Assembly: GCA_963799485.1 (NCBI GenBank)
Contig: CAWCXJ010000009.1
Span: forward strand, 64,001 to 128,000
Length of the DNA: 64,000 nucleotides
Source of the DNA: an uncultured Trueperaceae bacterium
GTDB taxonomy: Bacteria; Deinococcota; Deinococci; Deinococcales; Trueperaceae
Direction: 5' to 3'
Shown here: positions 1 to 64,000 of the stretch, in pieces
Layout of the letters: every line of letters starts with the position of its first letter
Numbering within the stretch: the first letter of the stretch is position 1
Program-made: the position numbers and the translations under genes
The notes under the pieces: model-generated
What the model saw: the letters and a program-made list of their open reading frames with translations, nothing else
The model's database searches: none
Told to the model about the DNA's origin: nothing

Positions 1-989
1 GCGAAATTGCCGCAACCCAAGCGCGTATTCGCGCCCTGGAGCAGCAGATAGGTTCGGCAGGCGCAGCAAACGCTCCGGGCGCAGCAGGGAATAGTGCAAC
101 AGGGGACAGTGCGGTGCTGAGCCCGGCTTTTCTGGCTGTGCTGGGCGCGCAGGGCGCGGTCGAGGGCGCGGACGGGCTGCGCGCGCGGCCCCGGTTTATC
201 CCCAGCGCGCAGCTCAGCCGCACCTTCGAGGCGGCGCTTGCCGAATCGGACATCCTTTCAAACCTTTTGAGGGGTAACGAAGAAGAGTTCGTCAACCTCG
301 TCCGGGCGCTCTATACGGAGGCCGTCCGGACGCTCGCGGGCGCGCTCGCCGAAGAGCAGCGGGTGACGCAGCGCGCTACCCAAACCCAGGCGCAGGAGGC
401 GCTCGAGCTGGCCCTGCTCGGTTACGCCAGCGCCCAGACACAAACCCAGCAGTCCCGGACGCCGCCTCAAACACAGCAGTCTCAGACCCAACCGGCTACA
501 CCTGCGCCGCAAAGCCAGGGAACTGCCGGAACAAGCGAGAACACCGACGCGTTGTCCCTGCTGAGCCGCGCCGAACTCCGCCGCGCGCGGGTCGCGCTTG
601 CGGGGATGCGCGCCGAACGCGCCGACCTCGAGGGTGAACTCGCGAGCTATACCGAGAGCGCCGCCGCCATTCAAAAACAGCTCGCAACGCTCGACCAGCG
701 CCGCGACCGGCTAGACCGCGAACTCGAGAACGTCCTGGCGTCTTACAACACCGTTGCCGGACTGCAGTCGAGTATCTCGTACCTGACCGAACTCGCGCCG
801 ACGAACGCGCGTATCTTGAGTCAGGCGTCGGTGCCGACCTCACCCGTCGGCCCGCGCCGCGCCTTTAACACCACCCTGGTGGCTGTCATGGGCGCACTCG
901 TCGGTCTCGTCTTGGTCTTCTTACGTGCGGCGATCCGCCGTCCTCCCACACTGCCGTCTGTTACACCCACCCGAAAGGTAGATGCATGA
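1..989 (+). CDS. Wzz/Wzc-like polysaccharide chain-length determinant, C-terminal part (5' end outside window)
   Basis: Frame is open from base 3. Coiled-coil region is followed by the Pro-rich motif ASVPTSPVGPRR and a C-terminal TM helix typical of polysaccharide co-polymerases. Lies at the head of a glycan cluster. Confidence 0.75.
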   Translation, partial: EIAATQARIRALEQQIGSAGAANAPGAAGNSATGDSAVLSPAFLAVLGAQGAVEGADGLRARPRFIPSAQLSRTFEAALAESDILSNLLRGNEEEFVNLVRALYTEAVRTLAGALAEEQRVTQRATQTQAQEALELALLGYASAQTQTQQSRTPPQTQQSQTQPATPAPQSQGTAGTSENTDALSLLSRAELRRARVALAGMRAERADLEGELASYTESAAAIQKQLATLDQRRDRLDRELENVLASYNTVAGLQSSISYLTELAPTNARILSQASVPTSPVGPRRAFNTTLVAVMGALVGLVLVFLRAAIRRPPTLPSVTPTRKVDA

Positions 990-2341
990 ATGTTACGATT
1001 ATTGGAACCGGTTACGTCGGCCTGACGACCGGCGTCGCCCTCGCTTATGTCGGTCATCAGGTGACCTGCGTCGATAAAAACCCGCGTATCGTCGAAACGC
1101 TCGCCCAGGGTCACGCCACGATTCACGAACCCGGTTTAGAAGAGCTTTTGGGCCGCGCCAAAACGCACCTCAAATTTCAGACCGATATCCCTGCACTTTC
1201 CGGCAATGGCGTTGTCTTTATCGCCGTCGGTACGCCGACCAAGGCCAACGGCGACGCCGATTTGCAGTACGTCGACGCCGCCGCCAAAGAGGTCGCCGAG
1301 CAGATTCAGGCCGGGGCCAAGCTCGTCGTCGTCAATAAGTCAACAGTGCCTATTGGCAGCGCCAAACACGTTTCAGGCATCGTTCACCGGGCGCTCTCTG
1401 CCAGAGAGGTAGACGCGGACGTATGGGTCGCCTCGAATCCCGAGTTTCTAGCCGAAGGCAAGGCGGTACACGACACGCTCTATCCCGACCGCGTGGTTAT
1501 CGGCGCGGACGACCCGACCGCCGTCGGCTTGTTGCGTAACCTTTACGCACCCTTTTTAGAACAGACCTTCCCCGACCCCGTAGAGACGCCGCGCCCGGAA
1601 CGCTACACCTTGCCTGCCCTAATCACCACGACCCCGACGAGCGCCGAGTTGACCAAATACGCCGCCAACTCATTTCTGGCGACGAAAATCAGCTTTATCA
1701 ACGAGTTTTCCCGGCTTGCCGAACACGTCGGCGCGGACATCACCGAAGTGGCGCGGGCCATCGGGCTCGACAGCCGTATCGGGGGCAAGTTTTTACAAGC
1801 CGGCATCGGTTGGGGCGGTTCGTGTTTCGGGAAAGATACCCGCGCGATTCTAGCCGCTGCCAAAAGTTACGACTACCAGATGCCGATTGTCGAATCGGCG
1901 ATTCAAGTCAATCAGCGGCAACGCCTCCACGTCATCGACAAGTTGCAACGCCACCTCAAGGTTCTGCGCGGTACCACGGTAGGTTTACTCGGACTCGCCT
2001 TTAAGGGCAATACCGACGACCTGCGCGACGCGCCTGCCCTGACCTTGATCGAGCACCTGCACGAACGCGGCGCGGTGATCCGGGTTCACGACCCGGTAGC
2101 GGTAGAAAACGCCCAGCGTCTCTACCCCGACCTGCCGGTCGAATACTGCAAAGATGCCAAAGCGCTGGCGACCGGGGCCGACGCGCTGATTATCGTGACC
2201 GACTGGCCTGAATATACGCGTTTACCCCTTGCGGATATCCAAGCAGTGATGCGCGGCGACCTGATTCTAGACGCGCGCAATCTGCTCGAGCCCGAGACGG
2301 TCAGTGAAGCCGGTCTGACCTACGTCGGTGTGGGTCGCTGA
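986..2341 (+). CDS. ugd: UDP-glucose/GDP-mannose 6-dehydrogenase
   Basis: GTGYVG Rossmann motif, VNKSTVP, SNPEFL, GWGGSCFGKD (catalytic Cys) and AFKGNTDD. Confidence 0.95.
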   Translation: MNVTIIGTGYVGLTTGVALAYVGHQVTCVDKNPRIVETLAQGHATIHEPGLEELLGRAKTHLKFQTDIPALSGNGVVFIAVGTPTKANGDADLQYVDAAAKEVAEQIQAGAKLVVVNKSTVPIGSAKHVSGIVHRALSAREVDADVWVASNPEFLAEGKAVHDTLYPDRVVIGADDPTAVGLLRNLYAPFLEQTFPDPVETPRPERYTLPALITTTPTSAELTKYAANSFLATKISFINEFSRLAEHVGADITEVARAIGLDSRIGGKFLQAGIGWGGSCFGKDTRAILAAAKSYDYQMPIVESAIQVNQRQRLHVIDKLQRHLKVLRGTTVGLLGLAFKGNTDDLRDAPALTLIEHLHERGAVIRVHDPVAVENAQRLYPDLPVEYCKDAKALATGADALIIVTDWPEYTRLPLADIQAVMRGDLILDARNLLEPETVSEAGLTYVGVGR

Positions 2342-2375
2342 ACCTGTGTGTTTAAGATAGCGGGTTGCTAAACGG

Positions 2376-3278
2376 GTGGACGCGCCGGTTGTTTTTATCG
2401 TTATCTTGAACTGGAACGGCCTGCGTGACACGCACGCTTGCCTGGGTTCGCTAGCCGGACTTGATTATCCGAATTATGAAGTCGTCGTTGTCGATAACGC
2501 TTCTACCGACGGGTCTGAAAGGGAGCTAAAAAAGCGTTATCCGAAGCTGACGCTTTTGCAAAGCGGGGCCAACTTGGGTTTTGCTGGGGGTAACAACGTC
2601 GGACTCCGCCACGCTTTGGCGCACGGGGCCGAATACGTCTGGCTGCTCAACAACGACACGCTGGTCGAACCCGACGCTTTAACCGAGCTTGTAAAGAAGA
2701 TGCGGCGCGAGCCTGATTTGGGGTTATGCGGTTCGACCCTTCTTTATGAAAGCCAACGGGGCACTGTGCAGGCGCTCGGCGGGGCGCGTTACAACCGCTG
2801 GCTCGGCACCGTGCAGCACGTTGGGCAGCATGAAAGCTGGCCGCAGAAGGTCGACGAAAGGGAGGTCGAAGGGCAGCTCGACTACCTGATCGGCGCGTCG
2901 ATGCTCGCCTCGAGACCGTTTCTCGAGCAGGTCGGTCTACTTCAAGAAGATTATTTTCTCTACTTTGAAGAACTCGACTGGGCGGCGCGGGCGCGTGGAG
3001 CGTTTCGGCTCGGCTACGCCGCAAAAAGTATCGTGTATCACAAGGAGGGCTCGAGTATCGGCGGCAGTAACCGGGCCAAAGCGGGCAAAAGTTACACTGC
3101 CGACCTCTACGCCCTTAAAAACCGGGTGCGTTTTACCCGCCGCTTTTACCCTTACGCGCTCCCTACCGTATACTTGGGGCTACTCGCTGCGCTCGCCAAC
3201 CGGGTGCGGCGGCGGCAGTGGCGACGCGTCGCGCTCGTCGTTCGGGTGATGCTGCGCGGCGGCAACGTCGGCATATAA
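2376..3278 (+). CDS. GT2 family glycosyltransferase (rhamnosyltransferase-like)
   Basis: VILNWNG, VVVDNASTD, NLGFAGGNN, LLNNDT and YFLYFEELDW motifs. Confidence 0.9.
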   Translation: MDAPVVFIVILNWNGLRDTHACLGSLAGLDYPNYEVVVVDNASTDGSERELKKRYPKLTLLQSGANLGFAGGNNVGLRHALAHGAEYVWLLNNDTLVEPDALTELVKKMRREPDLGLCGSTLLYESQRGTVQALGGARYNRWLGTVQHVGQHESWPQKVDEREVEGQLDYLIGASMLASRPFLEQVGLLQEDYFLYFEELDWAARARGAFRLGYAAKSIVYHKEGSSIGGSNRAKAGKSYTADLYALKNRVRFTRRFYPYALPTVYLGLLAALANRVRRRQWRRVALVVRVMLRGGNVGI

Positions 3279-3307
3279 GTAGGCATATCAAGTGTTAGGA
3301 GCACAGG

Positions 3308-4648
3308 GTGGCGAAGGTTTACCCGTTTCGCGTGGTTCGTTGGAGTAGTCTGCCCGGACAATTTTTAAGCTTGTTACGGACGCCGCCGCTGCTTGCCGTG
3401 ACGGTTTACGCGTCGGCGCTACTCTACTCGTTCCCGTGGCTCCGCATCCCTGAAGTTGCCGGCGTCGCGTTGCCGTTTCAGCGGGTTTTGGGTTGGGCCG
3501 GGTTTGGTCTGGTACTTTTGGCGCTCTGCCTGCGGGGGCGCTTTCGGGCAAACGCGGCGGTACGCTTTTACCTTGCGGTGGTGCTGCTCTTTTTTGCCGT
3601 TTTAGGTATTACGACCGCCACCAACGTCGTAAACGCCGACGTTTTCGCCTGGCTCCGCTACGTCAGTGAGTTGTCCAAATACGTCGCCGTTTTTGCGGTG
3701 GCGTTTACCGTTTACTACGCGCTCGCCGAAGGACTCGTGAAGCTCAAGTGGCTCGAGCTGCTGCTGGTCGTCAGCGCCGCCGCTTCTATCGTTATCGCCT
3801 ATATCTTTCTCTTTCTCTACTGGAGCGGGTTTCGCAGCACCAACGAGGTTTTGGCGCATTCGTTCGGCGGTTCTCTGGGTGTTTGGCCGACGGGTTCGTT
3901 TTTACCCCGGCTTGCCGGGACGACCGCCGAACCGCAGCAGTTTTCGGTTGCTTTTTTGACCGGCCTGATGCTGATGTTGAGCCGCCGCTATGTGCGTTTT
4001 TGCTGGCCTTTTGCGCTTTTGGGTGTGCTCGCGCTGGTACTCTCACAATCCAAATTTGCGCTGATCTCACTTTTCGCGGTCGCCTTTTACGTCGACAGCA
4101 TCTACAAACAGCACCGGCTTATCTTCGGCGCGCTGCTCGTTCTGATGATTCCGCCCGGCGCAGCCTTTATCAGCACCTTGCCGGTTTTTCGCAATACCTT
4201 GAACCGGGGCTTAGAGTCCCAGGCTTTTACCGACCGCCTGGACAACTTAAGCATCATGCTCAGCATTATCAGAGACGAACCGCTCGACGGGATCGGCGTC
4301 GGACAGTACGGCACTTACCGGGGTATACTCGTTTTTAACAATCCTTACGAAAACCCCAACTACACTGCCGGAAACGATATCGTGTCGGTTTTTGCCGAAA
4401 CGGGCGTATTCGGTTTTCTACTTGTCGCGCTGCTTTTTGGCGTATTATTTAGCAAGTTTATCGGGGTGCTGCCGCGCTTAAACAAACTCGAGCGTGAACA
4501 CTATCTGCCCTTTTTGATCGGAGCGCTGACGATTTTCCTCAATATGTTTATCGGTTACGAGTTTTTGCACGCCTTCTTTTGGGTAAACCTGGGCGTGCTT
4601 TTATACCTTTACCGCGTCTGGGGTTTTCGTACCCCAAAAGCCACGTGA
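3308..4648 (+). CDS. O-antigen polymerase/ligase (Wzy_C) family membrane protein
   Basis: About 11 TM segments with RLAGTTAEP, LSQSK and PLDGIGVGQY motifs. Confidence 0.75.
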   Translation: MAKVYPFRVVRWSSLPGQFLSLLRTPPLLAVTVYASALLYSFPWLRIPEVAGVALPFQRVLGWAGFGLVLLALCLRGRFRANAAVRFYLAVVLLFFAVLGITTATNVVNADVFAWLRYVSELSKYVAVFAVAFTVYYALAEGLVKLKWLELLLVVSAAASIVIAYIFLFLYWSGFRSTNEVLAHSFGGSLGVWPTGSFLPRLAGTTAEPQQFSVAFLTGLMLMLSRRYVRFCWPFALLGVLALVLSQSKFALISLFAVAFYVDSIYKQHRLIFGALLVLMIPPGAAFISTLPVFRNTLNRGLESQAFTDRLDNLSIMLSIIRDEPLDGIGVGQYGTYRGILVFNNPYENPNYTAGNDIVSVFAETGVFGFLLVALLFGVLFSKFIGVLPRLNKLEREHYLPFLIGALTIFLNMFIGYEFLHAFFWVNLGVLLYLYRVWGFRTPKAT

Positions 4649-5739
4649 CACAAGCCGTAAAGCCTAAACCGCTCGTCGTCAACGCCCGGTTTTTAACGCA
4701 AAACATCGTCGGGGTACAGCGTTACGCTGTAGAAGTCTCCAAACGCCTCAAGGTTTTGCGTCCGGACACGCGGTTCTTGACGCCCAGGGGTGTTGTGCAC
4801 GAAGACCTTGCCGAAAGGTTGGGGGCCGAAATTTGCGGACGGCTGACGGGTCACGCGTGGGAACAGCTCGAGCTTTCCGTCCTTGCCCGTGGCGCGGCGC
4901 TCCTGAGCCTTAGCAATACCGGGCCGATCTTTCACCCCCGGCAGGTGGTCACGCTGCACGACGCCGCGCCGTTTGCGGTACCTGAAGCGTACTCGCGGGC
5001 GTTTAGAAGCTGGTACGGGATTTTGTTCAGAGGTCTGGGACGGAGTGCGCGGGGTATCCTGACGGATTCGGAGTTTTCACGGCGCGAGCTGGTGCGTTAC
5101 GCAGCCATCCCCAAAGACAAGCTGAACGTCGTTTATCTGGGTAAAGAGCACGTCCTGGAGATGCAGAGCGAACCCGGCATCTTGGAACAGCATGGTCTAC
5201 ACGAACGACCCTTTTTGCTGGCCGTCGGCAGCAGCAGCCCGCACAAAAACTTCTCGAGGTTGGTGCGCGCGCTCGAGACGCTGGGCGAGACCCCCTTTAG
5301 CGTCGTGATTGCAGGCGGTAGCAACCCGAAAGTTCACGCGGCGACCGGTGACCTGCCGGCGAGCGTCAAACACGTCGGTTACGTTTCGGACGGCGAACTT
5401 CGCGCCCTGTACGAACACGCGGCGGGCTTTATCCATCCGGCCTATTACGAGGGCTTCGGGATTCCGCCCCTTGAGGCGATGACGCTTTATTGCCCGGTAC
5501 TCTGCTCGCACGCCGCGTCACTCCCGGAAGTCTGCGGCGACGCCGCGCTCTACTTCGACCCTTTTGATGAAGCCGATATCTCTGCTAAGATTCAAAGGTT
5601 GATGCAGGACAAACCCCTGCAAACCCGGTTGTGCGCTCTGGGGACTGCACAAGCCGAACGCTTCAGCTGGGACGCTACGACGGCTGCGGTGCTCGAGTTT
5701 ACCGAGCGCACACTAGGTCTCGACAAACCGGTCCGCTAG
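4645..5739 (+). CDS. GT4 (GT-B) glycosyltransferase
   Basis: GVQRYA, TLHD, HKNF and YEGFGIPPLEAM motifs. Start placed at GTG 4645, overlapping the upstream TGA. Confidence 0.9.
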   Translation: MTQAVKPKPLVVNARFLTQNIVGVQRYAVEVSKRLKVLRPDTRFLTPRGVVHEDLAERLGAEICGRLTGHAWEQLELSVLARGAALLSLSNTGPIFHPRQVVTLHDAAPFAVPEAYSRAFRSWYGILFRGLGRSARGILTDSEFSRRELVRYAAIPKDKLNVVYLGKEHVLEMQSEPGILEQHGLHERPFLLAVGSSSPHKNFSRLVRALETLGETPFSVVIAGGSNPKVHAATGDLPASVKHVGYVSDGELRALYEHAAGFIHPAYYEGFGIPPLEAMTLYCPVLCSHAASLPEVCGDAALYFDPFDEADISAKIQRLMQDKPLQTRLCALGTAQAERFSWDATTAAVLEFTERTLGLDKPVR

Positions 5740-6795
<1,056 letters not shown>

Positions 6796-6840
6796 ACGTC
6801 CCCGAATATTTAGGGTAGTCGTGTCGTAGCTGTGTTGTAA

Positions 6841-7827
6841 GTGCGGAGTAAATGCGGAGTAAATACTGTGACAAGTACTGCAAGTGCTGTGAAAGGTACC
6901 GAAATAGCTGCCGAGGCTCGAGGTGGCGTGCTGATTACCGGGGGGAGCGGCTTCGTCGGCGGCTATCTGCGGGCGCACCTCGAGAACCTCGGCGAGCATG
7001 TCTGGAGCGGGGTCTTGGGTGGCGCTGCCGAAGACGACCGGCGCGTCAAGCTCGATGTGCGCGACGACGCGGCGGTGCGCGCGGTCTTTCGGGCGCTTCA
7101 GCCCCGTGAGGTCTACCACCTGGCGGGCGTAACGCACCCCGCGCTGGGCCAGCTCTCGGACTTTTACGAGGTCAATGTGCGGGGAACGCTCAACATCATG
7201 GAAGCTGCGGCGGAGGTCGGGGCGGCGGTGCTCGTGGTCAGCAGCGCCTACGTTTACGGCGCGCAGCCCGGGCTGCTGGACGAAACCGCGCCGCTAAAAC
7301 CCGTAAACCATTACGGCTCCTCGAAAGCTGCCGCCGAGTTCGCCACGTTGCCCTATGCGCTTGCCGGGGCGCAGGTCATGCGTGTTCGCCCCTTCAACCA
7401 CGTGGGGCCGGGGCAAGCGCCCGACTTTTTGCTGCCGACTCTGGTGCAACAGCTTGCCCGTATCGAAGCGGGTCAGTCCGAGCCCACCTTGAAACTCGGT
7501 AACCTGAGTTCGGTGCGCGACTTTACCGATGTCCGCGACGTCGTGCGGGCGTACCCCAAACTTTTGCGAAAAGGGGAGAGCGGCGAAGTTTACAACCTGG
7601 CTTCGGGACGCGGCGTCAGCGTGCAAGAACTGGTAGACAAGGTGTTGGCGCGCGCACGGCGCGAAGTCAAGCTGATGAGCGAACCGGCGCGTGTGCGCGC
7701 TACCGATATCCCCGAACTCGTCGGCGACGCGGGCAAGGCGCGCGCAGCGGTCGACTGGACGCCCGACATCCCGCTCGACAGAACGCTCGAGGAGATGTTG
7801 GCGTTTGAACGAGCGAAGTATGCTTGA
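6841..7827 (+). CDS. rmd: GDP-4-keto-6-deoxy-D-mannose reductase (Rmd-like extended SDR); true start probably a few codons downstream
   Basis: TGGSGFVG, YGSSK, RPFNHVGPGQ and LGNLSSVRDFTDVRD motifs; directly follows gmd. Confidence 0.8.
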   Translation: MRSKCGVNTVTSTASAVKGTEIAAEARGGVLITGGSGFVGGYLRAHLENLGEHVWSGVLGGAAEDDRRVKLDVRDDAAVRAVFRALQPREVYHLAGVTHPALGQLSDFYEVNVRGTLNIMEAAAEVGAAVLVVSSAYVYGAQPGLLDETAPLKPVNHYGSSKAAAEFATLPYALAGAQVMRVRPFNHVGPGQAPDFLLPTLVQQLARIEAGQSEPTLKLGNLSSVRDFTDVRDVVRAYPKLLRKGESGEVYNLASGRGVSVQELVDKVLARARREVKLMSEPARVRATDIPELVGDAGKARAAVDWTPDIPLDRTLEEMLAFERAKYA

Positions 7828-9019
7828 GGGAATGCCCGAAACAGGTACAGCCGCCCTGCCTACCTCGTACACAAACGCCAGGGTCGCTATCGTTCACGAC
7901 TGGCTGACCGTTTACGCCGGGGCGGAAAAGGTTTTAGAAGAGCTGCTAAACATCTTGCCACAAGCCGACCTCTTTAGCCTGGTCGACTTTTTGCCGTCCG
8001 AGCAGCGCGACTTTATCCAGCACAAGCCTGTTACCACCACGTTTATTCAGCATTTACCGTTTGCCAAAACGAAGTACCGGCAATATCTGCCGCTGATGCC
8101 GCTCGCCATCGAGCAGCTGGACTTGTCGAGCTACGATCTGGTGCTTTCAAATACCCACGCCGTCGCCAAAGGCGTCCTGACCGGCCCCGACCAGTTACAC
8201 CTCAGCTATTGTCACTCACCGATGCGCTATGCCTGGGACTTGCAGGGGCAGTACCTCAAAGAGTCGGGCCTAGACCGAGGGGTCAAGGGCGCACTAGCGC
8301 GCTACCTGCTTCACCGTATCCGCTTGTGGGATTCCCGCACGCCCAACGGCGTCGACGATTTTGTCGCCAACTCCGAGTTTATTGCCCGGCGTATCTACAA
8401 GGTCTACCGCCGCCCTTCGACGATTATCTACCCGCCCGTCGATACGGACGGTTTCGAGCTGCGTACCGACAAAGAGGACTTTTACCTCACCGCCTCACGG
8501 ATGGTGCCGTACAAAAAGTTCGACCTGATCGCCCAAGCATTTTCTGAAATGCCGGGCAAAAGGCTCATCATCATCGGTACCGGCCCCGATTTCGAAAAGG
8601 TCAAAGCCAAAGCGGGGCCGAACGTCGAACTTTTGGGTTATCAACCGTTTTCGGTGCTTAAAGACTATATGCAGCGCGCCCGCGCGTTCGTCTTTGCCGC
8701 CGAGGAGGATTTCGGCATCGTACCTTTGGAGGCCCAAGCGTGCGGTACGCCGGTTGTCGCGTTCGGTAAAGGGGGGAGCCTCGAGACAGTTCGCGGTTTG
8801 GGCCACAGACCCGACCCGACCGGCGTTTTTTTCGGCGCGCAGACGACCGCCAGCCTCAAAGAAGCCGTCGCGCGTTTTGAAGGGCTGACGTTCGACCCTG
8901 CTACCGTCCGCGCTCACGCGGAAACCTTTTCGGTTCCGCGTTTTAGAGCCGAGTTCGGCCGGTTTATCGACGAGCGTTACAGCGCCTTTACGGGTTCTCT
9001 CGTCGGGAGTCGCCGCTGA
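7820..9019 (+). CDS. GT4 glycosyltransferase (WbaZ-like)
   Basis: VHDWLTVYAGAEKV, YCHSPMRYAW and EEDFGIVPLEAQACG motifs. ATG 7820 overlaps the rmd stop. Confidence 0.9.
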   Translation: MLEGMPETGTAALPTSYTNARVAIVHDWLTVYAGAEKVLEELLNILPQADLFSLVDFLPSEQRDFIQHKPVTTTFIQHLPFAKTKYRQYLPLMPLAIEQLDLSSYDLVLSNTHAVAKGVLTGPDQLHLSYCHSPMRYAWDLQGQYLKESGLDRGVKGALARYLLHRIRLWDSRTPNGVDDFVANSEFIARRIYKVYRRPSTIIYPPVDTDGFELRTDKEDFYLTASRMVPYKKFDLIAQAFSEMPGKRLIIIGTGPDFEKVKAKAGPNVELLGYQPFSVLKDYMQRARAFVFAAEEDFGIVPLEAQACGTPVVAFGKGGSLETVRGLGHRPDPTGVFFGAQTTASLKEAVARFEGLTFDPATVRAHAETFSVPRFRAEFGRFIDERYSAFTGSLVGSRR

Positions 9020-9036
9020 ACAGCTTCGCGCCCTAC

Positions 9037-10890
9037 TTGCGCCGCGCCGCGCCGCTGGGCCTGCTCTGGCTCGCGGCGTCCGCGCCGCTGCTGCTTTATA
9101 TGGCCTTGTTTCGGGATTCGGTTCCGGCACTTTTGGGCTTTGTCGGACAGCTTTTGCTGGCGTGCCTCGTCGCCCTTTTGCCGCTAAAGCGCGTTACCCT
9201 GAGCTGGCTTCTCTTCGGCGTTTTGCTGCTGCTGCTCGGCGGCGGCGTTTTGGAACGTGAGCTTTCCCGGTACGACTGGCAAGTTTCGGATAAAGCGGGG
9301 TTGTGGAGCGCCTTAGGCCGGGGCGACGAGGTTTCGGGCTACGGGTTTCGCAGCTGGGACGCTTCGGGTGAAAGCGCGGCGACCCTCAAGCTAGACGTTC
9401 GGCTCGTTTCCGGAAAACCCGCCTGGGACTGGTTCCGTTCCGACTCGGAGTTCGTCCTTACACCTCAACCCGGCGCGGACTACCCGCACACCCGTGTGCA
9501 GGTGCCTGCGGCGCGCCCCAGCGGCGGGCCGCCTTACCTCATGCGTACCTTCGACCTCGGCGAACCGCTCGGCGGCTACATCTTCCGGGTACTGCTCGAC
9601 CTCAGGCGTGCAGGCGAGGAGCCGCAAGGGGACGACAGCGCGCCCGCTGAGATCACGCGCGGCACGCCCATCGGGGGCCGTCAGTGTAGCGGAGTGCTGC
9701 TGCAGACGTGGGGCTACCGGGGCGGTGGGCGCTGTTTGCCGATCACGCTTTCTGACACCTGGACGCGTTACAGCCTCTCGTGGCGCGTTCCGGAGGCGGT
9801 AGACGCGTCGGTCGTAAGGGTTTTGCTCAGCGGTTTTGCGGGCGAAACGTTCGAGGTGAGAAGGGTCAGGCTTTTTACCGCAAAAAAGGAACTGGGGCCG
9901 CTTTTGCCGCAAGGTGGCGCGCTCAACTTTACCTGGGGTGGACGCCCGGAGGCGCAGTCGGGCCGTTCGTTTATGCCGACCCGTGAGTGGCAGCGGCTCG
10001 AGTTTAGCACCGAGCGCAGTACCGGCAGCACGGTAACGGCGCACCTTACGAGCGCGCCCGGACTTACGCTCGAGACCCGCAACGTGAGCGTAAGCGCAGA
10101 CGGGCGGAGGTTGCCGGAAGCAGTCTCGAGCAACCGGCAGACCATCATCTTCGGCGATCCCAACCTGGCGGGTCACACCCTCGGGACGCTCGGTCTGGCG
10201 CTCGTCACGCTCTCGCCGCCCCTTTCGGGTGTGCTCGCCGCCGCGCTGACGCTCTTTGGACTCGTTTTGACCGGGAGCCGCGCCGCTCTTATCGGGGTCG
10301 TCGGGGGTCTTCTGGCGCTCTTTTGGTTGCGTTTGCCGAAGGGGAGACGGCGCTTTGGGCTGGCGGTGCTGGGGCTCGCCGTGTTCGGAGCTCTCGGCGT
10401 GGCGTGGCCCAAACTCTCAGCGCTGCGGCTTTTTAGTCTGGGTGAGGTCACGGCGCGAAGTGATATCTGGCGGGGCGCGTGGACGGCGTTTGCGGCGCAC
10501 CCCTGGCGCGGCCTCGGAGCGGGCGGGTTTCCCCCTTACTGGGCCGCAACGCACGGCGGCGAGGCGGTGCAGCACGCCCACAATGTGTGGCTCGAGTTCG
10601 CTGCCAGTTACGGCGTTTTGGGGCTTCTTTCGGTGACGGCGTTGACGCTCGGGGTGAGCGTGCTGGCGTGGCGCAGGGGGGGGGGCGGGGCGCTCGCGTT
10701 TGTCGGCGGCGTGTTGCTGATGAACGTTTTCGATACCACCCTTTTTTACGCGGGTGTTTTGTTCCCGCTTTTTCTTACCCTGGGCGCACAGCTTCCCGGG
10801 TTAGACCCTGCCGGCGCGCCTGTTCATAATCCCGTAAGACCGGACGAGCATAATATAAGGGTGGCAGCCAGGCAGGTACCCCCGGAATGA
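9037..10890 (+). CDS. O-antigen ligase family protein with a large extracytoplasmic beta-rich (CBM-like) region
   Basis: N-terminal TMs and a ~280-aa soluble region, then DPNLAGH, LTGSRAA, RSDIW..HPWRGLG and HAHN.WLE motifs. Confidence 0.8.
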   Translation: MRRAAPLGLLWLAASAPLLLYMALFRDSVPALLGFVGQLLLACLVALLPLKRVTLSWLLFGVLLLLLGGGVLERELSRYDWQVSDKAGLWSALGRGDEVSGYGFRSWDASGESAATLKLDVRLVSGKPAWDWFRSDSEFVLTPQPGADYPHTRVQVPAARPSGGPPYLMRTFDLGEPLGGYIFRVLLDLRRAGEEPQGDDSAPAEITRGTPIGGRQCSGVLLQTWGYRGGGRCLPITLSDTWTRYSLSWRVPEAVDASVVRVLLSGFAGETFEVRRVRLFTAKKELGPLLPQGGALNFTWGGRPEAQSGRSFMPTREWQRLEFSTERSTGSTVTAHLTSAPGLTLETRNVSVSADGRRLPEAVSSNRQTIIFGDPNLAGHTLGTLGLALVTLSPPLSGVLAAALTLFGLVLTGSRAALIGVVGGLLALFWLRLPKGRRRFGLAVLGLAVFGALGVAWPKLSALRLFSLGEVTARSDIWRGAWTAFAAHPWRGLGAGGFPPYWAATHGGEAVQHAHNVWLEFAASYGVLGLLSVTALTLGVSVLAWRRGGGGALAFVGGVLLMNVFDTTLFYAGVLFPLFLTLGAQLPGLDPAGAPVHNPVRPDEHNIRVAARQVPPE

Positions 10891-13800
10891 CCCTCCCCAC
10901 CGCCGTGACCAGAGGCTTGACCTTTATACTCGGGCTTAGTTTTGCGTTTTTGCCTGCTTACGGCCCGTTTATCGGCCTGTTGACGCTGGTGCTGGGGCGC
11001 TGGGCGCTGCGCCGCTCCGACCTGCTCTGGTGGGGCGCGGCGCTCCTGCTGGCGCTGCCGCTCGGGGTTCACCAGGGGTTGCGCGGTTTCGTCTTCGGTA
11101 CCTTGCAAATCCTCGCACCGTGGCTGCTCTACCGGGCGTTCGCCAAACTGCACGCCTCACGGGTGAGGCTCGCGTCGTCGTGGATTGGTATCGGGCTCTT
11201 GACGGGCCTGGGCCTTATCGTCGCGTTGGGTCTTTACCGCGCTCTGGGCGGTTTTATCGACCCCCTGTTCTGGCGCGAACCGTTCTGGCGTGAACCCCTG
11301 CACGCGCAGCCGCAGGGCAGCCTGTTCGGTCATATGGTGCTGACCTTGGGAGCCCTGGTCGCGGTTTTACTCCCCCGCCTGCGCTGGCAACTCCTCAGCC
11401 TGACGCTCTCGGCGCTCGGCGTACTTATTTCAGGCAGCCGTGAGGCGGCGCTTGCCTGGATTGTCGTCGCGGCAGCCTTGACGGTCGTCGGGCAAGCAAG
11501 AACCCCGCACGCTCCCCGGGTGCCCCGCAGACGCCTTGTGACGGGTGCGTCTGTCGTTACGATTCTGATCGGGGTCGCGCTTTTGGGGCCGCTTTTCGGT
11601 TGGGGTAACGCGGGCTTTTTGATCGACGTGGCGCCGGCCCCTGCCGAAGACAAAAACCTTCTGCAAGGTACCGAGGTCGTCCCCGGCGATTGGTGGAACG
11701 CGGTCGGGGTTGCTGTTCAAGACCGTCAGCTGAGTTTTAGCGACGACTCTCTAACGGGGTACCTTATTCGTAAAACAAAACCCGAGGCTACCGCCCGTTT
11801 ACAGCAAGTCGTCTCCTTGACGCGCGGCGAACCCTACACGGTCAGTCTCTGGTTGTGGGCGGACAACCAGCGACTCGAGCCCGGTGTCCTAATTCGCGCA
11901 CAGACACCGAACGGCGGTGAAACTTTTTTTATGCAGGGTGCGCTGATTCCGGCGTCTGGCGTACCGAGCAGGGTACCGGGAAACGCTTCGACCGACTGGC
12001 AGGCGGTTGCGACAGGGCCGGGGCGGGTACTCGATGCGGGCATTTTAGCGACCAAGGGCCTCTGGAACCGTGTTTACGTGACGTTCGTTTACGAGGGTAA
12101 CGCGCCCGAACTAGGCGGTTGGCTCGGGTTTGCGCCCGACCAGCGCCCGCAAGCGGATTCAGAAGCGGCGTTCGCCGGGTTACAACTCGAGCAGGGTCTG
12201 ACCCCGACGCCCTACACGCCGGGGGCCGTCGCGCAGGGTCTCAGCTTGCAGCGTACCCGCATTACCCTCTGGCAGACCGCCTGGGCGGGTTTTATCGCCT
12301 CGCCGCTATGGGGTCAAGCAGACGACTTCGCCACCTTTTTTCAGGCACGCTGGCCCGACGGTGAAGCACCCTCGCACGCGCACTCGTTGCCGCTGCAAGT
12401 TTTGTTCGAGCGGGGGCTTTTCGGCTTTGCCGGGCTGCTCCTCTTTCTGGTGGCGCTCGGTTACGTCGCGGTGCAAAAGGGTGACGCGGCCTTCGTCGCC
12501 GTGCTGAGCGCCCTGCTAGCCGCCAACATGTTCGACGTGACGCTCTTCTCCGGACAGATTCTCTATCCACTGGCAGCCGTCGCGGGCTGGCGGGCCGCCG
12601 CCTACCGCGATACCCGCGCGGGCGAACGCGACAGCGCGATGCGGCAGCTCGGCGTCCGGGTCGCCTTGATGCTGACCGACTTCGTAATGGTGCTGCTGGC
12701 TTTTAACCTGGCGATTTTGCTGCGGCAGTGGGGGACAGGCTGGTTCGGTCTAAACCCGATCAACCCGCAATCTGCGCCCCTCGAGCTGACCCGTTACGCG
12801 CTGCTCCTCTGGCCCGCACTGGCCTGGCGCGAAGGGCTCTATCCCGGTTACGGCCTTACCGAACCTCAAGAACTCCGCAAGCAGATCGTCAGCGCTGCCT
12901 ACGCCGGATTTATCTTGATCGTCGGTACTGTACTTTTTAACCGTGAACTGACGATTCCCCGGTCGATCTTGCTCCTCACTATCTTTTTGAGCATGGTTTT
13001 TACCCCTATCGGTCGCGCCGTGATGAAACGGCTTTTACACCGGATGCACCTGTGGGGGCGCGCGGTCGTGATCTTGGGCGCAGGGCAGGCGGGGGCGCGG
13101 GTGGCGCGGGCGCTAAGCAAAAGCCCCCTGGACGGCCTCCACCCGGTCGCTTTTTTCGATGATGACTCCGAAAAACAGGGCCGGGTGCTAGAAGGTTTGA
13201 GAGTACGCGGCAAACTCGCCGACGCCGACCTTTACGCTATGCGGCGCGGTGTGCAGCACGCCATCGTGGCAATCCCGACCGCGACGCCGCAACTTTTGGG
13301 TGGCCTTATCAACACGCGGGGCCGCATCTTCCGGCGCGTGCAGTTTATCCCCGATCTGGTCAACCTGCCCTCGCAAGGCGTTTTTGCCAGCGACTTGGAC
13401 GGGATGCTCGCGCTCGAGGTCAGGCTTGGTCTCTACTCACGCGTCAACCAAAACGTCAAACGGGCGGTCGATTTGCTCGGCGGCGTAGTCGGTGGCCTCT
13501 TGATCTCACCGGTTTTGCTCGCGCTCGCCCTCTGGGTGCGCTTCGACAGCCCCGGTTCGTCGTTCTACTGGAGCACCCGCATCGGGCAAAAAGGCAAGCC
13601 GTTTAAGTGCCTCAAGTTTCGCAGCATGTACATTGACGCCGACGAACGTTTGCAAAAGATGATGCGCGACGACCCGGCGGTGCGGCTCGAGTACGAACGC
13701 TTTCACAAGCTCGCGAACGACCCCCGCATCACCCGCGCAGGCGCGTTTATCCGCAACTACAGTCTTGACGAACTCACACAGCTTTTCAACGTCGTCAAAG

Positions 13801-14054
13801 GCGAGATGAGTCTCGTCGGGCCGCGCCCGTATCTGGTACAAGAACTCCCCGACATGCGCGGCCTTCAAGACGTGATTTTAGAAGCCAAACCGGGGATGAC
13901 CGGGTTTTGGCAGGTCACGGGCCGCAGCGACGTGACTTTTAGTGAACGGCTCGAGATGGAATCGCAGTATGTTCGCAACTGGTCTTTATGGTGGGACATC
14001 GTTTTGCTGGTTAAAACCGTTACCGTTGTTTTGGCGCGGCGCGGCGCGCGTTAA
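10887..14054 (+). CDS. Fusion: O-antigen-ligase-like module with inserted carbohydrate-binding-like domain plus WbaP-type undecaprenyl-phosphate sugar phosphotransferase
   Basis: N-half has SGSREA, R..LW.....F...PLWG and HAHSLPLQVLFERG. C-half has VILGAG..G Rossmann-like domain, KRAVD, KFRSM, DPRIT, SLDEL and SLVGPRP..KPGMTGFWQV. One uninterrupted 1055-aa ORF. Confidence 0.85.
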   Translation: MTLPTAVTRGLTFILGLSFAFLPAYGPFIGLLTLVLGRWALRRSDLLWWGAALLLALPLGVHQGLRGFVFGTLQILAPWLLYRAFAKLHASRVRLASSWIGIGLLTGLGLIVALGLYRALGGFIDPLFWREPFWREPLHAQPQGSLFGHMVLTLGALVAVLLPRLRWQLLSLTLSALGVLISGSREAALAWIVVAAALTVVGQARTPHAPRVPRRRLVTGASVVTILIGVALLGPLFGWGNAGFLIDVAPAPAEDKNLLQGTEVVPGDWWNAVGVAVQDRQLSFSDDSLTGYLIRKTKPEATARLQQVVSLTRGEPYTVSLWLWADNQRLEPGVLIRAQTPNGGETFFMQGALIPASGVPSRVPGNASTDWQAVATGPGRVLDAGILATKGLWNRVYVTFVYEGNAPELGGWLGFAPDQRPQADSEAAFAGLQLEQGLTPTPYTPGAVAQGLSLQRTRITLWQTAWAGFIASPLWGQADDFATFFQARWPDGEAPSHAHSLPLQVLFERGLFGFAGLLLFLVALGYVAVQKGDAAFVAVLSALLAANMFDVTLFSGQILYPLAAVAGWRAAAYRDTRAGERDSAMRQLGVRVALMLTDFVMVLLAFNLAILLRQWGTGWFGLNPINPQSAPLELTRYALLLWPALAWREGLYPGYGLTEPQELRKQIVSAAYAGFILIVGTVLFNRELTIPRSILLLTIFLSMVFTPIGRAVMKRLLHRMHLWGRAVVILGAGQAGARVARALSKSPLDGLHPVAFFDDDSEKQGRVLEGLRVRGKLADADLYAMRRGVQHAIVAIPTATPQLLGGLINTRGRIFRRVQFIPDLVNLPSQGVFASDLDGMLALEVRLGLYSRVNQNVKRAVDLLGGVVGGLLISPVLLALALWVRFDSPGSSFYWSTRIGQKGKPFKCLKFRSMYIDADERLQKMMRDDPAVRLEYERFHKLANDPRITRAGAFIRNYSLDELTQLFNVVKGEMSLVGPRPYLVQELPDMRGLQDVILEAKPGMTGFWQVTGRSDVTFSERLEMESQYVRNWSLWWDIVLLVKTVTVVLARRGAR

Positions 14055-14082
14055 GTACGACCTCGGATGATAAGGTGAACCT

Positions 14083-14976
14083 ATGAAAGGCATTATCCTG
14101 GCAGGGGGCTCAGGGACGCGCCTCTACCCCGCGACGCGGGGCGTCAGCAAACAGCTCATCCCGATCTTCGACAAACCGATGGTGTACTACCCGATTTCGG
14201 TTTTGCTGCTCGCCGACATCCGCGAGATTTTGGTGATCACCACGCCTTTCGACTTGCCGAGTTTTCAGCGACTTCTGGGCGACGGCTCACAGTGGGGTGT
14301 GACGTTTTCCTACGCTGAACAAGCCGAACCCAGGGGGCTGGCGCAGGCGCTTACCCTCGGGCGTGAATTCGTCGGTGATGAGGCCGTTTGTCTCGTTTTA
14401 GGCGACAATATCTTTTTCGGACAGAGCTTTTCACAGCAGCTTCAGCGGGCTGCCGGGCGGGTCGAGACGGCGGGCGGCGCGACGGTGTTTGGTTATTACG
14501 TGCGTGACCCGGAGCGCTACGGCGTCGTCGAGTTAGACCCTCACGGGCAAGCGGTCAGCTTGGAGGAAAAACCCAGCCAACCCAAATCCAATTACGCGCT
14601 GACCGGGCTTTACTTTTACGACAACCGGGCGCTAGCTATCGCTGCCGGGCTTTCCCCCTCGTCACGCGGTGAGTTGGAAATCACCGACGTCAATAACGTC
14701 TACCTAAAGCGCGGTGAACTGCGCGTCGAGCTTTTAGGGCGCGGCATGGCGTGGCTCGATACCGGTACACACGAATCGCTTTTGCAGGCTTGCAATTTCG
14801 TCGAAACCATCGAAGCGCGGCAGGGGCTCAAAGTCGCGTGTTTAGAAGAGATTGCCTATCGTAAAGGCTGGATTAGCGCCGACGAGGTTGCAGAACTTGC
14901 CGAGCCGATGGCAAAAACGGGCTACGGGCAGTATTTGCTCGAGCTTGTCCAGCGTCGTCCGGGTGAGCGCCCGTGA
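14083..14976 (+). CDS. rfbA: Glucose-1-phosphate thymidylyltransferase
   Basis: [32 protein letters not shown] and WLDTGT motifs. Confidence 0.97.
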
Positions 14977-15698
14977 TTTTGCTAACCGGCGGTAGCGGAC
15001 GCTTGGGTACGGAGTTGCAAGGCCTGCTCCCGGACGTTGTTGCGCCGCCGAGCGACGAACTCGATTTGACCCAACCCGAAAGTATCGCAGCGACGCTGGA
15101 AAAATATCGCCCGCGCACTGTTGTTCACGCCGCCGCCTATACCGACGTAAAAGGAGCCGAAACCGACCGGGTACGCTGCTGGGCCGTGAATGTCGGCGGT
15201 ACGCGCAATCTGGTCAAGGCGTTGGGGGCTACGCCGCTCATCCATATCTCGACCGATTACGTTTTTTACGGCGATACCGGTGGTTACACCGAAGACGACC
15301 CTGTAGGCCCGGTTAGAAACTACTACGCTCTGTCCAAACTCGTTGCCGAAGAGGTCGCGCGGGTTGCGCCGCGTCACCTCGTCATCCGCACGAGTTTCCG
15401 GCCCCGCGAATGGCCCTACAAGGCGGCGTTTGAAGACGTGTATACGAGTCAGGATTACGTAGACGTGATTGCGCCTGAGGTCGCTCTAGCCGTTCGCCAC
15501 CTGGACGCGGTTCCCTTCGATACGCTGCACATCGCCACCGAGCGCAAGAGCGTGTATGAACTGGCGCGTAGGCGGAAGGGCTCGGTCGAACCGGGTTCAA
15601 AAACCGCTGCAGGTGTCGATTTACCCGATGATATCAGCCTTGATACGCAGCGGTGGCGCGACATCCGGCTGCAACTCGCCGCAAAGGACTCCTTATGA
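14973..15698 (+). CDS. rfbD: dTDP-4-dehydrorhamnose reductase
   Basis: [24 protein letters not shown] and YALSK motifs. Confidence 0.9.
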
Positions 15699-15714
15699 CC
15701 CACAGGACTTTTTT

Positions 15715-16251
15715 ATGACTAAGTTGTCAGACGCCGCTACGCGCGCGCTCACCTTTCAAGACTATCCGCCCGCTCCTGCGGTAGAGGGGATATGGCTTCA
15801 CAAACTCCAAAAGCGGCGCAGCGACAACGGCTTTTTTATGGAATACGCCCGCGTCACCGGGGGCAGCGCCGAAAACCTGCCTGCTGCTTTCGACCTGCGG
15901 CAGCTGAGCGTGTCACGGGCTGAGCCGGGCCGTATCAACGCCTTTCACATCCACCCGAACGAACCGCAAAACGAACTCTGGACAGTGATAGACGGGCAGC
16001 TTAAAGTCTGGCTCATCGACCTCCGCGCCGGTTCCCAAACCGAGGGCAACCGGCGCGCGGTAGTGCTTTCCGGCGAGGAGCCCGCGCAGCTCTACATCCC
16101 GGCGGGCGTCGCGCACGGCTATCGGGCGGGGCCGAACGGGGCGCTGCTACTTTACGCGATGACTCAGCAGTTCAATCTGGAAAATCCCAACGAAGGGCGT
16201 TTGCCGTGGGACTTTTTCGGTGCGGACTTGTGGGCGGAGGACAAGGGATGA
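15715..16251 (+). CDS. rfbC: dTDP-4-dehydrorhamnose 3,5-epimerase
   Basis: Cupin motifs GFFME, AFHIH, LIDLR.GS and IPAGVAHGY. ATG 15715 follows an AGGA. Confidence 0.88.
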   Translation: MTKLSDAATRALTFQDYPPAPAVEGIWLHKLQKRRSDNGFFMEYARVTGGSAENLPAAFDLRQLSVSRAEPGRINAFHIHPNEPQNELWTVIDGQLKVWLIDLRAGSQTEGNRRAVVLSGEEPAQLYIPAGVAHGYRAGPNGALLLYAMTQQFNLENPNEGRLPWDFFGADLWAEDKG

Positions 16252-17255
16252 ACAAACTTTTAGTGACCGGTGGGCTTGGTTTTATCGGCTCGAGCTACAT
16301 CCGCCTGCTTTTGACCGAACATGCAGACCTCAGCGTTGTCAACCTAGACCTGATGACCTATGCGGCCAACCCCGCAACCCTAAAAGACTTTGAAAACGAT
16401 CCGCGCTACAGCTTCGTGAGGGGTGATATTGCCGACCCCGACGCGGTAGCCCAGGCACTCATGGGTTGTGACGCCGTGGTCAACTTCGCTGCTGAAACAC
16501 ACGTCGACCGTTCGATTCAAAACGCCGCGCCGTTTATCCGCTCGAACGTCGAAGGCGTAAGAGTGCTTTTGGAAGCAGCCCGCGAACATAACATCCGTCT
16601 GCTTCACGTCTCCACCGATGAAGTTTACGGCGAAGTGCAGACGGGTTTTAGCCGTGAAGACGACGCCTTTCGCCCGCGCAGTCCCTACAGCGCTTCAAAG
16701 GCGGGCGGCGACCTGCTCGTGCAGGCGTACAACACGACTTACGGCGTGGACACGGTGATTACGCGCGGCAGCAACAACTACGGCACGCACCAGTTTCCCG
16801 AGAAAATCATCCCGCTCTTTATCACCAACGCGCTCGACGACCTGCCGCTCCCTGTTTACGGGTCGGGTCGGGCTATCCGCGACTATATTTTCGTCACCGA
16901 CCACGCGCGCGGTATTCACGCGGCGCTCCTTAACGGCAAAAGCGGTGAGGCGTACAACTTGGGCGGGCAAAACCAGACGGACGGGCTTACCGTCGCCCGA
17001 GTCGTCCTCAGCGCGCTCGGCAAACCCGAAACACTGATAACCCACGTTAGAGACCGCCCCGGACACGATTACCGCTACGCCCTCGAGATTGCCAAAGCGC
17101 AACGTGAGCTGGGCTGGAGTCCGAAAGTTACCTTTGCAGAGGGTATTGCCAAGGCCATAAGCTGGTACGAAGCGAACCGCGCCTGGTGGCAGCGCAGCAA
17201 GGCGGAGCAGGCGGCGTACTTTACGGCGCAGTATGTGGGGCGGGGTAAGGGTTAA
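16248..17255 (+). CDS. rfbB: dTDP-glucose 4,6-dehydratase
   Basis: TGGLGFIGS, FAAETHVDRS, HVSTDEVYG, SPYSASK and DRPGHD motifs. Confidence 0.96.
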   Translation: MNKLLVTGGLGFIGSSYIRLLLTEHADLSVVNLDLMTYAANPATLKDFENDPRYSFVRGDIADPDAVAQALMGCDAVVNFAAETHVDRSIQNAAPFIRSNVEGVRVLLEAAREHNIRLLHVSTDEVYGEVQTGFSREDDAFRPRSPYSASKAGGDLLVQAYNTTYGVDTVITRGSNNYGTHQFPEKIIPLFITNALDDLPLPVYGSGRAIRDYIFVTDHARGIHAALLNGKSGEAYNLGGQNQTDGLTVARVVLSALGKPETLITHVRDRPGHDYRYALEIAKAQRELGWSPKVTFAEGIAKAISWYEANRAWWQRSKAEQAAYFTAQYVGRGKG

Positions 17256-17357
17256 ATGACGGCTGGACGGTGAGCGTTACGTGGTAGAGATTAGCTTATG
17301 AAGTCGGTACCGGGCCAAGCAACGACGCAAAAAGACAAACGCAGTAGACTGGAACGT

Positions 17358-18179
17358 GTGACGCCGCCTGTTTCTTCCGTTCAGCGTGTTATGGGCGTCT
17401 GGCACAAGCTGACCGGACCACTTTACTGGCTTTATGAAGGAAGGCTCGAGCGCAGCGTTCGGCGCGGCCCCTTACCCAAACACATCGGTCTGATTATGGA
17501 CGGCAACCGCCGTTTTGCCAAAAGTATCGGTTTGGATATCGCAACCGGGCACGACTACGGCGCGGGCAAGGCGCGGGAAGTGCTCGAGTGGTGCTTCGAC
17601 CTAGGAATTCGTCATGTGACCCTTTGGGGATTTAGCAGCGACAACCGGGGCCGCGCCGTAACCGAGGTGTCGCACCTGCACAGCCTGTTCGCGCGGCAGG
17701 CCCGGATGATGGTCGAAGACCCGAAAATCCATAAAAACCGGGTGCGGGTGCGGGTTATCGGCGACACCTCCGACTTTCCGGGCGATGTGAAAGCAGCTTT
17801 GCAAGAAGTCGAGGTAGCAACGGCACACTACAACGAGCGGCAGCTTAACGTCGCAATTGGTTACGGCGGGCGTGAGGAGATCGTCGTAGCGGTGCAAAAC
17901 CTCTTGCGTGAACAAGCCCTCGGGGTTAAAAGCATCGCCGAACTCGCGCAAAAGATTACTGCCGACGAAATCGAGCGGCACCTCTACACTGCAGGTTCGC
18001 CCGACCCGGACTTTATCGTCCGCACCTCCGGCGAAGTTCGTTTGTCGGGTTTTTTGCTGTGGCAAGCCGCGTACAGCGAGTACTATTTTTGTGACGCCTT
18101 CTGGCCGAGTTTCCGGCGTGTCGATTTTTTGCGGGCCTTGAGGAGTTTTCAGGCGCGTGAACGGCGTTTCGGCCGCTAA
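17358..18179 (+). CDS. uppS: Undecaprenyl/polyprenyl diphosphate synthase (cis-prenyltransferase)
   Basis: HIGLIMDGNRR, YGGR.E, PDF.VRTSGE.RLSGFLLWQ and RERRFG motifs. Start moved to GTG 17358, 7 nt after a TAGACT box (alternative ATG 17298). Confidence 0.92.
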   Translation: MTPPVSSVQRVMGVWHKLTGPLYWLYEGRLERSVRRGPLPKHIGLIMDGNRRFAKSIGLDIATGHDYGAGKAREVLEWCFDLGIRHVTLWGFSSDNRGRAVTEVSHLHSLFARQARMMVEDPKIHKNRVRVRVIGDTSDFPGDVKAALQEVEVATAHYNERQLNVAIGYGGREEIVVAVQNLLREQALGVKSIAELAQKITADEIERHLYTAGSPDPDFIVRTSGEVRLSGFLLWQAAYSEYYFCDAFWPSFRRVDFLRALRSFQARERRFGR

Positions 18180-18217
18180 CATCTGCAAAAGTTAAACGCC
18201 AATTAAAGGGGTATCAG

Positions 18218-18730
18218 ATGATGAAATACGCTGAGATCGTCAGTTTCGAAAAGTTTGACACCTTGCGGGAATCGCTGGGCCGGATCGTCTGCACCTCGGG
18301 AGGCTTCGACCCGCTCCATCCCGGACACGCAAGCTGCCTGATCGAGTCGAAACAGTACGGCGACACGCTCGTCGTCGTCGTCAACGGCGACGCCTTCCTC
18401 AAGGCCAAAAAAGGCCGCCCGTTCATGGACTTGGCGACGCGTTCGGCGGTCGTCTCGTGTATCCGCGAGGTCGATTACGTCGTGCCGTTTGAAATCGAAA
18501 ACGATTCGACCGTCCGCGAAGCGCTCCGGCAGCTTAAACCACACGTGTTTACCAAAGGCGGCGACCGCGTAGACCATACCAACATCCCCGAGTGGGACGT
18601 GTGCGAAAAGCTCGGGATCGAGGTCGTTTCGGGCGTGGGGCTTGACAAAGCGTGGAGCAGCTCGAACTTTCTCAAAGAGTGGTCGAACTACTCGGTGAGA
18701 AGCGCACTGACCTCTTACCTTGGAGAATAA
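18218..18730 (+). CDS. Cytidylyl/adenylyltransferase-like protein (TagD/RfaE C-terminal family)
   Basis: SGGFDPLHPGH (HxGH), VVVVNGD, KKGRPF, FTKGGD and SSS motifs. Confidence 0.85.
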   Translation: MMKYAEIVSFEKFDTLRESLGRIVCTSGGFDPLHPGHASCLIESKQYGDTLVVVVNGDAFLKAKKGRPFMDLATRSAVVSCIREVDYVVPFEIENDSTVREALRQLKPHVFTKGGDRVDHTNIPEWDVCEKLGIEVVSGVGLDKAWSSSNFLKEWSNYSVRSALTSYLGE

Positions 18731-18881
18731 AGGTTTTGATTTTGTAGTCCCTGTATTCAAAAACTACGACGCTACCTCGAGAATGTGCGTTTTGACCAGC
18801 TTTGCTGTTGGAAAGACACAACCGACCAGACGATAGCCGCCAGGTAACATTTGCAAACAGGGCGTGCTTATACTTAAGGTC

Positions 18882-20201
18882 ATGACCGACCTTACGGCGC
18901 TTACGCTTACGCAGCTTGCCCACGCGTACCGAGCCGGCGAGCTGCGCCCCGGCAGGGTTACCGAGGCGTATCTGGCGAAAATAAAGCCCGGCCCTGTCTA
19001 CCGCCTCGTCACCGCTGAAAGGGCGCGGGCGCAGGCGGCGAGGGCCGACGCACTGTTTGCCGCAGGCACCGATCTAGGCCCGCTGCAAGGCGTGCCGCTG
19101 GCCCTTAAAGACCTGATGGACACAGCCGGTGACGTAACGGCAGCCGGGGCCGAGGTGTTCTTGTCCAATCCGCCTGCCGCACAAGATTGCCCGGCTGCCG
19201 CTCGCCTCGACGCGGCGGGCGCAGTGTTCTTGGGCAAAACCAACATGACCGAGCTGGCCTTTTCGGGACTCGGCCTAAACCCGCACTTCGGCACGCCGGA
19301 AAACCCTCTGGACAAGACGCGAGTTCCCGGGGGTTCGTCGTCGGGGGCCGGGGTTGCGGTGGCGTCGGGGTTGGCGTGCGCGGCGGTCGGTTCGGATACA
19401 GGTGGGTCGGTGCGAATTCCGGCGGCGTTTTGTGGTGTGATCGGGCTTAAAACGACCGACAAGCTCGTCCCGACCGAGGGCTGTGTGGCGCTCTCGACGA
19501 CGCTCGATACGCTCGGGCCGCTGACCCGCACTGCTGAAGATGCGTGGCACCTGCTGCGGGCGCTTTTGGGTGTGTCGCCCGCGCCTTTCGTCCCCACCGC
19601 GGTGGCAGGGCTGCGGATACTCGCGCCGACGACGGTGTTACAAGAAAACCTAGACGACGAGGTGGCGACGGCTTTTTCGCAAGTATGTACGCGGCTTACT
19701 AAACTTGGTGTCAGGCTCGAGACCCGGCCTCTATCCGTATTAGACGAACTGAACAGCCTTTATACACGTTTTGGCAGTTTTGCGGCGCTCGAGTCCCTGG
19801 CCATGCACGAAGACCTGCTCGAGCGCCGTAAACGTGCGTTTGACCCGCGCGTCGCGTCGCGCATCTTGCAGGGTCGGAGCCGCAGTGCGACCGACTATAT
19901 CCGTTTGGGGTTTGAACGAACCCGGTTGCAACGGGCGTTTTGGGAAGCGTGCGCCGAATTCGACGTGGTGTTGTCGCCGACCGTGGCTGCGCTGCCCCCG
20001 AAGTTGACCGACCTGGAAACTGACGACGCGTACTTCGCCGCCAACCGTCAGGTGCTGCGCAACACCACGGTGTTCAACCTTTTGGGTGTTCCGGCAGCGA
20101 GCGTGCCGTGTGCGCCGCTGGTCGGCGTATCGGTCGCTGCCAGGGCGGGGCAAGAGGAGCTGGTGCTGTCGGTCGCGGCGGCGCTTGAAGTCGGGCGTTA
20201 G
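18882..20201 (+). CDS. Amidase-signature family amidase
   Basis: GVPLALKD, GKTNMTE, PGGSSSG and GSDTGGSVRIPAA motifs. Leaderless ATG 7 nt after TATACT. Confidence 0.9.
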   Translation: MTDLTALTLTQLAHAYRAGELRPGRVTEAYLAKIKPGPVYRLVTAERARAQAARADALFAAGTDLGPLQGVPLALKDLMDTAGDVTAAGAEVFLSNPPAAQDCPAAARLDAAGAVFLGKTNMTELAFSGLGLNPHFGTPENPLDKTRVPGGSSSGAGVAVASGLACAAVGSDTGGSVRIPAAFCGVIGLKTTDKLVPTEGCVALSTTLDTLGPLTRTAEDAWHLLRALLGVSPAPFVPTAVAGLRILAPTTVLQENLDDEVATAFSQVCTRLTKLGVRLETRPLSVLDELNSLYTRFGSFAALESLAMHEDLLERRKRAFDPRVASRILQGRSRSATDYIRLGFERTRLQRAFWEACAEFDVVLSPTVAALPPKLTDLETDDAYFAANRQVLRNTTVFNLLGVPAASVPCAPLVGVSVAARAGQEELVLSVAAALEVGR

Positions 20202-20746
20202 TAAACTGCCGTACTGTCGAAAATTTGCGGCACCTGACCGGGTGGCGTGATAAAAAACTGGAGCGCGATCTCAAAGCGGGGCCCCTGAAAATACTCGAGC
20301 GTCAGCGGATACTCGCCCGCGTCCAGATAGACGCTTCCCTTTTTAAGCAGCGAGTCGTGCTGAAAATCGTTGTCGATAACGAGTTGTGAGCCGATGTAGA
20401 GCCTGGAGCCGTCGTCCGAGTTGAGCCCGAAAGTATAGCTTCCGGCGGTTTGAACCCGCAAGGTACCCTTGTACTGCAGGCCAAACCACTCGAGCCGGTC
20501 GGCGACCTCCGGAAACCCCTCTGTAAAGTCGCGCGGCGCAATATCTAAACTCGTCGTATAGATCGTTCCGACCGGGCTGAGCTCGGTAAAATCGGGAAGT
20601 TGCGCCGTATTTTCGGGTAAAAGATAGAGTTGACCGACCAACGCGCTGTCGATCACTTCAGGCGTACCAAAATTCTCGTCTTCGGCCGCGCAGGCCGTTA
20701 AGCCTACGAGAAAAACCAGACCCGGTAGCAGTAGATTTCGTTTCAC
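20198..20746 (-). CDS. PA14-domain lipoprotein
   Basis: GGAGG RBS before GTG 20746, lipobox LTAC, and PA14 motifs YTFGLNSDDGSRLYI..VIDND..H and YP..LEYFQG. Confidence 0.85.
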   Translation of the reverse strand: MKRNLLLPGLVFLVGLTACAAEDENFGTPEVIDSALVGQLYLLPENTAQLPDFTELSPVGTIYTTSLDIAPRDFTEGFPEVADRLEWFGLQYKGTLRVQTAGSYTFGLNSDDGSRLYIGSQLVIDNDFQHDSLLKKGSVYLDAGEYPLTLEYFQGPRFEIALQFFITPPGQVPQIFDSTAVY

Positions 20747-20907
20747 CCAACCTCCTCTAACGTGCTTTGCCTGAACAGCTTGGCTGAGGCGACTGTCGGT
20801 ATGTCCAGCCCAAGTAACCATAATGTCAGCTTGCCTCATATACCGGCCCTGACGTGTGGCTTATGTTGCATGTGGCGGTGTTCGGTCTTAAACGCTGTGG
20901 GCCGCGT

Positions 20908-21588
20908 TTACAAGGGTTCAGCGGCTGTGGTCGAACCCTCGACCCAGCTTTGACCTTCGGGGGTGGCCTCGAGCTTCCATATCGGCAAAAGCTCTTTAAG
21001 CCGGTCGATGGCTACGTGCGCCGCTAACAGCGCCTCTTTACGGTGCTGTGAGGAAACCACGATAACAATCGACGCTTCCCCCGGCGTAAGCTTGCCGAGG
21101 CGGTGCCCGAAGACGATTCGGCCTAAACCGAACTGTGCGCGCAACTCGGCGGCGGCGCGCCGCATCTGCTCGAGGATCATCGCTTCATACCCTTGATAGT
21201 CGATATAAGCGACGTTTCGACCTTGATTGGGTGAACGCACCGTCCCGAGAAAGCTGCTTACTGCGCCGTATTCGGGAGCACTTGCCCGCAGGACGCACGC
21301 CCCGAGGTCGAGAACGTCTTCGGTAACGAAGAAATGGTCACTCGGCTCCGAGCCGCCGGCGACCGGGGGGAAAAAGGCCAGCACGTCGCCTTCTTGCAGC
21401 GTCTCGTCCGGCGTGGCGTAGACCTCGTTCCGGGCGGCGAGCGCACCTTTAAGCTTGAGGTCGGGGTAGGCGGCTTCCAAGGCAGTAGCGGCGTCTCTTA
21501 CGCTCGCGCCGTCCGAAAGCTCGAGTCTCAAAGCTTTCTGCCCGACCTGCTCGCGGTAGCTTGCAAAAAATAGAACCTCTAACGTCAT
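20908..21588 (-). CDS. Molybdopterin synthase MoaD-MoaE fusion
   Basis: MoaD part ends FFPPVAGG. MoaE part has FLGTVR, HRLG.L..GE and LK..LPIWK.E. Confidence 0.93.
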   Translation of the reverse strand: MTLEVLFFASYREQVGQKALRLELSDGASVRDAATALEAAYPDLKLKGALAARNEVYATPDETLQEGDVLAFFPPVAGGSEPSDHFFVTEDVLDLGACVLRASAPEYGAVSSFLGTVRSPNQGRNVAYIDYQGYEAMILEQMRRAAAELRAQFGLGRIVFGHRLGKLTPGEASIVIVVSSQHRKEALLAAHVAIDRLKELLPIWKLEATPEGQSWVEGSTTAAEPL

Positions 21589-21600
21589 CTTAAAAGCGTA

Positions 21601-22542
21601 TCAGTTCAGCTCGCTCGTCGTCAGGGTGAGCGTTTCAGTTACGCCGCGCGCGATCATCAGGGTTTCGGGGTAACGCATCCGCACCGGCCCGAGCAAAAGG
21701 AGTCCGGCGCGGCCCCCACCGAACTCGAGCTGCGCGGACACGAGCGCCAACGACTCCTCGACGATCAGCGCGAGCGCCTCGGCGGCGGTCGCCGGGGTTT
21801 CGACGCGCTCCAAAACTCGCCGGATAAAGGTCGGGTCGGCAGATTCGGGTTCGCTGAAGAGGTGTTTGAGGCCCCCCGAAAAGACCTTTGGGGCGCGGAG
21901 CTGAGGCCACGCGTCGGCGAGCGCCAGGTAGGTGCGCGCGACCTCACCGTCGGCGCGTCCGGCGATATCCGAAAGCGCCTGTGGTACCTCACGCACGGGC
22001 AGGGTCAGGCGGCGGAGGCTGCTCTCGGCCGCGAGCAAATCGCCGTCTGAGGGTGTCGGCGAAAGCTCCAAAGCGAGTTGACGAACCAGGCCGTTCTCGA
22101 GTACTACGACCGCCAGGGTGCGGCGGCTCGAGAGCGCCGAGAGGTGAATCTCCAGAATTTGCAGTTCGTCGTCGGTCGGCAATGACACCACGACCGCGTA
22201 GCCTGAGAGTTCGGCGGTGATACTCGCGACGCGTTCCAAAAGCCCTTCGCCGTGCGCACCGCGAAAACTTTGCAAGAGCAGCGTGCGCTGCGCGTCGGGG
22301 AGCGCCCTTGGGGGTAAAAACCGGCGCGCGTAACGGTGGTAGCCGCGCTCGCTCGGTACACGCCCCGCCGAGGTGTGCGGTTGCCGCAGGTACCCGGCCT
22401 CCTCGAGCGCCGAGAACTCGTTACGAACCGTGGCGCTGCTGACCCGCAACTGTTCGGCAATCATCGCCGACGAGACGGGTTTTGCCGAGGTGATGTGGCG
22501 CTCGGCAACCAGTCCCAAAATCTGCTCGGTTCGTGCGTTCAC
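21601..22542 (-). CDS. hrcA: Heat-inducible transcription repressor
   Basis: PVSS, VSSATVRNE..LE..GYL.QPHTSAGRVP and GPVRMRY motifs. Confidence 0.93.
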   Translation of the reverse strand: MNARTEQILGLVAERHITSAKPVSSAMIAEQLRVSSATVRNEFSALEEAGYLRQPHTSAGRVPSERGYHRYARRFLPPRALPDAQRTLLLQSFRGAHGEGLLERVASITAELSGYAVVVSLPTDDELQILEIHLSALSSRRTLAVVVLENGLVRQLALELSPTPSDGDLLAAESSLRRLTLPVREVPQALSDIAGRADGEVARTYLALADAWPQLRAPKVFSGGLKHLFSEPESADPTFIRRVLERVETPATAAEALALIVEESLALVSAQLEFGGGRAGLLLLGPVRMRYPETLMIARGVTETLTLTTSELN

Positions 22543-22610
22543 CTTTAACAGTTTAGCATCTAGGGTTTCAGGTAGCCGTTTATGTGAAGAACGTAAAGTT
22601 TTTCGGCTGC

Positions 22611-23798
22611 TTAGATGGCCCCCAAAAAGTCCAGCACGCCTAATGTCAAGGTCTCGACCGCCACACCCAAACTCCGCTCGTCGAGGTCGAAACGCGGGTG
22701 ATGGTGCGGTTTGTCCGCACCCAACGCCTCGTTACGCCCACCGACGAAAAAGTAACACCCCGGAGCCTGCAAGAGCCAGCACGCCATATCGTCGCCGCCC
22801 ATCGTTTGGGTGCTCGCCAGCACGTTTTCTGCGCCGACGACCCCGGCAGCAACACGCCTGACCCGTTCGGTCATCGCGGCGTCGTTGATGACCGCCGGCG
22901 AGGTATCGACCCAAGTGAAGGTAGCCGCTGCGCGGGCGACTTCGGCTTCGCTGCGGCAGAGGGCCTCAATCCGGTCCTTCAGGTAAACCCGCGTTTCGGG
23001 TGAAAACGTGCGCAGTGTTCCCTTGAGTTCCGCCGCTTCAGGGATGATGTTGTACGCGGTGCCGCTGTGAAAACTCGTGATGCTTACCACCGCGCTGTCC
23101 TGCGGGTCGGTTTCACGGGCAACCAGCGTTTGCAGCGTCCCGACAAGCCGCGCGGCGATGACGATGGGGTCGATACAGTGGTGGGGTTTTGCGGCGTGTC
23201 CACCTGAACCCTGCACGGCGACCCTAAACGAATCGGTCGCCGCCATCGACGGCCCCGCGCGCAGCGCTACCGTCCCGACCGGATAGTCCGACGAGAGGTG
23301 CAGGCCGATGGTGGCGTCTGGTGTGATACCAGAAAGCGCGCCGTTTTTAAGCATAACTTCTGCGCCGCCGACGGTTTCTTCAGCGGGCTGAAAGATAAAC
23401 ACGACGCGGCCTGAGAGCTCACCCCGGCGTTCACTCAGGATTTTGGCGACGGATAAAAGCACCGCTGCGTGCCCGTCGTGACCACACGCGTGCATCTTGC
23501 CTGCAACTTGTGAGCGGTACGGCACGTCTTTTTCGTCTTGGATGGGCAAGGCGTCGATGTCGGCCCGGGCCAGCACCGTGCGGCCCGGTTTCGCACCTTC
23601 TAAAACCGCCACGACGCCCGTGTGAGCGACGCCGCGCCGAACATTTAAGCCGAGCGCCGCCAGCCGCGCAGCGATAATGCCCGCCGTTCGCACCTCTTCG
23701 AAGGCAACTTCAGGGTGCATGTGAAAATCGCGGCGCTGCGCGACGGTTTCGTTAAAAACAGCTTGGGCGGCTTCGTGAATGGTCGCTACTACGCTCAT
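22611..23798 (-). CDS. M20 family amidohydrolase
   Basis: H.HPE, RADIDALP, MHACGHDGH, FQPAEE, GGHA and HHHPRF motifs. Confidence 0.93.
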   Translation of the reverse strand: MSVVATIHEAAQAVFNETVAQRRDFHMHPEVAFEEVRTAGIIAARLAALGLNVRRGVAHTGVVAVLEGAKPGRTVLARADIDALPIQDEKDVPYRSQVAGKMHACGHDGHAAVLLSVAKILSERRGELSGRVVFIFQPAEETVGGAEVMLKNGALSGITPDATIGLHLSSDYPVGTVALRAGPSMAATDSFRVAVQGSGGHAAKPHHCIDPIVIAARLVGTLQTLVARETDPQDSAVVSITSFHSGTAYNIIPEAAELKGTLRTFSPETRVYLKDRIEALCRSEAEVARAAATFTWVDTSPAVINDAAMTERVRRVAAGVVGAENVLASTQTMGGDDMACWLLQAPGCYFFVGGRNEALGADKPHHHPRFDLDERSLGVAVETLTLGVLDFLGAI

Positions 23799-24262
23799 AT
23801 TTCCTCCAAGTGTCCCAAACGTACGATAACTTGGAATTCTTTTTCGGTCAGCGGCATGACGCTCAGGCGGTTGCCTTTTCGTAAAAGCCTCGAGCCTTGC
23901 AGGTCGGGGGCGGCTTTTAGCTCGCTCAGCGGGACGAACCGGGGCAACGCCGCGATTCCCCGAACCGTTACCGCGTCCCAGCGCGGCGCGTCCGGGGCGG
24001 CTTTGGGGTCAAAATAGGGACTTTGCTCGTCGAACTGCGTGGGGTCGGGGTGGGCTTCACGCGCGACCACGGCAACTCCGGCGACGCCTAACGGTTGGGT
24101 GCTCGAGTGATACACCAACACCGGGTCGCCTGAGCGCATCGCCCGCAAAAAATTACGCGCCTGATAGTTGCGCACGCCGTCCCAGAGCGTCTTCTGCACG
24201 GGCGCGGCGAGCAGGTCGGCAAAGCTGAAGACGTCCGGTTCGGTTTTGAGCAGCCACGGCAC
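23795..24262 (-). CDS. EVE domain protein
   Basis: WLLKTEP, WDGVRNYQARNFLR.M..GD, YHSS, DPTQFD and RLSV.P motifs. Confidence 0.93.
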   Translation of the reverse strand: MPWLLKTEPDVFSFADLLAAPVQKTLWDGVRNYQARNFLRAMRSGDPVLVYHSSTQPLGVAGVAVVAREAHPDPTQFDEQSPYFDPKAAPDAPRWDAVTVRGIAALPRFVPLSELKAAPDLQGSRLLRKGNRLSVMPLTEKEFQVIVRLGHLEEI

Positions 24263-24270
24263 CGTTTGCG

Positions 24271-24933
24271 TTAATCGCCGGATGCGGCGGGTACGGCGGC
24301 GACAGGTTTATGCTCATAGTGAAACAGCCACAAAAAAAACTGCATCACCGGGCCGATAAGGACGGCAAACAGCACCGTTCCGACCCCGACCGAACCACCC
24401 AAAAGAAATCCTAGAACGAGTACCGTAAACTCGAGCACCCCCCGCGTCAGCCGGATGCTCGAGCCGAACTTTTGGGCGCTGCCGAGCACCAGGTCGTCGC
24501 GCGGCCCCGCCCCGAACTGCGCGGTGATATAGAGACCGATTGCCAGACCCGTCAGGACGACCCCTGCTACAAAGGTAATAACGCCCAGAATCCAGTCTCC
24601 TGCCGGAATACTCGGCAACCACCGCTGCGCCTCGAAAAAGTCGATCCAGGGACCGACCAGGAGCATATTGAGCGCGGTGCCGAAACCCGGACGCTGGTGC
24701 AGCACGAAAAAGCTAAAAACGATGATAAGTAAGCCGACAAGTTGGGTGACGCGCCCGAAAGGTAAACCGGTGCGCACACTCAGCCCTTCGTGAAGGGCCG
24801 ACCAGGGGTCGAGGCCGATGTGGGCGCGGAGCATCAGCGAAATGGACAAACCGAAAACCATCAGGCCGAGGTTGAGCTGAACGAGTCTGCGCCAGAACGA
24901 GGCGGTGGCAAGTGGAGTAGCAAGACGGGACAC
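24271..24933 (-). CDS. YczE/YyaS/YitT family membrane protein
   Basis: GLDPW, GAGPRD and GVGTV..A..IGP motifs. Start at GTG 24933, 7 nt after TAGACT; the longer ORF-track start runs into the IS1 end. Confidence 0.85.
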   Translation of the reverse strand: MSRLATPLATASFWRRLVQLNLGLMVFGLSISLMLRAHIGLDPWSALHEGLSVRTGLPFGRVTQLVGLLIIVFSFFVLHQRPGFGTALNMLLVGPWIDFFEAQRWLPSIPAGDWILGVITFVAGVVLTGLAIGLYITAQFGAGPRDDLVLGSAQKFGSSIRLTRGVLEFTVLVLGFLLGGSVGVGTVLFAVLIGPVMQFFLWLFHYEHKPVAAVPAASGD

Positions 24934-25051
24934 GCCGGTCAGTCTAAGGCGGCGTTCGGGTTTTGCGGGTTGCAACGGTAACGTCCCTGGCGTTTTGCGA
25001 GCGTTAAGTATCTCCGTACTAAGAATGAAGGATGGCTTTAGCGCCGAGGAG

Positions 25052-25944
25052 GGTAATGGCTCAAGCACGAATGATGAGTCTACGCTCAAGATTGTAGCAG
25101 TGCAGAAAAAGGTGAAGACAGATGAGGTGCACTAGAACGGGCAACCTTCGGCCAGCCCTCATGGGCCTAGCTCTCTCATCGGACTTGGAGAAGGACAAAG
25201 TTTTACGGACGAAACGGGCCAAGCGTTGCCGGATGGTGTTGTTGCAGCGCTCAACGTGAGCCGTAAGTCCTGAGTCTTTGCCAACTGCTTGATGGTGTTC
25301 GGTGCAGTCTCGCTTTGCTCGGAATAGGAATGACGGTTTGATAGGCTTCCCAGAAGTCGGTGAAGCAGATACCCTGCTTGAACGCATCAGGGATAGATTT
25401 CCAGAGCTGACGACAAGTGGCGACACCTCTGCCACCAACCACGCAAGCTACAACCTGCCGCGTATGCTTGCATAGTGCTAAGCACAGGTTAAGCGCATAG
25501 CGCATTGCATCTGCGATGCTCACCTGTATCCAGCGTTTACGGTTTCTCTGACGTACAAACGACCAAAGTACCCCAAACGAAGTGGCAGGGTACATTTCAT
25601 CGAGTTCTAAATGGATAGTTTCTGAACTGCTGGGCTTAATGAGTGTGCTTGTCAGTGAAGGAAGCGTCTTGGCTTTTTTTAAGCCATTTAGTCAAGGTGT
25701 TTCGAGAGACGCCGAAAGTTCGCGCTATCCCGCGCATACTTGAACGCTCTTGATAAGCCCTGATGATTTCTTTACGCGCTTCGCTGTAGCCGAAGTTCGG
25801 ATTCTCTCTGCTCGCCTTTCCACACCCACGACACTGGTATTTCTGTTTTCCATTGGGCGCTCTTGACAAGCTGTTCGCTACCACAGTAGTAGCACGCGAC
25901 GTTGACCATACCCCTAGCTTATCAGTTCGATTTGAACCATTACC
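25052..25944 (-). mobile_element. IS1-family element, copy A (degenerate)
   Basis: Terminal IRs GGTAATGGCTCAA (25052) and TTGAACCATTACC (ends 25944). InsA motifs NGKQKYQC..C and IARTFGVSRNT..KWL, A7 slippery run at 25674-25680, InsB motifs LELDE..LWSFV, TDFWEAY and [23 protein letters not shown]. Frameshifts and small inserts present. Confidence 0.9.
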
Positions 25945-26438
25945 GAGGAAATGACGATTGCTAGGTATGAGAAACCTGAAGTGGTGCGGGAAGTCATTGT
26001 CAGAAAGCGTTGAGCCGTTAAAGAACAGGCTCGAGTGCAGCGGCGCGGATTCGGGAACGGTTGGGGCTAAAGCGAAAACAGCGGCGACCTCATTAGCTCG
26101 GCGTGGTGATAGGAGACCCAAGTTGGCAGGACGGAATGCGCCGCTCGCGCTGTGGTGGTACGGCTAAAACGCGTGTTCAGAACGTTGCTGTCGCTGCGGG
26201 CATCAACGTCCAAAGGCTCGCTGCCCGGGTCGAGGGTAAGCAAGAGCAAAAACGCGGATACCACGCTTCAAACTTCAAGCTTGAATTGGCAACGGTAGCG
26301 GCTATCATACAGAGCGCGTAGCCGCGAACTCCGCCGAGGCGAAAAAATCGGCGACGAGTCGGGCCAAGAACAAAGCTGTAGCCTCATAAAGCGAGCATAT
26401 GCTGGAAGCGTCTACGGGAGAAAGGTCGTATCTTCAGC

Positions 26439-27041
26439 ATGAGAATCGAAAGGTGTTTTCCAGGTCTGGCAGTGTTGACCGCCGCTGTACTCTTTATGCA
26501 GCCGGCGAAAGCGCACAGTTTCGGGGTGGCGCTGGTGACCCAAGCCGCGGTGGTGTCAGAAGCTCCCGACCAAGAGATTCGGCGCGGCTTCATGCTCGCT
26601 ACACGAGAGCGGGACGGCCACGCCAATGAGACTTCCGACGGGCACCTCGGCGGGCTCGACGTTTACGTTTACCCGGTCGCCCTCAAAAACGACGCGGTCG
26701 CCGAGGTCGAAGCGCTTTTAGCGCGGGAAGCAGTCGCTGTCGTCGTGGCGGTCGGAGCGGATAGCTGGCTGTCGACGTTACGGTCCGTCGTCGCCAATCG
26801 GCAGGCAGTTTTGCTCGAGCTGAACCCCGACACCTTTTTCGCGCAGCTGCGCGGTGACGACCAAGCGCCCGTAAAGCGCCTGGTAGACACCTTTTACCAA
26901 ACGTACGGCGGTTCCTCGAGCTACGCAGCGCTCGGCTACAGCGCGGCGAGGCAGCTCGACGCCGCCGTCCGCACGCTGGGGGGTGTCTCGGATAAACCGG
27001 CGCTGCAGCGAGCGCTGGCAGCGGGCAAAAATTTTGACTAG
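26439..27041 (+). CDS. Exported protein resembling a shortened type-1 periplasmic (Liv-like) binding protein
   Basis: Signal peptide ending AKA, GF.LA, DGHLGGLDV and a C-terminal F...YG...AALGY.AA..L..AV..GG pattern. Confidence 0.55.
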   Translation: MRIERCFPGLAVLTAAVLFMQPAKAHSFGVALVTQAAVVSEAPDQEIRRGFMLATRERDGHANETSDGHLGGLDVYVYPVALKNDAVAEVEALLAREAVAVVVAVGADSWLSTLRSVVANRQAVLLELNPDTFFAQLRGDDQAPVKRLVDTFYQTYGGSSSYAALGYSAARQLDAAVRTLGGVSDKPALQRALAAGKNFD

Positions 27042-27091
27042 GTCACTTTTGACTAGGTCACGGCGCTACCGCCGTAAGAGTCGCTCCGCTT

Positions 27092-27697
27092 TCAACCTGC
27101 CTCGCGGTCGACGCTGAAGTGGCACGCCCGCTTGCCGTCGCGTTGACAAAACAGGCGTTCGGCCGGCAACCCGGTGGTGAGGGTGATGATGCGCGGCGTC
27201 ACGTCGCAAACCGCCTCGAACTTGCAGCCCACAGCGTGATAAAAGCAGTTGAATGCGCGCAGTTCCCAGCCTCCTTCGATTTCCTCCAACGTGCTCAACA
27301 TCCCCCCGTAGTCGAGGTGTTCTACGAGCGCCTTGAAGCGCGCTTCGCCTTTCAAACCCCTCAAGGTCGGGCTCAGTTGTCTTTGAAGCTGCTGCGCGAC
27401 GCCCTCGAGCAGCGGCTCGAGGAGGTCTTCGGCCTCGGCTTGACCGAGCACTAGCTCGAGCAGTTCGTCGTAATGCTTGGGAAACATGCCTTCGGCCTTG
27501 TGCGTCAAGCTGTAGCGTTTCGCGGGCCGCCCGACGCCGTCGCGCGCGACCGCCGTTTCGACAAGGCCGTCGCGCTCGAAAGAGCCCAGGTGGTGACGCA
27601 CGGTGTTCTCGCTCACCGCCAGCGCCTCGCTGAACTCCCGCACCGAGCTGGGAGCGTGACGCTTCAAATGCCGCAGTAACTGTTGCCGGGTGTCCAC
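27092..27697 (-). CDS. HTH transcriptional regulator with Cys-containing C-terminal domain (SufR/ArsR-like)
   Basis: wHTH segment VSENTVRHHL..GRPAKRYSLT, FPKHY, and C-terminal NCFY..VC..C..C. GAGGT RBS before GTG 27697. Confidence 0.8.
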   Translation of the reverse strand: MDTRQQLLRHLKRHAPSSVREFSEALAVSENTVRHHLGSFERDGLVETAVARDGVGRPAKRYSLTHKAEGMFPKHYDELLELVLGQAEAEDLLEPLLEGVAQQLQRQLSPTLRGLKGEARFKALVEHLDYGGMLSTLEEIEGGWELRAFNCFYHAVGCKFEAVCDVTPRIITLTTGLPAERLFCQRDGKRACHFSVDREAG

Positions 27698-27889
27698 ACA
27701 GACCTCATTTCCACCATTTCTACCATTGATTTTATCACGAAGGGTCGGTAGTTTGAGACGAAAGCCTTGCTGCGAACAAGAAGCGGTGTCGGCGGAGGGG
27801 GTGAAAGCCGTGACGTAAGTGAGCGGCAGCGCGAGCATATAAGCCAGACGCCGACAACCACCCACAGCATCTAACGAAAGGAAATCATT

Positions 27890-28384
27890 GTGTCCAAACC
27901 ACTCAAACCACTCGCTACCGGGGTTCTTTTAGCAGCCAGCCTTTTTGTAAGCGCAGGTTTCGCCCAGATGGGTGCCGACGGAACCCGGACCCATGTCGAC
28001 GCCCAAATCCACTTTGCCGATACGCCCGACCAGCTCGCCCACCACTACTGTATGGGCGTGGCGAACGGTGTCAACGAGTGCCTTATTTATCTGAGCGATG
28101 ATACCGACGCGCCGCTCGTGGCGGTCGAGGACGTCATCGACGCCGCCACCTTCGAGAGCCTCAGCGCCGACGAGCAAAGCTTCTGGCACTCCAACGACGA
28201 AGAGGCCGCCAACGGCTCCGAGCCGGTTTTGCCCGACGCCGGCGAAGAACAAGTGCAGGCCTTCAAGCAGAGCATGGGCGGCACCTACGGCAAACTCGTG
28301 CGTCTGTGGAATCTTCAAGACGGGCTTCCGCTAGGCCAACCCGAGGTCATCTATCCGGCAGGCACCGGCCAGCAAGCGCAGTAA
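27890..28384 (+). CDS. Exported DUF1264 (OBAP-like) protein
   Basis: Signal peptide, AHHYC..ECLIY...A.LV.VE..I..F..L..E...WH pattern and TYGK. Confidence 0.7.
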   Translation: MSKPLKPLATGVLLAASLFVSAGFAQMGADGTRTHVDAQIHFADTPDQLAHHYCMGVANGVNECLIYLSDDTDAPLVAVEDVIDAATFESLSADEQSFWHSNDEEAANGSEPVLPDAGEEQVQAFKQSMGGTYGKLVRLWNLQDGLPLGQPEVIYPAGTGQQAQ

Positions 28385-28408
28385 CGCATTTTTAAGCGAC
28401 TACGGAAG

Positions 28409-28443
28409 CTGCTCCCCTACCTAGCGGGAGCAGTCACCTTTTC
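28409..28443 (+). terminator. Probable intrinsic terminator after the DUF1264 gene
   Basis: ctgctccc...gggagcag stem followed by a short T-run. Confidence 0.45.
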
Positions 28444-28476
28444 ACACCGTGAATTTACACCGTGAAGGAGACCCCT

Positions 28477-28989
28477 ATGCACAAGCGTTTTACAACCCTA
28501 CTCTTTCTCAGCGCCGTTTTGGCGCTAGGTTCGGCCTTCGCTCAGAGCGAGCCGCAACCTCTGAGCGTCAAAGCCGTCATGTCACCGCAAGACCAGATTC
28601 GCTACGACTTTCCCACCGACGCCCCGCGCTTCGTGTTGCTCGTGCAGCGTACGGGCACGCTCTCGGGCACTGATCTCTTCGACGGCGCAGCGGCCACCGA
28701 ATACGGTATGCACGACATCGCGCCCGGGGACGAAGGGATAGCGCGCGGCTACGTGATTGTCGAGATAGAGGGCGGTCAAGCCTTTATCCAGTACGAACTG
28801 CAAGCGACTTTCGTGCCGGGAGCGGATGGGCCGGTCAACCTCGACAACGGCTTCTGGCGCTTTACCGGCGGCACGGGCTCGCTCGCAGGTATAGAGGGCG
28901 CGGGCACCATGCACATCGAACCGACTTCGGAAACCGACCGCGAGTTCTCGTTCGAAGGCGAGTACGTTCTGCCCAACAGTGGCGGCTGA
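28477..28989 (+). CDS. Exported beta-barrel-type hypothetical protein
   Basis: AAGGAG RBS, signal peptide ending AFA, and a G.WRFTGGTG.LAGI.GAG motif seen in AOC/DUF3224-like barrels. Confidence 0.6.
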   Translation: MHKRFTTLLFLSAVLALGSAFAQSEPQPLSVKAVMSPQDQIRYDFPTDAPRFVLLVQRTGTLSGTDLFDGAAATEYGMHDIAPGDEGIARGYVIVEIEGGQAFIQYELQATFVPGADGPVNLDNGFWRFTGGTGSLAGIEGAGTMHIEPTSETDREFSFEGEYVLPNSGG

Positions 28990-29289
28990 CGGAACATTTT
29001 TACAGTTCTTCATATAGTGAGGTTTGGACAGCCCTGCTGCAACCTTTGTGCCAACATTCTGGCGCTCGGCTCGAGCCTGACGGTTCATACGGTAGCTAGC
29101 GCCCCGAGGGAAACGGGATGAGGTTTGGTGGCTCCTGGACGCTGCTACGAATCGCTGCTTGGCATTGTCGTCATCCGGCTAGGGAAGTCGTCGCTTCGGC
29201 GCTGGCGCTTATTACGGTGCCGCTTCGGGCGTTCGCTCGCGGCGCGCCCTTCAACCCTCGTCCTCTCTCGCAAGCTTGAAAGGAAAAAG

Positions 29290-30102
29290 ATGCCACGAAA
29301 CCTTGTGACTCTGTTTATCGCTCTCGCTTCATTCGTCCTTGGTTCATTCGGCCTGGCGCAACCCCTCACCGCGCAACCCATCGCTCCCTTGCTGGCGACA
29401 CCCCTCGAGATGTCAGACATTACCCCGCAGTCCGCGACGCTTGAGCTCACCACCAGCGCGGCGCTCGCCTGCGTGGTGGTCTACGGCACCGACGAAGGCT
29501 TCGGTCAGCTCGCGCTCGACCAGTCTATGGGCGCGAGCGCCCACCAGGACCACCTGGTGAATTTGCGCGGCCTGTCACCCGACACCGAGTACTTTTACCG
29601 CGTGCAGGGCAGCGACCCGCAGGGCACCTTTTACGCCAGCGACACCCTGAGTTTCCGCACACCGCCCGCCGACGAGACGGCGAGTTTGGGCGTCAACGTG
29701 GCGACGCTGGCAAAGGGCGCGTCCGTCGCCGGGGTGAGCAGCGAATTCAGCAGCAGCTTCGCCGCCCGAAACGCCATCGACGGCGACCCGGCGACCGAGT
29801 GGTCCTCGCAGGGCGACGGGAACGAGGCGTCTATCACCGTCGCCTTGGCTGAACCTACCGAAGTGACAGGTTTCGGCCTGTGGACGCGCACGATGGGCAC
29901 GTCCGCCCAGATCGGCCGTTTCGAGGTCGAGAACGAGGCGGGCGAAACCTTCGGGCCCTTCGAGATTCCCGACGCGGGCGGTCTCTACACGTTTCCTGCC
30001 GAGGCGCAGGGACAGACCTTCACCTTTCGGGTGGTGGACAGTAGCGGGGGCAATACGGGCGTGGTGGCGGTGGAGGTTTACGCCGCCGAAGCGGCGCGGT
30101 AA
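29290..30102 (+). CDS. Exported fibronectin-III plus discoidin (F5/8C-like) domain protein
   Basis: Signal peptide, FN3 motif H.V.L.GL.PDTEYFYRV, and NAIDGD..TEWSS. Confidence 0.75.
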   Translation: MPRNLVTLFIALASFVLGSFGLAQPLTAQPIAPLLATPLEMSDITPQSATLELTTSAALACVVVYGTDEGFGQLALDQSMGASAHQDHLVNLRGLSPDTEYFYRVQGSDPQGTFYASDTLSFRTPPADETASLGVNVATLAKGASVAGVSSEFSSSFAARNAIDGDPATEWSSQGDGNEASITVALAEPTEVTGFGLWTRTMGTSAQIGRFEVENEAGETFGPFEIPDAGGLYTFPAEAQGQTFTFRVVDSSGGNTGVVAVEVYAAEAAR

Positions 30103-30126
30103 GGCGGCGCGGCGGCTGCCTGGATA

Positions 30127-30170
30127 CCGGCTCACCCCGAAGCTCTTCCGGGCAGTTTGGGGTGAGCCGG
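30127..30170. terminator. Long hairpin between convergent genes (bidirectional terminator-like)
   Basis: ccggctcacccc ... ggggtgagccgg 12-bp perfect stem. Confidence 0.55.
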
Positions 30171-30185
30171 CAGCGGTCTCTGCGC

Positions 30186-30737
30186 CTACTCGCTGCTGGC
30201 GACCGTCACGTCACCGACCATCGGCGGATGCACCACGCAGATGTAGGTCGCGACGCGGTCGGCGAGCGCCTGGGTGAGGGTAAACGCGACCGTCGTGCCG
30301 TCGTCCACGAAGTTGATGTCGGCGTCTTGTGCCAGCGCCCCCTCGGTCGAGCCCTGCGCCAGCAGGTAGTTGTCGGCGGCGTCGCGCAGGGCGAAGGGGT
30401 GAACCTGCGCTTGCGGGTTGCTGAACGTGTAGCGCCTGCCGACCTCGAGCTGCAGGGTGGGGTTTTGCGCGTCGAGTTCGGTCAGGTTCTGTGCGCCGCT
30501 GACTTCGGTCACGAGCCAGGCGCTGGCACCGACATAATCCAAACTCACGCTCACCGCCTCGGCAACGTCGCCGGCTTGCGCGGCAGCGGGCGCTGCACTC
30601 GCCTGGGGATTCTCTTGCGACGGGGTCGCCGTTGCTGCCTGGGGCGAGTTGACTTGCTGGTTGCCGCCGTTGTTGGGCGCGCAAGCGGCCAGCAGTCCCA
30701 AAACGAGTACGGCGGTGAGGTGCGTGAACTTAGGCAT
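30186..30737 (-). CDS. Cupredoxin-like (type-1 copper) lipoprotein
   Basis: Lipobox LAAC, HPF and C-terminal YICVVHPPM.G (His/Cys/His/Met ligand set). Confidence 0.75.
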   Translation of the reverse strand: MPKFTHLTAVLVLGLLAACAPNNGGNQQVNSPQAATATPSQENPQASAAPAAAQAGDVAEAVSVSLDYVGASAWLVTEVSGAQNLTELDAQNPTLQLEVGRRYTFSNPQAQVHPFALRDAADNYLLAQGSTEGALAQDADINFVDDGTTVAFTLTQALADRVATYICVVHPPMVGDVTVASSE

Positions 30738-30839
30738 ATCGGTCACTCTCTTTCTCTGCGAGGTTGCAGGGGTAGTATCGGTTCGACCTTAGCAGGGTCA
30801 TGTGAATGTTCCATTAGGTGGCAGCGCATAGCGGCGCAC

Positions 30840-31536
30840 TCACGCTTCGGTTCGGGGGGCGGTTCGGCGCTGGGACTCGACCCTGACCAGCTTCAGGTAG
30901 GCCGCCATTTGCAAGCCGACGAGGCCCAGGGTGAGCGCTAGAAACGGCCAGCGAAACCAGTTGGGGTCGGCGGGTACGTTGCGGTGGAACGAAGCGGTGT
31001 AGTGCATGAAGAGAAAGTAAGCGGTGTGCAGCGCGACAAGGTAAAACACGGTGTAGCTGCTCAACTGCAAAAACTTCCAACCTCTGCCCCCGAGCTTGCG
31101 CGTGGCCCAGTCGGTCGAGGTCGCCATCAAGAGCAGCGTAATGATCATGGCCACCAAGCCCCAGCAGGTTCGACAGACCGAAGCCGGGCTCGAGCCTGAC
31201 CCAACGATCCAACTGAGGGACGAAGTCGTAGCCCAGAAAGCGTAAAACGCTCCAGCGTGCCCAGCCGTTTAGAACCAGCACAGTGTGGAGCAGCGCCAAG
31301 ATTCCGAACCACACGCCGAGTTCACGGCGGTAAGGTAGTAAGCGCTGCACCGCCTGCGGCCACAGTTTGGAGACCGGGCCGAGGGTGAGAGCGAGAAACA
31401 GCAGAATAAGACTGCCGTCGCCCACGGCGCGCCAGAAACGCATTTCCGGGTCCCATTGCGGCCGCGACAGCCAAAAAACAAGGCTGAGCAGCAAGCCCAG
31501 CGCGGCGACCGGCAGGTTTTTCCGGAAGCGCACCAT
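30840..31536 (-). pseudogene. Ferric-reductase-like transmembrane (MsrQ-like) protein with a +1 frameshift
   Basis: RRELGVW..LH in the 5' frame and ATS.D...LG..WK.LQ..Y..LH in the 3' frame. Removing one base from CCCC at 31159-31162 restores a ~231-aa ORF. Confidence 0.75.
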
Positions 31537-31557
31537 AGCCCCAACATAAACCCCGTC

Positions 31558-31603
31558 TGTAAAGACACGATAAAGAGACCCACGACTTTATGTGCACTTT
31601 ACA
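31558..31603. promoter_or_regulatory. Inverted pair of 11-bp-spaced TAAAG direct repeats (OmpR/PhoB-type operator candidate)
   Basis: TAAAG at 31560 and 31571, CTTTA at 31586 and 31597, just upstream of the TATGTT-N6-ATG promoter of the MsrQ-like gene. Confidence 0.55.
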
Positions 31604-31649
31604 AACCTGCCGTAACTTGGAACTTCGTGGGCGGGTGCAGTTCTCACGC

Positions 31650-31832
31650 AGACAGTTTCTCAAGGTTAAGCGTATTACCCTTGGTGAGGAGATCATCGCA
31701 AGAGCAGGCGGCGAACCTGTCGCCAAACTCAGTCCGCCGGCACGGCACCTAAGCGCGTACGACAAAGGGGTAAGGGTTACAGACGGCTTCTTCGATCCTC
31801 TACCTCCTGCGATTCCGAACGCCTTCGAGTAG
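31650..31832 (+). pseudogene. Degenerate Phd/YefM-type antitoxin remnant
   Basis: KRI.LGEEII.RAG.EPVAKL.P and DKG.RV.DGFFDPLP...AFE. N-terminus is scrambled and no toxin follows. Confidence 0.55.
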
Positions 31833-31935
31833 ATTGCCGAATACCTCTTTGAAGATAGCGCGCCGTGCCCCTGCTTGGAGAGCGAAGGTGGCCTGATAAA
31901 CGCGTTTTTTCGTGAGGGTGGCAAAAAAGCTTTCG
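31833..31935 (-). mobile_element. IS3-family integrase core fragment
   Basis: ESFFATL.K..VY...F....AR.AIF..EVF matches the rve_3-type motif. Confidence 0.6.
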
Positions 31936-31938
31936 ATG

Positions 31939-33249
31939 TTAAACAGACAGGCTAACGCGGACCGTGTTCCCAGCCTGAGCGCCAACCTCCGGGACACCGA
32001 ACTCCAAGGTACCGCCGTGCGCCCTCACCACCGACCGGATCACCCGCAAGCCCAGACCGTCCACCGCGTTTTCCGGCAGGCCCGCACCGGAATCTTCGAC
32101 CTCGAGGTACACCTGCTCTTGTGAGATTCCACACCGAAGCTTAATCTTTCCCTTCGGCGTGTGCCTGATGGCGTTGACCAGGAGGTTATTGAGCGCCTGC
32201 TCGAGCAGGCGCGGGTCCGCCCTGACCGGCGCTGCTTCGGTTTCCAGCACCAGCTCGTGTGCGGTCTCTAGGGCCAGGGGCTGAAAGCGGTCATAAGCCG
32301 CACTCACCAGCTCAGCAAGGTCTAAAGCTTCAGCCCGTACCTCGTTGGACTCGGCGCGGGAGAGGGCTAGGAGGTTTTGCGCAAAGGTCTCCAGCCGGAG
32401 CGCCTCGCGGTGAAGCTGCGCGAACCGCCCCGCTGAGGCGCGACGCTCCGGCCCCGGCCCCACGGGCATCTCCTGTTGCCTCGCCAACTCCAGACTCGCG
32501 CGCAGCGCTGAGATAGGGGTGCGCAGCTCATGCGCTGCGTAGGCAAAAAACCGCCGCTCGCGCTCCTGGTCGATTTTAAGTCGGTTCAGGAGCACGGCGA
32601 AACTCCGGGCAAGCGTCGCTGCCTCGTCATTTCCGCTGAGCTCGAGCGGCTCGCGAGTAGTGCTAAAGTCGCGGATGGCTTGAGCTAAGTGCTCGAGCGG
32701 ACGAAGCGCCGCACCCACCACAAACCAGGCTAAAGCACCGGCAAAAAACGTTAGCGCCACACTCAGGGCGGCGGCTATAAAGATGTATGGGCGCAGGGTC
32801 GCATGTAGCGCCGTAAGCCGGCGGCCCACCTGAACCGTGATGCCGTCACGGGCCAAGGTATTGACGCGCCACGACCCCACCGTGCGCGTGCCGCTACCTA
32901 CAAGCAGCCCCTCAGGGTCGAGCAGCTCGGGCGTGTTAAGCAGCGCTCCCTCCCAGACCAGCTGCCCCTGGGTATAGACCTGCGCCGCACTGATCCCACT
33001 GCTACGTATCAGGTAGCTCTCGACCACTGGCGGCACCTCGCGCTGTGGAGCTGTCAGCGTCGCCTCGGCAATTACCTGAGTCAGCAGCTTGTTGTCTTCA
33101 TCGATACCAGTTAGGCGAAAACGCACGAGCGCCCAGTAGGTAAGGCTAAAGCCGAGCACAAGCCCGAACAGGGTCAACCCTGCGGCGATGAGCACCATTT
33201 TGGTACGCAAGTTCACGGTTCTTTGCGTTTTAGCCTGGTCTTTTTGCAC
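31939..33249 (-). CDS. Sensor histidine kinase (HAMP-HisKA-HATPase)
   Basis: Two TMs, AHELRTP, NLLVNAIRH, VEDSGAG and GLGL. Confidence 0.9.
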   Translation of the reverse strand: MQKDQAKTQRTVNLRTKMVLIAAGLTLFGLVLGFSLTYWALVRFRLTGIDEDNKLLTQVIAEATLTAPQREVPPVVESYLIRSSGISAAQVYTQGQLVWEGALLNTPELLDPEGLLVGSGTRTVGSWRVNTLARDGITVQVGRRLTALHATLRPYIFIAAALSVALTFFAGALAWFVVGAALRPLEHLAQAIRDFSTTREPLELSGNDEAATLARSFAVLLNRLKIDQERERRFFAYAAHELRTPISALRASLELARQQEMPVGPGPERRASAGRFAQLHREALRLETFAQNLLALSRAESNEVRAEALDLAELVSAAYDRFQPLALETAHELVLETEAAPVRADPRLLEQALNNLLVNAIRHTPKGKIKLRCGISQEQVYLEVEDSGAGLPENAVDGLGLRVIRSVVRAHGGTLEFGVPEVGAQAGNTVRVSLSV

Positions 33250-33268
33250 CTATTTGCACCCTGGCAGT

Positions 33269-33925
33269 TTAGCCGGGAAAGCGGTAGCCAAGGCCGCGCA
33301 CCGTTTCTACTACCCCGCTCGCTACCTTGGCGCGCAGATTCTTGACGTACACGTCTACCAAGTTCGAAGCGGCGTCAAAGCCGGCACCCCAGATCCGCTC
33401 GAGCACTTCATCTCTGGAAAATACCCGTCCGGGGTTGAGCATAAACAGCTCTAACACCTCGTACTCCTTGGCGGTAAGCCGCAGCAGCGCCCCCTCTAAA
33501 CGCACCTCGCGGCTTTCGCTCTGCAGCTCGACGCCCCTCCAACTCACCGTACGCGCACGCATCTCGCCGCGACGGTAGAGCGCTTTAAGTCGGGCGATAA
33601 CTTCAGCGAGGGCAAACGGCTTGGAGAGGAAGTCGTCGCCGAACTCGAGCCCCCGAACGCGGTCGGGGAGCGCCTCACGGGCGGTCAGAAAGAGAATCGG
33701 CTGGCGGAAACTGACCTCACGTAGCTCCTGGGCCAGCTTGTAACCGGCCTCCTCACCCTCGGGCAAGCTTACATCGAGCAAGATCAGATCGAACGGCTGT
33801 TCCCACAACACAGCCCAGGCTGCCTCTGCCGAAGGTGCTATAACCGGACTAAAACCGTTGGTGCCGAGGCTTTCGCAGAGTGTTTGAGCAATCGAAACCT
33901 CGTCTTCAATGATGAGAAGGCGCAT
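33269..33925 (-). CDS. OmpR/PhoB family response regulator
   Basis: LLIIEDE, LLDVSLP, FLTAR, KPF, LTAKEYEVL and ETVRGLGY. Leaderless ATG 7 nt after TATACT. Confidence 0.93.
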   Translation of the reverse strand: MRLLIIEDEVSIAQTLCESLGTNGFSPVIAPSAEAAWAVLWEQPFDLILLDVSLPEGEEAGYKLAQELREVSFRQPILFLTAREALPDRVRGLEFGDDFLSKPFALAEVIARLKALYRRGEMRARTVSWRGVELQSESREVRLEGALLRLTAKEYEVLELFMLNPGRVFSRDEVLERIWGAGFDAASNLVDVYVKNLRAKVASGVVETVRGLGYRFPG

Positions 33926-34256
33926 CTCGCCCAGTATAACGCCATGCTCATCCAGCGTAGGTGCAGATGAGTTCTGATGCTGCTCGTCGGGCCTACACCG
34001 ACGTGAAGGATACCTGTCCACGAGAGAGAGTATGCCGACAAAGTAAACCGAATATGAAAGGTGGCTAGAGGATTTCACCCTTTGTGAGTACCAGCTCACT
34101 ACGGGGACAAAAGTTCGCGACAGGCGCTTGGGGAAAGTTCAGCTGATGAACTTGAGTCGTGCCGCTTGACCCTCGGTTTGCGCGTTACTCCAGAGCTCCA
34201 AAGCCGAGCGCACTGCTTTATAGTCTTGCTCTAAGTACACGACAATTTACAAAAAG

Positions 34257-34535
34257 GAGTTCTCCCTGAAGAATGTTTAGTGCGTAGGCAAACAAAGGAG
34301 AACTCAGATGAAGCATAACGGCTTAGCCAAAGCGTTGAAAGAGGTCGGCATCAACTTACCTAGGTCGAGACTAAACTTTCTAAGTATGCTGCTCATGGGC
34401 ATTGTCGAAGCCGGGACGGTCAATCTCGAGACAGTAGTAGAAACCATGCAAAGCCGGGCTCAACAGGCTTCTGTGTATAGACGGGCACAGCGGTTCTTCG
34501 CCGAGCTAGCGCTTGACGAAACGTTGTTTACGAGT
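34257..34535 (+). mobile_element. IS4-family transposase 5' remnant with RBS-sequestering hairpin
   Basis: RL.FL..L..GI...TVNL...S.YRR.QRFF motif. The gagttctcc (34257) / ggagaactc (34297) inverted repeat covers the RBS. Truncated after about 75 codons. Confidence 0.7.
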
Positions 34536-34749
34536 TTGGTAGCTCTTAAAACCCGGTTCACTCAGCAGCTCGATGTCGTCGCGGTAACGGAAGGTGGTCG
34601 CCGGCGTCCCCCGAGGGTTCAGACACAAGACTGCCCGGAACGTGTTCCAACACCCAAAAGTCCGAATTTACGTTGTTGCCTTCGACCTGATGGGCGGTGG
34701 TAGCGGTTCCCCAGCGGAAACCTTCGGGGAAGGCGAGGGTTTTAGAGAT
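34536..34749 (-). pseudogene. Glycoside hydrolase family 1 N-terminal remnant (not in ORF track)
   Basis: Hand translation gives AFPEGFRWGTATTAHQVEGNNVNSDFW..EPSGDAGDH, a frameshift, then RYRDDIELL. AAGGAG RBS is present but the start codon reads ATC. Confidence 0.85.
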
Positions 34750-35105
34750 AGCGACTCCTTTTGGTCAAGCGTACTTGTTGGTCAGGTGTACCCGAGTTCC
34801 GCACGGCTCTACGGGGCCACCTGCGGGCGGACAAGGGCTGAATACCGATTTGCAACCGCCGACCTCGTAGGGTGCTCTAGGGTGTTTGAAATTTGCGGTA
34901 AAGAGGCGCAACCAACAGACCAATGGGTCACCAGCGTGGCGCGCCCTGATGCTCACGTTTCCCGGCGGGGTAAAGGGCTAGACTTTGGAGCGCGTGGACG
35001 GTTTCCGGCGCGCTTCGGGCGGGGCCGCGCCGCACGCCACCTGAGACAATTTTGCCAGGGTGAAGGCGTTTTACGAGGACCGACCACGGCTCAGGAGGTT
35101 TTACG

Positions 35106-35768
35106 GTGGCTCTAAGGGTGATCGGGGCCGGTTTCGGTCGCACGGGTACGGCGTCGTTAAAGGGTGCGCTCGAGGAACTCGGCTTTAGTAAGTGCTATCA
35201 CATGCAAGAGGTCTTCCGTAACCCCGGACACGCTCCTATCTGGCAAGCTGCTGCTGAAGGTAAAGCAGTCGATTGGGGCGCGCTCTTTGCGGACTACGAG
35301 GCAACTGTCGACTGGCCGGGTTGCACGTTTTACAAAGAGCTTACGGAACGCTATCCCGACGCCAAGGTGCTCTTAAACGTCCGCGACCCCGAGGCGTGGT
35401 ACAAGAGCGCGTCAGATACTATCTACCGCGTGAGTCGCCCCGGTTTTCCCAAGTCGCTTGTGCCGGTATTCGTTCCGCCTCTGAGACGTTTTGTCCGGAT
35501 GACTAAAACCTTGATTTGGCAAAACACTTTCGACAACCGCTTCGAGGATAAAGCCTACGCCCTAAAAGTTTTCAACGACCATATCGCCGAGGTCAAGGCG
35601 GTCGTGCCCGCAGAGAAACTCTTGGTTTACGAGGTCAAAGAGGGCTGGGAACCGCTCTGCGCATTTTTAGAGGTGCCGGTGCCGGACAAACCTTTTCCGA
35701 GACTCAACGACTCGGCTGCGTTTAACCGTCAGGTCGGGCCGGGGATTTTCAGACGGCGGCGTCCGTGA
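35106..35768 (+). CDS. Sulfotransferase-like P-loop protein (Sulfotransfer_4 type)
   Basis: VIGAGFGRTGT.SL..AL..LG...YHM, DWP, RDPE.WY.S and GWEPLC.FL..FPR.N. Confidence 0.9.
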   Translation: MALRVIGAGFGRTGTASLKGALEELGFSKCYHMQEVFRNPGHAPIWQAAAEGKAVDWGALFADYEATVDWPGCTFYKELTERYPDAKVLLNVRDPEAWYKSASDTIYRVSRPGFPKSLVPVFVPPLRRFVRMTKTLIWQNTFDNRFEDKAYALKVFNDHIAEVKAVVPAEKLLVYEVKEGWEPLCAFLEVPVPDKPFPRLNDSAAFNRQVGPGIFRRRRP

Positions 35769-35771
35769 CTT

Positions 35772-35823
35772 TCTGCGTGAAACCAAGTCAACCCGCCTCT
35801 GCGTGAAACCAAGTCAACCCGCC
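35772..35823. repeat. Perfect 26-bp tandem duplication
   Basis: tctgcgtgaaaccaagtcaacccgcc repeated twice. Confidence 0.95.
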
Positions 35824-35873
35824 AAAGTAGACAAACCCAGCGCAAATGTGATACACCTACAGTCGTGAAACCC

Positions 35874-35927
35874 ATGACCACCAGCTTTTATACTGTCTTT
35901 TACGCTGTGGGGTATTGGCTCGGATAA
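35874..35927 (+). CDS. Aromatic-amino-acid leader peptide MTTSFYTVFYAVGYWLG (in-frame GTG at 35865 is an alternative start)
   Basis: 6 of 17 codons are Phe/Tyr/Trp. Lies upstream of DAHP synthase and is followed by attenuator hairpins. Confidence 0.85.
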   Translation: MTTSFYTVFYAVGYWLG

Positions 35928-35959
35928 ACCCGGGAGGACGCCACGTGTTTAAGATTGGC

Positions 35960-35989
35960 TGCGCCCGGAACCACCGGGCGCATTTTTTT
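35960..35989 (+). terminator. Attenuator terminator upstream of DAHP synthase
   Basis: tgcgcccgg-aacca-ccgggcgca followed by T7. Confidence 0.85.
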
Positions 35990-36033
35990 GGCCTGTTCGC
36001 GTAAAAGTTGGTATCAGGGTCTAAAGGAGAATT

Positions 36034-37107
36034 ATGAAGCGCGTCGAAAACCTTAACGTTTCCCGAATTGAACCGCTGAGCCCGCCGGAGGTGCTCAAAA
36101 AGGCGCTGCCTGCGTCCGAACGGGTCAACCAAACCGTGTCTGAAGGGCGCGCCGCGATTCGCCGGGTGCTGCACAAAGAAGACTCCCGGCTACTGGTGAT
36201 TGCGGGGCCGTGTTCGGTGCATGATGCGGGGCTGGCACTCGAGTACGCCCGCCGCCTTGTTACGCTGCAAGAGCGCTATAAAGACCGGCTTTTGATCGCT
36301 ATGCGCGTCTACTTCGACAAACCGCGCACGACGGTCGGCTGGCGCGGCTTTATGAACGACCCGGAAATCGACGGGTCGAACAGCCTCGAGCTGGGGCTTA
36401 AAAAGACCCGCGAACTGCTCCTAAAGGTCAACGAACTCGGGCTGGCGGTGGCAACCGAAATCCTAGACCCGTTTATTCCGCAGTACCTCTCAGACTTGCT
36501 CGCTTGGGGCGCAATCGGCGCGCGCACGACCGAATCGCAAACACACCGGGCAATGGTCAGTGGGCTTTCGGTTCCGGTCGGGTTCAAAAACAGCACCGAG
36601 GGCAACATTCAGCTTGCCGTCGACGCGGTGGCCTCTTCGGGGCAACCGCACACCTTTCTAGGCATCGACCAGTCGGGGCAAGCCGCCGTCGTCTACACCA
36701 AAGGCAATCCCGACTGTCACATGATTTTGCGCGGTGGGCGCGCCGGCCCGAACTACGCGGCTCCCTTTGCTGCCGAAGCGGGCGAACGACTCCGCAAAGC
36801 AGGGCTCAACCCGGCTTTAATCGTAGACTGTAGCCACCACAACTCCGGCTACGACTTCCGCGAGCAGGGGGCAGTGTGGGAGAGTGTATTGGCGCAGCGC
36901 GCCGCGGGGAACGGCGACTTGGTGGGGATGATGCTCGAGAGCAACCTCGCCGAAGGCAAACAGGCAATTCCAGCAGACCTGAAAGATTTGCAGTACGGTG
37001 TTTCGCTCACCGATTCGTGTGTCGGCTGGGAAGCGACCGCAGAGCTTTTAGCGGAAGCCTACAACACGCGCCAACGTTCCGGCGAAACGGTTTTGTCCGG
37101 ACGCTAA
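36034..37107 (+). CDS. DAHP synthase, class I (AroF/G/H type)
   Basis: GPCSVHD, MRVYFDKPRTTVGW, IGARTTESQ.HR, FKN, DCSH.N, MLES and TDSC motifs. Confidence 0.96.
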   Translation: MKRVENLNVSRIEPLSPPEVLKKALPASERVNQTVSEGRAAIRRVLHKEDSRLLVIAGPCSVHDAGLALEYARRLVTLQERYKDRLLIAMRVYFDKPRTTVGWRGFMNDPEIDGSNSLELGLKKTRELLLKVNELGLAVATEILDPFIPQYLSDLLAWGAIGARTTESQTHRAMVSGLSVPVGFKNSTEGNIQLAVDAVASSGQPHTFLGIDQSGQAAVVYTKGNPDCHMILRGGRAGPNYAAPFAAEAGERLRKAGLNPALIVDCSHHNSGYDFREQGAVWESVLAQRAAGNGDLVGMMLESNLAEGKQAIPADLKDLQYGVSLTDSCVGWEATAELLAEAYNTRQRSGETVLSGR

Positions 37108-37281
37108 ACAGTCTAGTAAGTGCGGGGTTTTTATATCGGGCTAAAGCTTGTCCCAGCACCTCTGAAGCAAGTTCTGATTACACGTCCACCGCAGAATTTA
37201 AGCGTTGTGGATGTACGCTTTGACAACGCGAGGCACATTCGCTTTACACCGGTTTTCAGGGTAGCCTGAAGGTCTGAGCTT

Positions 37282-37806
37282 ATGACCAAAGCTAATCCCA
37301 ACTTTTCGCAATTCCGCCTGGGTACACCCTTGAACCTGCCTAGCGGCGGACAGGTTTCTTATACCGAACTCAAAGAGAGCGGTTTGCAAGAGCATTACCT
37401 CCGCATCGTGCACGACCTGGCGGGCCGGGACAAGCTGAGCCGTGAACAAATCAGCAGCTTTATAACGCGTGCAGCCTCGAGCGATAGGCGTGAGCAGCAG
37501 GCGGTGAGAAATGAACTCGAGTCCCTGCGTACCCCGCCCGCCAAGGTCGTCACGCTCCCACCGCCCAAACCCACTACGCGCGGCGGACAGAACAGTCGCC
37601 GCAAAGCTGAGAAGATGTTCGAGCTGGTCTCTTCGGGCGACCACAAGCAGGCCGTAAAACTCGCCCAAAGTTACGGTTTGCGTCCTGTTAGCGTACCGGA
37701 GCAGGCGCTGCGTCCGGGGCAATCGCCCGAGGCGCACAGGGTGCGGGCGCTAGGGGCGGTAGCGAGTAAGCTGATTACGAGTGGGCTGTGGAAGACGGTC
37801 AAGTAG
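37282..37806 (+). CDS. Hypothetical basic protein
   Basis: 174-aa ORF with an ATG start; no recognised motif. Confidence 0.55.
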   Translation: MTKANPNFSQFRLGTPLNLPSGGQVSYTELKESGLQEHYLRIVHDLAGRDKLSREQISSFITRAASSDRREQQAVRNELESLRTPPAKVVTLPPPKPTTRGGQNSRRKAEKMFELVSSGDHKQAVKLAQSYGLRPVSVPEQALRPGQSPEAHRVRALGAVASKLITSGLWKTVK

Positions 37807-38185
37807 TCAATGTCAGCTACGCAGTAACTCAAGGGTTGTGAGTTGCTAAGCTTCAAGAAAGGCGCTATGGTTAGCAGGTACTTTCTGTAACCGGCTTAGT
37901 GATTTTGGCTTATACCTTTGTTCTAACCGGGACAACCATCTTTCCTCTCAGCAGCGCGTTCTTTACAATAATGAGTTTATGATGATGAGAGGATGGAAAA
38001 CCATTAAAAAAAGTTTTAGAAGCAAATTGGTTTACATCGTTACTCCAGCTTGCAACACTTATTCTGACTGCTGGAAATATGGTTGTTACAGACTCAGGAG
38101 TTAGCGTCGGCTCTTGGTTTTTTTATTAGAAAGCCCTCTGCGTTTGGAGAATAGTTGCTTCGCAAGCGCCTAGGTGTTTACCCGG

Positions 38186-39589
38186 TCACTGCGCCCCTAA
38201 TCGCCTCGCCTCCGCCGCAAAAAACCGGTAGGTGGTGTTGTCGGGCTCGAGCTCCAACGCCTTCTCATACGCCGCTGCCGCCTCCCCGTAACGCCCGCCT
38301 TCAAACGCCAAGCGCCCGAGCCAGCCCCACGCGTCGGCGTAGTTGGGGGCTTCGTTCGTCGCAGTCTCGAAAGCCTGCTGCGCGGCCTCTGGGTCGGCTT
38401 GCTGATACGCCCGGACGCCTTCGTCGAAAGCCTGCACCGCACCCTCACCGATGGCCTGCTGCGCGCGGGCGGTCTCGAGGAAATACTTGGCTCCGGCGTC
38501 GTCCGGGTTGAGCGCCACGACGCGTTCCCAGTATGGTACGGCCCGCGCCGCCTGTCCCGACTCTTGCAGACTCCGCGCCGCCCAGCTCGCGGCTGCCGGG
38601 TACTCCGGGTTGGCCTTGCTCGCCGCAACGAAACGCTCCGCTGCGGCCCGCACCTCGCCCCGGTTGTAGAGGTCTTGTCCGGCGTAAAATGCGCGTCCTG
38701 CCGCCGTACCCCACTGCTCTTGCGCTTCGGTCAGCGTCAGATAGTAGGCTGCCGATTGAGCTTCCGGATTGCGTTCTAAAAGCGCTTGCCAAAACCGTTT
38801 GGCGACGCGCGGACGGCCCAGCTCGAGCGCCACCCGTCCGGCCCAACTTGCCGCCTCGTCAAAGTTGGGGTTGGCGTCTGCAGCGCGGGTAAACGCGTCC
38901 AGCGCAGCGGCCTTTCGGCCTGCGTTGTAGGCAGCCAGACCCTCGTTAAAAGCCCCGGTCGAATCTGCGCCGAAAGTAAGCTGCTGCTGACTCTGCGCCA
39001 GGTAGTAGCGGGCGGTTTTGTCGCCGGGCTTAAGCGTCAAGACGCGTTGCCAGTAGCTTTCGGCTTTTTGGGATTCACCTCGCTCGAGCGCGATACGGCC
39101 CAGCCACGTGATGGCCTCGAGGTTTTCCGGGTCGAGTTCTACCAGCCGCTCAAAAACAGTTGCCGCCGTGTCCAGGTCTCCGGCAGTGTAGCGGGCGTAA
39201 CCGAGTTCGCGTCCTGCCTCATTTAGAGCACCCAACGCCGCGTCGTCAAGCGCCCCGCCCGCTGTCAGATATGCGTTCCAGAGCTGCCACGCGCGCGCGT
39301 CCCACGACAAGGTGCTGTAGGTTTCGGCTAAAAAGCGCAGCACCGTCAGGTTTTCCGGGTCTGCGACCCTGGCCTCCTCACCGAGGTCGACGGCTTCTCG
39401 CCACCTGGGTTGGTCGGGTGTAGGGAGTGCGCCGCTCGTGCGCGCCTCCGCCGCTGCCGCTTGCGCCTGCGCCAGCAGAGAAGCCTGCGGCTGCGTCACG
39501 GGTACCGAGGTCGGTGAGACCGGGGTAACGACGACCTGCGCCGACACCACGCCCCAGCCCAAACTCAAAACGATTACCCAACCCTTCAC
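38186..39589 (-). CDS. Exported tetratricopeptide-repeat protein
   Basis: Signal peptide and repeated W.GR.A.E.G....A..W..VL.L.P units. Confidence 0.88.
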   Translation of the reverse strand: MKGWVIVLSLGWGVVSAQVVVTPVSPTSVPVTQPQASLLAQAQAAAAEARTSGALPTPDQPRWREAVDLGEEARVADPENLTVLRFLAETYSTLSWDARAWQLWNAYLTAGGALDDAALGALNEAGRELGYARYTAGDLDTAATVFERLVELDPENLEAITWLGRIALERGESQKAESYWQRVLTLKPGDKTARYYLAQSQQQLTFGADSTGAFNEGLAAYNAGRKAAALDAFTRAADANPNFDEAASWAGRVALELGRPRVAKRFWQALLERNPEAQSAAYYLTLTEAQEQWGTAAGRAFYAGQDLYNRGEVRAAAERFVAASKANPEYPAAASWAARSLQESGQAARAVPYWERVVALNPDDAGAKYFLETARAQQAIGEGAVQAFDEGVRAYQQADPEAAQQAFETATNEAPNYADAWGWLGRLAFEGGRYGEAAAAYEKALELEPDNTTYRFFAAEARRLGAQ

Positions 39590-39691
39590 AAAACCAGTTT
39601 ACCGCCCGCGCCTTAGCACCGGGTTAATAAAAGCACCGGTTGATACACTTGCCAACGCGGCTTCCGCGCCGGGGCTGCTACACTTGACACT

Positions 39692-41002
39692 ATGTTCGAG
39701 AGTCTGGGAGACAGATTACAAGGGGTGTTCGACGGTTTGCGCGGGCGCGGACGCCTGACCGAAGCCGAAGTCAAGGTGGCGCTGCGCGAGGTGCGGGTCG
39801 CACTGTTAGAAGCTGACGTAAACCTCGAGGTCGCTAGAGAGTTCACCAAGCGCGTACAGGAAAAAGCGATCGGTTCCGATACGCTTCTGTCGCTGCAACC
39901 CGATCAGCGCGTCATTTCTATCGTCCACGACGAGCTTGTAGAAATTTTGGGCGGCAAGGCCGCGCAGCCGAGCCTCAAAAACGAGGCGAACGTCTGGCTG
40001 CTTTTAGGGCTTCAGGGCGCGGGAAAAACGACCACGGCGGGCAAACTCGCCTACAAATACAAGGCGCAGGGAAGACGCCCGCTACTCGTCGCCGCCGACA
40101 CCCAGCGCCCCGCCGCCCGTGAACAGCTCCGGGTTTTGGGCAATCAAATAGGCGTTCCGGTGTTAGAGGTTGAAGACAACGAAACCCCGGCCCGCACGAA
40201 GGCACGGTTGCAGGAATATCTGAAGGCGAACTACCGCGATTTGGTGATTGTCGATACGGCTGGACGTCTGCAAATCGACGAAGCCCTGATGGACGCCGTA
40301 GCCGACCTCAAAGCCGCCGTGGAACCGAACGAGACGATGCTGGTCATCGACTCGATGACCGGTCAGCAATCGTTGCCGGTCGCGCAAGCCTTCGACGCCC
40401 GCGTCGGGGTCTCAGGCCTGATTATGACCAAGCTCGACGGTGACGCGCGCGGGGGCGCAGCCCTGTCCGCCAAACACGTGACGGGCAAACCAATTTATTT
40501 TGCCGGGATGAGCGAGAAGATCGACGGCTTGGAACCCTTTTATCCCGACCGTGTCGCAGGCCGCATCCTCGGCATGGGCGACGTGATGACGCTTATCGAA
40601 AAAGCCAAGGTTCTCGAGGGCGACGACGATGACGCCCCCACCAGCCTCAAAGACTTTTCACTGCAAGACATGCTCACGCAGATGCGCAGAATCAAAAAGA
40701 TGGGGTCGTTCGGCGACATCTTGAAGATGGTTCCGGGTGCGAGCAAAATGCTGCCGCCGGGCGCTGAAATCGACGAGGGCGAAATCGGGCGGATCGAGGC
40801 CATTATCTCTTCGATGACCGACAAGGAGCGCCGTCAACCCAAACTCTTAAACGCCAACCGCCGTAAACGCATCGCCGCCGGGTCGGGAACTTCTGTTCAA
40901 GACGTAAACCGATTGATGAAAAACTACGAACAGATGAAAAAAATGATGAAACAGTTCGGTCGCCGCCCGCCGAAGCTACCGGGGCGGAGTCTAGGACGGT
41001 AG
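39692..41002 (+). CDS. ffh: Signal recognition particle protein
   Basis: [31 protein letters not shown] and the Met-rich M domain with RRKRIA.GSG. Confidence 0.98.
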
Positions 41003-41044
41003 CGGGGTTTTAACTCGGCGTTTTGGAGTAGCTAAGCAAATCAT

Positions 41045-41425
41045 CTTCGGCTCATTGGGTTCGACCGGCGTGTCTCTAGGAGGCGACAGCGTCATGACTC
41101 TCGAGCCATTTGGTCACGGTGTTACGTGACGCCAGCGCCGCGGCTTTGCCGTCCAGCAAACGTGCGTGCCAGACCCCGCAGACTCGAGCGTTCTGCGTAA
41201 GCTCTAAGTATCTCTTATACGCCTCGCTGTAGCCGAAGTCTGGGTTTGCTAATCGCCTTACCGCACGCTCGATACCGACACTTCTGCCGTTAGGCGCTCT
41301 GCCGTTCCCGACAGGCTGTTCGCGCCCGCAGCGGACAGGCCCGGGAGGTGCCGTTTTGTCCAAGACAGCGGTGACATTCGGCCTCGACCATCCCTGAGCT
41401 TATCGGCTTGACCTGAACCATTCCC
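41045..41425 (-). mobile_element. IS1-family remnant, copy B (left end and insA only)
   Basis: Near-identical to 58135-58512; IR variant TGAACCATTCCC. Confidence 0.85.
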
Positions 41426-41543
41426 CTTTACTACCGACTCGAAGTCGGTAGTAATTGAGTACAACTTTAACGAGGGCAAAATTGTGCATTACACTGCTAC
41501 GCGGGACTTTCAGTGTATAAAACCTGTTGCCGGTCAACCCAAC

Positions 41544-42350
41544 CTACTCATCCGGAGCAGGACGCACAGGGAGCGCCTTACGGAGCGCCGCAATCTCTTC
41601 ACGTAACAGCGTCAACTCGTACGCGCCGGCAATCTCGCCCTCCCCGTCGGCGTCGCGTCCGACAAAAAAGCTCGCCAGCACCGCCGTGACATAGCCGAAA
41701 ATACCGAACGCGTAGAGCGACAAAAGGATGCAGAGAATGCGACCCTCGGCGGTCTGCGGCCAGTATTCCGAACCGAGCGTAAGCATAATCATCGCTGTCC
41801 ACCAGAGCGCCGAACCGTAAGAGGTAAGCCCTCCCACTACATCTTGCTCGAAGGCGTACATTCCCGCAGACCCGGCGAAGGTCACAATCAGCGTCAGCAA
41901 GGCGATGTAACCGGCCCCGCGGCGGCCCATCGTCGCCGACAACGCGCGCATCCCCCGGTTTAAGGAAGTCACCACGCGCACCAGTCTAAGCCCGCGCGCA
42001 GTCCGCGCCAAACGCAGCACCCGCACCGCGCGCGCAAGCCGAAAGACGCGCAGTGCCGGAATAAAAAGTGCCACGAGCGTCAGCAGATTACGCCGCAAAT
42101 AGCGGCGCTTGCGCGGAGCCAGCGTCAGCTTGAGGACGAAGTCGAGGATAAACACAATCCAGATGAGCGTGCCCAACGTTTCAAATAGCGAACTCGAGCC
42201 CCACACGAACTCGGCGATTAAGAGCGTCAGCCAGACGAAGCCGAGAACAACCATCGGCGTCTCGAGCCAATCTTCGACGCGGGCGAGCAGCTCGAGCCGC
42301 TCAGTCTCGAGGACTTCTACTTCTGCTACAGTCACAGGTTTTTCTTTCAT
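41544..42350 (-). CDS. 6-TM voltage-gated-like ion (K+) channel family protein
   Basis: Arg-rich S4 (LRVFRLARAVRVLRLAR) and pore region ALWWT..TLGSEYWP.T.EGR. Confidence 0.85.
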   Translation of the reverse strand: MKEKPVTVAEVEVLETERLELLARVEDWLETPMVVLGFVWLTLLIAEFVWGSSSLFETLGTLIWIVFILDFVLKLTLAPRKRRYLRRNLLTLVALFIPALRVFRLARAVRVLRLARTARGLRLVRVVTSLNRGMRALSATMGRRGAGYIALLTLIVTFAGSAGMYAFEQDVVGGLTSYGSALWWTAMIMLTLGSEYWPQTAEGRILCILLSLYAFGIFGYVTAVLASFFVGRDADGEGEIAGAYELTLLREEIAALRKALPVRPAPDE

Positions 42351-42579
42351 AAGTAATCTCCCCAAACGCCTGTTTTACGTCTATCCTAACGTCAGGCTTG
42401 GTCGGGGTCGCCCTAGCGTCCTGCTACCTTGACGCGCCGTTGCCTAACTCTCAAGTTGCCTAACCCTCAAGCTGTCGCGGATGCACATACCCGTCGTCCG
42501 CGCAAACTCTCGCCTGAGGTTGTTCGCGCTCCCGTCGGTTTCACACAACTTCACGGGTCGTTAAAGGTGTCAAAGAAGC

Positions 42580-42612
42580 AAAAAGGAAGCCCCGCACGCG
42601 TCGGGGCTCTTC
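42580..42612 (-). terminator. Intrinsic terminator on the minus strand
   Basis: agccccg-loop-cggggct stem followed by an oligo-T run on the minus strand. Confidence 0.55.
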
Positions 42613-42730
42613 TCGTGTATGTGGTTTGTAGTGATTTCGACCAGAACGCCGAGCGAATCGGCAAGTCCTCGTAACCGTGGACGCATTAAGCGGGCAAATA
42701 GTACTCGGTCGGTGACCGGAGACGCCGGTC

Positions 42731-42757
42731 AAAAAAAGCGGGCCGCAAGGCCCGTTG
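42731..42757 (-). terminator. dps terminator
   Basis: cgggcc-ttgc-ggcccg stem followed by T7 on the minus strand. Confidence 0.75.
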
Positions 42758-42773
42758 CTGATCGGCTTGGGGT

Positions 42774-43292
42774 CTACTTGCCGCTTTGCAAGTGCGCCTC
42801 GAGGAAGTAGAGCGCTTCGTCGATTTCGCGCGAGAGCTCGGTAAAAAGGTCTTCAGTCGACGGCTCGCCGAGTTCTTGGCAGCGGCGGATGGCGGCGCGG
42901 GTCGAGGCGGCGTAAGCAGCCCAGCGTTCGACCATCACATCGACAACTTCGCGCCCTTCTACCGTGGCGACCGGGTATTCGGGCAGGGTCGAGTTTTGCG
43001 CGGCCATACGGACGGTACCGAGCGCCATCCCGCCCATCGCGGTTGCGCGTTCGGCGATCATGTCAGACTGCTTGCGGGGGATTTTGGCGAGGGTATCGAA
43101 CAATTCGTGCAACTGGAAAAAATCCAGGCCCTTGACGTTCCAGTGCGACTGTTTGGTCTGGGTAAAAAGGTCGGTCGCGTCGGCGAGTTGCTGGTTCAGT
43201 ACGTCGATTAGCTCGTTGCGAACATCGGCTTCGATATCGATGCGGGTATCAAAGGTCATCACTTTTGCGTTGGTTTTTGCATTGGTAGTCAC
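42774..43292 (-). CDS. dps: DNA starvation/stationary phase protection protein
   Basis: KQSHWNVKG..F..LHELFD, D.IAERA..GG and FLEAH motifs. GGAGG RBS before GTG 43292. Confidence 0.95.
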   Translation of the reverse strand: MTTNAKTNAKVMTFDTRIDIEADVRNELIDVLNQQLADATDLFTQTKQSHWNVKGLDFFQLHELFDTLAKIPRKQSDMIAERATAMGGMALGTVRMAAQNSTLPEYPVATVEGREVVDVMVERWAAYAASTRAAIRRCQELGEPSTEDLFTELSREIDEALYFLEAHLQSGK

Positions 43293-43377
43293 GTTAAAAC
43301 CTCCAAACAACAGTCTAACGCCCTTACCCGACCACATTTAGTTTTAGCTTACATATTCGGAATGATTCCGATTTAGT

Positions 43378-43698
43378 TCAACCATCCAGCTCTACGCCGC
43401 GCCCTTTGGCCTTACGAATTGCGTAGACCATCCCGACGAGCTGAAGCTGAATCGCCTCGGACATGTGCGTCAATTCCTCGGTAGAGTAAACCTGCACGAG
43501 CTGATGCTCCAGGCGTTTGACCTCGCCGGCAGCGTAGTAATAAGGAGCCGTACCGCAAAGCTCGCGGTATGACGGCAGCAGGCCGCGCAGCTGCTCGAGC
43601 GCCTGCACCGCTACACGCTGTTCGGTTTGCTCCCGGTCAGGGCTATCTTTTCGGTTACAAACGCACTCCAAATTGTTTGCGCGGTTACCGGTACTCAT
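43378..43698 (-). CDS. Hypothetical helical protein
   Basis: 106-aa ORF with TACTAT 5 nt before the ATG. Confidence 0.5.
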   Translation of the reverse strand: MSTGNRANNLECVCNRKDSPDREQTEQRVAVQALEQLRGLLPSYRELCGTAPYYYAAGEVKRLEHQLVQVYSTEELTHMSEAIQLQLVGMVYAIRKAKGRGVELDG

Positions 43699-43875
43699 AG
43701 CTCATAGTAGCGGAAAAAATCGATGAGAAGCTAGGCGCAGATATATGCGGGGGTGCGTATGTCTGTACTGTGTTTACCTGACAAAAATCATCTAGACGCC
43801 CTTCTTGTCCGCGCGTTTTGGTAGTGCATTTTTGCATCCGTTTGTTGCAAAAACGAGCTTGACCGAGAGCGGCTC

Positions 43876-44658
43876 CTAAACACCGACGCCTAGCAGGTTC
43901 TGCTCGAGCCAGTCGGCAACGCCGTTTTCTTCGGGTTCGGCGATATGTTCATCCGACGCGGTCAGCACCTCCGGGTGCGCGCGCCCGACTGCTACCGCCC
44001 GGCCCGCCCACTTCATCATCTCGACGTCGTTTACGCCGTCGCCAAACGCAATCGTATCGGCTTGCGGGACGCCCAGCTCGAGGCTGATACGTGCGAGCGC
44101 CGTGCCCTTGTCGGCCCCTTCGCCGGTAATCTCGAAAAACCCGTCGGACCAGTAATAAGTCATCAGCTTCGGATAGTCGCGGCCCAGTTCCGCGACCATC
44201 TGCGGGCCTTGGTCGTCCGCGCCGAAGACCACCTTGTCGGCGTCGGTGACCGCTTCGGAATCGAAGGTCAAGACGTTGCGGTTGAGGGTGTGCGCCCAAC
44301 CCCAGCGCGGGTCGTGCGGGTCGTGAACGAAAATATCGTCGTCCAGCATAAAGGCGTACTCGAGGCCGCGCCCTATCCCATACGTCTCGATCAGCCCCAG
44401 CGCGTCGGCAGCAGGAATGAGCGAGCGGCTTAAAAGTTCGCCGTCCGCGCCGATAACGACCGCGCCGTGGTTGACCGCGTAGGGGCCGCTAACGCCGAGC
44501 TGCTCGACGAACGGGAGCGCCGAGGCGTTGGGGCGACCCGTCAGTACCGCAACGAAGTGCCCGGCAGCTTTCGCCGCTGTGATTGCCGTTAAGATGCGGG
44601 GCGGAACCTCGTTACCCCGCGTCACTACTGTATTGTCTAGATCAAAAGCCAGTAACAT
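43876..44658 (-). CDS. Cof-type HAD-IIB hydrolase
   Basis: FDLDNT, TGR, DKGTAL and FGDGVND.EM motifs. Confidence 0.93.
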   Translation of the reverse strand: MLLAFDLDNTVVTRGNEVPPRILTAITAAKAAGHFVAVLTGRPNASALPFVEQLGVSGPYAVNHGAVVIGADGELLSRSLIPAADALGLIETYGIGRGLEYAFMLDDDIFVHDPHDPRWGWAHTLNRNVLTFDSEAVTDADKVVFGADDQGPQMVAELGRDYPKLMTYYWSDGFFEITGEGADKGTALARISLELGVPQADTIAFGDGVNDVEMMKWAGRAVAVGRAHPEVLTASDEHIAEPEENGVADWLEQNLLGVGV

Positions 44659-44751
44659 GCTCTTAGCCTACTCTGTGAACGTCAGGAAATGTGTGCCGAC
44701 GGTGTTTACGGCAAAAAGCGTATGACAAGAGCAGGCCGGGCGTTTTACGGG

Positions 44752-46260
44752 TCAGGGTGTAGGTATATCGAGCTTGATCTCCTCTACCTTGCCGAAGTCG
44801 GAGAGCGGCCGGTCAAACTGCGTTTCGTCGCCGACAACCATCAGCAGCATGTCTTCGGGCCGGAAGTCTCGGCGGGCGACCGCCTGCACCTTCGCCGGCG
44901 TCATCGCCCGGACATCTTGAATATAGCGTTCAAAGTAGTCGGCAGGCAGGTCTAGAATCTCGACGGCGCGCGCGGTGCGCTGCACGATGGCGTCCGGTGA
45001 GGTGAAGCGGAACACCGCGCCGTTTAGGATGTTGCTCTTTTGCACCTCGAGTTCAGCCTTGCTGACCGGCTCAGCCGCCATCTGTTGCATCTCTTGTTTG
45101 AGGAGCGCAATCACCTGACCGGTCGCGTCGGTGCGGGTAATGGCGAACGCTAAAAACGTACCGGGAAACATAAACCCCTGGTTGAGCTGGCTGCCCGTCG
45201 AGTACGCCAGACCGCGTTTGGTGCGGATTTCGGTAAACAGCCGGCTGCTAAACCCGCCGCCGCCCAGTACCGCGTTCGCCACGTCTAACGCGTTGTATTC
45301 GGGCGTGTAGGCGTAGACGCTCGGATGGCCCATGATGACGATGCTCTGCCCGACGTCTTTTTGGGCGTGATAAATCTGCGGGGCCGGGTCGGGGTTGTAG
45401 GGCGGCAGTTTGGGATAGTTTACCGGGGCGCGTTGCCAGGAGCCGAGAGTCTGCTCGAGCGTCCTCAGCATTTCAGCCCGGTTGAAGTCGCCGCTGACGG
45501 CTAAGACCGTTTCGTTGGGTTTGAAATAGCGCTGGTGAAACGCTACCATGTCGGCGCGCGACACGGCGTTTACGGTCTCGGCAGTCGGTACATAACCCGC
45601 CGGATGACCTTGTGCGAGGCGTTTGTAAAACTCGCGCACCGCAATCCCGACCGGGTCGTCGTTTTGCCGGCGGATGGCCTCGAGCGCCTGTCCCTTGGCG
45701 AGCTGAATGCGCGCCGGTGCAAACGTGGGTTTTTCCAGAACCCCGGCAAAGATACCCAAGACTTCCTGAACGTTTTCGGTGAGCGCCGAAAAACTCGCCG
45801 TCGTGTAGAGGTCGGCAGCCGAGACTTCAACCGAGGCGGCAAGGTTTTCCAGGCGTTCGTCGATCTCGTCTGCCGTGCGCCCCGCCGAACCGCCCGAACG
45901 CATCAGCTCGGCGGTCAGTGAGGCAAGTGACACTTTGGCCTTGGGGTCGTAGAGACTCCCGGTTTTGACGAACGCAGCTCCGTTGACCAGCGGCAGCGAA
46001 TGGTCTTCCAAAAGGTACACGACCAGCCCGTTGGAAAGCACGGCGCGCTCCGGTTTGGGGGTGTTGAAGGTTACGGGGTCGAACCTGAGCTTAGCCGGGT
46101 CGGGCCAGCTTTCGGGGACGCCGGTGTTGGGGTCGAGTTTGGGTTGAGCCGCAGTTTGGGGGGCAGGTCTTTGCGCTGTCGGCGTCGTTTCCTGCGCCGA
46201 CGTAGCGGCAAGCAGGAGCAAGGCTAAGAGCGTAAACGTAAAGCGCCGAATCAAAGCCAT
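44752..46260 (-). CDS. M16 peptidase, non-catalytic subunit (exported)
   Basis: LSNGL.V.L.ED..LP and SRLF.EIR.KRGLAY; lacks HxxEH. Confidence 0.88.
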   Translation of the reverse strand: MALIRRFTFTLLALLLLAATSAQETTPTAQRPAPQTAAQPKLDPNTGVPESWPDPAKLRFDPVTFNTPKPERAVLSNGLVVYLLEDHSLPLVNGAAFVKTGSLYDPKAKVSLASLTAELMRSGGSAGRTADEIDERLENLAASVEVSAADLYTTASFSALTENVQEVLGIFAGVLEKPTFAPARIQLAKGQALEAIRRQNDDPVGIAVREFYKRLAQGHPAGYVPTAETVNAVSRADMVAFHQRYFKPNETVLAVSGDFNRAEMLRTLEQTLGSWQRAPVNYPKLPPYNPDPAPQIYHAQKDVGQSIVIMGHPSVYAYTPEYNALDVANAVLGGGGFSSRLFTEIRTKRGLAYSTGSQLNQGFMFPGTFLAFAITRTDATGQVIALLKQEMQQMAAEPVSKAELEVQKSNILNGAVFRFTSPDAIVQRTARAVEILDLPADYFERYIQDVRAMTPAKVQAVARRDFRPEDMLLMVVGDETQFDRPLSDFGKVEEIKLDIPTP

Positions 46261-47792
46261 TATTGTCCCCCCGATGAGGTTGTCTGACCCGCTTGCGTTG
46301 GGTCGGAGTTTGCGGCAGCCTTGGTAACGAGCGTCGCTACCGTGCGGTTTTCCTTGGTAAAGGTGCGCTCGGCGGCGTCCTTGATTTCAGCCGCCGTTAC
46401 GGTGTCGTAGGTGTCCAAGTCGTCGAAAAGTTTTTGCCAGCCGCCGGCGAAGAGTTCGTTGTAGGCCAGGTTCGCTGCCAGACTCTGCCCCGAAGCGAAA
46501 CTCCGCACCACGTCGGCGCGCAGGAGCGTTTTGGCACGTTTTAACTCGGCGTCGGTCACACCCGACTCGGCAACTTTGGCGAGTTCGGCGTAGAGGGCAG
46601 TCTCGAGGTCTTCTGTCGTATTCGGCGCTCTGGGCGTAAGGTCTACCGTAAACAGGTTGGGGTAACGCGTACCGGGCGTGGTGGCGCTCGTTCCGACGTT
46701 TACGGCGAGCCGCTGCTTTGTTACGAGTTCGCGGTAGAGTCTGCCGGTGCGCCCGCGCCCCAGAACGTAGTCGAGTACGTCTAACACGTAGGCGTCGCGG
46801 TTCGGGTAGGTCGGTTTGTGATAGCCCACGATGAGCTGCGGTTCGGCGGCGTAAGGAACGGAAATGCGGCGCTCAGAAGTTTGTTCGGGTTCGGCGGGCA
46901 GCTCGGCGCGCACGACCGGTCCTTTGGGTACGAAGTCGAAATACTTGCGGATAACCTTGATATCGCGCTCGGGCGCGAGGTCGCCGACCAGCACCAGTAC
47001 GGCCCGGTTCGGATAGTAAAAAACGTCGAAGATGCTTTTGGCAGCGGTGGCGGTGTAGTTGGCAATCTCTTCGGCAGACCCGATGAGCGGGCGACCGTAA
47101 AGGCTTTTTTGAAACGCCTCGGCGAGAAACGCTTCGGTGAGTACCCCGTCGGGCGAATCTTCCGAGCGGGTGCGGCGCTCCTCACGCACCACGTCGCGCT
47201 CTTCGTAAAAAGACCGGAACACAGGGTTGGTCAAGACGTCGGCGTAAACGCGGGCGTAGAGCTCGAGCCGGTTCGCCGGCAGCGACACCACATACGAGGT
47301 GCGGTCATACGCGGTCGAGGCGTTGAGTCCTTGCGCGCCGTTGTCGGTAAAAAGCGCGTCGAGCGCGTTTGGGCTGGCGAGGGCTTGCGCCGCCGCCTGC
47401 GCCTCGGCGAAGTCCTGCTCAAAACTCGCCAGCGCTTCCCCGGTTGCGCCCGCGTCACGGGCGACGACGAGGGCGTTGGCAGCCAGCTCGAGCTTGTCCA
47501 GCGCCGCCTGTTCAGCGTCAACATCATAAGAGCCTATCGAACGCGTTCCCTTAAATGCCATATGTTCGACCATGTGCGCGACGCCGCCGAGACCGGGCGG
47601 TTCGTCGACGCCGCCGACGTTAAAGGTCAAATTAAAGTCGATAACCGGCGCAAAACCCTGCACCACCATAATGACGCGCATTCCGTTGGAGAGCGTGTAT
47701 TTGCGAACGTTTTGAATCAGCTCGCTTTGGGCGTGCGCCAGACTCAAACTCAGCAGCGCAGCAAAAAATAGAGGTCGGTAATAGGCTTTCAT
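46260..47792 (-). CDS. M16 zinc peptidase, catalytic subunit (exported)
   Basis: AHMVEHMAFKGT (HxxEH), NAST..D.T.Y and ERDVV.EER. Confidence 0.92.
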   Translation of the reverse strand: MKAYYRPLFFAALLSLSLAHAQSELIQNVRKYTLSNGMRVIMVVQGFAPVIDFNLTFNVGGVDEPPGLGGVAHMVEHMAFKGTRSIGSYDVDAEQAALDKLELAANALVVARDAGATGEALASFEQDFAEAQAAAQALASPNALDALFTDNGAQGLNASTAYDRTSYVVSLPANRLELYARVYADVLTNPVFRSFYEERDVVREERRTRSEDSPDGVLTEAFLAEAFQKSLYGRPLIGSAEEIANYTATAAKSIFDVFYYPNRAVLVLVGDLAPERDIKVIRKYFDFVPKGPVVRAELPAEPEQTSERRISVPYAAEPQLIVGYHKPTYPNRDAYVLDVLDYVLGRGRTGRLYRELVTKQRLAVNVGTSATTPGTRYPNLFTVDLTPRAPNTTEDLETALYAELAKVAESGVTDAELKRAKTLLRADVVRSFASGQSLAANLAYNELFAGGWQKLFDDLDTYDTVTAAEIKDAAERTFTKENRTVATLVTKAAANSDPTQAGQTTSSGGQ

Positions 47793-47981
47793 CCGTCTAC
47801 CTGAAATGTTCTTGTCATAGCGTCTATTCTAGCTTTGGCAAGTAGGTGGGCATGTGAGTATTCAGGGCGTTTTGCAGGTCTTTTCAGCTCGAGCAATCCT
47901 ACCGCCGTGCCGCAGACTATAACGGCGTGCCGCGAGCTCCAGTTTGGTAGTACAGGTAGCTGACGCTTGGGAGCGCCAAGA

Positions 47982-48662
47982 CTACACGTCCAGCAATTCA
48001 CGGAGCGCAAGGATAGCCTTGCTGCGGTCGTTGATCCCAATTTTTGCATAGATGCTGCTGGTATAGTTTTTAACTGTTCCCACCGACAAAGCGGTTTTGT
48101 CACCGATTTCTCGAGCGTCCAGACCCAGGGCAATATACCGCGCGACCTCCCTCTCTCGTTCCGTAAACCCCAAAAGCGGCTGATGCGGCAAGGGGCGCTG
48201 ATTCGTCTGCCGGATACTACTCGCCAACTTTGCGGCGACACGCCCGGTCAACAGCAAGTTGCCGGAAAGTGCTTCGTAGACCGCTTCGATAAGCCGTTTG
48301 CTGCCGATGTCTTTCAGGAGATATCCCGACGCACCGAAATAGAGCGCGTCGATGATAAAGTCATCGTCGTCGAAAGTCGTGAGGATGAGGATAGTCAATT
48401 GTGGGAAGAGCGCTTTAAGCTGCCGGGTGGCCTGAACACCCCCCATACCGGGCATACGAATATCCATCAGCACGACATCGGGAAAGGCTGGTAAGGCAGC
48501 CTCTGCGTTTGCCGTGGCCTCCTGCTGCGCTGCAAGGAGTTTTACGGCGGCTTCACCGGAGTCGGCGGTCAAAACGACGGAGAAGTCCTCATGGGTACTG
48601 AGCAGCGCCTTTAATCCCGCAATCATGGCGGGTTGGTCGTCAACCAGCATGAGTTTAATCAT
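47982..48662 (-). CDS. NarL/LuxR family response regulator
   Basis: LVDDQ, LMDIRMPGM.G, LTTFDDD, GYLLKD and T.RE.EV...GTVKNY. Confidence 0.93.
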   Translation of the reverse strand: MIKLMLVDDQPAMIAGLKALLSTHEDFSVVLTADSGEAAVKLLAAQQEATANAEAALPAFPDVVLMDIRMPGMGGVQATRQLKALFPQLTILILTTFDDDDFIIDALYFGASGYLLKDIGSKRLIEAVYEALSGNLLLTGRVAAKLASSIRQTNQRPLPHQPLLGFTEREREVARYIALGLDAREIGDKTALSVGTVKNYTSSIYAKIGINDRSKAILALRELLDV

Positions 48663-48700
48663 CGTCCGCCTTCTCCTGCGTCGCTTTGGAATGCGTTCAC

Positions 48701-49861
48701 CTATTGCCCCAACATCAGGGGCAGCACAACGTCAATCTGAAAGCCTCCTTGCACGTGCGTCTCTACCATCAGGGTTCCGCCAAGGGCACTGACTTTCTGC
48801 TTCAGATGGATGAGTCCAAAACCGGGCACAGGCGCAGGTGTACCCACACCGTTATCGCACACGGTCAAGGCGATACATTGCTGTGCTGTTTCCTCCAGGG
48901 TGATCTGGATGTGGGTCGCCCGGGCGTGTTTGAGCGCGTTCGTAATGCCTTCCCGGACAACGCTGTACAGCACATAGGCTTGAATAGGCAGTAGCTCCGC
49001 CGTAAACCGCTGCTGCAGCTCGAGGTTCACGGGCGTTTGTCTACGCACCCGTTCCACCAACTGCACCAAGCTCTCCTGCAAGGTCGTGTCATCAGCGAGC
49101 GTGTCGGTACGGAGCGTGCGAACGGTCTGCCGGATGTCGCCGAGCCCGGTTTGAAGTTGCCCACGAACCGTGTCTAAAAGAGCAGCAGCTTCCGTCGGCC
49201 TGTGGTGCAGTAAAACCGTCGCCCCTTCCAGCGAGACGATAGACGCAGTTAATGTGTGACCGACTGTATCGTGTACCGCTTCAGCGAGGCTGTTGCGTTC
49301 GCGCAACCGGGTCATTTCGGTTGCTAGGGCAGCTTGGGACTCTAGGCGTGCGTTGAGAGTCATGATCTGCTGACGTTGCCTGATAAGCAAGCGAATGCCG
49401 AAGAGAGAAAGGGGAACAACCGAAAAATTGATGAAGCTGAGAAGATAGGTGCTCACTCCGAACGCTTGATTGTCTATAAACATCAGGTAATGAAGATAGC
49501 CTATGAAGACAAAGGGAAAGGCAAAATAAGCAGGATAGTTCAGCATCACGGTAGCGGTGTAGATCAAAAATAAAGTAGATGACCCTTCGCTGCCCACGCT
49601 GCAACTCAGTACCATCAAAAGAAAAAACTCTACCAGCAAAAAGAGATAAGAGAGATACGTAGCCCACTTCGCTCGAGCGGGCACCCTTTGACCGCTGATT
49701 TGGCTACTGAAACGTAGAGCAATTAGAGCTGCAGATAAGGCCGCCACCGTAACCGACAAGCCAAGCCTGAACGAGAGGCTGAGTAACGCTACACCGTAGA
49801 TGATATTGAGCCACTGATTGACGGTGACCGTAGATGCGCCCGTCAACGTCAGGGGACGCAT
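48701..49861 (-). CDS. HisKA_3-type membrane sensor kinase (start uncertain)
   Basis: About 5 TMs, ER..LA..VHDTVGH.LT, EGITNALKH, DNGVG and GFGL. Confidence 0.9.
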   Translation of the reverse strand: MRPLTLTGASTVTVNQWLNIIYGVALLSLSFRLGLSVTVAALSAALIALRFSSQISGQRVPARAKWATYLSYLFLLVEFFLLMVLSCSVGSEGSSTLFLIYTATVMLNYPAYFAFPFVFIGYLHYLMFIDNQAFGVSTYLLSFINFSVVPLSLFGIRLLIRQRQQIMTLNARLESQAALATEMTRLRERNSLAEAVHDTVGHTLTASIVSLEGATVLLHHRPTEAAALLDTVRGQLQTGLGDIRQTVRTLRTDTLADDTTLQESLVQLVERVRRQTPVNLELQQRFTAELLPIQAYVLYSVVREGITNALKHARATHIQITLEETAQQCIALTVCDNGVGTPAPVPGFGLIHLKQKVSALGGTLMVETHVQGGFQIDVVLPLMLGQ

Positions 49862-50043
49862 CCATTTCGTCTTGAAGCTATAGCTGTTCACAACGACCCA
49901 AGCCCAGGGGTTCGCAAACCTCGAGCACATTATGTTTTGGCGTGTCGTGTCTCATAGCCCCAACTCTATTCCAAAAAGCTGAAGGGACGATTGATTCTTG
50001 TCTCTTGCAGCGTCCGGTTACACGACGCGGTTAGACAGTAAGG

Positions 50044-50442
50044 TTACGGCAAAGAAACAACGGAAAACTGCGCACGTAAAGCTGTTTCTAGCTGATCTTC
50101 TATGGACGTGTTTCTCGGAGAACTTCTGACGGCCACCTGAACGACGTTTTCACCGATTGCCGAAAATGAAACACCGAGTTTTTGCTCAGGTGAAGAGGCG
50201 TCGCCGAGAGCATCCAAAAGGGCGATGCCAGCGGTCACTTCCGCACTACACGAAACGAAGTTGTCTCCGATGGTGTCAACGCTCAGAAAATTGTAGTTTG
50301 CTGGCGCTATAGCAGGACAAGCGGCGACTGCAGCGTTCACCATGGCCTGGGTCGCCCCCAGCATTTGAACCGCAGGACGACCCGCCGCTGGCGCACAGGC
50401 TGCTAAAGTGACCAGAACAACCAACCCAATGGGTTTTTTCAT
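50044..50442 (-). CDS. Hypothetical lipoprotein
   Basis: MKK signal with LAAC lipobox; ATG overlaps the upstream TGA. Confidence 0.7.
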   Translation of the reverse strand: MKKPIGLVVLVTLAACAPAAGRPAVQMLGATQAMVNAAVAACPAIAPANYNFLSVDTIGDNFVSCSAEVTAGIALLDALGDASSPEQKLGVSFSAIGENVVQVAVRSSPRNTSIEDQLETALRAQFSVVSLP

Positions 50443-50825
50443 GAGTTTTCCCTTTTGCCCAGCTCTCTCCACGCGAACCACAAAATGGCGACCATATAGA
50501 CAATTTCGGCGGTTGCGAAAAAGATGTAAGAATAGGTCGCGCTGCCCCCGCCTATGACAAACAGGGTCGTCAGAACTACGGCAAAAGTGTTGAGCCAGCG
50601 GCTGGTTTTATCGGACAAGACGAGGCACAGGAATATCATCACTATGGGAATCTCGAGAAACACAGAAAAGACGAGCAGCAGCGCGGGCGTAACCGGAAAG
50701 CCGAAAGAACCTGCGATAATCTGCTCCAGCACACCGGGGTGGATAAACCCCACGATGTCGGCAAACGCGATGTTAAACATAACAACCGCCCACAACGCCG
50801 AAAGTTTAAGTCTTGTCATGTCCAT
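50439..50825 (-). CDS. DUF6326-like small membrane protein
   Basis: KLSALW..VMF..FAD...PG.LE, EIPI.MIFL and RW.N. Confidence 0.7.
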   Translation of the reverse strand: MDMTRLKLSALWAVVMFNIAFADIVGFIHPGVLEQIIAGSFGFPVTPALLLVFSVFLEIPIVMIFLCLVLSDKTSRWLNTFAVVLTTLFVIGGGSATYSYIFFATAEIVYMVAILWFAWRELGKRENS

Positions 50826-50869
50826 GCAAATTGACCTTTCAAATCAGATGAAGTATTTGGTGCCGGAAA

Positions 50870-51499
50870 TTAGACTGGTTTGACCTCGAGCTGCCGGGGC
50901 GTCACAAGCCACTGCGCCAGCAGCAGGTTCGGCACCCACGATGTCCAGGCGACCATCATGTAGGCGACTTCAAAACCGAACGCTGCGCTCAGCAGGGGCA
51001 GCTCGAGGCGCAGCATGACGCCCGCAAACGTCAGGGCGAAGTTACGCACCGTCCAGCGGCGATGCTCAGCGACGTTGCCGTCACGGATGCGAACATAAGC
51101 CATCAGCCCGGTAGCGAGCCAGAGCAGCGCCAGGGTGGCAAAGCCGTTGCGGGCGATTTCGCCGGTATAAGCGTAGGTGGACATGTAGAGTCCGGCAAGA
51201 CCGCCGCACAAAACACCCAGCAGATAGACGCGGCCCAACCAGCGATGAACCGCGGGCCATCTCGCGCGTAGCCCGTTCAAAAATAAAAACGGCCCCAACG
51301 CCAAGGCGACCATACTACTAACGATGTGAAGGAGCAGCGCGGTCAAGTGGGCAGTATAGACGGCCCGCTGTTCGGGAAAAAAGACATCGGAATTGAGAGA
51401 CAAATACCGACCGGCGAGCAAAACGACGGACAAAGAGAGAAGGACGACAAGGCTCCAGCCAAGGTTGTTACGCACGTTTACGCTACGTTTTTGCTGCAT
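50870..51499 (-). CDS. DUF2306 membrane protein
   Basis: HRWLGRVY, HRRW..R.FALT.A...LR and W..WVPNL. Confidence 0.85.
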   Translation of the reverse strand: MQQKRSVNVRNNLGWSLVVLLSLSVVLLAGRYLSLNSDVFFPEQRAVYTAHLTALLLHIVSSMVALALGPFLFLNGLRARWPAVHRWLGRVYLLGVLCGGLAGLYMSTYAYTGEIARNGFATLALLWLATGLMAYVRIRDGNVAEHRRWTVRNFALTFAGVMLRLELPLLSAAFGFEVAYMMVAWTSWVPNLLLAQWLVTPRQLEVKPV

Positions 51500-51870
51500 G
51501 TTTACATTTCACACTTTCTTGAACAGGTTTAGGGGAAAAGACGTCGAGCAATTTGCTATATCTGAGTTCGGCCTTTTCGGGCCGTTTCTACCTCCGGCAA
51601 GGGTTTGAACGTAATCGTCCAACAGAAGCGTCTGGAACGACATGACCGAGCGTACAGCCCGCTGCAGTCATATGATAAGTGACGGTCGTAACGAGGCAGT
51701 AGAAGGATTTGCTCCGGTTGCTCGAGCGTATGCGTAGCTAGAGACTAGAGTTTCGTCGCCCTGCAAGCTCAAAATGGTGTAAGGTGTCTCTGGTATTTAC
51801 AGGACGCGACATCAGCGCGGAGGTTAGCTGTGAGAACAGAGGATAGCGCAAACGAAACCACCTTGCAGAC

Positions 51871-51927
51871 CAGGTAACAACTGAGTAACAATTTCAGGTA
51901 ACATTGAGTGACAATTTCAGGTAACAA
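51871..51927. repeat. Imperfect 23-24 bp tandem repeat (about 2.4 units)
   Basis: caggtaacaactgagtaacaattt / caggtaacattgagtgacaattt / caggtaacaa. Confidence 0.8.
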
Positions 51928-52245
51928 GGTTTCGGGCGAGTTTAGATAATCGGCACAGTTTTTAGATGCCAGTGTGCAGCTTGACCTTCCCAAACCAACC
52001 GAACAACGTAAAACCCCTGCGGTGGCGACAAAAGCGCAGAACTCGAGCAGACCGACCGGCGACACTACTACGCCAGGCTGGGTTTCAGCGTGTGACCCGC
52101 CTGTATAAAAAACAGCGCTAAAGCCGGGTTGCTCAAAACCTATAGACCCTAAAAACTTAGCTGCGAACGTCGGTTTCGGCGTTCCCGTAAAAACTGAGGT
52201 TTGGGACTTTACGCTGACTCGCTCCCAAACCCGTGGAGGAAAGTT

Positions 52246-53979
52246 TTGAATCGAGGCAGAAAATTTTTGTCTTATTACAAACCCTATCGCGGCTTGCTCG
52301 TGGCAGATTTGGCGTGCGCTTTTGTGGTCGCCGCCGTCACGCTGACCCTGCCCTTGGGCGCACGCTACATCACCAAAACCTTTACAGAGGGGAACAGTCA
52401 TAACGCACTGAATCAAATCTACACGGTCGGCGCAGGAATGGTCGCTCTCATCGTCATTCACGCGCTCTGCTTGATGTTCGTCGATTATCAGGGGCACGCG
52501 ATGGGCGCGAAGATGGAACGCGATATGCGGCAGGAACTTTTTGAGCACTACCAAAAGTTGTCGTTCAGCTTTTTTGACGAGCGAAAAACGGGTCAACTCA
52601 TGAACCGGCTGACCAATGACACCTTCTGGCTCGGCGAGCTGTACCATCACGGCCCCGAGGATATCGTTATCGCGTCCTTGAAGTTTTTCGGCACTTTCGT
52701 AATTCTGTTGAGCATCAACGTTCCCTTAACGCTGATTGTCTTTCTCTTCTTACCCGTCATGGCGGGCTACGCGTTTTTCTTCAACAAACGGATGAACCGG
52801 GTGCTGCGGACAACCAAAGACCGCATCGGCGACATCAACGCACAAGCCGAAGACACGCTCGCAGGTATGAGAGTCGTCAAATCGTTGACCAACGAAGATA
52901 TTGAGACAGAGAAATTTGCAGCTGCCAACGACCGCTTTTTGGAGAGCCGTAAGGACGGCTACAAAAGCGAGGCGTACCTTTTCGCCGGGTTGATTGCCTT
53001 TACGCAGCTCCTCACCGTCGCGGTCATCGTTTTCGGCGGCGCGGGCATCGTGCAGGGTTCGCTGGATTTGGCCGACCTCGTGACCTACTTGCTTTATGTC
53101 GGCCTGCTGATCGAGCCGATTCGCACCGCGCTTAATTTTACGGTGCTGTACCAAGAAGGCGTGACCGGGTTCGACCGGCTGGTGGAGATGCTCGAGCTAA
53201 ACCCCGATGTTCAAGACGCACCAGGCGTAACCGAACTCACCCACGTGCGAGGAGATGTGGCGTTCAAAAGGGTCAGTTTCAGCTATAGGGAGGGGTCGGG
53301 GCACGTCCTCAAAGACCTCTCTTTGCAGGTCGAGGCGGGTGAATACGTCGCGCTGGTCGGGCCTTCCGGCGTGGGCAAGACTACGCTCTGCTCACTTATC
53401 CCACGTTTTTACGAGGTGGACGAAGGTGCAATTCTACTCGATGGTCACGACATCAAGAACGTCAGCTTGAAATCCTTGAGAAGCAACATCGGCGTCGTGC
53501 AGCAAGATGTTTATCTATTCGCTGGAACGGTCGCGGACAACATCCTTTACGGCAAGTTGGACGCAACGCAAGCCGAAATCATCAGCGCCGCGAAACAAGC
53601 CAATGCCCACGACTTTATTACGGCGCTGCCAGACGGTTACGGCACCGACATCGGGCAACGCGGCGTCAAGCTTTCGGGTGGACAAAAGCAGCGCTTAAGT
53701 ATCGCCAGAGTCTTTTTGAAAAATCCGCCTGTTCTCATCTTCGACGAGGCGACGAGTTCCTTGGACAACGAGAGCGAACGGGCGGTTCAGGAGGCGCTCG
53801 AGACCCTTACCCACAAGCGCACGACCATTGTGATTGCCCACCGCTTGTCAACTGTCAGGAACGCAGACCGGATTATCGTTTTGACCGAATCGGGCGTTGC
53901 AGAACAGGGGAACCATCAGGCGCTGATGGCGGCAGGTGGCGTCTATGCGAACCTGCACGAGCTGCAGTTACGACTCTGA
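52246..53979 (+). CDS. ABC exporter, fused permease/ATPase (MsbA/MdlB type)
   Basis: TM domain, Walker A GPSGVGKT, LSGGQKQR and DEATSSLD. GGAGGA RBS before TTG 52246. Confidence 0.93.
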   Translation: MNRGRKFLSYYKPYRGLLVADLACAFVVAAVTLTLPLGARYITKTFTEGNSHNALNQIYTVGAGMVALIVIHALCLMFVDYQGHAMGAKMERDMRQELFEHYQKLSFSFFDERKTGQLMNRLTNDTFWLGELYHHGPEDIVIASLKFFGTFVILLSINVPLTLIVFLFLPVMAGYAFFFNKRMNRVLRTTKDRIGDINAQAEDTLAGMRVVKSLTNEDIETEKFAAANDRFLESRKDGYKSEAYLFAGLIAFTQLLTVAVIVFGGAGIVQGSLDLADLVTYLLYVGLLIEPIRTALNFTVLYQEGVTGFDRLVEMLELNPDVQDAPGVTELTHVRGDVAFKRVSFSYREGSGHVLKDLSLQVEAGEYVALVGPSGVGKTTLCSLIPRFYEVDEGAILLDGHDIKNVSLKSLRSNIGVVQQDVYLFAGTVADNILYGKLDATQAEIISAAKQANAHDFITALPDGYGTDIGQRGVKLSGGQKQRLSIARVFLKNPPVLIFDEATSSLDNESERAVQEALETLTHKRTTIVIAHRLSTVRNADRIIVLTESGVAEQGNHQALMAAGGVYANLHELQLRL

Positions 53980-54210
53980 GGTTGAACCGTTATTAGGTAT
54001 AGTCGAAGCGCCGACTTTCTGAACGTCGCCTGAGCGCTGCGAGATGCTCAGAGGGGTGGCTCGAGCCACTCAAAACACACCTCAAAAAGTCGCTGAAACC
54101 TGCTTTCGCTTACCAGGTGTTTTGGGGCCGCATGATAGACTTTATTAGAGAGAAATCTGCGGTTTCAGCCTTGTCACACACGGCTCAGACTACGTTAGCG
54201 GAGGTTTTTT

Positions 54211-54579
54211 ATGTACCGAGGAAGAGAAGGGCAGTGGGCGTTCGTGCTTCACCGCCTCTCCGGGGTGGCGTTGGCACTCTACTTGATGCTCCACGTGCTC
54301 GACATCAGCCTGGTGATGTACGGCCCCGACGGGCCTTTTAACGCCTTTTTAGCGTTTTACCACCAGTGGCCCTTTCGTATCGGCCTGATTTTGATTATGG
54401 CGGCGGTCGTCTATCACGCGTTCAATGGGCTCCGCATCATCCTGATGGATTTTACGAGTTGGGGCACGAAGTATCACCGGCAGCTCTGGTACGGCGTTTT
54501 GGGCGCGACTACGATTATCGGCATTCCGGTTCTGCTCAAAATTGTCCCGGAAATTTTCGGGGCCGGACGTGGTGGTTAA
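54211..54579 (+). CDS. sdhC: Succinate dehydrogenase cytochrome b556 subunit
   Basis: LHRLSG and YHAFNGLRIIL.D motifs; first gene of the sdh operon. Confidence 0.92.
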   Translation: MYRGREGQWAFVLHRLSGVALALYLMLHVLDISLVMYGPDGPFNAFLAFYHQWPFRIGLILIMAAVVYHAFNGLRIILMDFTSWGTKYHRQLWYGVLGATTIIGIPVLLKIVPEIFGAGRGG

Positions 54580-54581
54580 GT

Positions 54582-54998
54582 ATGGCGGTTAAACCACGCA
54601 CCCTCCGCGAAGCCAAGGTGACCTACAATACCAACGGCGAACTCGCGTGGTGGGTCTTTATGCGCGTTTCGGGTCTGGTGCTGATATTTTTGGTTTTTGG
54701 TCACGTGTTTTTCAACAACATCGCTTTCAACGCCGGTCAGATCGATTACACCTACGTCGCCAACCGCTTTTCGCAGTCTTGGGTCAAGGTTTACGACTCG
54801 TTTTTGCTGGGTTTTGCGATGCTTCACGGCGTCAACGGCCTGCGTTACAGCGTTGAGGATTATATCCGGCGTCCGGGACGGCGGTTTTGGACGAAGATTC
54901 TGCTCTACTCCGTCGCCGGGGTCATGCTCGTCCTCGGGGTGATGACCTTGTGGGCCTTTTCATACGAAGAGATGGGCGACGCGGTTCGTGCGCTCTAG
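54582..54998 (+). CDS. sdhD: Succinate dehydrogenase hydrophobic anchor subunit
   Basis: W.FMR.SG...H and HG.NGLR..EDY motifs. Confidence 0.9.
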   Translation: MAVKPRTLREAKVTYNTNGELAWWVFMRVSGLVLIFLVFGHVFFNNIAFNAGQIDYTYVANRFSQSWVKVYDSFLLGFAMLHGVNGLRYSVEDYIRRPGRRFWTKILLYSVAGVMLVLGVMTLWAFSYEEMGDAVRAL

Positions 54999-55012
54999 CA
55001 AAAGGAGTTTTG

Positions 55013-56752
55013 ATGTCGCAGCTTCATAAATTTGACGTACTCGTCGTCGGTGCGGGTGGCGCTGGCCTGATGGCGGCCCGCTACGCGGCGCAGCAGCCGG
55101 GCGTTTCGGTCGCAGTAGTCAGCAAACTCTACCCGACGCGTTCGCACACCGGGGCGGCGCAAGGGGGCGTCGGCGCGGCGCTCGGTAACGTCTCCGAAGA
55201 TCATCCGGAGTGGCACGCCTTCGACACGATTAAAGGCGGCGACTACCTTACCGACCAGGATGTGGCGGAGATGTTCGCGCACGAGGTCGTCGAAGCGGTG
55301 TATGAACTCGAGCACATGGGTCTGCCCTTTTCCCGCACGCCCGAAGGCAAAATCGCCCAGCGCAAGTTCGGCGGTCACACCAGAGAGTTCGGCAAGTCGG
55401 CTGTCGAACGCGCTTGTTACGCCGCCGACCGCACCGGACACATGATTTTGCAGACCTTGTACCAGCAGTCGATCAAAAATAACGTGACGTTTTTTAACGA
55501 GTTTCACGTTTTAGACATCTTGATCGAAGACGGTGAATGCCGTGGTGTCGTCGCGTATGAACTCGCCACCGGCGAACTGCACACCTTTCAGGCGAAGTCT
55601 ACGATTTTGGCTTCGGGCGGCAACGGGCGGATGTTCAAGGTCACCTCAAACGCGCACGCGCTGACCGGCGACCTGATGAGCGTGGTGTACCGGCGCGGCG
55701 TCCCATTAGAAGACCCCGAGTTCTACCAGTTTCATCCGACCGGGCTCTATAAAATCGGAGTATTGCTGACTGAAGGGGCAAGGGGCGAGGGCGCAATCTT
55801 GCGCAACCAGGACGGCGAGCGTTTTATGGAACGTTACGCCCCATCGATTAAAGACCTGGCCCCGCGCGATATGGTCTCGAGGGCCATGTACTTGGAGATG
55901 CGCGAAGGACGCGGCGTCGGCCCCGACAAAGATTACATCAACCTAGACCTGACCCACATCGACGCCGAGATTATCGAAAAACGGTTGCCGGACATCACTG
56001 AGTTCGCGCGCATTTACCTGGGCGTCGACCCCATCAGCGAACCCGTCCCGGTGCAACCGACCGCGCACTACGCGATGGGCGGCATTCCCACGACGATTCA
56101 CACCGAAGTCATCGGCGCAGCTGATAACAGCGTCATTCCCGGTCTTTACGCTGCCGGTGAAGTGGCGTGTGCGTCGCTGCACGGGGCCAACCGCCTCGGT
56201 ACGAACAGCCTGGGCGACCTGATTGTGTTCGGTCGGCGTGCCGGCATCTACGCGGCGAAATATGCGGCTCAAGCGTCGTTTAATAAGCTTCCGGAGCAGC
56301 CGCAAGACTTTACCCGCAACTTGCTCGATAAAGCCTTAAACGGCCCCGGTAAGGAGCGCGTTTCGCATATCCGTAAAGATATGCAGGAAACGATGCAAGA
56401 CAACGCCTCGGTTTTCCGCACCGATGAAACGCTCTCGAAGCAGATTGAAATCGTCAAAGAGCTTAAAGGCCGGTACAAAGACATCGGCGTCGAAGACCAG
56501 GGCAAGCAGTACAACACCGAACTGATGGAGGCGCTCGAGCTAGGCTTTTTGCTCGACAACGCCGAAGCCCTCGTGTACGCGGCGCACAACCGCAAAGAGT
56601 CGCGCGGCGCGCACTCCCGCGAAGACTATAAAGAGCGCGACGACGGCGAATGGCTCAAACACACCCTCGTTCATAAAGACGGTGACGGCGTGTGCATTGA
56701 CTACAAACCCGTCACACTCGGTAAATACGAACCGAAACCGAGGGTCTATTAA
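55013..56752 (+). CDS. sdhA: Succinate dehydrogenase flavoprotein
   Basis: GAGGAG, RSHTGAAQGG, QFHPTG, HYAMGG and HGANRLG.NSL motifs. Confidence 0.97.
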   Translation: MSQLHKFDVLVVGAGGAGLMAARYAAQQPGVSVAVVSKLYPTRSHTGAAQGGVGAALGNVSEDHPEWHAFDTIKGGDYLTDQDVAEMFAHEVVEAVYELEHMGLPFSRTPEGKIAQRKFGGHTREFGKSAVERACYAADRTGHMILQTLYQQSIKNNVTFFNEFHVLDILIEDGECRGVVAYELATGELHTFQAKSTILASGGNGRMFKVTSNAHALTGDLMSVVYRRGVPLEDPEFYQFHPTGLYKIGVLLTEGARGEGAILRNQDGERFMERYAPSIKDLAPRDMVSRAMYLEMREGRGVGPDKDYINLDLTHIDAEIIEKRLPDITEFARIYLGVDPISEPVPVQPTAHYAMGGIPTTIHTEVIGAADNSVIPGLYAAGEVACASLHGANRLGTNSLGDLIVFGRRAGIYAAKYAAQASFNKLPEQPQDFTRNLLDKALNGPGKERVSHIRKDMQETMQDNASVFRTDETLSKQIEIVKELKGRYKDIGVEDQGKQYNTELMEALELGFLLDNAEALVYAAHNRKESRGAHSREDYKERDDGEWLKHTLVHKDGDGVCIDYKPVTLGKYEPKPRVY

Positions 56753-56831
56753 GTGAAAAGCAACGAGCAATGAGTAGAAGCTTGTCACTCACTGCTCGTT
56801 GCTCGGCGCTCATTACTAAAAAAAGGAACTC

Positions 56832-57554
56832 ATGCCTGAACCCGCCATGCAAGAAAAACAAATCACTGTTAAGATCAAGCGCTTCAACCCTGAAAAGGAC
56901 AAACGCCCGTACTGGGCCGAGTACAAACTCAAAGCGCGCGGCACCGACCGCGTTTTAGACGTCCTCAACCAAATCAAATGGGAAACCGACGGTACTTTGT
57001 CATATCGCCGTTCGTGCGCCCACGGCATCTGCGGCTCCGACGCCATGCTGATTAACGGTGTCAACCGGCTCGCGTGTAAGATTTTAGTACGCGACTTGGG
57101 CGATACCATCAAAGTCGAACCGATTCGCGGCCTGACGGTCGTCAAAGACATGATCGTCGATATGGAGCCGTTTTTCGATTCATACAAGGCTGTCTTGCCT
57201 TACTTTATCAACGACGAACCCGCCCCTACCGGCGAACGGCTCCAAAGCCCCGAAGACCGCGAAATCTTCGATGCGACGACCAAGTGCATCCTCTGCGCCG
57301 CCTGCACGACCTCATGTCCGGTGTTCTGGACGAACGGTTCGTACTTAGGGCCAGCGGCAATCGTCAATGCACACCGCTTTATTTTCGACTCGAGAGACGA
57401 AGGTACGCCTGACCGCTTGCAAGTTTTAGGGCAAGCGAACGGTCTCTGGCGTTGCCGCACGGCGTATAACTGCACTGAAGCGTGCCCCAGGGGGATTCCA
57501 ATCACGCAGGCGATTGAAGATGTGAAAAAAGAGTTGCTCTGGCGTCGGGCTTGA
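56832..57554 (+). CDS. sdhB: Succinate dehydrogenase iron-sulfur subunit
   Basis: SCAHGICGSD, CILCAACTTSCP and CRTAYNCTEACP motifs. Confidence 0.97.
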   Translation: MPEPAMQEKQITVKIKRFNPEKDKRPYWAEYKLKARGTDRVLDVLNQIKWETDGTLSYRRSCAHGICGSDAMLINGVNRLACKILVRDLGDTIKVEPIRGLTVVKDMIVDMEPFFDSYKAVLPYFINDEPAPTGERLQSPEDREIFDATTKCILCAACTTSCPVFWTNGSYLGPAAIVNAHRFIFDSRDEGTPDRLQVLGQANGLWRCRTAYNCTEACPRGIPITQAIEDVKKELLWRRA

Positions 57555-57569
57555 TACTGAAGATAGAGT

Positions 57570-57599
57570 AAAGAAGAGGCGTTGCAACGCCTCTTCTTT
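57570..57599. terminator. Perfect 30-bp palindrome, sdh operon terminator
   Basis: aaagaagaggcgttg|caacgcctcttcttt. Confidence 0.8.
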
Positions 57600-57635
57600 C
57601 AAAGGCTACAAAGCTGCTCGCTACGAACCTTTGTA

Positions 57636-58512
57636 GGTAATGGCTCAATCACGAATGACAGCCCTACGTTCAAAGCTGTAACGGTGTAAAAAGAGGTGCA
57701 GGCAGATGAGGTGCACTAGAGCGGGCAACCTTCGGTCGGCCCTCATGGGCCTAGTTATCTCGTCGGATTTGGAGAAGGAAAAGGTCTTACGGACAAACCG
57801 CGCAGGCCGCTGCCTGATAGTGTTGTAAAACCGCTCGGTGTGAGCGGTGAGACAGCGTCTTTGCCAACAGCCTGGTGGTGTTCATCAGGGATGACGGCTT
57901 GGTAAGCGTCCCGAAGTCGGTAAAGCAGCTGCCTTGCTTGGAAACCTCAGGAATAGCTTGCCATAAGTAACGACAGGTTGCGACGCCTCTACCTCCAACA
58001 ACACAGACAACTACTTGCCGGGTGTGCTTGCAGAGCGCCAACCAAATCCAGCGTTTGTTGCTCTTGCAGCGTACAAACGACCAGAGTGCCCCAAACGAAG
58101 TGGCAAGGTACATTTCGGCTAGTTCCAGGCAGACCGTCTTCGGCTCATTGGGTTGCGTGTCTTTAGGAGGCGGCAGCGTCATGACTCTCGAGCCATTTGG
58201 TCACGGTGTTACGTGACGCCAGCGCCGCGGCTTTGCCGTCCAGCAAACGTGCGTGCCAGACCCCGCAGACTCGAGCGCTTCTGGTAAGCTCTAGGTATCT
58301 CTTACACGCCTCGCTGTAGCCGAAGTCTGGGTTTGCTAATCGCCTTACCGCACGCTCGATACCGACACTTCTGCCGTTAGGCGCTCTGCCGTTCCCGACA
58401 AGCTGTTCGCGCCCGCAGCGGACAGGCCCGGGAGGTGCCGTTTTGTTCAAGACAGGGATAGCACTTAACGCTAACTATCCCTTAGCTTATCGGCTTGACG
58501 TGAACCATTCCC
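57636..58512 (-). mobile_element. IS1-family element, copy C (degenerate)
   Basis: IRs GGTAATGGCTCAA (57636) and TGAACCATTCCC (ends 58512). InsA/InsB motifs with frameshifts; homologous to copies A and B. Confidence 0.9.
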
Positions 58513-58613
58513 CTTTTGCAAGATGTCTATACAAAACCGCCCAAAAACCACAGCAGAAACCGGGGTTGGCCTTCCCCGGGTTTTTATGCTGTTGTGTTCG
58601 GGGTGGTCATCGT

Positions 58614-59618
58614 TTATGTACGCCCCAGTTGTTTGGCGGCTTCGACGAGTGATGAGGGTGCCTGAGCCGGTTCCGTCACGATGCGGTGGATGGTCTGCAG
58701 GGTACCCCCCAGAAAACTCCGTCCATCGTCGAAAAAGCTGTTTTTGTCTAGATAGCTGCCGGGGCCGTCGTGATCCACCGGCCCCATCGGGATAACGCTG
58801 ATTTTGCCCCGCCGTTTTGCCTGATTCCAGTACGAATTGGCGACAACGGGCCAGCGCCCCGGAAAAACAACTGCACCCAGGGTCTGAACACGATCCTTGC
58901 TGCCTGCAAGGTGATAGAGATGTGTAAGGGTTTCAAGACCCCGGTCTGAGGCCATCACCCCGCCGAGTGAAATCATGGTGATCGGCGCGCCCAGAGCGCG
59001 GCTCAGATAAGGTGCAGCCCCGAGTGAAATCTGAGCCCCGCCGCTATAACCGATCAACGTGACGGGGACGCCGCTACCGGGTCTGTAACTGTTTTTCAGA
59101 AGGCTGTTGAGGATGACTTGCGCTTCCCCCTGGTTGTAGACGGGGCCGTAACGTTTGTCGGCTGAGACCAAGACCTGCAAGAGGTTGCGGATATTGATAG
59201 TAAAGCCGACGAGTGGACGTTTGCCCTCGACTTTGAGCTTGAACGCGCGCCGCCAAAAGCGTGACAAGAGCCTGCCTTCGGTCAGGTCGGTATTGGTCAC
59301 CGAATAGGGCATGATGTCGCCCAGGACTACGGCGTCCGGTAAGGCGTCGCTGAGCCGGTCGAGCAGATCTTGAACGTCGCCGTAATTGACCGCGCCGACT
59401 TTGGCGATCCCATCAAGAAATATGAGGTAGTGCTGTTTGACGGGAGTCGGTCGGGTACCGGCGGCCTGATAAGGCACCGGACTGTGCGCAGCCGGGGCGT
59501 GCAAGCATTCGTCGTACCGACCTGCCCACCACTCGAGCGACTCGAGTGGTGCGAGCAGCAGCGCGACGACAATTCCTGCAAAAACGACACCCAAAAACAG
59601 ATAAAGGCTATCTATCAC
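58614..59618 (-). CDS. Membrane-anchored alpha/beta-hydrolase-like hypothetical protein
   Basis: N-terminal TM, FLDGI, IGYSGG (GxSxG), GSKD and a C-terminal H. Confidence 0.6.
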   Translation of the reverse strand: MIDSLYLFLGVVFAGIVVALLLAPLESLEWWAGRYDECLHAPAAHSPVPYQAAGTRPTPVKQHYLIFLDGIAKVGAVNYGDVQDLLDRLSDALPDAVVLGDIMPYSVTNTDLTEGRLLSRFWRRAFKLKVEGKRPLVGFTINIRNLLQVLVSADKRYGPVYNQGEAQVILNSLLKNSYRPGSGVPVTLIGYSGGAQISLGAAPYLSRALGAPITMISLGGVMASDRGLETLTHLYHLAGSKDRVQTLGAVVFPGRWPVVANSYWNQAKRRGKISVIPMGPVDHDGPGSYLDKNSFFDDGRSFLGGTLQTIHRIVTEPAQAPSSLVEAAKQLGRT

Positions 59619-60321
59619 CGTACCCGCCCTCCTCGCATTCTCCCTGTGCGGACGCAGAACCGAGGCGAATATCTCGGCCCGTAGCGGCGTCGGCGTCCGG
59701 GTTTTTGTCCATGAGCGCCTCGAGGCTGCGCCAGTCCGTTACGACCTCAGCGCCCGCCGCGCGCCGTCTGAGCCAGCGGGCTACGCCGACTACCGGGCGT
59801 CCTACGGTTCGCTCCAAAAACTGCAACATCAGCCACCCCAGCGCGCTGCATAATAGCGCCTGCCACTCGGTTATACCGAGGACGCTGCTCACCCCGGTCA
59901 GAATAGCCAGCAGGCTCCAGAGGCTGAGCAGTACAAAGACCGGGACGCCGAAAAACGGCATAAAGACGAGCAAGCCGAAGACCCGGGGTGCGTAGCCGAG
60001 GCCGACGGCGGTCGCAACACTGCGCCAGACGGCGTCGCTATGAAAAACGTAGCGCACGATTAAAAAGATGCTCGTCGTCCAAAACAAGTAGGTAAAGGCG
60101 AAGATAACGGCGGCGATAGCGAGACTCGCCGCAAAACGCCCCAACTTTATCCGGTTGATAAAAAGCACCGCGCTCTGACCCAGCGCCGTTGAAAAACCTG
60201 TGAGTAGCACCACCAAAAGGGCGATTCTCAGCCCGGTCGGTAACGCGTCAGCTTGCCCAAAAACCTGGGCCTCGAGCCGCAGCGCTCCGTTTAACAGATT
60301 CCAGAACGTCGCTTCGGGCAT
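59608..60321 (-). CDS. Yip1-like multi-TM membrane protein
   Basis: About 6 TMs and a VGLGYAP motif; overlaps the start of the downstream gene. Confidence 0.6.
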   Translation of the reverse strand: MPEATFWNLLNGALRLEAQVFGQADALPTGLRIALLVVLLTGFSTALGQSAVLFINRIKLGRFAASLAIAAVIFAFTYLFWTTSIFLIVRYVFHSDAVWRSVATAVGLGYAPRVFGLLVFMPFFGVPVFVLLSLWSLLAILTGVSSVLGITEWQALLCSALGWLMLQFLERTVGRPVVGVARWLRRRAAGAEVVTDWRSLEALMDKNPDADAATGRDIRLGSASAQGECEEGGYGDR

Positions 60322-60528
60322 GATTTTGGCAGTGTACCCCGACTCGAGGTCACGTAGGTTTGGCAGTGCGGGTTTTGGCTTCGTCCAGGTTTTGCTGACA
60401 GCGGACGTCTGAGAAACGCTTTTGACCTTACGGCAAAAGAGCGAAGCCCGTACTTAACTGTTTTTTACGTCCAACCCGGGAAAAAGTCGCTGAAAGTTTG
60501 CCCCGAACAAGTTGCCGTAACAACAGAA

Positions 60529-62091
60529 CTAGCGCGGCCCTGCTCGCCGAACGGTATCGGACACGCTGCTATACTGTTCGAAATTGGCCTTGAACATCGC
60601 CGCGAGTTTTTGTGCCTGGGCGTCGTAAGCGTCCGGATTGCGCCAGGTGGCCCTGGGGGTGAGGAGTTCAGCCGGGACGCCGGGACAAGTGCGCGGCACC
60701 GCAAGGTTGAACACGGGATGATTGGCAAACGCAGCGCCGCTCAGCTCGCCGGAAAGCGCGGCGTGAACCATGGCGCGGGTGTGTGTTAGCGAAATCCGCT
60801 CGCCGACGCCGTAAGGCCCACCGCTCCAGCCGGTATTGACGAGCCAGACGTCGGCGCTGTGGGTACGCAGCCGTTCGCCCAGCATTTGCGCGTAAACGTT
60901 CGGGCTTCGGGGCATAAAAGGTGCGCCGAAACAGGTGCTAAAGGTCGCGCTCGGCTCGGTCACGCCGCGTTCGGTTCCGGCGATTTTTGCGGTGTAGCCG
61001 CTTAAAAAGTGGTACATCGCGCCCTCGGGAGCGAGTTTGGCGATAGGGGGCAAGACGCCGAAGGCGTCGGCGGTGAGGAAAATGACTGTGCTCGGATGCC
61101 CTGCGCGTCCGCTTTCGCTGGCGTTGGGGATAAAGTCTAAAGGATACGACGCACGCGTGTTTTGTGTTTTACGGGTATCGGCGAAGTCGACGACGCGGGT
61201 GTGCTCGTCGAAGACGACATTTTCTAAGATAGTTCCGAAACGCGCCGTCGTCCCGTAGATTTCAGGTTCGGCTTCCGCCGTCAGGTTGACGACCTTGGCG
61301 TAGCAGCCCCCCTCGAAGTTAAAAATCCCGTCCGCCGACCAGCCGTGTTCGTCGTCACCGATAAGGGTACGCTCCGGGTCGGCGGAGAGGGTCGTTTTGC
61401 CGGTACCGGAAAGGCCGAAAAAGAGTGCGCTTTGGCCGTCCGCGCCGACGTTTGCCGAACAGTGCATTGGCAGTATGCCCGCGTCCGGGAGGGTAAAGTT
61501 CAAAACTGAAAAGATGGACTTTTTAATCTCCCCGGCGTATTCGGTGCCGCCGATAAGGACCAGTTTCTCGCTAAACGACAAGGCGATCACCGTTTCGCTG
61601 TGGCTTCCGTGTCGTTCGGGAACGGCCTTAAAGCTCGGCAAACAGAGGACGGTAAAGTCGGGTTCGTGCGCCTCGTCGGTTTTATTACGGACAAACATGT
61701 TTTGGGCAAACAGACTGTGCCACGCATATTCGGTTATGACCCGAACGTTGAGGCGGTGCGCGGGGTCGGTCCCGGCGTAAAGGTCTTGGGTAAAGCCTGC
61801 GCCTTCGGCAGCGGCGAACATGTCACGTTTCAGGGTGCTGAAGTGCGCCTCTGTCATCGGCTGATTGACTGTGCCCCACGCTACTGCGTCCTCTGTCAAT
61901 ATGTCCCGGACGATAAACCTGTCTTTCGGCGAGCGCCCGGTAAAGCGCCCGGTGTCGGCGGCGAGCGCACCCCCCGCGACCAGAAACCCCTCACCGCGTG
62001 TGAGTGCCTGCTCGACGAGCGCAGCGCGGGAGGGGTTCGGCTTCGTCTGTTTGGTTTGTGAAATGGATGTGCGGGACACGGTATCGGCCAT
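60529..62091 (-). CDS. pckA: Phosphoenolpyruvate carboxykinase (ATP)
   Basis: [43 protein letters not shown] and NTRASYP motifs. Confidence 0.97.
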
Positions 62092-62326
62092 AAGTCACCT
62101 GCTTTTGGTTAAACGTAAGTTTAGTTGAGTTCATAGCAAGAATCACTATGCACATATACGGCTAAGGCATACAGCATAACAGAGGCGGCGCACCGGCACA
62201 TGCAGACCGTCACGCGCTCCCCGGCATAACCCAGTACAAAGCGCGGCTTGACCGGTCGGTAGGAGCGCGCAGCACTGCTCGAGCTTCGCTCTTTACGGCG
62301 CAGCACCAACGTCGCCGGTCAAACCC

Positions 62327-64000
62327 TTACCAGGTAAAACTAACCCCGAAACCGATGCTGGTATCCCGGCCCCCGGTACTCGCCGCGGTACTAGCAGTCG
62401 TATCGAGCGACGCGTCGAGGCTGATAAGGGGGGTGACGGCGTAGGAAAGCCCTAAAGAAAAGTCCGTGACCGCCGATAAAACGCTCTGTCCGTCTAAAAA
62501 GTTGACGCCCCCTGAGAAGTTGAGTTCTAAAGGTGCGGCGGTGTAGCGCAGCAAAAACTCGTTCGACAGGGCGTAGGCTTGTTCGGGATCATCAAAGCGT
62601 CCGACCTGCACGCTGGCGAAGAGGTTGTCGCTCAGATACCCTCCGACCTTGACCGACACCCCGAAGTTTTGCTGGCTGCCTTCGGCACCTAAAATGCTCG
62701 AGAAGGCGCTTGTGCGAATTTCCAACAGGTCGGCCCCGATCACGTCGTTGAGCGCTTTTTGCAGTTCGGAGACGAGCAGCAGGTCGACCGCCGTATCAAG
62801 CGCACTTTCGGCGACGGTTCCGGCGAGGCTGTCGGCGCCGACTACCGTCGTCCCGAGCTGAAGTCGCCCGAGGGTCAAGAGCGAGACGAGTTCGGCTTCG
62901 GTGAGCGCGCGCGGGCTGCTGCCGTTTTCCTGCACGAGCGCGTTACTCGAGAGTGTCGGGGAGAGGTCGAGTGCGCGCTGGCCCGCCACATCCTCGTCGA
63001 ACCCACCGGTCACCTGAAGCTGCACCTCGAAGCTCGGCCCGGGGGGTTCGACGACCTCGATCGTTTGCGCGTTGCCGCGCGCCCGCGACTTGTCGAAGCT
63101 CGCTGCGGCGTCGAGCGCGAGCGTCGGAAAAGCCCCGCGCGTCGGGTCGAAGGTCGCGACTGCCTGCACCAGCGAGAAATCTTGTCCGGAAAAACGGATC
63201 GATCCGTCCAGCGTCCGCGCCTGACCGTCTAGGCGCGGTTGTGCGGCGGTACCTGAAAGCGTCAAGTCGAGGCTTAGCTCGGCGTTTCCAAAAGCCTCGT
63301 TGAAGCGCACCTCGCGGGGAGCCTGCAAGGTCAAACTGTCGAAGCGGATACGGGCGAGTACCGGATTGGTCGGCTGGTTTACGGCGCTGCTGACCGAAAC
63401 AGCCGGGTCTGCGGTACCTGAGCTTGGCGTATACAAGTTTGGCGTACCGGGGTTTGCCGCATCGAAGCCTACGCCCAGGTCGAGCGCGTCCGCCCCGGTG
63501 CTTTCCGGATTCGGGGTAGCTACTGTAGTCAGCGACGCATCCGGGACGACCGGACTCGAGGCGGGCTCGGGGTCTTGTTGCTGTTCAGGTGTCTGCGCCG
63601 ATGTTTGAGCGGTTTGGGTGGCGGCTTGAGTGGCGTTTGCCGGAGTCGTCTCCCGGTTCGGCGACAGCTCTGCCTGACGTACAAACGCGCCGCCGGAAAG
63701 GGTAAACACGCCGTTTCTGGCGCTCAGCGCGAGGTCGACGTCGGTGCTGCTCGAGGCGACGAAAAGCGGCCGCGCCTGAATATCGAGCGCTTCCCCGGTG
63801 ATGTCAAGCTCGAGGGGTGCGAGGCTGCCCGACACCTGAAACGGTTGTCCGAGCGTTCCGCTGCTGTCGAGCCGCCAGCCCGCGTCCGAGGGATAAATAC
63901 GGCCCTGAATCGCCGACACGCGGCCGAGCGTCGGGACGGTTGCCGCGCCGTTAAAACGCAGGGCGAGCCCGGAGGTCGCAAAGGGCGTGAGGCTGACCTG
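62327..64000 (-). CDS. tamB: TamB/DUF490-like protein, C-terminal part (5' end outside window)
   Basis: Beta-rich L.L.GT..QP.L.G segment, LSS..L...E..SLL.LG and amphipathic C-terminal strands ending in W. Frame is open to base 64000. Confidence 0.7.
   Translation of the reverse strand, partial: QVSLTPFATSGLALRFNGAATVPTLGRVSAIQGRIYPSDAGWRLDSSGTLGQPFQVSGSLAPLELDITGEALDIQARPLFVASSSTDVDLALSARNGVFTLSGGAFVRQAELSPNRETTPANATQAATQTAQTSAQTPEQQQDPEPASSPVVPDASLTTVATPNPESTGADALDLGVGFDAANPGTPNLYTPSSGTADPAVSVSSAVNQPTNPVLARIRFDSLTLQAPREVRFNEAFGNAELSLDLTLSGTAAQPRLDGQARTLDGSIRFSGQDFSLVQAVATFDPTRGAFPTLALDAAASFDKSRARGNAQTIEVVEPPGPSFEVQLQVTGGFDEDVAGQRALDLSPTLSSNALVQENGSSPRALTEAELVSLLTLGRLQLGTTVVGADSLAGTVAESALDTAVDLLLVSELQKALNDVIGADLLEIRTSAFSSILGAEGSQQNFGVSVKVGGYLSDNLFASVQVGRFDDPEQAYALSNEFLLRYTAAPLELNFSGGVNFLDGQSVLSAVTDFSLGLSYAVTPLISLDASLDTTASTAASTGGRDTSIGFGVSFTW

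Follow-up and report, generated by a model that had tools for sequence, protein, structure and literature searches.

Ultra-small, apparently mobile DNA families accumulated in dead IS1 elements of a Deinococcales genome

The window, which is the whole stretch of 64,000 nt that was analysed (C9:64001-128000 of a 3.66 Mb genome, G000), contains two full-length, decayed IS1-family copies, A and C, together with one partial copy. Copy A has decayed through frameshifts and four inserts, and copy C bears inserts ii and iii, a 36+1-nt insert v and a further insert of 22 nt. The features are as follows.

25052..25944, minus strand: IS1-family copy A, recognised by its terminal repeats (25052 and 25937-25944), DDE_Tnp_IS1 and HTH matches, and alignment to intact copies
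25132..25173, minus strand: insert iii, 42 nt (family 37-42 nt), closing stem and two hairpins
25299..25324, minus strand: insert iv, about 26 nt in place of 4 nt (a frameshifting net gain of 22), from an alignment gap
25485..25526, minus strand: insert i, 42 nt, flanks A ^ T, with a closing stem and two hairpins that make up a three-way junction
25566..25592, plus strand: insert ii, 27 nt, a stem bearing a mini-hairpin with GNA loop, placed in frame within the catalytic motif D-E-M/W-S-F
41036..41426, minus strand: partial IS1 copy, 92% like copy C, from alignment
57636..58513, minus strand: IS1-family copy C, decayed, from alignment to A, termini and domain matches
57716..57757, minus strand: insert iii in copy C, matching that of A at 37 of 42 bases
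58084..58110, plus strand: insert ii in copy C, from alignment to A
58220..58241, plus strand: 22-nt insert in InsA of copy C, from an alignment gap
58418..58454, plus strand: insert v in InsA of copy C, 36 nt and one extra A (net 37)

Boundaries were drawn from alignments of A with C, of the 13 IS1-like loci of the genome, and of 30 distinct InsB stretches including those of relatives. The sister copies show clean gaps of 42 nt for i, 27 nt for ii, 42 nt for iii and a net 22 nt for iv, in agreement with the four discrete inserts that a first-pass annotation had described in copy A, and the alignment likewise places iii of copy C at 57716-57757, as that annotation had it. Insert ii had been correctly seen in both copies but at intervals (25569-25595 and 58087-58113) that are out of register by three bases: the nearest empty copies read D-E-M/W-S, and five host contexts share the same 27-mer ends in the register 25566-25592. 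For iv the net gain of 22 nt stands and the extent becomes about 26 nt in place of 4 nt. The original inventory of copy C was right about ii and iii and passed over the 36+1-nt and 22-nt inserts, both of which recur in the partial copy (v at 41331-41367, the 22-nt insert at about 41133-41154). The 22-nt insert of copy C resembles a 27-nt double-mini-hairpin family and, with a profile score of 10.6 against a reversed-genome maximum of 10.7, is treated as a candidate member only.

A contig from another sequencing run is identical to positions 25165-25315 over 151 nt. In a diverged contig from another run (weak evidence, being a single low-depth contig) 25480 is joined to 25660 by 110 letters, 69 fewer than in the window, which equals i plus ii. 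The 48 bases to the left of copy A (25004-25051) match two other genome sites, C4:38699 and C6:496051, suggesting that copy A inserted into another repeat or next to one.

Scanning the genome at 30% mismatches gave four matches for insert iii and eight for v, compared with 0-1 for shuffled queries, and only self-matches for i and iv. Insert ii has six genome matches with at most two mismatches, and its extra matches at eight mismatches are no better than those of shuffles. Profile searches, counted above the reversed-genome maximum and with the seeds included, returned 3 matches for i (a gain of two diverged relatives), 6 for ii, 8 for iii, 4 for iv and 17 for v (11 at 16 bits or more), as well as 17 for the 27-nt double-mini-hairpin family and 2 for a 39-nt family. 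Across all DNA examined, i, ii, iii and iv occupy 10, 5, 14 and 4 distinct host-site clusters, and 196 full-length matches of v resolve into 62. The host genes include those for IS1, IS3, IS5, IS630, IS982, IS701, IS6-type and IS200 transposases.

The suggestion made at first pass, that one lineage may carry several ultra-small mobile families, is thus borne out for i, ii, iii and v, each of which is dispersed at unrelated sites with precise empty counterparts. Three objections raised with it fell away: inserts i, ii and iii are not confined to IS1 and occur in IS3-, IS5-, IS630-, IS982-type and other hosts; the inserts are missing from intact IS1 relatives and so are not ancestral IS1 sequence; and the identity of ii, iii and iv to the adjacent stretch is only 0.22-0.30, contrary to flank duplication. 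The inserts are very probably real mobile elements, that is, copies of several non-coding, non-autonomous DNA families of 26-42 nt that accumulated serially in dead IS1. Insert iv is the least clear of them. Its 16-nt core pattern is common to two other copies in the genome and six copies in 3 of 10 relatives (the reversed pattern gave one match in those 10 relatives), it differs from these core-sharing copies in its tail, and its junction loses 4 nt; it is probably, if tentatively, a diverged member of a 27-nt family. An iv profile match in a topoisomerase gene was dropped as chance.

A chain search of the genome's repeats yielded 28 indels of at least 15 nt, five of them tandem duplications and most of the others structured inserts. 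Candidates vii, x, xi and xiv, for which the direction of the indel was not polarised, were left out of the family count, and candidate ix (C7:19271) was rejected, as it is a normal IS630 helix-turn-helix whose other allele carries a deletion. Further single- or few-copy indels of 21-39 nt, likewise unpolarised, lie in IS remnants (the C9:157420 region, C7:19863, C6:714215, C6:536670 and C7:482830). An insert of about 39 nt with a three-way junction splits an IS200 tnpA gene (L307:1040-1085, equivalent to C1:25340-25385), and at four loci an iii-type element holds a 24-nt unit that in turn holds a unit of roughly 27 nt:

C1:273865, C13:443386, C13:448438 and C12:29363 (L218, L229, L230 and L231 of G000, respectively): three-level nests

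The distribution of the families is patchy. In a sample of 363 genomes of the order, some of them incomplete, a degenerate v pattern with two mismatches was found in 16 genomes at 1 to 74 copies, and the reversed pattern in none. Besides the host genome, the carriers comprise 4 of 127 genomes of the host family, 10 of 125 in family f2 and 1 of 19 in f5, with 0 of 23 in f3 and 0 of 68 in f4, and they include near-complete genomes of the Deinococcus family. The genome with 74 copies (G234) has many of them in repeats; G198, G228, G140 and G168 also hold multiple copies. A search for the exact v pattern recovered 14 stretches from 185,579 genomes, each with Truepera, Deinococcus, Deinococcaceae or Deinococcales in its title and none outside Deinococcales, and 103 stretches from metagenomes. 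A half-pattern of i matched 9 of the same 363 sampled genomes, one of them (G025) by chance because the match lies within an open frame and the second half is absent, and another (G053) an unpublished genome that supports nothing else here; the ii pattern matched 3 of 128 genomes, again a sample with incomplete members. A strict 39-letter iii pattern found the host genome alone among 101 genomes because it is too strict for the short form, which BLAST and profiles found in relatives. Viral contigs searched with the i and v patterns gave no match, and plasmids searched with i, iii and v gave nothing convincing, the only match spanning most of a query being a Deinococcus plasmid at E 2.

The compact hairpins noted at first pass are not evident from folding energy and are supported by covariation. 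None of the five inserts on either strand reached z < -2 relative to shuffles (best -1.61 as DNA, -1.79 as RNA). Among 44 distinct v sequences, collected with search patterns that left positions 4, 5, 29 and 30 free, pairs 4:30 and 5:29 covary (Fisher p 6e-6 and 3e-9), and the control pair 5:30 does not (p 0.2). The loop is GNNA in 39 of the 44, 15 of these having T or C in third place and so not GNRA. On one strand of v, G-T wobbles outnumber A-C by 16 to 6, which mildly favours that strand as the folded one. In insert i, 96% of cells in the three-way junction are paired and four pairs show two-sided change, a result equalled by 2 of 500 shuffles in a test of seven sequences that ignores their relatedness. 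The mini-stem AC..GT of ii alternates with GC..GC around a loop of GAA, GCA or GTA, and GNA loops are present at 5 of 5 ii sites and 7 of 10 i sites. Loops of both types, GNA and GNNA, are stable in DNA. The loops on the opposite strands are rich in T, and the loops appear to fit DNA better than RNA. Judged by eye, i, iii, the 39-nt family and the insert in the IS200 tnpA gene have in common a closing stem plus two hairpins. A pseudoknot considered for v, between bases 23-26 and 33-36, is disrupted in common variants, and Rfam contributed no family, only a single chance match at E 2.1.

Inserts i, ii, iii and v each have fixed ends, many unrelated sites with empty counterparts, a fold preserved through compensatory change, and very short target motifs, and each goes in facing either way and nests within its own family or within others. 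Their junctions slide by 0-1 base only, and there is therefore no target duplication. The net length of v is either 36 or 37, the longer form ending with an added A; sites with G as left base include seven without the extra A and four with it, and sites with C one and three, respectively, so that the same target occurs with both forms and the A is not duplicated from it. A purine directly follows v at 59 of 62 site clusters. The downstream target also resembles GCGG, with 2.39 of four bases matched against 1.65 in purine-matched controls (0 of 2000), and again 2.21 against 1.60 (0 of 2000) in a larger set without tandem or nested copies; across 83 sites the downstream bases are G at 64, C at 38, G at 36 and a purine at 68. 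The commonest v junction is A^G, or C^T on the other strand (29 of 83), with T^G, G^G and C^G together accounting for 35. These target and extra-A rules are derived from v alone, and the flank preferences of i, ii and iii differ from it, the left flank being A at 10 of 10 i sites and 5 of 5 ii sites. Pairing between v and its target as a guide failed its test: v copies with A4 have A at target position +4 in 0 of 12 cases versus 24 of 71 for the others.

Family v also lands in and beside itself. Among 184 contexts there are 35 tandem ones and 14 in which v is nested in the element's own loop; one nest is three deep and one array has five copies. At the 60 sites with a testable frame, v adjoins a transposase family at 26, another family at 7 and nothing at 27; one copy sits within an open RmlD-like gene without breaking its frame, and others lie in heptamer arrays (L113, L139 and L212) or in larger intergenic repeats.

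We consider the best overall explanation to be families of single-stranded DNA moved in trans by an HUH-type cut-and-join reaction, with a probability of about 0.42. That the route runs at the level of DNA and through a single strand we think likely. The unit would move as folded single-stranded DNA. An enzyme acting in trans would obtain it from a single-stranded donor by cutting or copying, probably in the form of a small circle, and would then join it into a target with a few bases similar to those at the end of the element itself. In the case of v, the downstream target would look like the element's first bases GC(G)R, and because of this likeness v would land beside and inside itself and re-hit conserved transposase codons; its other end would be defined less strictly, so that one extra A is present in some forms and absent from others. 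Copies would persist mainly in IS genes because these tolerate and carry them. As to the enzyme, an HUH/Y1 nuclease of the IS200/IS605-RAYT superfamily is a tentative guess by analogy, this being known chemistry for hairpin-bearing single strands that leaves no target duplication. Two accounts describe the superfamily as recognising hairpins, leaving no target duplication, using short targets defined by their bases and passing through circular intermediates (PMC6006769, PMC3479197), and HUH-type cut-and-join was chosen because these properties match and because A^G is the commonest v junction.

The first-pass annotation had proposed a trans-acting mobiliser, with HUH/Y1 and reverse-transcriptase genes as places to look; both screens were run and name no candidate. 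Y1 transposases occur in 9 of 15 v carriers and 5 of 19 non-carriers, genomes that as kin are not independent, and IS richness alone could produce such an association. Three of the six carriers where Y1 is absent are fragmented, the other three being near-complete with one v copy each, and G004 carries ii without Y1. The host genome has Y1 only as IS200-type TnpA (5 full-length and 2 broken) and no RAYT-like protein. At 50 loci scanned, IS200/IS605 ends contain no element-like hairpin, inserts lying only within tnpA. Clustering of 1,932 reading frames around copies brought up only host transposases and orthologous neighbours as recurrent, GIY-YIG is uninformative at 40 of 40 genomes, and no circle or excision read was seen in the low-depth contigs of the sequencing runs.

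A rather unlikely competitor is copying-in by host DNA polymerase during break repair, with no dedicated enzyme, in which a broken 3' end anneals to the first bases of an element by microhomology of 1-4 nt, is extended to the element's far end, gains one untemplated purine and is rejoined. It would account for the resemblance of the downstream target to the element's first bases, for the lack of an element-linked gene family beside copies, and for locus L095, where a copy begins with the bases of the target and not those of the element. The optional extra A fits a polymerase better than HUH-type cut-and-join, and in a filled/empty pair of IS1 copies of the genome, 99.6% identical with a 36-nt gap and three mismatches in 806 columns, the base after the insert is one of those three. 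Copying-in does not explain why the far end is fixed in over 180 contexts or why conserved folds show compensatory change, and polymerases are universal whereas presence is patchy (16 of 363 genomes). Ku, moreover, was found in none of the six genomes of the genus.

It is improbable that the inserts are merely passengers, with a few old events followed by inheritance in IS lineages, occasional precise loss or short-patch gene conversion between IS copies, and only the IS moving now in this genome. The bias towards IS suits this idea: 40 of 59 listed copies in the genome are within 150 nt of transposase-like sequence, compared with 2.4% of random positions, a figure to be read with an incomplete library, a list that takes in copies of one IS, and seeds that were found in IS. 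Insert-bearing IS have also multiplied. In G001 an IS5-type element (L380:1490-2440) has ii just after a slippery run, producing a stop in the second frame, and exists as seven copies at different sites with 0-1 differences; four empty relatives in the same genome (73% identity, same terminal repeats) could move it in trans. Inheritance of this kind explains spread and not origin, given the 62 unrelated v sites, the heptamer-repeat hosts and the self-nesting, and it sits poorly with hosts other than IS (7 of 60 v sites and the RmlD-like frame).

The recurrence of inserts at one codon bears on the same question. Insert ii occupies a single site in six IS1 copies whose third positions are 35-62% different, i is found at the same IS1 codon in G055, and v at one Arg-Gln/Arg site in seven rows over deep branches. 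Two of the ii hosts have open InsA and InsB, with nine extra residues within the first catalytic motif:

C6:713340-714147 (L020, G000): open-frame IS1 copy with ii
C7:470134-470852 (L018, G000): open-frame IS1 copy with ii

Between two open-frame ii hosts, 56 of 111 synonymous codons differ outside the insert and 0 of 9 inside it (p about 0.002), and as close as 4-6 nt to the junction the bases are those of the host lineage. Identity of ii where half of the synonymous sites have changed speaks against passengers, and repeated insertion at conserved targets appears the simplest reading. The IS1 tree needs three changes for ii, as few as in 61 of 500 shuffles, and its well-supported branches would be formally compatible with a single origin of ii followed by losses.

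An RNA-mediated route, also proposed at first pass, has structured RNAs reverse-spliced or reverse-transcribed, or mini-introns of a transposase message, and we regard it as very improbable. An extra A suits reverse transcriptases, the G-T excess in v and the transposase frames that remain open despite an insert point the same way, and 3 of the 15 v carriers tested have RVT_1. It was not found in the other 12, single-contig genomes among them. The orientation of v at 26 transposase sites, 13 sense to 13 antisense, and that of ii, antisense in IS1 yet sense in its IS5-type host, also disfavour RNA, as do loops better suited to DNA and the lack of an Rfam family. An origin by assembly error, by local duplication or by template switching on the flanks, for which the five tandem duplications and the imprecise iv junction could be adduced, is a nearly negligible explanation overall and is refuted for i, ii, iii and v, as these sequences recur in other genomes at unrelated loci and in the 103 metagenome stretches, and the contig of another run skips exactly i plus ii.

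Movement of single-stranded units by a trans-acting enzyme could also be read more broadly, as a general and as yet undescribed transposition system in which one enzyme of unrecognised family serves many families of folded single-stranded DNA of 24-42 nt. We hold this to be doubtful. If true, end-mimicking targets would explain self-nesting, arrays and repeated codon hits, the elements would be a parasite of, or a brake on, insertion sequences, and a common mechanism would lie behind cyanobacterial SDRs and Deinococcus mosaic repeats.

To our knowledge, how DNA of under 50 bases moves has been an open question since the small dispersed repeats (SDRs) of cyanobacteria were described. We state with high confidence that the Deinococcales harbour several ultra-small mobile DNA families of an SDR-like kind, in another phylum. 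They contribute filled and empty sites by the dozen, a target preference that can be measured, end heterogeneity and a distribution patchy enough to make the mechanism testable, and are short enough for synthetic oligonucleotides. Proteins gain 9-14 new amino acids from the elements, which have repeatedly struck active-site codons of transposases.

SDRs comprise several unrelated tiny families per lineage, 21-27 nt long, with precise insertion, compensatory change, and nesting both in themselves and in heptamer repeats. Eight of them, SDR1-8 of the Nostocaceae, were reportedly described by Elhai et al. in 2008 (volume 18 of Genome Research, page 1484). The present elements share the dispersed tiny unit with precise empty sites and, in v, nesting in itself and in heptamer repeats. 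Inserts ii and iv fit the SDR length whereas i, iii and v are 36-42 nt long, the host belongs to the Deinococcales and not the cyanobacteria, and three-way and long-stem forms, concentration in IS genes, same-codon recurrence and the optional extra A set them apart. In behaviour the elements resemble SDRs, from which length and lineage separate them. The genome shows two further resemblances to cyanobacteria. Its intergenic heptamer arrays (GCAATGA phase), with 26 dispersed members often in inverted pairs (e.g., C13:106741-106807 and C4:66685-66729), recall cyanobacterial heptamer repeats, and the palindromic octamer GCTCGAGC, present 1,755 times at 7.4 times the second-order Markov expectation and first among 256 palindromic octamers, appears to be a HIP1-like signal outside cyanobacteria. 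This octamer does not occur in a text that also cites SDRs (PMC4390886), and another source reports no SDR-like repeat outside the Nostocaceae among HIP1-rich cyanobacteria (PMC5861425). A literature search that covered few subscription journals returned no description of the insert families themselves.

REP/REPIN sequences are imperfect hairpins of 20-40 nt with presumed single-strand processing by a RAYT (TnpA-REP), grouped into GTAG- and CGTC-tagged families, some of them in frame within genes (PMC3733652, PMC6006769, PMC3479197, PMC3116915). The inserts resemble them in hairpin size and presumed single-strand processing. REPs have a guide tetranucleotide 5' of the hairpin foot; on its other strand v starts with (C/T)GTC, and NTAG lies next to a hairpin in iii, with none evident in i and ii. 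REP/RAYT systems cleave at a C-T dinucleotide; A^G, or C^T on the other strand, is the most frequent single junction of v (29 of 83), but T^G, G^G and C^G together make up 35. Unlike REPs, they occur in a host genome without a RAYT gene and with no shared non-IS family beside copies, at low copy number (2-17 profile matches per family), mostly in IS genes and not as inverted doublets, and the stem of 8-9 bp and the CCA tail described for CGTC families are absent from v. Deinococcus has no occurrence in PMC3733652. The PATEs/SMRs of Haloquadratum are transposase-free, without target duplication and often within other mobile elements, and a terminal-only PATE of 52 bp may be mobile (PMC3119063). 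Like them, our elements make no target duplication, and ii and v have no terminal inverted repeats; at 26-42 nt they are shorter than PATEs (52-110), their hairpins are unrelated to resident IS200/IS605 ends, and in place of a fixed 4-6 nt target v has a loose GC(G)R preference. From MITEs, which share terminal inverted repeats with a transposon and duplicate their target, they differ in the absence of target duplication, i having only a closing stem of 5-6 bp, and from retroelements and introns in the scarcity of RVT_1 among carriers and the balanced host orientation.

Closest in lineage are the mosaic SNRs of Deinococcus radiodurans, which belongs to the same order. These are described as longer intergenic mosaics (PMC1978522), and are set apart by that description, which presents mosaics and not single mobile modules with empty sites. 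In genomes of family f2, v likewise lies within larger intergenic repeats (L234-L299), the core of which resembles family iv. The mosaic SNRs of Deinococcus may have been built up in this way, by units of this kind inserting one after another.
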